DNA of 40,670 nt, from positions 1 through 40,670 of the forward strand of contig JYFJ02004584.1 in assembly GCA_000934665.2 (NCBI GenBank), given 5' to 3'. Source of the DNA: Catajapyx aquilonaris. Taxonomy: Eukaryota. Below, piece after piece: positions 1 to 40,670 of the stretch. The notes below the pieces were generated by a model. That model ran no database searches, was not told the origin of the DNA, and worked only from the letters and a program-made list of their open reading frames with translations. The position numbers and the translations under genes are program-made. The stretch's first letter is position 1, and every line of letters begins with the position of its first letter.

Positions 1-1094
1 GAAAAATCATATTTTGGATAAAGGTAGATGGACTATATAGATTAAGGTGTGCTGAATCCAGATCTGAAGTCAGAATGGCTCTATCACGTACATATTTAGA
101 GAAAACGCAAATTTTGGGAGATACGACACTTAAATCAAGAATTGTTGTTTTTCACAGTTGTCGCAGTGTATATCCAGGACTGCGTAAGGGTTTTCCCCGT
201 AGGACTGCCCGAACCAGTGATATACGTTTTTGTATAAGTGTAAAAGGTACGAGAGGGAGTCGGCCAAGGACAGTCGATTATAATTGTTGAGGTCACAATA
301 TATTCTTGGGCATGTGTCTGAGCAAGTGACAAATGAAATGTTATAAAAATTTATTTTTACATTTTAGAGGAATACTAATTCCATAGGCGCATTGCCCTGG
401 TGTTTCCCTTTCTTTTGATATGGTTTGACCCCTTGCACTAACCGAAAAAAAAATCTCCAAAAAAGGCCTCATTCTCAGCCATTTCCAGATGTTTGCGATT
501 TTCCCCCTCATCACAGTATTGAGCAATATGGCTGAATTTTTATAGGAAGCGTTAAGGAATAGATGAGTACATCTGTGATTATTTTCACCAAGATCCAAGG
601 CGGTCTAGCAACATTTAGGCCCATTTGATTCGGAAAGACCCCTAGTAAACCGTCCAAAGTTTTAAAACGATATATCTGAAAGACTGTACGTGATAGAGCA
701 AATCTGTTGCCGGATTCGAATTCAGCACCCCAAAATCCATATAAAGCACATAAAAGTTTTCAAAAGAGCGAAAGAGAGTGTTTTTTTGCAGAACGGTGTA
801 ATTTTTGAACCTGGGGTTTTGGTCAATATCTCGTCAACGGTGCAAGATATCGCAAAAATAACGACATTTCACCCCCAAAGGACCACAACTTTCCATGTTT
901 AGGCCGGGTAAGTGTACTCGCACACCAAAAAACGAAAAACCGGAAGTTGCGTCACTTACGCCCCTGGCGGAGCCGTAGGATATTAACCCACATGACTCAG
1001 ATTTTTTATCTGTTAAAAGGAACGCCCAACACAACTTTTTTTCACTAGCGAACTACAACTTTCGAAAAAAAGGGTTTTTCGAGCCGCCCTAGTG
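1..1094. mobile_element. Probable right part of a non-autonomous DNA transposon (left end outside window)
   Basis: No credible ORF. Diverged 59-bp internal inverted repeat at 34-92 / 685-743 (both arms contain gtgctgaat...gctctatcacgtaca). Putative terminus ...gagccgccctagtg at 1094 (CACTAGG on the minus strand). The partner TIR is not visible, so the boundary is inferred. Confidence 0.5.
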
Positions 1095-1406
1095 TACAAT
1101 GTTGTTCCATAGGGTCACATACACATTTGTCCAGGTGTTTCCATTTAGTTTAAAAATTTGATTCATGCTATATTCCTTATGGAGAATTATCCTATTTATC
1201 CTATTAATTTCATTAAGATAAAAAAATATGGGTGAACTTTGAATTTAATTTTGCATGATGTCATGGATGCAGAGTTTGTAATAAGGCAGTGATAAGGCAA
1301 AACATTGGAACTTTCTTTTTATTGAGAATAGACAAAAACCCCAAGATAATTAGAGGGGACAGGAGTGATCAGAAAAGTTTCCTGTTTTGTGTTGCAGAAT
1401 TAAGTT

Positions 1407-2874
1407 CTAAGCTTCATCCTCTGAGCTGCTTTCATCCTCAAGGGAGTTGCGTGCACTCTTTTCTGCTTCAGCGTGCATTGCTGCTGGTACCCTCTCATGT
1501 ACCCCCTTGGTGTGCTCTCCAACCCAGCTCAGCTCAAGTTCAAATGACTTGTCCTTCACCTCATCATGGACAGCATACACAATGCGAGCTGCCTCCTTCA
1601 CCAGCTCCTTCAGGCCCATGTTTTCTGGGGTCAGCTTCTCCATCTCTGTACGGGCTGCTTGGCGAGCTTTACCAACTGCAGCTGCTCTGTACCTGAAAAG
1701 AAAATGGAAAATCTGACTTGTCACAAATAAAGCCAGAGCAAATATTTAGGCAAGGCCATCCCGTATTCCTGCATGTCTTTTTGCGAAAAGTAATGTACGG
1801 TAACTCTTCCCCAGATATAACAAGTGTTTATGAGCCGTCAATGTTGATTGATTGAAGGGAAAGTGCTGCTTCACAAACAACACAAATGTTGAGTAGTTCA
1901 GACCAGGGTCCCCTACATGGTTGCCTACCCCACCCTAACCAGGGTATTGTCTTCACGTAGTCCTTATGGGGCGGCCATATTGGATCTAGATTGCATGCTG
2001 CAGGATAGGGAATTGGCAAACGATTCTTTTTTGTTTTTTTCAATTGTTTTTTTTTCACTGCATGTAGCTCCTATGTGATTTAGATCCAATATGACGGAGA
2101 GACAATACCCTGTCTAGGTGGGGGAGGCACTCATGTAGGTGACCCTGGTTCAGACAAGGCAAAGTTCAGACAAGCAAAGGCTTTCTAATACTCCTCTTTC
2201 TTCACAAGCTGTCACTTTAGGTTTAGGGGCTTTGTGGCAGGCACTTTGCTTCCTTTCTCAACCCCTCCCTATTCACCCAAAGTTCACGGGATTAGTCTTC
2301 AGCAAATTGGACCCAGACATGTTTGTGATTTGGCCACCCACCACTCACATTCTCTTCACCACACTCCCACTTCACTCTCACCAACTTATTCTTACCCAGC
2401 AACATATCCAGAGGGCTCGACGGTCATGAGTTGTGGCCCTTCAATGGGATCCCAGCTTCCAAACAAGACAGAGCATCCAAAAGGTCTGGCTGCTGAATAG
2501 AGGGTGTAGGCATGGACATAGGAAGCAAGGCGTTCTGACAGGAATGCAACAGGAATAGGTGACTCATATTCCAGCCTGTAGTTAGAGGCCTCTACCCTGG
2601 CTGTCTCTGCAAGCCTACGAGCATCTGCCAACAATCCTGCCACAGCCATTCCCACATGACGGTCAATTGAGATGATGCGGCGGTTGGCCCCTGCTACGTA
2701 CAGCTTGGAGCCTACCAATTTCTCCACAGCTAGGACCACTCCATCCTTGCCACGGAGGGCAATGGCTGTCCCACTGTTCTCAACAGCCTTTTGGGCATAT
2801 TCTACTTGGAATACACGCCCATCTGGAGAAAACTGAGATGCCGAAAGGTCATAGCCAGTGCCAATCGAGCTCAT
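1407..2874 (-). CDS. PSMA3: Proteasome subunit alpha type-3 (20S alpha7), 254 aa
   Basis: Exons 2874-2396 and 1692-1407, joined by a phase-2 GT-AG intron (GG|gtaag ... ttttcag|G). N-terminus [27 protein letters not shown] is the alpha-subunit signature; [22 protein letters not shown] and an acidic tail follow. An acceptor directly before the ATG (ttccag|gATG) implies a 5'UTR intron. AATAAA on minus at 1318-1323. Confidence 0.97.
1904..2147. mobile_element. hAT-like MITE (244 bp) in the PSMA3 intron
   Basis: Termini cagggtcccctacatg / catgtaggtgaccctg. Further inverted blocks cagggtattgtct/agacaataccctg and catattggatcta/tagatccaatatg. Perfect 8-bp TSD gttcagac at 1896-1903 and 2148-2155. Confidence 0.85.
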
Positions 2875-4035
2875 CCTGGAAAAGGAACAGTTATCATTAA
2901 ATAATAAAGTACAGCTTGTACTGACTACAGAGTAGCGAAATAGCAACCTAATAGTTATGTACGGTACAACGGGAATAATATATTTCAACAATGTCAACAA
3001 TTAAAAGAACTATTGAAGGCCATTAATATCTGTTCAGTACCTGAGGGACTACAAACGTGACACATGTAAGCAGAGTCACTGCAGCCCTGTAAAAGTGTGG
3101 AGCACAGTTCTGAATTTTAATGATTGTCATGTGTAGTGATTTGAGGGCTGTGTTGGAAAAAGGTGACAACCCTATTCTTTGTCATTTTTGACCTAAACAC
3201 TTAGCAACCATATAAAAGACATGACAAACATTTTGGTATACTCCAAGTTCACGTATCATGCACGAGATGGCCACATGGACTAGATCAAAACCAGCATTCC
3301 CTATGATTTGTTAAGAGAATGCAAACTTCAATTCGCTCTCCTGAAAAATTACACTTTTTGTGTGTATCACTTTTTCCACCACACCCCTCATTTGTGCACA
3401 TGCAATATCCAATAAGGCCTAAATAACAAGTCCCTATACAAGATTGGTTGCTAGAAGTCCCTAGCACTTCTCTTTTCCACTAGAAGTAGACTGTAGTTGC
3501 CAGCTCCTCTGACAGTGAGTGCCGAAGAAACCAAGAAGTGAAGGTCTGCCGTGCAACTTACAGAGTGGGGTGGCTGGAGTCAATTTTGTAGCAAGACGTG
3601 GCTGTGTTAACAGACCATTAGGCAACTGCAACATTGATTCACGTGGACACCATAGCCTCCACAGTATATCTCAGATTTGCTACCTACAGTCTCGACCATT
3701 GCCCAACCTCACCCCCACATCCACAACAGTACTGTTGTCAATATCATTGTGCCTTTCTCCCATCAGTGAAACGAGAATTACGCAAGTGGAATGCAGTAAT
3801 TGTAGTATGGTACATTCAGACTTGCAGTTCTCCCATCTTCTGCCATCTAAACCCTTAAACAGTAGTCCTGACATGTAACAAATTTTCCCCTCTCGTAAAG
3901 TCAAAACATGTTCTGATGTCCTTCTCCCTCCTGTGCTCCTCCATTACATGGCGTGATGCCCTCTGCCATGAACTGTGCATTATTCGAGCATGATCTTGCA
4001 AAACGTCAATCGGTCTCTCTCTTCCCTTTTCCTAC

Positions 4036-4220
4036 CGTCGCAATGCAACTAGGATACACACCTGCACCGCTGGTGTTCCACAGATCCGGTCAGGCAGCAG
4101 CAGCAGCGAATAACCCTCTAAGCGAGCCTGAGTAGACGAAATAGCAAGTACTGCCGGCTTTTCCGGATCGAGCCTTCCTCTTTCCGCAGTGAGTCGGGCA
4201 ATTTCAAGCTGCCATCTTGG
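4036..4220. promoter_or_regulatory. Bidirectional promoter PSMA3/RPL17 with TCT (5'TOP) initiator for RPL17
   Basis: Polypyrimidine ccttcctctttcc at 4173-4185, followed by donor gtgagt at 4189 (tiny first exon typical of ribosomal protein genes). YY1-like gccatcttg at about 4211. Candidate minus-strand donor (cg|gtagga) at 4035 for the PSMA3 leader exon. Confidence 0.7.
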
Positions 4221-4814
4221 AACGCAGCCGCCCGTGTTGCCAATGCCGAATCATCCTTCTCGTCAATATCGATTCCGACCTTTTTAATCAACATTATTGG
4301 CTCAGGAATGCCTGAACGTTTTAATGTGGCTGTATGTGTATGTGTTTAGTTCAATCGGATTGAGATGGAGAGAGAAGGGCTCATCTGATAACCCTGCAGC
4401 CGGCAGTGAGACAGTTCCACTTCCGGTTTGGACGCAGGAGGAGGAAGGCTGTTGAGCTGGCCAAGGTAAAAGATGGATTTTGATTATGTTTTAACCGAAA
4501 TCCGGCCTCATCCGGGCCTGGATCTCACCGAGCCAGTCGGGCAACACTCGGGGCTGGATCCCAACACCCTCATCCACAGCGGATTGGCCCCCACTTGAGA
4601 TCTAGAGGCGAGCCCACACGTGGGGGGTGGGAAAAAGTGCCATAGGCAGTTTTAGTGTAAAATTCACATTGTAAAGAAATAGGCCTCTGAGGGTTTACAT
4701 GTTGTTAGTACATGCTTGCGTGTACATCGTATTGACCGTGAATTTGTAGAGAAGAAGAGTGTGTGGCTAATATTCCCATCTCTTTCGCAGGTGTAGAGGG
4801 AGGCATCAGCCAAG

Positions 4815-6127
4815 ATGGTACGTTACTCCAGGGAAGCGGACAACCCAACCAAGAGTTGCAAGTCTCGTGGGAGCAACCTCCGGGTGCACTTCAAGGTGAG
4901 GAGGTGTGACCAGTGTTCATGCCAGAACTAGTAGATTAAACCTCGGTGAATTTTTTTTTTTTGAGCAACCACTTGTTCCTGATTTGCTATTGAATGTGTA
5001 ACAAATCTGTAGAGGGGGACAAGTATCTTGAGCCCACAATCCACAGACAAAATTATTTTGGATGTGGAACTCCCCAGTGAAGAATGTCAATTTAGATCAT
5101 TTTGATATCACATTGGCTCACTGTTGGGCTGAGGGGCTACGCTTTGAGATACTGTGGTAACACACTGACATCTTGCACTCTCAGCATCCTTTTCTCAGGC
5201 TGAAATGCAACAGAAACCTGTGAATGAGTAGGGACATGTAAATGTTGACTCATCTGTGTGCCATTATGTGGCATTTTCCATTGCTGTGTTTTAGACATGA
5301 AAAATTTGAGAGATGAGAAATATCAAGCCAGAAATTCATAGGTACGATCAGCTGTACTTTCCATAAGTACATGACAGAGCTGTTGTAATGTTCATACATG
5401 TAATGAAAAGGAGTATATTTTAAAACTTCAGTGAAGTCAACCCATTATGAGTTAGAGGCACTTGTCCGTTGTATTATTTTCTGTGGGGCTTGAAATTCAT
5501 GATTAGCTGCAAGCAGTGCAATTGGTGAGCCATCAACTTGGTTTTCATGAACCCTTTTGCAGTACAGAGTAATGTGTCATGTCATTTATAATGGCATGGT
5601 GGTTGTGAGAGTGTCAGTATGACTAATGATTACTTTCTGGGACATTTCAGAACACCCGTGAGACAGCAGCTGCTATCCGCAAGATGACCCTACGTCGTGC
5701 AGTCCAGTACCTAAAGAATGTTCTGGCCCACAAAGAGTGTGTCCCATTCAAGCGGTATAATGGAGGGGTTGGCCGTTGTGCCCAAGCCAAGGTTTGGGGC
5801 GTCTCCCAGGGACGTTGGCCAAAGAAGTCAGCAGAATTTGTCCTTCAACTGCTTCGCAATGCGGAGTCTAACGCAGACTACAAGGGGCTGGATGTGGACC
5901 GCCTGGTTGTGGACCACATTCAGGTGAACAGGGCCCCAAAGATGAGGCGCCGCACATACAGGGCCCACGGTAGAATCAACCCATACATGAGCTCGCCATG
6001 CCACGTGGAGCTTATTCTTACGGAGAGGGATGAAGTGGTGCCCAGGGCCACCCAGGCGGAACAGCCTGCTAAGAAGAAGGTCAGCAAGAAGAAGCTGGCG
6101 AGGCAGAAGCTGATGGCCAGGGATTAA
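4815..6127 (+). CDS. RPL17: 60S ribosomal protein L17 (uL22), 185 aa
   Basis: Exons 4815-4895 ([27 protein letters not shown]|gtgag) and 5651-6127 (ttcag|[12 protein letters not shown]...[10 protein letters not shown]...[22 protein letters not shown]). AATAAA at 6161-6166. Confidence 0.98.
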
Positions 6128-6389
6128 GTTACATATGGCATATGGTTGGATATCTTGTGGAATAAAAAACATGTGCTATTGTACTTTGCATTTATGCTGT
6201 CATTATTGGGCATGTCCAGGTCCAGCAACAGGACGAGAGAGTGTTCCCAAGCTCATGAGAGTCAGTCATAATGTGAGCAAAGCCAGTTCTTGAACCTCAT
6301 TCATTTGTCCACTGACTTCTCGTTCATGCTAAGAAGTCTCAATTTGCTTCGAAATTCATATTCTTGTGAGCTTGTGAACATGCCTTCAA

Positions 6390-7249
6390 CCCAGATATCC
6401 CGAGTGTCCCCTACAGGGGACACCTGCACAGTTGTTACATTTTAATTTTTTGCGCAGGTTCTTCTGCCGCTAAAGAGCTGGCAGTAGTCAAGTCTGCTTC
6501 AGTAGAGTCCCAGCTAACGATACAAGTTCAAACCTGCTCAATATTGCTTCAGATTTTTAAGGTACAGGTGTTTGAATTTTAACGCAGGGAATAATGGCTG
6601 CACCGAAGATGATTGGTAATTAATTCTCGAATGTTGATTAGCATTGATTAGCATATTTTTTGTTTGTAATACTTAGAAAACTTATGAATGATTATGTCGA
6701 TGGGGAAATATAGTAATATTTTTTTACTTTCCTTGTCTGAAAGTGGTGTTGAAATCGAGTGTCCCTTCTGGGGAACGCAAGAGGCAAATGCACCCACATT
6801 AGGACAAGTAAAGTGGATTTTGTACGCTTTGTTGAACTGTATTTTAATGAATCCATATAATTAAAACGAGATTGCATGTCAATTGGTTAACATGGTAACC
6901 GTTGCAACAACCCTTGATTGTTGTTGATTGTTACTCAATCACATTCCCTTCTTTGCACGCCCTGTTTCCGTGCTAATGCAATTGACAACAATCAACCACT
7001 GGTGATATTATGAAACTATGGATATTGCTGAATGTCACTCTGGCTATGGTAATGTAATCAGCAACTGTTATAGCCATACTAGGTTACATTTTCCTAGCAT
7101 CCCATCATTATAAGGAAAGGCTATTTTCTCGCAAACAAGCATTCAGAAAAATGTTTTATCTCGATTTTTGTGTTTTGGGAACTAACACGAACTAATAGAC
7201 ACCAAAAAAGTTCAATAATTCAACAAAAACTTTTCCAGGCAGATCTGGG
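6390..7249. mobile_element. piggyBac-like non-autonomous element
   Basis: Ends cccagat...atctggg, flanked by tcaa (left, imperfect) and ttaa (right). Subterminal palindrome gtgtcccctacaggggacac near 6404-6423. No ORF. Confidence 0.55.
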
Positions 7250-7258
7250 TTAAGCATG

Positions 7259-7312
7259 GTGAAGACGCCTAAGTGGACTTCAGGACTGGAATTGGGGTCA
7301 GGCAGGGTGCTC
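7259..7312 (+). mobile_element. Possible tiny remnant of a non-LTR retrotransposon reverse transcriptase
   Basis: ttc agg act gga att ggg gtc agg cag ggt reads FRTGIGVRQG, resembling the GVRQG motif of LINE RTs. Very short match only. Confidence 0.3.
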
Positions 7313-7678
7313 ATACAGCTGAAGGTAAGCGAGGATAACGATACGTAAAGCTGTGTGTAGCTAACCAGTCAGCACTCCCTGAACATGACTGAGCTTCGAC
7401 ACAAACCACTTGCACAGTTGTGAACCAACAACTAGCAAGGCAGTTGACAGAAATTGAAAACGTCAAGTCAGATATGCATGATTGCTAAATAAGTAAATGA
7501 AAACATAAATTATGCTTTAAAATCTTTATTTTCTGGATCCTACAGTATGTACAAATTCATCTTCATACCATCATCCAGGAAGAAGGAAATTGATACTTAT
7601 CTGAAATGTATGCTGCAGTAATGTTCATGCCTGTGGAGAAAGGCTTCAGGTTCTGTTCTAATCGTATTTATTTACATT

Positions 7679-8126
7679 TTAATGGATTCGACGCTCTCTG
7701 GATTCACTGTGGCTGAAATGTCTTGGGGAAGCCACAAATGACACAAATTGTAGAACATTAGTCCTCAAAAGTTTAAGCATAAATAAACTCAGCTCTTCGA
7801 CAATGGTAGCATTGTCCTCACCAAAAATTAACTTCCAGTTTTCACGCATGCACGAATTTCTTATGGCTGGAGCCTGACGGTTAGCCTGGACATTTCAGAT
7901 TTCAGCACACATTAGTATCAGTGAAAATTTTGTGGTTGCATGCCCCCACCTTTAAGTTTGGAATGGAATAACCTTTGGAAAGCCCATTTAATGAGATTTC
8001 CAACTCTGTGTGTAACTCGCTCCCTCGTTTTAAGGTGACAGGTTGGGGAAGTGAGAGCTCTTGAGATTTGTTCCAATGCAGATATGAGTTTAATTCTGAA
8101 ACAAATTGTGAATTGAAATTCACCAT
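7679..8126 (-). CDS. Candidate two-exon orphan protein, 127 aa, unknown function
   Basis: aagATGg at 8126. Exon 8126-7950, 64-nt GT-AG intron with ctaat branch-like motif, exon 7885-7679 open in phase 0 to TAA. AATAAA on minus near 7667-7672 and 7525-7530. No homology recognised. Confidence 0.35.
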
Positions 8127-8284
8127 CTTCCTCTTGTTTCTTCTGCAATATAATAGCATAAGACTCCCACGATATGGGAAGTTCTAATATTGTTGTAGGG
8201 CCTATTACGAACTCTTTCATACACAGACTTTAAATTCAAAAAAGTTTTTCAAATTGTTAAAGTGGGCTAAAGCATTTCATGACA

Positions 8285-8287
8285 TTA

Positions 8288-8350
<63 letters not shown>
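8285..8350. repeat. (TTA)n microsatellite
   Basis: About 20 consecutive tta units. Confidence 0.95.
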
Positions 8351-8351
<1 letters not shown>

Positions 8352-8559
8352 TAGGTCCAGCACACTGTACAGGGTTACTCTCTGCCAAAGATGAGTTCAA
8401 TGTGACAGCAGTGAGCATGAGTTAAAGTTTGCTTACATTCCCAGGGGATTGCTAATCCATCAACTTTTCGTAGTTGCCACACTTCAAACCATCAAACTGG
8501 GCAGTGTACCCTTCTGCATATTATAATGCAGTAGGCCAAATTGGTATATCCATGGATGG

Positions 8560-9370
8560 CACAGTGGGCGAAATCGCAAAATTCACGGGCAAAATTAATT
8601 TATGTTTGGATTAGCGTGAACTTAGTGTTTGGGAGTTACTCAAGCACGCGGACGATCGTAGTGACGAAAACGTTGCGACGTTTAACTTAGTCACTACGAT
8701 CACCACGCTGGAGTCGGACGCTCACTTCTCTCCTCGTCTTTCAGTGATGCTCTTCCTATTTTAAATCATTGAAACCACGGATAAATATTGTTGCATGGGA
8801 AAGAGCAAGGTCCCCAAAGGCCAGTTGCTTTCACCAATTTTTAAAATCATATCAAATCAGCTCATTATAATAGCACACCTTCCGAAAGAAATGCTTGTTT
8901 CTCGTAGAGCGCAAAGAAGTGCAAGAAAAGCTCTTAGGCACAGAATGTGACCTATACCAGTATGTTATTCCACTTCAAAAACAGACACACGCGCAGCACT
9001 TTGTAGGTCAAAATTTCATGTGACCTACACTACTTGTTCATATTCGTATTTTCCATCCTTCTCTAACGTGAGCAATAATGGGCATATAATTTACATTATG
9101 ATAAAACCATTCATCAACAGTGAAACTACACATTTTCAATTACTTGATGAAGTAAAAATTAGTTATTGCTTGCCATTTCCAAGAGGGGAAAAGCACCCGC
9201 AAAGTTGATCAACACACTTCTATACTGTCAGGTTGAAATCTAAGCTCCAACACATGCACCACATGTTGCTCTGGTTATTTTTAGATGTCCCCAAGTATGT
9301 TTGGACTGGACATTACAAGGTTGCCAAATTGGAAATTTGACCATGAACTTCGAGATTTTTTTCTACTGTG
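8560..9370. mobile_element. Transib-like non-autonomous element (811 bp)
   Basis: Left end cacagtgggcgaaatcgc; right end reverse-complements to cacagtagaaaaaaatctcg. Flanks gatgg / gattg (5-bp TSD, 1 mismatch). CAC termini and 5-bp TSDs are Transib hallmarks. Confidence 0.6.
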
Positions 9371-10001
9371 GATTGCAATAAAAACTGCCCTTGTAAAGTT
9401 AATGAGATCAGGATCTGAAAAGAAACATTAGGAAGCACAAAAATGGAATAATAAATATCACACACATTTAAAAAGCTCTATTTACGATTAAATGTATTAA
9501 AATACTAAATAAAGATCCATGTTACGCTAGTGAAGTTGTACCAAATAATGTTCATTTATCTTTGGTCCCCCCCTTTTTTTCTCTCTCCCACTGACTGACA
9601 AGGATTAGCAAGACACATTAACATACTGTGAGAGGTACTTTTAAACTATCAAATAGCACAATGGATATTGGGCAGTACTACGGCATAAAAGCAACACTCA
9701 CTTGGCACCAACTCTTACAACAATAATGGATAATCTACAATGAGTTACATCCTGACAAAAAATAAACAGACTCTGAAGGCATTAGACCACTTTGCTTGTA
9801 CACATAATCCAAAATAAATGCAGATTTTCCATTTTTGTTCAGCTTTTAGTAACCATGCTCAAATGAAACTCCCTGAGAGCATCTGAATATTTTCAATATG
9901 AGATCATTCTTTAGCACTAAATTTTATTCCCGGTTTAATGATGCTCTTTGTAAAAAAAAAAGTGTACTTAGGTCATGCACTAAGTGCAAGCTAATGGTTG
10001 G

Positions 10002-11209
10002 TTAAGAGTGTGTGGCAAGAAAAGTGGCTGCTAGTCCTAGTCCAAGTCCTGCAACGAGAAGAGTGCGCCAGATGCGGTTCTCCAGGTCATCTGGAGCTGG
10101 AAAATGTTGGCAAAGTCCCTCCTGGAAAAAAAACCAAAATTAGAAAATCTACCTTCACAATGAACACGGTGCAGATGTGAATTCTTCAATGAATGTGGCA
10201 TGGGTCCAGAGGCCGGCAACGACCTTTGACATTGACTATGTCTATCCTGACAAGTGTGGATAGGAGTAGAAAAATAGACTGAAATGATAGTGCTATAGTG
10301 ATGCTATTGGAAGGGCTTTACTGTAAATGTGTGTAAGTCATTGTCACACTTTATGGCAAGCGAAAGGAGCAAGTAGAAATAACCTATGACATTTGTACCA
10401 GCATGGACACCAGCTAACACCATAAAACCTATTCCACATGGATGTTTTTTTTTTCCCCAGATTGGAATGACACCACTGTATGCAGCTGTGGCTATGCACA
10501 ACAGCTGCATGTGTAGCATATGGACTGAACTAACCCATCCTCCATTTGCTTGCAGGAATGGAATGGCAGCCTCCCCAACATAATGTGCCAGGAAGTATGC
10601 TGGCTCCTCTCTCAGATGGCGCAGCTGCCTTTGTTCAGAGCAGTACATGGCCAGCCTGGCAGCAAATGCATACAAGGCAACCAACCTCCCCCAGGTGACA
10701 CCCCCAACTCCACCGTCAACTCCACCTTCTGCCCCTGCAGCAAACAGCTCCTGAGCTACCCCCCTGAAGGTAGCATATGCCGTGTCCGGCTGGGGTGCCA
10801 GCCTCCGCACCATACCCGTAAAGAGAATGGAATGGCGTTGGAGCAGCTCCGAGACACAACGATGAAGACATGCTCCCACACGGCCATCGGGCGGGGGAAC
10901 TAGACCTAAGCGATTACGCACAATAGCCAGAGCAAGGCTTTCAGCTTCAAGTTCAAGGGTGTGGCGCTCTGTTTGGGTAGAAACGTCCGTAAAGGAGGTC
11001 CTTGGGCACTCTTTCCTGGGCACAGGTCCACTACTTTCCACCTGGGTAGATTCTCCACTGGCTCTAATGCTAGTCTCTTCGGCTTCCTCTTGGGAAGCAA
11101 CACTATGTTCAGACACACGAGGTCCCACCAGTGCACAGCGACTATCCACACAATCCTCAGAGCTGGGTTCAGAATCGCCTGTCCTTGCCCAGCCCATCAC
11201 TCGGTTCAT
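10002..11209 (-). CDS. Multi-domain Bcl-2 family apoptosis regulator (MCL1-like features), about 264 aa
   Basis: Exons 11209-10535 and 10121-10002. BH3-region LHRCVSELLQRHSILFTGMVRRL, BH1 ELF...VTWGRLVALYAF, BH2 FLQANGGW|EGLCQHF split by the family's typical phase-0 intron after GGW, and C-terminal TM IWRTLLVAGLGLGLAATFLATHS. The start could instead be the ATG at 11197. Exon acceptor at 11258. Confidence 0.9.
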
Positions 11210-11311
11210 ACTATGGTTCAGCACAATGTGGTCTTGCTTTGTTCACTTGCACAGCATCTGCAAGAAAATAGGGCCAGTTACTTGTCACATAGTCATTGCA
11301 AATACCTTTTA

Positions 11312-11728
11312 ACACCGAAGCAGCAGTAGCTGAGGGGATTTGGTATCCGGCTGCAAATCGGGAGGTCCAGGGATCAAATCCCCAGGCCGGCAACTCTGAC
11401 CGTGGTTTTCTGTGGTTTCCCACGGTCACCCCCAGGTGAATACCGGAGTTGTTTCCTAATCGTAGGCCACAGCCGCTTCCTGCCTTCCCTATCCCTGCCC
11501 CGTACTGGAGGAGGTGCGGCGTTTGTGGGAGGCCTCTTACCCGCACCTAGAGGGTCGTCTTTCAACCTAGCCCTCTGGGGGACTGCACACGGCCTCCGCC
11601 ATGAGACATTGCACTTGCACCACTGTCCCCCCCTCCATTCCAGCACCGGAGAGTTAGAAAATGGTAGAAAAGACCTCCCCCCTACATAAGCCAGAAGGCT
11701 TCAAGGGTGTAATTAAAAAAAAAAAAAA
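11312..11728 (+). mobile_element. tRNA-derived SINE, copy 1
   Basis: Degenerate A/B boxes (tagctgagggg; ggatcaaatcc). Body shared with the copy at 29769. Poly(A) tail at 11715-11731. TSD aaatacctttta at 11300-11311 and 11729-11740. Confidence 0.88.
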
Positions 11729-12504
11729 AAATACCTTTTACAGCACACCATATGCAATGTACACTGTGAAAGTGATGCAGATGAGACTGTCCTGCCCTGC
11801 TCAACCACCATTCACCGAGAAAACACGAAATCTGTTAATTGCTACCGCACACAATTTGCTGCCGAATCACCCATTTTCCAACCCGCTTCCTAATGCGCTT
11901 CAGCCTCAGGGACATTATGTGAAAGTATTACTGTAAGCAGCTATAAGGCTAATACGGGAGGTATGAAATGGCCAAGTCTTCGGAAGGTCATCTCTAAGTA
12001 CTGTACAAAATCATGTACATTTTCCTAATATCAACTGACATATCGTTGCCCTTTGAAACGATTGTGGTTGTCGATAGGAAATACTAGTGTGATCCAAAAG
12101 TATGTGGATACGTAGCCATAAATTGTATTGTTGGTTGACAACTCCAGACTTTTGGGTCACCCTGTAAAATCCCACTAATTTCTCCCCCACACTCAACATA
12201 AACAGCTGGGTGGAGTTTCCACCAATGGTTTCTTTGCTGTGCATTGCCTTTGGGTAGCCCATTGTTTCAAGAGAATAATGAGAGTTGTGTCCCTGCCAAA
12301 CAAGCCGCATCATGTTTACGCACGTTCCTAGCTTTCCATCACTAGTTTCGTCCGTCACCCTCGCACACTCATAAACACACAAGATCCTGAAATTATTACC
12401 ACCGCCTCCTCCTCCCGATCCTCTCTTCAGTCTCCTTATTCCCACACACCCAGTTCGAAAACGGATCGCCTTCACCTGGAGCTGCTCCGAACAGTTTCCG
12501 TTAC

Positions 12505-13110
12505 CTGCCCTAGCTCTCTCTCCCTTTAAACTCGGTCACAACCCCTGCCCAGCAGACGGGGCCTCTCTCTCTCTCTCTCTCTCACTCAGAACAAACAAGG
12601 CACCAAACGCGTCAACACGCCAACCGGTGACTCATCCGTCCTCCACATATCCATTATACATATATCTTGCATACAAATGCGCCCCCGACTCACACACACA
12701 GGGCTGCGACTTAGCCCACTTGGAACCTCCTTTTCCTTATCGCCAATCAAGACGCCCTGTGCGATGGTACGGGTAAATGTAAAATAAATGGTACTAACAC
12801 CATTAGGCAGGAGTAACCGCCACTCCTGAGCCCAACCACTCCATGTTTCCACCAGCTTCCCTTCTCGCTACTTGTACTGCAGGAATTGTGTCCTAGTGCA
12901 GCACTACAATCTGGTGTTCCTCCCTCTTCGATGGTGGTCAAGCTGTGCCTGATTATTATCGTCGTGTCACACACACACACACACACACAAGACACAACAT
13001 ACATATAGGGAGGGAAGGGGCATAGTTTGCGCGCTTTCCGCCAGGGCACCGCCATTCATCCGCCCCATACAAAATCCATCCATCCACACATCCGGCTCAC
13101 AGACGCCAAA
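12505..13110 (-). promoter_or_regulatory. Probable promoter / non-coding first exon region of the Bcl-2-family gene
   Basis: CpG-richer stretch with (CT)n and (CA)n runs and a CCAAT at about 12743. Minus-strand donor cag|gtaacg at 12504 could splice to the acceptor at 11258. Confidence 0.4.
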
Positions 13111-15085
13111 GGGGAAAAAAACACTCTCCTAGCTTTTTTATGTTCACTCTCTCTGGCAGCCTGGCATTAGAGCAGATACCTCCCCGTTTAAGTGACCTCA
13201 CTTTGACATTAACATTAATTAGCAGAAAAAATCAGGCGCTGTGTTACTTCTGGATATGTTATACCTTGGTTATACCACCAAGAGCTCTTGGTTATACAGA
13301 ACAATTTTACCAGACATGGATTATATGACCTGCTTATTCCTCCTCTCTAGGAGAGAACACCAGTCATGTGCATAAATCGACAATTTTGCCTTTACCTGTG
13401 ACACCTATGATTGAATGTGAGAGAATTGGAGGGAATTCATTTTGCTTTCATGACTTCACTCCAACATGAACATTGTACTGTACTGCACATTGGAAAAATC
13501 CCCTGTTTGAAGTCAGATAAGCCTTCTCAATGGTGACATCACGCAGGAAGATTTGGGCTATCATGCCACCACATTCATTTAAAATTTTGCCTGAACCCCA
13601 AGACTGAAAAATTAAACACCATAAAATTTGATGTGGTTTTGACCAATGGGTACAAAATCATGCACAGGAAATTGTCATGTAAATAAAACACATTGCTCTC
13701 CTGATCTGTAGTTTCCATGGATGCTATTGCAGCACATTTTTATCAAAGAGCATTGGAACCTAGGAACACTGGGGTGAAATACAAACCCCCTCCCATGACA
13801 GAAGTGAATGTTATTGACAAATATTAAAATAACTTGCCCTATTGTCAGATTGACCTAGTAAACAAGCTTCATTGAAAATGCTACCACTGAAGCAAAGTGT
13901 TGAAAAAATTCAGTAGGCAGCAGGTACACTTTCTTCTCTCCAAATAGTCTGGATATTTCTCAACTAGTGGTTCAGAGGCCCTCCTCTACCAGCATGCCTT
14001 AGATCTGTTGAGAATGACACATTCCCAGGTCAGGCTGGAGTTCAGTCACACAGGTCACAGAATCTACTCTATATTGGCTGTCTCTGTCCTTAGCTATTTG
14101 CCAAGGCTAACTCTATTCTCACAAATAAAGAAATAATACATATGTTTTGTGCATGCACAACTTCCTTATGAGTATCAGCTAATTCTGAAACACTCTCATA
14201 ACACCAAGCTGACCAACAGGTTTAAGAAATAGTTGCTAAGAACATTGCAACAGACAGCACTTAAATATGGATACACAGGCCCTCATAGTTGTAATCCATA
14301 TGGCAAAAACTCATCAACACAGGGTCCCTGTAGGTTTCTGATGGAGGAGGCCACCGATTGAATCAAAATCTGAAGGCAGAGGCAGCATGACCCAAATGGG
14401 GCCTCCGTTTATTCATACGCAATTTTCATCCAAAGGATAAGAACAAAAAGAAAATGAAAATTAATTAACAAAGGGATCACTTTACAATAATTTGCAATGT
14501 GTCAATTATTATGCTGCCATGCACTATGGAAAGTTTGTTGGGAGAAGAGAGGTGAAGGTTGGTTTTGGGTTACTTAGCAATGAGGAATTGGGATATTAAA
14601 TTCAAAAGGTCATACTTTAAGGGTGGGTGACAGGTAACAGGGTAGGAAAATCACATCAATCTAATAATAATCACCCTTCGGTTCAAAAAACAAAAGTATC
14701 ACAAGGGGCTCAGAATCAAGCCCAGCAAAAAATCGTCTTTTTTCCTTTTATTTACGCTTCGTCTTCACCATCTGCTCTTTTTATCTTTAACCATGTCCTT
14801 CACACACAATGGAATAAGCCGGTCCCAAGAAAGTTTGGAAAAAATCATTAAGGGAAACACACTCGAGGACTTGTATGGGTAAGGTAAATTTCTTCTCTGT
14901 CAAAAAAATGTGGTCAGATTGAGAGAAAAGGAAATAAACACCAGGCAAATTTGGCTGCTCCACTCAAAAATTCCACATAAGGGAGGGAGGGCAGGGAGGA
15001 GGAGGATAGTACAAGTCAGGGGCATGGGTTGGGGGAAAAGTGGGTTCAGTGGGGTGGTATAAAGGTCAGAGGGGAAGAGGACCCG

Positions 15086-18000
15086 CTACTCCGTGTATTC
15101 CCACCAGTCCTTTTCATATCCTTCGTGCACGTGCTCCAGCAGCACCTTGCGTCGACTTTCGCAGTACCTAGAAGGCAACAATTCTTAATTACAAATTCAA
15201 CAGCCAAATGTATTGTGAAAACTAATGCGTATATGAAAAGTAAGCTCTAATTGTTTCATCATTTATTGACTACTTTTCACCACAAGCAGCAGTCCTGAGT
15301 TGGTCACAATATATTAATACAAGGAATAATGCAGGTAAGATGGGGAGAGTTAAAGGAGAAACTATGGAGAAACACAAGGTTTCCAATAACAACTATGGTG
15401 GTGTTTTCATTGTTTAAAGGTCCAGATACCTTCGTTAATCTGACAAAAGGACGAATTCGCCATTTTTTCCAAAATTGAGTTATGGCCACTGCCAGCACCA
15501 TCAAGTGTTGGGTCACATTGCGACAAAACCGGAAACACACAAGACAAGTGTCCTCAGAGTTTCAACGGAAAGTAAAGAGGCCATCCTATGTACAAGTATT
15601 TGTATAGTTTGCAGGTATCTTTTGGTTCTCCTGTAAAATGCGCATAACATTGAATTCGTCCTTTTATCAGATTGCCGACGATATTTTAATATCACAAACA
15701 GCACTAAACCTGCCTGTAGTTTACCATATTATCATGAATTTTCCACATAATATTGAGGCGGGACAACCTGGAACAATGCAACCTACCTGTACTTGTCCTG
15801 CACCTTCTGTTTGATGTCAGCCAAGTTCTCCTGCGTGATGTCACGCTCCAGATATTCAGACAGAGTCTCAGTTGCACTCTCCAGATCTCGCTGGTTGTCC
15901 TAAAGAATAAAGATAAAGATAATAAAATGATGAAGATAACAACAGCAGACAAAACCAGTAACGATGATGATACAACGATCCTTCTTATTGGTTTTGGAAA
16001 ATTAGAAATGGACACCATGAATGTGGGCATAGCTGCACGTGGGGTAGGGGGTCAGGAACTATAAAAACCTTTTCCATGTGGATCCCCAGTGAGTCACTTT
16101 GCATTTCATGAATTCCAAATAAGGTAACAGTGATGCCTCTTCCACCAACCTCACTGTCTGTCAGTTAAGGGGGCACTACAGTCATCGACCTTCGAAAATG
16201 TGATGTTAAAAATAAAAATAAAATGAAAAAAATCAAGTGTCTTTTCCTGTGTCGAACGTGGCAAACCGCGTCCCGAAATTCAAAAAATAGGCGCGTCGGG
16301 AGCCAACGCCTGGCAACGACCTTCGGAATCTTTTAACTTCAAAAAATTTTCAGTTTGCCGGATTTGGACACTGCAGGCATCGCCCAGGCCACAAAAATTT
16401 AGCTACGGACTTCCCACTTCACCAGATTCATCCTCAAACATGGCGCTATCGTTCGGCCTAAAAGAATTAGCCTGCTCGAACTACGAGTACTTCTATTTGT
16501 AACTTTATTAAATGTTTTCTCAAAACTGCTTAATTTTGTAGTTATCTTTCTGAAATCATCAAAAAAAATACTAAAACAATTTCAAAAATTATAATTCTAC
16601 GTCAAACGAAAACTACATACTCAAGGAAGCCTGAGGTCAAATCTGATGGTTGTAGGTTGACCCCAGCGCCCTAAATCGTGCCCGCAGTGGTGGGACGTCA
16701 CGCGGCCCTGGCGGCCCTCCGACACATGGACGTGATTCGATTATACGCGGTAATAGGTTTTTGACTTATGCACATTCATGAAAATGAAGTCCCAACTTCT
16801 TGTGTCTAATAGTTTTTTTCGGATAAACTATTGCTTATCCGCACCATAACAACACGGTCAGTATTAGGCCTCCCGACGGTTGGCAACGTTGCGTCGCAAA
16901 CAATCGGGTGCCTACTGATACTTCTGCATGGTTACATGGAACTGTGCTTCATTCTTTTTTTTCAGGGTTTCGGGGATTTTGAGGTGATTAAGTGGACGGA
17001 ATAGCCCTTTGTCTTGGTGTTGCTGTATGGCTTTTTGTTATCGCAACAGTACTGTACATTGTTGTGGCCCTGCCAGGCACGGTACGTCGCCCGTGCGTGA
17101 TATTTTTAGTTTTTGCGGAGCGAAAGCGGAGCTGGGCGCTTATTGTGGGTTTCTGTATCCGCACCATTTACTGTCCGTCTTGTGGCGCCGCAGGCCAACG
17201 AAAGTTATTGTGGCTTTGCCAAGCGCAAAGTACACCGTCACACAGTCCGTTAAACCAACGAACTACATGACGCCAAGTTCCGCCAGTCACAACCCGGCTC
17301 TCCCCTCCAATCATGCCCACAACTCACTCTGCAGGAATACTACTGCACACGCTCAGAAAACACGGCTGGTGTGACATCATATCGTTCTTTGGGTTAACGG
17401 ACTGCAGCAAGTGCCAGCAACCATCATGGCTCTCATATTTCCCACCTCCTTTATTAATACTGTGGTCCTAGTAGCACTAGTCTGATCGGTTCGCGTGGCA
17501 GGGGTAAGAAGATGCCCTTTGTTGTGCTCCCCGGGCAACTGGTTGTTTGCGACGCGCAGCCAACATGTTTGGAGCACACGACGCTAGGTGCGGATAAAGG
17601 ATAGACTTTCCTTTTTTTTTTTCTTGGGGGGGGGAGAGGGGAGAGAGAGATTTTTTCCCCCACAAGACCCTTCACTTTGACTGTAGTGCCTCCTTAATCC
17701 CACAATCCGGCTATACTACATGTGCCTCTTAACAAACTGTTAAGGTTGGTATAACTGAGAATGAGACTGCCAATAAACCATAATACCAGTAAACCCTCAT
17801 TAATCCCAGGCAGGGCCAGGGTCAGTTGTGGCAGGTCAGACACAGTAAGACTCTCACATTCTTACCTCTAAGATCTCAATTTGATGGCTTGGAACAATTT
17901 TGGCGTTTTTTTTTTTTTAAATAAATAAATAAATAAGTAAATGCCAAAGAGTGATTAGATACATTTGAAATATTCTTAATATTCCTGATCTCATGCAACC

Positions 18001-21000
18001 AGCACTAAAGACGTAAGCTGAAGACCTCACAGATATCTGTTACATGTTGCAAATTATCAATGAAAACCTTTGTCACAGTTCACACTCACCTCAAATATGA
18101 CAGACTGGTTGTTTTTGCGCAGGTAATATGCAAATACGTATGTGTACATGAGAGTCTGGCGACACTGGCAGAGGATGTCAACAGCCTTGCGCAGGAACTG
18201 CACTTCAATCCAGCTCATATTATGCTGCTGCATTTCCTCCATCTTCTCTTTGACTGCAGCGTAGAGTTTGTGCTCAAACTTGAGGGATTGCATGTGGTTC
18301 ATATATCGGTTGCAGTAGAAAAGGTAGCGTTGGAGGGCTGCCCTGGACCTCTCCTGAGCATCCCTGGCAGCCTTTGCCTCCTCTTCATCATACCGGTTGC
18401 AGTTGTACCACGAGGAGCCATGGGGCTCCCAGGGACCCAAGCACACCCAGCAGAAGTCTGCCTTGCAGTTCTGGTTCTTGCAAACCATATGGTTGCATCC
18501 CCCATCCTTTTCAATTGTCACGTTGCACTTCGGACATTCCTACAAAAAGGGATTCAACGTATAAATAGATTGTGAGACCAGAAATCTGGAATAAGTACTA
18601 ACAACAAAGACTATGCCCAGAGATGCATATTTTGCCAGACCTCGGGCAAGAAGGCTCAATGCACATGTGCACTACACTCCCACACTCTGTCGCTGCATCC
18701 AGAAAAACAATGACAACAAAAACCAGCCACAAAGAATCGAACATGCCTCACTGATTCCATTCACAACCACTATGTTTAAAAGTATCTCCTATGTCAGGGG
18801 TGGGCAATCTACGGCCCGCAAAGCCAATTTGTGAGGCCCGCACAAAAATTTCGGAATTCCTGAAAATTTTGAAAAATTGAAATTGAAAATTTTTGTGCTT
18901 GTGCCTTTCTTTTTGATTCTTTTTAATCCACAAGAACATTGTTTTTTTATTTATTTATACAGACCATTTTCATTGACATATTTAGCTAATTTTATTGATT
19001 TTCAGAGAATTTAATGATAATTTAAGCAATTAATGGAAGTTCATTTAAAACGATGGATATAATTATCATTGTCAACTTTTTATTAATTTGAAATTACATT
19101 TCAACTGATTAAAAAGATACAATTTGACGGCCGCATCTAACAAAAGAAATTCTTTCGTTAGATGCGGCCCGTCAAATTTCTTAAAATCTCTGTGGCCCAC
19201 AGAGAAAAAAGGTTGCCTACCCCTGTCCAGCTGTCCTATATGATCAGGTGTTCCAGACTGATATTCAAAAGTTTGTACATTATAAATCCTGCTACAGCCA
19301 GCTGTAACTTTGTAATAAGGTTATGTATTAAAAATAAACATTACAGCTTTTGGGAAGATACAATTTCAGCTCAACAACACCACAGCTGGTGAGATACTTC
19401 TGAACCAGTGAGCTCCAACAACTTTGCTTCTGGGGCTCAATAGCTGAAGTCACTGGCCGTCTAACTTGACCCCTCTCATGAGAGAAGTACGTTATCAACA
19501 TATCAGATGGCTGTTGCCTATGGAGTGCACCCTCTGTATTTATCCCACAAGGCAAGGGTAGCACAGAAAAATATTACAATGCCAAGAGGTCAAAATTTTG
19601 CCAGGTATTTCGTTACTTGAACTGATGCCGAGTGTAAGAAACTGTTCTTATTTTTATGCACTTTGTAGTGCTAGTATTTTTCTCTTCAATTTTCAAAAAA
19701 GTTTGAGTTCAACACTACACTGACAGTACCGGGCTCAATGAAATTAAAATATTAGAGACACTGTACCTTTGTATTGGCAGCAATCCAATTAGATGTTTCA
19801 GAGTCATCATCGCATTTCTTGATCCACTTTTTGAGCAGGGTACATCTAACAGGGTCATGCCAGTTTTCCCCACACGCAAAGCAGAATGTGTGCCCACACT
19901 TGCAGCGGACAGGTCGAGCTTCCACATATTGGACTTTTATTGCATTCGAGCAGTCCGGAGAAGGACACCACCTCAGCAATCGGTTGCACTGTTGAATATC
20001 ATAAGTTACTGGATAATTCCATATAAATATGCATTTTGAAAATTATCAAGTACTTTCTGACAAATATAAATATGTGGTGATGAGTACCTCATCCACTGTA
20101 ATCAATGCTGTAGTCACAGATTGGCTATAACAAAACAGATTTCCTAGTGGCATGAGACAAACCAACTTACTTCAACAAAGCTGTTGGTGATGAGGTGCTG
20201 GTACTTGAGCCGAACCTTTGGGTCCCGCACCAGGCGCATGACATTTGCATCATCTACAAGAATGTCACATCCATGGGCAGCACAGGCAATGGTCTGACCT
20301 ACTCCTTCTTCCATTATCTTGGTTGTCAAATACTCTCCCCAGCATTGGGTGCAGAAGCGATGACCACATTCAAGACCAGTCATTATCTAACAGCAAATGT
20401 GAGAGTAAGATATGTGAGATTGACATTAGACTGTTATCCTATAAAGTTTAAAGTTCTTGAGTTCCCCCAAGGTATGTGTGGCTTCATGAGTTTTCCCTGC
20501 CCCCCACCCCCTCCATGTCACCTCTCTTCCACCTCTTTTACCTTTTGCTGCATTATGGTATTAATATAATGTGTCACTCTTCATTTCAATACATAACATT
20601 CCAGCATTATTTTATCCATTGCATTTCGGCAATAAATAGCAAAAATACTGCTGCATGCATCCTTACACTGCATGTTTTCCTGCAAATCCCACATAGAACA
20701 GGGTAAACGGCACGACATATCCCATAGCAAAAATCATGGTCAACTTACAGATTTACCTGCATGATTTTACTTAAAAATTAAAACCTGTCATTCACGACAA
20801 TGCACTCCATCAACTAATAACAAGATTATTTAGAGCAATAAATATTTCACTGGTATGCTCAAGTCGTGCACTGTTTACCTTGGATTGGAAGAAATGTAGA
20901 GTTGCCAGGTTGAGTGTTACTTTTTCATATGGATATTGTATTCTGAGATCCCTTTGCAACTGTACTTAAAAAACTCACGAAAACCCACATAAACATAGGC

Positions 21001-24000
21001 AAGCTATTTTTTCTTCAATCTAGATTCTACACATATTATGGAAACTACTGATAACTAGACTGTGCTTATGGTGGCTATGAACCTACACATCACAATCTGA
21101 GAATTCTATGACATTAACACACTTCATAGTTTAAGAGGTCACCTTTCCAATGGCATCAACAAAATTACTACTTACCATGCAAATTAGCTCAGAGGGTGAC
21201 TGGGAAGTTTCAAATTACATTGACGCTTATGGGGAATTTCAACTATCCCGAATTAAGCATATGAGATATTCAAGCAATTTAAAATAAAATATACAAAATT
21301 CTGGGAATAAAGATAGTAATTCAGAAAAGAAAGGTAGCTACACCTTACCACATTGTTTAAATTGTTATCGTTGGAAAACTATCCAGTGACGTAGAATGGC
21401 TTCAGGCAAGGAAAGAAGTGGCAACTCAAGTGTATACGGTATCGATACAGTATGCCGCGATTCACACGAGGACTTTAGTAATTTGTTCCGATTGAATGTG
21501 CACATCTATGACATGCCTCCCCCTGCTTCAATTTGAAAATTCCACTGATCCAATTCCATCTGTCCCTTAGAGCCATACACCGGCAAAGGAGGCATTAGCT
21601 ATTGCCACCATCTTGGATAGAGAAATGAAAGTGTGTTTGCCTGTGGTGCATTGCACTTCCATCTTTCTCTCCACCAACTAACTCTCGACCAAATCCGATA
21701 CAGATGAAGAGCTACAGGCTACCCTTTAGAATTAAAACTTGCAAAAATGCCATGATAAGGCAGGACCTCGTAATTACAACCAAATAAAATGGTTTTCCAT
21801 TCAAAATAAAACTTTTTGAACATGTCTCCAAATCTCCTGTTACAGTATGTCAGCAGTTGTGAAAATAGTGACTACACACAAAAACTTCCAGCTGGTTTTT
21901 GGCTCATATTAAATCAAGTTTAAACGTAGGTTTAAATGGAATGCATAGGATTGAACACCATTTACTGCTGCATCGGGTGCATATGTTTCCCTGATTTTAA
22001 CTAAGATTCTTTTTAACTTGCCTAATCTAGTCTCTCAGTCCATCAGAGTGTAGGTTCATAGCCACCTTAACACATGGATAAGGGTATAAGAGAAGTATAT
22101 TCAAAAATTTCACAGCACTTACATGTGCTGGCATCATCAGGAAGCAGATTTCACATTCTTCCATTCCCTTTGCTGGAATCATATTATACTGGAAAAAAAC
22201 CAATTCGCTGTTATTTCACAACAGCATAACAACCACTACATTGTAATTACTTCGTTAGCATTTCACATGCTTATTCCGTCATATCAGTAATCAAGATAAC
22301 TCTGTAGCTACTGTGGAATTTTCTACTTAATCTGGTCTATCTGTACCAAAAACAAACATGGTTGGTTATAAGACAACTTCATTCATGCTCAACCTGAATT
22401 AATAACAAATTTAGAGTGATGTCTCTGGCACCAGTCCACCTGGAAGTGAGGTCACAGTTGAATCTAAGCCATTCGTGGTATTCATATGGATAGTCACACT
22501 GAAGCCAAGTGTTGCATCAACTGAAAAACTTGGTCCCATTTTCTTAGCTTGAAGTCTATGATTTAGGATTCTATAACAATTCCTGGATAAATTGGCTTGC
22601 TGAACATATTGAATGGCCATAGATTATAAGAATTTCTGGGCATTGTATCTGACTGAATAAGCATAATAATTGTTTCATTAAACCTGCCATGAAAAAGCTT
22701 TTACAATTTAGTTTAACATATGAGTGCTTCCACGACATCCTTTTCCCACTCTGAAAGGGTGATGTGATCATGCAAAAAGAACTACTTGCAGTTGAACAGT
22801 GAGATGATATATACTGATTTGTCTCTCACATTGTCAGGTTTGGAGCTTAACATATTTTAGCCATGTTATGGACACGAAAGAAAAATATGACAAAGAGAAG
22901 GCAAAGGTGGCTCACCTTTACTCGCTGGATGGGCTTCCGGAAGGGATCAATAACATGTGCCTCCTCAAAGAGTTTTTCTTGGTCGCCGTCGTAGTAGCGT
23001 TCCATGAGCTTCTCTTTGTCCCATTTAAAGTGATTTAGAAGAATTCGTGTTGTAGTTGCAGGAATCTGTAATAAGATCATTCACATTACACGATGCCAAC
23101 CTTCTTAACAACGGAAACATTATATGCAACTATCAACTAATATTACTACTTCTCTACATACTGCCCCCTAATCTCCACTATACCCCGAATTGCACCTAGG
23201 CGGTATGATCTGGTACTATTGACCTAATTTGGTTGCCATTTCTGTCACCTACGCATACACAGTCCACTTGGGCATCCAAAAGACTGTCAACAAGCTTAGC
23301 ATGACAGCAGGGGAACCTATTAGGATATATTTTAATGTGCGTAAAATCCTTTAAAATGTTTTAGCATTGTTCAGTCTTGTTTAAACTTGTCTGTAGTGGA
23401 AAACTGTCATGGAATGGAGCTGTTATACCACATACAGGTTTCACTGTATATCCACCATGACAATGCATTTGATAATATTGATTAAGGGCTATTTGACATT
23501 TAAAGGTGACAGATACATGGAGGAGAGTTGTCTGTCGTGACAAGTACTGTAAAAAATTTAGGGTGTATCTTAACACGGTTCTTCCATCTTATTACTGGTA
23601 ATAATAATACCGTATTACCTCAATTAAAGCAGCATGCTGGTGTATTCGAGGCTGATCAGTTTTTAGAAATGCATGATCTGGTGGCTATACTGGCATGCTG
23701 GTGTAAGTGAAGTATGCCGGTATGATGTGAGGTTTTCATTTACATTATTCTTTCAAAATTTGTCATTTGCCTGAAATCGAAATCCATGACATGGCTAATT
23801 GAAAAAAGGCACATTTTCTCAATCTAATACCATACAATATTTAGTTTTCAATCGCTCAGTGTGTGGCAATTATCTTTATATGTACAGTCTATTGTGGAGT
23901 TCAATGAGTACGTTACTTTCACTATCCCCATTTCGCTGATTTTTTGGGGGAGATACTATTTTTTTGAAATTAACCGTTTCATTTATTAATTTTACTGATA

Positions 24001-24445
24001 TCATTACTAACTGACCATCAGTGTGCCTGAACTATAAAACCTACAAGACCTGCAACCGCCTGCAACCCAAGGGGGTAACCACTCCCCAAAAAAGTGTACA
24101 CCAGTTCCTCGAACCTGGTGGTCCCACCCGGTTCCTGGCTGATTCCAGAAGGACCCTGCACACCGGTTCCACGAAGTGGTTACCCCCTCGCTGCAACCAG
24201 TGAGCTGTATTGCCTTGATCCTTTGTGATGGAGTAGGGGGTTCCCCTCCCAAAGCAGGCTGACAATGTGATTGGTCACATTCTATGCACTTTGCAACAGA
24301 ACTTGCAGCCCTGTACTCACACATTTGTTGCCACAACATTATTTTAGTACAGTGCTAGAAGCATTCAAAAAAATTTGACAAGGATCAAAGTGATGGAAAT
24401 CTACCTTGGAAAATTTGGCATGCTGGGCATCCCCATTGAGGTAAT

Positions 24446-24516
<71 letters not shown>

Positions 24517-25470
24517 TGCAGAAACCGCACTGGAATATCTGGCGCTTACTGGTGCTCAACTTCAATGCTTTCATTCCAGGCACATTCCGTTGAGTTGGCA
24601 TGCAAAAAAGCTTCATTCAACAGGCCAAGTCCAAGGCTGTGAATGATGTCAAAGTTTCCTAAAATACAGTTGAGTAGTGGTGCTAATGTAACGGATATGT
24701 GGAAGTGAATACTTATACTGTTCAGAGATATTTTAAAACTTTCCATGACAATAATTGCATCGATACAAATGAAACATGTCCTACTGAGACGTGATGTAAG
24801 CGTTCCATGGAAACTCTGGACACTTTGCGTAATTGTTGAAGTAAAATTGTGGCCCAGATAATGGTATCAACAACACGAGAACATGCGCCTTCCTCCCTAA
24901 TCATTTCAATGGAACTAGGTAAGTGCCATTGAAGTTTGCAATCAGACATAGCAGGGCATACACTTCAATAAACTGAACAAATGTGCTCATGTATGTTGCA
25001 GAACTTTAAAGTTTATCATTATCTGGTAGGCGTGTGCCACATGTACGTGCACTGTGGATTAGCACTGCAGCTGCTTTAGAGCTAAAACTGCATTGTGCAA
25101 TACCTGTGACAGCTGTGCCAACAAAGAACATTTGTTCAGGGTAAACACTCTTCAATACTCGATGTTCTATATGGAATTACAAGGACATTGTGGGCACAAT
25201 CACTACTGAAAGCATGACACTGGCAACACCAACTGTGGGTGGTGGCTGCAGTCGCACCTCAACAACGGTGTTGACCTCCTTGATGCAGTCGACCATGTGC
25301 TGCACAATCTCTTCGGTGGATAGGACCTCAAAGGGGTAGTCGTCCAGTTCCGGCTGCTTGTCCCTTCCGCTGACATTCTCCACCTCCATCATGGCCAGGT
25401 CCACGTCGTCCCCGCTGGACTCATTCCCGGAGTCCACCTCCTCGTACAGCGCCTCATCCTCTGCGTTCAT
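15086..25470 (-). CDS. ARIH1: E3 ubiquitin-protein ligase ariadne-1 (RBR family), 503 aa
   Basis: Eight GT-AG exons with consistent phase: 25470-25258, 23065-22916, 22188-22123, 20386-20171, 19988-19767, 18539-18090, 15899-15787, 15167-15086. Acidic N-terminus, RING1 (CEICF...CGHRFC), IBR (WCPSPDC...[11 protein letters not shown]), RING2 with catalytic [10 protein letters not shown], Ariadne domain ending [15 protein letters not shown]. Confidence 0.97.
16169..17693. mobile_element. Kolobok-like non-autonomous DNA transposon (1525 bp) in ARIH1 intron 6
   Basis: TIRs gggggcactacagtca / tgactgtagtgcctcc, flanked by perfect TTAA at 16165-16168 and 17694-17697. Purine (GG) termini with a TTAA target fit Kolobok rather than piggyBac. 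Confidence 0.8.
18795..19225. mobile_element. hAT (Charlie-like) MITE in ARIH1 intron 5
   Basis: TIRs caggggtgggcaa / ttgcctacccctg with subterminal ggcccg motifs and an AT-rich core. TSD is not clean. Confidence 0.8.
24068..24190. mobile_element. 123-bp MITE with 8-bp TSD (hAT- or P-like) in ARIH1 intron 1
   Basis: TIRs caagggggtaaccact / agtggttaccccctcg (1 mismatch). TSD ctgcaacc at 24060-24067 and 24191-24198. Confidence 0.75.
24450..24515. repeat. (TAA)n microsatellite
   Basis: About 22 consecutive taa units; the source of the poly-L/Y/I ORFs in the track. Confidence 0.95.
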
Positions 25471-25719
25471 CCTGACTGCCTGTTATAGCCCTCTCTCTCC
25501 TCTCTGGCTGACCACCACCAGACAATCCTTCTTCAAGGCTTCCGTCACCCCACTCGAACAACAACAACCTTCGAATTTCTCCACTCGCGAAGCAGCCTTT
25601 TTGATCAAGGTTGACTCACTCGCATTTTTCTCTCTCTCTCTCTGTGTCCCACCCCTCTTTCTTCTTCTTCTTCTTCTCCTCGTTCCCCCCAACGGATCGT
25701 CCACTGTTCTTTTTTTTTT

Positions 25720-26133
25720 TTAATCTTCCNTTTTTTTTTTTAAATCTTCCAGTGGACCCAACTCGGCGCGCGTGACCCCCCGACCGACCTGCAGGTGGAC
25801 TGGGGCGTGCGTGCGGGCGGGGTGGGTTCGGGCCCCGCAGTGTCTACAACGGTGGGTGATGGCGCGGGGCCTGCTTGCTGCTAGGCTGCGGTGGTGGTGG
25901 AGGACGCCTGACTGCCTGCCTGCCACCCGCGGATATTCTCCTGTCCTCCTCCTCCTCCCCNTTCCCCCCCCCCCCTCCCCCAGTCCTTTTCCTCTAGCTG
26001 CGCCCGACTGTTTGCCCTCTGACGTCACGGGGCGCGGTGCATTCTGGGTAGGGGGGAAGTGTAAGGGGGGGGCAGCACTTTTGTCTGGCCACCCTGGGGT
26101 CCGCGTCTGGCAACCTGTGAGGGGGACCACAAC
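25720..26133. promoter_or_regulatory. GC-rich bidirectional promoter ARIH1 / ZAD-ZNF
   Basis: Divergent ATGs at 25470 (-) and 26134 (+). CpG-rich, GC box ggggcggg-like near 25815, CRE palindrome tgacgtca at 26020-26027. Confidence 0.65.
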
Positions 26134-27760
26134 ATGGCGGGCAAGGAGTGCTTGATTTGCGGCAAAAGTTTGTCGGAGGCCAGCAATTTCTACCTGGCTG
26201 GAGGGACTGTCACGTCGGGTACTCGCACGCTGCTGTCGGAGTGGCTGGTGGCGGCGTCCAAGGCGGAGGTGCGGTGGAATCTGGACTGGGGAGAGCGGTT
26301 CGTGTGCAGGGGATGCTACCTGCTCATCAACCTGTCAGATCGTCTGAAGGCGCAGGCGGACAGGCTGAGGAAGGAGGTGCTGGAGAAGTTGAGGGACAGC
26401 AGGAAGCGCAAGGAAGAGACCAAGGCGGGCTCTGCTGGAAAGAGGGTGGCGACAGGAAGGGAGCAGGCCAAGACTGGAGTCAAGAGGATCAAGCGGGGGA
26501 ACAACAAGGAAGGAGGGAAGAGGAGGCAGGGAGGGCAGTGCGAGGAGTGCGGGAAGATATTCAGGTCTACACAGTGTCTGGAGGCAAGTTGCAGAGGCTA
26601 TGTTGTGACCATCAGTTTGAATAGAAAACTGGCAAAGCAATAATGTTCATGTCTCAAATTATTGCTGACTTCGAACCGGTAAAAATCATGGGCCCCTTAT
26701 AGTATCCTCACCTTGTCATTGTGGTGGGATGGCTCGCATCTCCCCTGCAACCCCATGAGCTATGCTGGCAGTAGCTTCGTCTACTGGCAGGGCCTCCCAA
26801 ATCAGAATGGTCTCTGGGATAGGCGACAGACTTTCCTCTCTTCTTTTTTCTCATTGTTTCTCTCACCATCTGTCCCACTTTTGTGTCTTCTTATAGCCAG
26901 ATAGCCATAGTTACTTGGGATCCTTCTTAATAAACCAAACCAAAAATGCATGGCATGGGAAGACACTTTTAAACCAACAATGCATGCATCTCAGTCACCC
27001 TTTCTCACTCATGGTCTTGGGAATTAATTTGGTAATGATGACTTGCCAGCTTGTCTTAATATGATGTGATTGCTTACAGGCTCATCGAATGGCTCATCGT
27101 GGCGAGTACCGCTTCCGTTGCCATGTGTGCCAGAAGGGCTTTAATCTGCGTCCATCACTTCGTATGCACCTCCGTCGTCATTCCTCTGAGCGCCCCCTTG
27201 TGTGTGAGCTGTGTGGTGCTGGTTTCCGTCACTCTGCCTCTCTCCGACTCCATCAAGGCTGGCGGCATGGCCCACCAGCCTTTCCTCCTGCCACCCCCTA
27301 CCCTTGTCCTGATTGCAACCGGCAGTTTTCCATGCGGTCCCACCTAGTTACACACAGACGGCGAGCTCACACTGGGGAACGACCGTATCCATGTGACATT
27401 GATTCTTGCCCTATGAGATTTGTCACAAAAAATGAGCTGCAGAGGCACCAGTATGGACACACTAAGAAGTTCCCACATGTGTGTGACCAGTGCCCTCGAG
27501 GATTCAGGTCAGAGCTGCTGCTCAGGCGCCATAAGGAAGCACAACATAGTATGGATGACACATTAGAACATTGTGATGAAGACGATGAGATTGGAAGGGA
27601 AGAAGAGGTAGCAAATCTAGAAGAGGAGGAGGAGGAGGAAGGGGAAGGCCTGTCTTCAGATCAGCAGACTGTGCTGCTGCATCTTCCCAATCTCATGGTA
27701 CCTGAGGGGTCCACCACCCTCACAGTGCAATTCCTTGAGAATAATAGTGAAGCACTGTAA
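26134..27760 (+). CDS. ZAD-domain C2H2 zinc-finger protein, 376 aa, six fingers
   Basis: Exons 26134-26583 and 27080-27760. N-terminal CLIC...VCRGC pair (ZAD-like). Finger 1 CEECGKIFRSTQCLE|AHRMAH is completed only by splicing GAG|gcaagt...ttacag|GCT. Five more C2H2 fingers, an HTGERPY linker and an acidic tail. Confidence 0.9.
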
Positions 27761-29768
27761 AGGGCTTGTATTCTTGTGAGTGACAGTGTGATCAAGAAAT
27801 TAAAGTGCCATTCTTGGTGTGTTGTTAGGCATCCAGTGCAAACTATGAATGTCCTGAGAACCCAACGAAGCATGCTGCAGAGACATTGCTCACTGACAAT
27901 AATAGTTGTTTGATTGTCATGCATTAAAGCACATTCATCATCCATACCTGCAGCCTGCACGAGTTTAATCATATTGCCATCCCTGAAGACATGAGCAAAT
28001 TGGTATGATGTGGTCTATAAAGCTAATGTTTGTAAGAACTTAACCCATATGTTCCCAAGGTTGATCTACTTATGATATTTTAATAATATTTTAAGTCATG
28101 AGTTAGAAGGCAGAAAGTAAAATAGAAAAAAAGTAGTTTAGCATAAAATTTTAATTACAACAGAAGTTACAAGACGTCCAATATATGAGAACGCTAGGAC
28201 TATCCGTATAATTTCTTCTCCACTCATTGCTTAATTTTACATGCAATGCAGTAGTAATTCTCACATTGAATGGTGCAGTGCTAGTAGCAATGATGGAATC
28301 GTATTATATCCCCATAATATTCAGGTATTTCAGCCCATTATGTCGAGTTTCATCAATTTTTTGAAGGCCTCTCTCTTTTAATCTTGGAAAGTATGGGTCC
28401 GAAGTTGCACAATGTAACACGATGGCTATTCAGGGTGATCTAAAATACCTGTACTTCTCCGATTGCTGTGGTTGTTGTTGGTACTAATCTTCATAATTTA
28501 AGCAGTCACTTATCAGTTATCAAAGTATTAGTGGATTGTAGGATACCATTGTTTCCTTTGCCACTCATAAGGGTCAACAATGAAATATTTTATGGTTGCT
28601 TTTCACAACCTTTCTTGCAACAGTCATACATTGTATATATTTTTCAAAGCTGTAGAAGTATTTACAATTCAAGGAAATAGTTACTCAATCACACCAGTTC
28701 TGAAATTGGCAAATTTCCTAAATTCAACTGGTAATTGGGGCTGATGCAATCACAGAAATGTGATGTATCTGCATTCTCCCACTAGATTACACTTTCATGA
28801 AGTGGTTCAGCATGCTTATTCTGTGATTTATATGCACAACTTCAAGAAATAGTTTTTTCTCAACTGTCTTATACAGGCTGAAGGGAAACTCGCTGAAATT
28901 CGCTAGGTAGACTGATAGTACTTGCAAAACTAATATAGTGCGCGTGCGCCCCGCTTATTTGGACCACATTGGGGCCACAGCATTTTGGGTTCAATTAACC
29001 GGGGTTCATGTGAAACAACGGGGGGAAAACGCAAAAAATTAGACTGCACTACCAGTTTTAATCCTCAAAAATGATTGTGCAACAGGTGAAGGTAAAATTG
29101 TCGTATAAAAGTGACTGTGTCATGCAAATGTCATGGAAGTGCAAAGTACTGTACGACTGTAAAGTAATTTTAGTGCTCAATCCTCTGTAAAAATTGTCTA
29201 GTAACACCTGCTGGCTTCATGTTTTTGTTAACAACGTGCAGTGAAAGGACCTCTGTCATTCCCTACTTGCATAAAAATCGCCTTAAAATAGCATTATAGC
29301 AACCAAACTGGTCAGACTAACAGGGGAAATCACCAGCTATCCGGGGGAAAATTACATTGATGGCATTGATTTGATTCCGGTCCTGGCAATTCGGCCCACA
29401 AATTCGCGGGGCACCAATAAAGCGGGCCGCACTGCATAGGGATGTGCAGTTAGTTTTAGGTGCCATTGCATAGCTAATGCACACGGTGCCGTCTAAGTTT
29501 CGTGACTTCACATCCATTCCGCCAGCTCCAATGAAGCAAAAGCCAGCTTGAGGGCCTCCGAATAATTCAGCCTTGGGTCCGCAATACATCGTCCAACCAT
29601 GTGCAATAAGTGATCGAATCGCGTCAGAGTAAGAATCCAGGTACGACACCCATGAACTTGTTTTCACCTCATATTTTACCTTCCGGCCCTCTACACTTTA
29701 AAAGCGCTGTACGCATTAACTATGCAACTGCGCCAAAAGTAATTGCATTGCTCCAGTCTGGAATGCTA

Positions 29769-29996
29769 CCGAAGCAGGTTGGCATAGTGGATAGGGCGTC
29801 CGACTGCTAATCGGGAGGTCCTGGGTTCGAATCCCGGGGCCGGCAACCCTGACCGTGGTTTTCTGTGGTTTTCCACGGTCTTTCTAGGATAATTCCGGGG
29901 TCGCTTCCGTATAATAGGCCACAGCCGCTTTCTTCCTTCCCTATCCTTGGAGGTTGAAAAGCAATGCTGGGCCAACCTCCTTAATATCAATTATAA
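29769..29996 (+). mobile_element. tRNA-derived SINE, copy 2
   Basis: Intact A box tggcatagtgg and B box ggttcgaatcc, with an anticodon-like stem-loop tccga-ctgctaa-tcggg. Body shared with the copy at 11312. 14-bp TSD agtctggaatgcta at 29755-29768 and 29997-30010. Confidence 0.9.
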
Positions 29997-30177
29997 AGTC
30001 TGGAATGCTAAAGACCTGTAACGAAATGGAATTAAATCCAAGCATAAGACTAATTGAAACTGCACCAGATTGCTTTCCTTATATGAAGCTCTGAGCTTTA
30101 CTTATGTACAAAAAAAATTTGTCACTTTCTAAGTAAATACACTGGGGATGATCTGATCAGGAATGAGTATTGATTCC

Positions 30178-33100
30178 CTATGCATCAGCTTCATCTGCAA
30201 TGAGCTTCCTCAGCTGCTTCACAATGGTCTCCTGCAGCTTCTTCTTGTCTCGTTCACTCTTCTTCAGCACTGAGAACACTTTCTTCTTGTCTGCTTCCCT
30301 AATCCTGCAATGAGATTTGTTGTCATGATCGTTCCTGCTACCCGAGAATTATTCTAAAATTTATTCTTGAATTATGGCCATTGGCAGGCTTGGGTGTAAT
30401 ATATTCTAACCTCATTGTAAGCCAACCATGTAAGACTGAGTTTGACTTAGAGAAAAAGCATTCGCCAAATCTAGGGTGAAAGATCAGAAGGGCATATGAC
30501 CCATTTGTTAACATTGGTTCATACACCCTTCTGATCTTTCACCCTCGAAATAATGCTCCCCATAGGCTGAAACCCTTACTTTTCTAGCAGCATGAGAGCC
30601 CTTCGTGGAGTGACCCGGCTATATTGTGGTCGCTCGGATTTCCTTTGCTCACAGAGATAGTTGGGCCAATCCCATCGCATAAAGAGAGCCAAGAGCTGCC
30701 GCAATTCTTCAAAACATTCTAGGAGTTCCTCTGGTGCCAGGCTTGGAACTGGCTGGGAAGCTGCAAACTCTGCCAAAAGCAAAGATATATTGACAATTTG
30801 TTGCTGTCACAAGTTAATTATTAAGACTCACTTTCACATTCTTGCAAGTCAAGGTAGAGCTGCTGCAGTGCACCTAGTGAAATCTGACGACGCTCGTCAT
30901 CTTCTACAAGCCGCAGCAATGAATGGTTCAAATGCAGACATGCCGTCTTACAGGCTGTCTCTGCCACATTTGGCTGGGTGGGAAGAGCAGAATGGATAAC
31001 GTTAAAACCAAGCTAAGACTGCAGTATTTTTTTGACACTTCCATAACAATATTATTCTTACGAGGCTTCACATCTGTCATTGTAATACTGCAGGGATTTA
31101 CATATTCCCTACAGAGGTAATTTTTTTGACCGAGGACAAATTTGTCACGGCAGCATTTGTGGGAACACAAATCCCACTAATGGTTTTTGCATGCAAAATA
31201 TCTCAATAGGGTTGTGCCTGAGTATTTCAAGTTTTTGTTTGGAACCCTCTAGAAGTGCTTCGTGCAGGTGTACAATAACCCACCGGCAAATTGGTGAATG
31301 CCTGAAAAGTTGACTGCAGGAAGGCAATGAGATCCAGCATGTATGCTGATGGCTCTGTCAACTCAGCTGCCTCAGGTTGCAGCCAGTCAACCCCTGCTAA
31401 CCCAACCAGGTCATCCACCTTGGTCTTCATCTTGGCATAAATCTCCTTCTCTGCCTCCACCCGAATGTCTGCAAATGTGGACCCAGCTTGTAGCCGGGCT
31501 GCTTTCGCAGCTTCTTTGCTGCTCACCCCAGTCAGGTTGGAAACAAACTGGTCCAGAAACACTGATGCTCGCTCCAAATGGGTTGTGTTGTATATGATCT
31601 GTATCAGCTGCAGCAGTCCCAAACCTGGCTGCCTCACCAATGTCAAGAGACACCCACTAAGGGTGCGAACTATCAACAAGTTAGCACTTTTTCGCAACAA
31701 TTCATCTGTCTCAGCTCGGCTGAAACCCAACCCCTCCGAGAACTTGAGGCAGGCATAAACAAACTCTTTAACTTGTGCATATACTCGAGGAACCATGGAA
31801 GAAAAGGGAAGGCGCCTTGGATATGGACTTGACTCCAGTGATTCATCACGAAATGGAAAGGATTCCAACACTTTGTGAAACTCATCCTCATTCGCCACCT
31901 GCATAGGTGAATAGTTGTCCTCTCCGAATATTTCTCGGAAGTTATGCACCCATTGGAGCATCAGGACTTCACTGTAATGGTCATGAATCTCGTAAAGGAG
32001 CTTCAGGAGTTTGCCCACTGCATAGCCATAGCTCTGAAAAAGTGGCAAAAAAATTAGGGTAAGTTGGATGTCAAGATTTAGCTTTGTGAATTGCTTTGTA
32101 ATATCAAATGCTCATGTTGACAATATTATCTTCAGTGGGAATTATTTTGCATGACTCTGATTATTATCAACAGCAGCAGAAGTTATAAAAGTTGGGCATT
32201 TTAATTTAACTAGCATAGATGCATAATCTTGTCAGTGTTAGAGGCTTTGCATAAAGAGAGATTGGCCAATCCAGGTTTTTGGACACCATGCTTTGTCTCA
32301 AAGAGCTGGAATTCGAAGTCAATAGTTTATTGTACATTTTACTGTGACTTCCTGACAGCAACCATGTTTGTGATCGTTGCTAGTTGTTTCAAAGTAGCAG
32401 TATTGCAGTACCACTCACAGAAAACAATGTCTTGAATTCCCGAGCTTCTAGATGGCAAAATATGACAAAATATATCACACAAAACACCTGGTTGACCAGC
32501 CTCTCTCCAGACTAGGCCTCTAATCAGTACAAATGCTAATTCCATCTGACTCAGTTGTCTCACCTTTAACGTGTTTGAGAAGAGAACAATGACCCTCTTG
32601 ATCCTCAGCATGAGATTGGCATCTGTGCAGTAAGCTGAGTGTGTTCCTAGGACTGTAACCACCCTGGTGAGGGCCATGTCCCAGAGTGATTCCAGATATG
32701 CTCTATCCACCAATCCTCCAGTTGTGTTGAGCAGATGGTCCTCCACAACAAAGAACCCCACAATCTCCTGGAAGTATCCCATATACCCCTCTATGCTCTC
32801 ATGCATGTTAATGGGAGGCTGCAGAATAAGACGCAGTTGCTTGCGACGCTGCTGCCTGTAGTAGTCTTCCAAAGCTTCTCTCTGCCCCAGCACAGTATAA
32901 ATGTGAACATAACGGTACACGGGGGAGAAGTCCACATGGTCCTGGGCACTTGCGCTGACCTCCTCTTCATCAACTGCTGAGCCATTGGTGGTCGAGAGAC
33001 TGCCATTGGGAAGGTGGGATGTAGGGGTGCGCTGTTGTTGCTCTCCAGCAGCTGCTTGCTCCATAGCCACTGCTCCAATAGTCGAGGAATTCTTGCGCAG

Positions 33101-35021
33101 GCCTTCCAGAAAGTCCTTTAATTCCATCATTGCTTCCTCCTTGATGTTCTCCCTCATCCTGGACATCAAGTAACATATAGGAATAATTATTTACTGGCAA
33201 CTTTTGATTTTCAGAGATAACTATTGCTTCTTTAAAATGTTTATCAAAATACCAAATTGCTAAGAACTGTTTAAAGTGTTAAGAAAGAGCTATTCCATGG
33301 ACCAATGCAAAGGATGACACTTGAGCATTGTTTTTTCCTTTGTCAATGAACTTGAGGAGCTGCAAGATGTCTTTCATATCTCAAATTTGGCTGTCGCTTA
33401 ACAGTCTCTACCATTGGTCTTACTTTGGTATGCTGGCCTCGATCTGGTGTGCAAAGTGAAGATGCTTGACAGGTGGTAGAAGTGAATGCTGCAGCTGATC
33501 CAGTGTCCTTAAAGCCTGGTAATGCTTCTGCCTTTGAGCCATCTGCGCTTGGAGCCTGGCTAGTGCCTGGAGTGGGGCCAGGCATGCCTGGAGCTGTGCC
33601 ATGGCTGCAGCCACCCTCCTCTCTGCCCTCCTTTCTTTGGCCAATTCTTCCTTTCGCTTGGACAACCGTGAACTGGCATCACCCAACACAGCTCCAACAG
33701 CTTTCACCTCCTCACGTAGTAGTCCAGCAGGAATTCGAACACCAACCAACTCCCTGATTGACTCAATGAATCCCTGGTAATGGGCATTGCAGGTGCGTTC
33801 TATGTCACGATCATGAGCCTTGATTCTTGTGTCCAGGCGCTCCAGGAACTGCCGATGGGTGTCACCATCATACACAGCCCTGAAAAAAGAGGCAACATGC
33901 TGAGAAAACTGGATCGACTGAAAACCTACTGCAACGTACTATTTGTAAAAACATGCAGCCCATAACTGAAACACTTCCAAATTGCCACTCATATGCCACA
34001 AACAAGGTGTTTCACTTCCTCCCTGGCAATACAACTAAGAACGCCTGTCAACCATTCAGTATCTGACGTATCCATTTCCAAGGATTTTTCTTTTCTTCTT
34101 CTCATGCAACTTTTCCACCAGATTGGTACCAAAATGTACCTTCCTCTTTCCTTTGTCAACTTCCTAGGAGCAACTCCAGGAATCCCATCCCCATAAAATA
34201 TTATCCATCTAATTTTTATGGCAGGGGTAGCTGAGAATGATCTGATTACAGTGAATTCTCAATTCATCATCTTCGTAATGACCCCTGAAAACAAAGCTGG
34301 ATATGGGTCAACAATAAATGCCGAAACCTATGTTAAATAAAATGTGTTACAGACCCTAGGAATTGAATGATGAGTCTGGGAAAATGATACATCAGAAAAT
34401 GATAGGTCGATGTTTCATTGCAATAAAATTGACACCTTAAATCAGAGTCAGTTATTTCCCCCGGTAAAATGTTTTATTCTGCAACTAGTTTAATTCTGAT
34501 GGTTGACAGATAAGCTACGATACCTTCTACCAACTTCCATGCATAAACCATAACAAGTAAAACATTACTGAAAATAAAGTCTTGCAGCCACACAACTAGG
34601 TAGGCAGCAAGAGGCTGCGTCAACGTGACAGTGCCATCGTGTCCACACCTGACAACCTGTGCGACCCCTCCTGGCTCATAGGCCTCCAGGTCGTCCAGCA
34701 GCCTGTCCAGCGGTGGTGGGGCAGAGGCCCTCCTGGCCTGCGCTGCCACCAGGGCCATCTTCTCTTCTTCTTCTTCTCCTGGCCCTCCCTGCCCAGCTGC
34801 ACCACCACCACCGCCCCAACCCTTCCAACCCAGACGCCCACGACGCCTGCGTCAGCCCGCCGAACATAAATCGGGCCTGGTCCTGTGCAACCCAAAATAA
34901 CCAGGCAGAAATGAGGGTGATTATTATACCTGAAGGTGGATGCCCTGAAGTCGTCCACCGCCTCGATCTCCTGCAGCTGGTGCTCCAGGCGCTGGACCTT
35001 CAGGGAGTTGCTCCTCTCCAT
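30178..35021 (-). CDS. EXOC6: Exocyst complex component 6 (Sec15), about 783 aa
   Basis: Exons 35021-34930, 33879-33424, 33158-32564, 32033-31284, 30973-30832, 30769-30580, 30304-30178, all GT-AG and in phase. Motifs HDRDIERTCNAHYQGFIESIRELV, VDFSPVYR, QEIVGFFVVED, PFSSMVP, LRQLLALFMRWDW, KKSERDKKKL. Confidence 0.95.
30473..30545. repeat. 73-nt near-perfect palindrome in the last EXOC6 intron
   Basis: agggtgaaagatcagaaggg ... cccttctgatctttcaccct forms a 20-bp perfect stem; the inner part is also largely complementary. Confidence 0.85.
34649..34758 (-). CDS. EXOC6: Candidate alternative N-terminal coding exon of EXOC6
   Basis: aagATGg start, MALVAAQARRASAPPPLDRLLDDLEAYEPGGVAQVVR, ending AG|gtgtgg in phase 2, the same phase as exon 35021-34930. 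Resembles the Sec15 N-terminal helix. Confidence 0.6.
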
Positions 35022-35149
35022 GGCCTCCTCTCGATTCAGACGGTCGTCAGCGAGCAGGTCGGATTCATTCAGAGGGACAGAGAAAGATGAAAAGGGCGGA
35101 TCCAATGCGCCGGCTCCATTTTCAGCCACACAAGACGTCCCATCACCTC

Positions 35150-35670
35150 GGGGCTGGACCTAACCCAGCCGCTTATCGTTACGAGCGGAATGGAGAGCTG
35201 CTTATTGAAGCAGTTGGCAATCGGCTGTTTTCATGTCACACTTTGCCAGATTTCAGCGTTCGTAAGAATTGCACAGTGACAAACCTTGGACAAACCAGTC
35301 AGTGGCATAGTCAGCACATTTCACCAGATGTCCACAGATCAATTTAAAGACGTGGCAATGTAGCAACATGTAGCTGCTATCACACTCACTAAATAGCTGC
35401 TTTGTACAACTAGTTACCAGCTGCACTTGATTTCATATACAAATGAAATAGGACATAATTTGAACATTTCTTCATTAGAAATGTGAGTGCGTACCATTTC
35501 ACGCGCAGTAATTATAAAATGAGTTGAGGTGAACATGTGCACCTGGCATCCTGCCGACCACCTTCTCCAATCCAACATGGCCGCACCGTAGAGCTGACAG
35601 GAAAGTAGTCTGCTCCTGCAATATTGGTGGTTCCTGCGAGTGAAGTGCTTGTGCTGCAGTCACGGGACTG
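35150..35670. promoter_or_regulatory. Bidirectional promoter region EXOC6 / SLC35C2
   Basis: Divergent ATGs at 35021 (-) and 35755 (+), only about 730 bp apart. Confidence 0.55.
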
Positions 35671-35754
35671 ATGTGCGATCGAGGAGACGTGGGTCGGGCT
35701 ACAAAGGAGCGCTTCTCATAACGAGCAGGCAGGCGCGGGCGCAACCAGTGAGAC

Positions 35755-38503
35755 ATGAGCCGCCACAGTCTGCCTTCCCACTACCGGCCGCAATGCTTCT
35801 CCTCCGCCTTCTTCTGGGTGGCCCTGAGGACACTCAGCCTCATCCTTCTCTACTACTGTCTCTCCATCGGACTCACATTTTATCAGAATTGGGTCATGAA
35901 GGTATGCCAGGTGTTACATGCTGCAGAGGGTGTTTGCTTAAACATGTGTGACCCATGCTTGGTAAATACCAGAGACCCGCACATCCACAGGAATCATTGA
36001 ATCACTTTTGAACCATTGTTATTAACTAAGTGCTAATTTTTTTTACCAGTGTGAATGGCAGAGGAAGGCAACAATTTTCAAGACTTATTGTAAAACGTAC
36101 AAAATGCACTGTTGTTCGTTCATAATTAACTAGAATGTACCAAGGATTTAATCTCTAAAGCATGGTGTCTCAAATGATTTAAACAGCTGTCCAATTTGGG
36201 AGAGCAAAAGAGCCCATAGCTCCTTACAGAAACGTTTGCCTGGAGGAAATTTCCATTCTCCAGTTAAACTCTAATAAATAATTTTAATTTTTAATTAGCC
36301 TGTGAGTCTCTAATGGACCCACTGGTGTAAATGTACATGATTCTAGTGAAGTGAAATTCATATATATGTTTGGACTGCAGCACAGGGATGTTTCTACAAC
36401 CCCCTGAATGGATTTACTTTACAACTTGTCATTCGGAGGGTCTAGCACTTAAATCTAAATTGGTGAAAATCTGGTCGACTCACATACTTGGGGATGATAA
36501 AAAAGTCATTCATAACGAAGGAGTTTAAAATGCGCTTGCAGAAGTGAATCTTCATTCATTGGCTGCTTAAATCATAAATATCATGTATTTATGAGATCCA
36601 AAACATTTCCCCCAGGCAGGCTTTTCCACTGAATAAATTAATACAGTCCCAAATCTGGATACGTAACCATATGTGTTCAGTTGTTAAAACAGACGTTTTA
36701 AAATTCAGACCTGGTTAGTAGATGCAAGTTAAACAATGTTGTGTACTTTTATAACATTAATTCTTGAAAGTCACGATTATACTAATGAGTGTGGGGAAAG
36801 TAAAATGCCAGATATGCAGGATTGTTCTTGGTGCAGGTGCAAAACTCCAAGGTCGATAGAAGTCATTACTTATTCATCTAAGCCGCTAATACTGTACATA
36901 CCTTATGTAGAGTAGGGGTTCAATGTGGCTTCTAACTGTGCCCATGTGCATTATTTCAAGTTGTCTAGTTTCCTCTTGCTAGTAAAATCCATTATCAGTG
37001 TCGCAGCATTTCAATTAAATGCTGCATTTAAAAGGGAATTCCCTAAGCTTGATAAGTTTTTTTAAACTTCACCAAAAGTGCACGTAAAATAAGTTTTGAA
37101 TGAGTTCTGTCCATAAATATGACATTCACACATTCATGTTACCTCCAGGTTACCTCTTGCTGTCATGCTCATTTTGATCATGTTGAATTTTCACTGTTTC
37201 TTAACTTGTATATTGATTTATTTGCAGCAAATTAACTTTCCACTGCTGATAGTGGCCTGTCATTCAGTGGTCAAGTTTTTGCTGGCCTTTTTGTGCCGCT
37301 GCTTTTGGCAATGTGTATCTGGGAAACCACCAGTCACAATAGATTGGGGTCCGTATATAAAGAAGCTGGCACCAGCTGGAGTCACCAGTGTTTTGGACAT
37401 TGGCTTATCTAACTGGAGCCTGGAGCTGATAACTGTTTCGCTGTGAGTTCATCAATTCTGGGTTTTAAACTTTTCAGCAAAACTGATACCTGATTGTTGC
37501 AGGTACACCATGTCAAAGTCAACGGCAATAATTTTCATTTTGATTTTTGCCCTCATGTTCAAGCTGGAGAAAATGGTAAGTTGATTTGTACTCCCTTGTC
37601 AGTGCATACTAGACTTCCTGGAGTACTAAAATTGTCCATTATTTCAGCATTGGACCCTAGTGGTGATAGTACTGATGATCTCTGGAGGACTGGTCATGTT
37701 TACATACAAGTCAACCCAATTCAACTTGGAAGGGTTCTTATTAGTCATGAGTGCATCTCTTCTGAGTGGTCTAAGATGGACTTTAGCACAAATGGTTATG
37801 CAAAATTCCAAGCTGGGATTGGACAACCCCATCCACATGGTGTACCACATACAACCGTGGATGATCCTCACCATAACTCCCCTTGCCATTGGGCTTGAAG
37901 GTGATAACATTGAATGCATACTTATCCCATATTTGATTTCCTTGACAGTGTGGAAAAAATGCGATAGATCCAACTGTGTGAGGTGCAGATGCTTTTAAGA
38001 TTAACATGTCCTAACTATTTCCAGGTCAGCACCTTCTGGAGAACTGGAATTCTGCAGGGGAGCAACGTCCTGCAGAAATTCTTCACTGGAGCTCTGTAAT
38101 CCTTGCTGGAGCATTTCTTGCATTCCTTATGGAAGTTGCTGAGTTCTTGGTAGTTTCCTTCACATCCAGCCTGACCCTGTCAGTGGCTGGAATTTTCAAA
38201 GAGATATGCACACTAGGTTTAGCTATTCTAATCAATGGTGATCAGATGGGAATTGTTAACTTTATTGGTCTACTTATATGCTTAGGTGGAATAACATTCC
38301 ATGTTGTGTTCAAAGCTACCTATAGTGATGTGTATTCATCAAGGCGGACCTCTGTAAACAAAATAACCAACAGTAGGGATGGGAGTCCATCTTCCACACT
38401 GAGGTACTCTCAGCTGCCTCTTCTTCAAGACGACCTCAGCAATGGGGGAGATGAGGAAGAAGACGAGATGGAAGTGTACAGTGCAGCAGTTGAGAAAACC
38501 TAA
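35755..38503 (+). CDS. SLC35C2: Solute carrier family 35 member C2 (nucleotide-sugar transporter family), about 388 aa
   Basis: Exons 35755-35901, 37228-37442, 37503-37575, 37648-37900, 38025-38503. Motifs [67 protein letters not shown]. Confidence 0.94.
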
Positions 38504-39451
38504 TAATTGTGAACGTGGCCATTTATTCGGTTATAAGTGCCTTCTTCCTACTAAATATATTTCTTCCGTGGGTTTAATTCCTGCTTTTATTTAGAGCATT
38601 CCAGGCTTGTATTTTATTACAATTTTGTTACTATATTTTTGGGTTGTGAAGGTCTGAATCTTTTTGGGCATCTGTTGAAGAACCTAGTCATATGTCACCT
38701 GTACTTATGCCTTGTTGAGAAGGCTATTTGCTGCGTTGTACATGCCCCATTACTGGTTTTAGCTGGATCCCAAATGAAAAATAAATACAGAGCTATGTAC
38801 TTTATCTTGGAATTATTGTACCTGGTAGGGTAAAATGCTGTAGTTAAGGTATAAAATAAAACACATTTCATATGGTCACATGTTAATCCCTCGTGCCTTC
38901 TATCCAGTTTGCTGTTACGATATGGCAAGTCATGCAGCTGGTGGCCGTCTGTATTGGTCACCTATCTGGCCTGCTGATGATTCCTCCAAAAGAGGATCTG
39001 TGATTTGTGTAGTGTGGCCAAATTGGCTGTTAGACACTTTTTACTTGACTGCCATCGTGACTAGCTGAGATATACAACCAACTTGCCTCACAGGCACATA
39101 TTACGGCCTTACCATTTCTCCAAAATTTCAGCAGATATTAGCAAACTTGATGCTATCATTACTTTGATAAGGCCTGATGATTTGCCTTGACAGCTTAACT
39201 TCTCAAGCAGATTGTATCAGAGTTTCTCAAGTTGTTTCATTACCATTCATTGTTCATTCAACAGAATCCAGAAAAATAGCCTTTTAATTCAACTGGATAC
39301 CTGATTAAATATACATCATGTGACTGACCTGGCCATGCTTCTACCTCCCATCAGAATTGTTGTTGATGATTGTTGGGTGCCTTATGTCATTGCACTTTTT
39401 TGTCACATGACCAGTTCAATGCTATGTATGTGACAGATATAGGCAGATTAA

Positions 39452-39609
39452 GGTGCGTTTACATGTGAGCGATGTGATCGCCAGCGATAACAACACTGAG
39501 TAACCAGTATTGTTGGAGGCGAAAATCGATTGTTACTTTCACCTCAAACTATTGGTTATGTCACTCGGCTCTGACTTTGCTTGTCAAATCACTCACATGT
39601 AAACACCGT
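39452..39609. mobile_element. PIF/Harbinger-like MITE
   Basis: Inverted ends gtttacatgtgagcgat / atcactcacatgtaaac, with taa on the left and a tta-like flank on the right. Confidence 0.6.
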
Positions 39610-39619
39610 TTTAGTAATA

Positions 39620-40172
39620 CTAGCAGCGGTACCCGTTCTTCGCACGGGGAAAAAAGAGCGTGGATAATTACACCGAAAGCTTCTTAGATCTCAAGGAATA
39701 TTAAATGCAAAACTGCTCATTCCCTTGCATAATTATGTAGGCACTGGAAGGGTGTAAAAATGCTGGTTTGTTTGCGTAATAAAGAGCCACGCAACTATGG
39801 CTATGTGGTTATCAGAATACAAAAAGGTGGGACAGATGGAGAGAGAGACAAAGAGGAAAAATAAGAGAGGAAAGACTGGTATCTCTCTTAGTCTGTCTCC
39901 TATCCCAAAGACCTGTCCAACTTGGGCGGCCCTACCAGTAGACGAAACTACCGCCGGCATAGCTCTTCAGGATCATGGGAAAACGAAAGCCCACCACCAC
40001 GGCAAGGTGAAGATACATTGAGGGGAGGGGACATAAAAATTGGGATAAAAAAATTGGGGGAAGTGTAAAATTTGAAACCATTTACAGGCCTGTTTCTATG
40101 GTAATCACCAACAAAATTTTGTTGCCACAGGCAAACAGATGTTATTTTTTTGCCTTACATACGTTGATTATC
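39620..40172 (+). mobile_element. Possible non-autonomous Helitron-type insect repeat
   Basis: Begins actagc...cccgttcttcgcacggg (short hairpin), a start I recall from insect rolling-circle non-autonomous repeats. The 3' boundary is uncertain. Confidence 0.35.
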
Positions 40173-40366
40173 AAAATATGTTATTACTTAATTAATTAAT
40201 AGCAGCAAACCCGTGTGTAGTGTCTGGTACATATGTTGAACTTGGTGTCAGTCAACGTACACAGAAGTGATCGAAAGCGGAGGGAAAATTGGGCAGTGTT
40301 GTGCAATAATGGGTCAACCCACAAAAATGTCAAAATTGAGCCAAGCCCAGGAAAATACACCTAAAG

Positions 40367-40629
40367 CAGAGGTTCTTAACCTTTTAGGGCCTCCGCACCC
40401 CTTTGTAGACAATAAGTGGGTCCTTGTCGCACCCCTTATACCAGGGGTGATTGATTAAGCTCATAGTTAGACCAGTTATTAGCTCTTGGTTAGATTAAGT
40501 CCAGAGGTGCACCTTGCTCGCACCCCCCAGGGAAGCCCATCGCACCCCCCAGGGAAGCCCATCGCACCCCCCGGGGAAGCCCATCGCACCCCCTGGAGAT
40601 GCGCGGGCACCCCAGGCTAAGAACCTCTG
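40367..40629. mobile_element. hAT-like MITE containing a 22-bp tandem repeat
   Basis: TIRs cagaggttctta / taagaacctctg. TSD acctaaag / gcctaaag. Unit tcgcaccccccagggaagccca starts at 40518, 40540, 40562 and (partial) 40584. Confidence 0.85.
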
Positions 40630-40670
40630 GCCTAAAGAATCCTACTTCATTCAGTTAAAATCACGCAGGT

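Follow-up and report, generated by a model that had tools for sequence, protein, structure and literature searches.

Two probable alternative first coding exons in the Sec15/EXOC6 gene of Catajapyx aquilonaris, likely from an old tandem duplication

The Sec15/EXOC6 gene of Catajapyx aquilonaris is likely to have two mutually exclusive alternative first coding exons, A and B, which would go back to an old tandem duplication. The window that we analyzed is the whole stretch of 40,670 nucleotides of contig JYFJ02004584.1 (assembly GCA_000934665.2), and the gene lies on its minus strand at about 30200-35114. The two exons are 171 nt apart; each has its own ATG and ends in phase 2 at a CAG|GT donor, and both fit the same acceptor at 33879, where the split codon becomes R and AVYDG follows. 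The minus-strand sequence and the splice sites bear out this arrangement as it was read in the initial annotation, and the exon translations given there are correct as written. The features are as follows, in order of transcription.

35022-35114, minus strand: 5' UTR of the exon A transcript; the contig from run X1 starts at 35114
34930-35021, minus strand: exon A, A-type (type I) first coding exon, 92 nt (30 codons plus 2 nt)
34759-34929, minus strand: A-B spacer, intronic in A transcripts, GC 0.60-0.65, presumed promoter and 5' UTR of exon B
34649-34758, minus strand: exon B, putative B-type (type II) alternative first coding exon, 110 nt (36 codons plus 2 nt)
33880-34648, minus strand: intron 3' of exon B, the 3' part of the 1,050-nt intron removed from A transcripts
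33424-33879, minus strand: common exon 2, with the bulk of EXOC6_Sec15_N, both ends set by contig joints
32564-33158, minus strand: exon 3 (contig piece 33157-32564, joint cut +1), donor AAG|GTGAGA after 32564
30202-32063, minus strand: downstream exons with Sec15_C (PF04091 in Pfam), approximate bounds from tblastn of Thrips Sec15

Identity of the gene

That the gene is Sec15/EXOC6, as first annotated, was confirmed by Pfam domains at both ends of the protein. The translation of exon 2 matches EXOC6_Sec15_N (PF20651; E 1.1e-31, 110.5 bits against a cut-off of 27.2), a domain that runs on into exon 3, and Sec15_C is found in the open reading frames at 31230-32111 (E 5.7e-70) and 30579-30806 (E 4.8e-10). 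A protein search with the Sec15_C exon returned 395 homologues at E<=0.001, with a best identity of only 54%. Among the best 120 of these, every protein with a source name is labeled as exocyst component 6, 6B, or Sec15, with an orthologue-group label (EOG090X01NK), or uninformatively (hypothetical, unnamed). With exon 2 as the query, the protein homologue search at longer lengths gave no match, and a PDB sequence search gave chance-level matches only (E >= 0.009) and no Sec15 N-terminal structure.

Exon A and its transcript

Exon A starts with the ATG at 35021-35019 (context GGCCATGG) and ends in ...TTCAG|GTATAA at 34930. The transcript data are a single contig from the only run found (X1; contigs of a kind that is not on record; 0.44 of words). 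This spliced contig leaves out 33880-34929, joins 34930 to 33879 at the acceptor CTCTTTTTTCAG|G, whose first base completes the split codon, and continues with the junction 33424>33158. Its 5' end at 35114 is the end of an assembly and not a mapped transcription start. Exon A is in use, spliced 34930>33879, which was the first of three junctions that the initial annotation proposed looking for in RNA. The second, 34649>33879 from exon B, is absent from the contig, which joins A to exon 2 across B; as this is one contig from one run, and contigs drop minor isoforms, we read the absence as silence and not as refutation.

The class to which exon A belongs was recognized by three methods. With a matrix of A-type N-termini, exon A ranks first among 32,228 candidates (score 43.9, z 7.6); hmmsearch with the A profile reports it at E 1e-5; and in the tree it falls within the starred pancrustacean A clade (support 95/94). 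Its closest identity over 26 residues to the compared Sec15 sequences is at most 50%.

Pairs of first exons in other animals

A-like and B-like first coding exons are paired in one gene in at least 15 species, counting RefSeq and other models. The arthropods with such paired isoforms are Thrips, Megalurothrips, Trichogramma, Scylla, Procambarus, Centruroides (two species), Tachypleus, Argiope, and Ornithodoros, and the others are Lingula, Ptychodera, Branchiostoma (two species), and Pygocentrus. Examples of A/B isoform pairs follow.

Thrips palmi: X2/X1 (P0052/P0053)
Trichogramma kaykai: P0103/P0104
Scylla paramamosain: P0020/P0155
Centruroides sculpturatus: P0010/P0186
Tachypleus tridentatus: P0012/P0204

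B-type N-termini were also found in other species on transcript-sized Logan contigs (P0193, 798 aa on a 3,093-nt contig, and P0351). Like the window, the arthropod Sec15 or "EXOC6B-like" pairs have one gene with at least two first coding exons, each starting at an ATG of its own, and all of them join a shared second exon just before [AT][IV]YDG. The A-type exons end in ...EIEA[IV]D[DE]YWGPTFR and the B-type exons in ...LL-x-ELE...V-x-[LV][IV]R, and exon A of the window matches the former class and exon B the latter. The pairs are mostly computational RefSeq models that were compared at the level of isoforms. Decapods and chelicerates have further first-exon types (C and D); none was found in the window, where the search for them turned up no outlier around the gene that has a phase-2 donor.

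Among 321 homologues with a recognizable junction, 289 have one copy of the motif, 26 have none, and 6 match the regular expression twice. Five of these six double matches are spurious, and the sixth, a Danionella "hypothetical protein" from an unreviewed model, is a true tandem. Our literature search found no description of alternative first exons of Sec15/EXOC6. The exon pair is known at the level of annotation, is conserved and little discussed, and the window adds a further member.

Anatomy of exon B

Exon B starts with the ATG at 34758-34756 (context GAAGATGG) and ends in ...GTCAG|GTGTGG at 34649. The GC content by codon position is coding-like (0.83/0.50/0.75) and falls sharply to about 0.35-0.41 just 3' of the donor. 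At the DNA level, exons A and B have no similarity beyond one 8-nt match. Despite this, the frame of exon B is free of stop codons and frameshifts, which argues for long-term constraint. The GC-rich island around the exon has no other copies in the window except for short purine-run matches near 25653-25681.

It could be asked whether exon B once served as a B-type first exon and has fallen out of use in this lineage, a relic whose frame has not yet decayed. The sole transcript contig carries A without B, the donor GTGTGG falls short of the optimum, and an out-of-frame ATG at 34867 would interfere with exon B if transcription starts upstream of it. In the tree, exon B has a long terminal branch (2.75), and its identity over 26 residues to any B-type sequence is at most 42%. 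However, exon B has kept its ATG, a 36-codon frame, its phase, and a GT donor intact, the positions that define the B-type motif are retained, the GC by codon position is still that of coding sequence, and one assembled contig cannot prove that a minor isoform is absent. We consider a relic unlikely.

Exon B and the B-type class

As judged from its sequence, exon B matches the arthropod B-type class of first exons and is not a chance open reading frame. The main evidence comes from an ungapped matrix of seven arthropod Sec15 N-termini, a group that was picked by eye after exon B had been seen. The final 20 residues of exon B rank first with this matrix among the 32,228 stop-free 20-mers of the window, exactly in the donor register, with a score of 32.86 (z 6.1) against 18.29 for the runner-up. 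This score was reached in 0 of 100 block-shuffled windows (maximum 29.7) and in 0 of 2,000 shuffles of the GC-rich island (maximum 25.0). Seven of the ten best pairwise partners of exon B, including the top three, are B-type, the best being Thrips palmi X1 (score 51), and tblastn with residues 14 to 44 of Thrips X1 finds the same place (34725-34633, E 0.036). The free tree makes exon B the sister of Thrips X1 (86/94) within a nine-row B clade (93/97), and the topology tests described below do not reject a pairing with exon A instead.

Other searches were weaker. In hmmsearch with the same B profile, the exon B open reading frame ranks 25th of 1,149 at a nonsignificant E of 15, and it is unreported with the generic, A, and "other" profiles. 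A matrix built from 29 non-arthropod or other N-termini also places exon B first, but its score was reached in 32 of 100 shuffled windows. Searching the 36-aa peptide with phmmer against 1.84 billion representatives gave 0 matches. Such results, together with the weak direct likeness of the two exons (a global BLOSUM62 score of 7), would suit an open frame that arose by chance in a GC-rich, promoter-proximal intron, with its resemblances coincidental; GC-rich sequence favors open frames, and three minus-strand frames are open there. The first rank at the exact donor register and the shuffled controls speak against this explanation, as do the tblastn match and the position and phase of exon B, which, between the A-type exon and exon 2, are those of B-type exons annotated elsewhere. 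A chance frame seems very improbable to us, and the case for more than chance is made by the N-termini of other species and not by comparing A with B.

The initial annotation also noted an L-x-x-x-L-x-[DE]-[IL]-E-A pattern shared by the two exons. It is present in both, and the 2 of 81,336 six-frame positions that carry the pattern are exons A and B, a circular count, as the pattern was derived from both. We infer the homology of A and B through the family-wide N-terminal motif, of which each exon matches one class. The proposal that they are homologous alternatives at one position is supported by way of the family, since each ranks first against its own class.

The spacer between the exons

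The A-B spacer is presumed to hold the promoter and 5' UTR of exon B and contains a TATA-like TATAATAA at 34928-34921. It also contains a candidate acceptor, cag at 34849-34847, through which exon B could be an internal cassette (34846-34649) following A, so that one protein would carry both motifs in tandem. The acceptor, the frame-preserving length of 198 nt, and the weak pyrimidine tract are all as initially described, but we think it highly improbable that A and B are used together in this way: the tract TTATGTTCGGCGGGCTGACGCAG is about half pyrimidine while the confirmed acceptors of the gene are strongly T-rich, the 31 added codons are rich in glycine, arginine, and glutamate with a GC3 of 0.42 against 0.75 in exon B, a tandem of both motif types occurs in 1 of the 321 homologues, in the doubtful Danionella model, and the contig runs directly from A to exon 2, with 34930>33879 in place of the third proposed junction, 34930>34846.

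Age of the duplication

The duplication is probably old, at least arthropod-wide, because A and B first exons pair within single genes of at least 15 species. We take it to be shared and not a local novelty, the same pair being annotated in single genes of many animals. Approximately unbiased (AU) tests on 27 columns did not reject the window's A and B as sisters (p 0.246) or all 22 arthropod rows as one clade (p 0.301), and a chelicerate-only clade was borderline (p 0.0495). The tests have too little power on these columns to fix the age of the duplication, and a recent one is not rejected.

Proposed use of the two exons

In the reading that we prefer, with A and B as mutually exclusive first exons, exon A is transcribed from the upstream promoter, and exon B, which lies within intron 1 of A transcripts, would have its own transcription start, most likely between 34929 and 34759. 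Exon B would splice 34649>33879 in the same phase as A, and the two proteins would differ only in their first 31 or 37 residues. Each N-terminus would bear one version of the motif, in which about 10 variable residues separate hydrophobic-L-x-[DE]-[IL]-E from a pair of hydrophobic residues followed by R. The pair would descend from a tandem exon duplication retained in many animals, with A of the A-type and B of the arthropod B-type.

Through Sec15 the exocyst is connected to vesicles marked by Rab proteins, and the N-terminus of Sec15 is part of the coiled-coil core that assembles the complex. The motif would directly precede the long N-terminal coiled-coil helix of exocyst assembly (the CorEx motif). 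According to a published account, N-terminal coiled coils keep the exocyst modules together, and Sec15 shares its module with Sec10, Exo70, and Exo84 (PMC11555703). In the AlphaFold2 model of Thrips X1, the alternative segment forms a helix (residues 15 to 28), a loop, and a helix (34 to 43) leading into a long helix (47 to 153), at low confidence over the segment (pLDDT block means of 53 to 61). The consequence may be that Sec15 variants specific to a tissue or stage differ slightly in their N-terminal contacts, which is speculation. If the choice of N-terminus is conserved, animals would build the exocyst in two slightly different forms from a single gene, presumably with a separate promoter for each. 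For annotation, a gene model built from the available transcript alone would miss exon B, and the same exon pair is visible in database isoforms of insects, crustaceans, chelicerates, and probably other phyla.

Comparison with tandem-exon systems and vertebrate EXOC6

Tandem duplicated exon substitutions, or mutually exclusive homologous exons, resemble the window in that the exons are adjacent, of similar length, in the same phase, and used one at a time, and their isoforms differ only in the homologous segment (PMC9741552, PMC8373072). The window differs in that its alternatives are first exons, so the choice between A and B would presumably be made by promoter use rather than by competition of splice sites. 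EXOC6 and EXOC6B are absent from the examined supplements of both studies; the PMC9741552 file is small, and other lists may exist.

The vertebrate paralogs EXOC6 and EXOC6B, which the initial annotation mentioned, are alike in giving two variants of Sec15. They arose by a separate event, duplication of the whole gene and not of an exon, with no bearing on the window's exons. Human EXOC6 transcripts differ at the N-terminus. An accession in a table of PMC6436036 points to two RefSeq transcripts of human EXOC6.

A wider reading is that both first-exon types date to the bilaterian ancestor and were kept side by side for more than half a billion years and are not an arthropod peculiarity. We put it forward tentatively, and hold it to be somewhat less probable than its contrary. 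Type I would then comprise the A-type of arthropods, the long form "WKK[LI]...HELL-x-EIE" seen in Lingula, Ptychodera, Branchiostoma, and bivalves, and the alternative exon of fish EXOC6. Type II would comprise the B-type of arthropods, the short form "EHER[IL][LV]" seen in Lingula, Ptychodera, and Branchiostoma, and the N-terminus that is canonical in vertebrates. If this were true, animals generally would have two forms of the exocyst, distinguished by the peptide next to the CorEx helix of Sec15. No mention of a two-variant distinction in the Sec15 N-terminus was found in the literature searched.

In fishes, EXOC6 has an alternative first coding exon, as in Pygocentrus nattereri X1 (P0045) versus X11 (P0039) and in many others, and the N-termini carry the same motif ahead of a shared SVYDD exon (...GNVFAELESIDLPLGTTLR and ...EHERILQEIESTDTACVGPTLR). 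The orthology of the fish and arthropod A and B exons is suggested by the 27-column tree only (bipartition 95/86) and is not confirmed by the AU tests. Choloepus (P0308 and P0310) is the only mammal among the best 120 matches, and its N-terminus is the canonical one. In the Danionella read-through model, the alternative exon lies upstream of the canonical one, which by the tree assignment is the order of the window, A then B. The linker between the two motifs in that model looks like a read-through intron.

Two candidate first coding exons

On the minus strand of this eukaryotic window lies a compact Sec15/EXOC6 gene (about 30200-35114). The exon starting at 33879 matches Pfam EXOC6_Sec15_N (E 1.1e-31), and Sec15_C is matched by open frames further downstream (E 5.7e-70 and 4.8e-10). 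Two candidate first coding exons precede the 33879 exon.

Candidate first coding exons, from base-by-base reading of the sequence
35021-34930, minus strand: exon A, 92 nt, ATG at 35021, donor CAG/GTATAA
34758-34649, minus strand: exon B, 110 nt, ATG at 34758, donor CAG/GTGTGG

This reading bore out the coordinates proposed in the initial annotation, the phase-2 AG/gt ends, and the common fit of both exons to the acceptor at 33879. That acceptor is strong (CTCTTTTTTCAG followed by G), and its G would complete an arginine after either exon. Each ATG is preceded by a purine at -3 and followed by G at +4. The codon-position GC of exon B (0.83/0.50/0.75) is coding-like; for the 31 preceding in-frame codons GC3 is 0.42, and immediately past the exon B donor GC declines from about 0.65 to some 0.35-0.41. 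An open frame by itself means little here, since the GC-rich island is open in three minus-strand frames.

The frame of exon A stays open for 179 codons (34623-35159, minus strand), reading through spacer and exon B alike, the latter in a different frame. The GC-rich region has no repeat within the window. A short (GAA)n-like purine run occupies 34770-34790, shortly before the exon B ATG; its sole other match in the window (18/18 nt at 25663-25680, within 25653-25681) is inside a GC-rich block at 25000-27000.

First-exon classes in other animals

The Sec15_C exon, used as a query, retrieved 395 homologues (best identity 54%, branchiopod crustaceans on top), and the set was extended with isoforms from two cluster look-ups. 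N-termini were compared by the residues directly before the conserved [AST][IV]Y[DE] junction. In many animals, annotated isoforms carry several alternative N-termini on an otherwise identical Sec15 protein, and in arthropods two classes recur inside single genes, an A-type ending ...HELLLQEIEAIDDYWGPTFR and a B-type ending ...EHEHLLYELETSDTSSVGLVIR, plus variants. A/B pairs are found as same-species isoforms in insects (Thrips palmi, Megalurothrips usitatus, Trichogramma kaykai) and decapods (Scylla paramamosain, Procambarus clarkii), and also in chelicerates (two Centruroides species, Tachypleus tridentatus, Argiope bruennichi, Ornithodoros turicata). Analogous first-exon pairs occur in Lingula anatina, Ptychodera flava, and two Branchiostoma species. 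The EXOC6 of fishes shows them too, in Pygocentrus and many others. Lingula, Ptychodera, Branchiostoma, and bivalves have in common a "WKK[LI]" element located upstream of the motif. The second human EXOC6 RefSeq transcript presumably differs at its N-terminus. The suggestion that exon duplication gives this gene alternative N-termini is matched by such pairs in single genes of many species; the duplication is not a local novelty.

In decapods, Sec15 has four first coding exons to choose from: A and B, one of a "...FERIFTTSSLYQEIM" type, and one of a "...GVVDPTA..F.W" type. The number is three or four in scorpions, horseshoe crabs, and spiders. The final residue of these first exons (R, M, L, or W) in every case fits a phase-2 exon plus G from the common exon. 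No type beyond A and B was detectable in the window.

Homologues (P handles) with extra first-exon types
Type C: P0017, P0022, P0122, P0127, P0131, P0132
Type D: P0121, P0128, P0129, P0134
Further homologues cited for extra types: P0187, P0195, P0196, P0339, P0342

Exon B compared with chance

Against an ungapped BLOSUM62 matrix of the 20 residues that close each of seven arthropod B-type exons, a set chosen by eye after exon B had been seen, exon B ranked first among all 32,228 stop-free 20-mers in the six frames of the window (score 32.86 versus 18.29 for the next, z 6.1). The top score falls in the register ending at its AG/GT donor, and the second-best match is exon A, shifted by one residue. 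Exon A ranked first with an A-type matrix of 24 sequences (score 43.9, z 7.6). The exon B score was reached by 0 of 100 block-shuffled windows (maximum, 29.7) and 0 of 2000 shuffles of the GC-rich island at 34640-35160 (maximum, 25.0). Seven of the ten best pairwise partners of exon B were B-type, including the top three (best, 51, with Thrips X1, the B-type Thrips palmi isoform P0053), and those of exon A were all A-type. With Thrips X1 as the tblastn query there was a match at 34725-34633 (E 0.036), and with the A-type isoform Thrips X2 (P0052) one at 35012-34911 (E 0.16).

Other results count against this. The exon B open reading frame ranked 25 of 1149 (E 15) in hmmsearch with the same seven B-type sequences and went unreported with generic, A, and "other" profiles. 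A matrix of the 29 remaining N-termini, mostly non-arthropod, placed exon B first, but its score was equalled in 32 of 100 shuffled windows. No match to the 36-residue exon B peptide was returned by phmmer among 1.84 billion representatives. From its sequence, exon B of the window appears to be a new, diverged member of the known B-type kind of first exon. The homology claimed between exons A and B fits with each topping the matrix of its own class, but their direct likeness is faint (global score 7), and DNA comparison of the two found no similarity beyond 8 nt.

Transcript evidence and other uses of exon B

The locus was found in only one public run, X1 (kind not on record; 0.44 of sampled words). 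Over 32300-35400, this run gave one 2,583-nt contig, starting at 35114, with joints 34930->33879 and 33424->33158. Each is GT..AG on the minus strand, so the contig derives from spliced RNA and the junction of exon A to exon 2, singled out earlier for checking, is proven. The contig joins across exon B; because contigs drop minor forms, it is silent on whether exon B is ever used. At 32945 in exon 3, the contig has A and the window G (plus strand), the sole difference in 1,236 compared bases; it reflects an allele, a difference between strains, or an error.

The initial annotation also offered exon B as a cassette spliced after exon A. The cag at 34849-34847 would indeed yield a 198-nt exon with the frame kept. 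However, its pyrimidine tract is poor compared with the real acceptors of the gene, the added codons are not coding-like, and the X1 contig runs directly from exon A to exon 2. The junction was recognisable in 321 homologues: 289 carry a single copy of the motif, 26 carry none, and 6 have regex double matches, only one of which is a true tandem, a Danionella "hypothetical protein" with a linker resembling an unspliced intron. Read-through from the exon A ATG to the exon B donor (373 nt) is out of phase with exon 2, and exon B therefore needs its own start site.

Age of the duplication

In a poorly resolved maximum likelihood tree of 35 N-terminal segments and 27 columns, exon A falls inside a starred pancrustacean A clade (95/94). 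Exon B has Thrips X1 as its sister (86/94), and the nine-row clade that contains them (93/97) comprises all arthropod B-types together with Lingula X5. A starred bipartition (95/86) puts the A-types on one side, with the alternative fish exon and the long "WKK[LI]" forms (Lingula, Ptychodera, Branchiostoma, bivalves); on the other side are the B-types, with the canonical vertebrate N-terminus and the short "EHER[IL][LV]" forms. AU tests, weak on 27 columns, gave p 0.246 for exons A and B as sisters, 0.301 for all 22 arthropod rows as one clade, 0.09-0.16 for single-species pairs as sisters, and 0.0495 for the chelicerate rows as one clade. With placements and tests weak on so few columns, B-type orthology across arthropods is likely, and a bilaterian origin of the exon pair is possible but unproven. 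In the Danionella cerebrum model P0271, an alternative EXOC6 first exon is read through into the canonical one, with the alternative upstream; the model looks like an annotation artefact, yet it shows how the two fish exons are arranged in the genome, an order that on the tree's assignment is that of A then B in the window.

Possible mechanism and role

Exon A is spliced to exon 2, as in the X1 contig; exon B would be a second first exon, with a promoter within the 171-nt A-B spacer. The exon A donor site GTATAATAA includes a TATA-like TATAATAA at 34928-34921 (minus strand), which precedes the exon B ATG by about 165 nt and could serve this presumed promoter. The spacer also has an ATG at 34867-34865 (minus strand) that is not in the exon B frame. 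Its 63-codon reading frame overlaps the start of exon B, stopping at 34679-34677, and would reduce exon B translation unless transcription begins downstream of this ATG, which suggests such a start.

For Thrips X1, AlphaFold2 (45-sequence alignment, mean pLDDT 82.9) predicts a helix at 15-28, a loop, a helix at 34-43 spanning the exon junction, and a 107-residue helix at 47-153, with low confidence at residues 11-50 (block means, 53-61). The alternative peptides would directly precede this long N-terminal helix. Exocyst modules are described as held by N-terminal coiled coils (CorEx motif), with Sec15 in the same module as Sec10, Exo70, and Exo84 (PMC11555703). Speculatively, the likely purpose is altered contacts at or beside the coiled-coil core, or just separate promoters for different tissues.

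Because database isoforms of many species display such alternative first exons, the kind counts as known at the annotation level. Our literature search found no paper describing them for Sec15/EXOC6, and EXOC6 was not in the available supplementary lists, one of them small, of tandem duplicated exon substitution catalogues (PMC9741552, PMC8373072). A second human EXOC6 RefSeq accession is present in a table (PMC6436036). Exon B is of interest mainly as a further witness to an old, apparently undiscussed feature of Sec15.

Neighbourhood

The surroundings of Sec15 in the window are gene-dense, and its short introns are in keeping with a compact genome.

Neighbouring genes, Pfam-based calls
37494-38500, plus strand: TPT/EamA-like transporter, divergent from Sec15
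27065-27757, plus strand: C2H2 zinc-finger protein
18060-18539, minus strand: Ariadne/IBR E3 ligase exon
10307-11242, minus strand: Bcl-2 family protein
5630-6124, plus strand: ribosomal protein L17 (L22p family)
1410-3000, minus strand: proteasome alpha subunit
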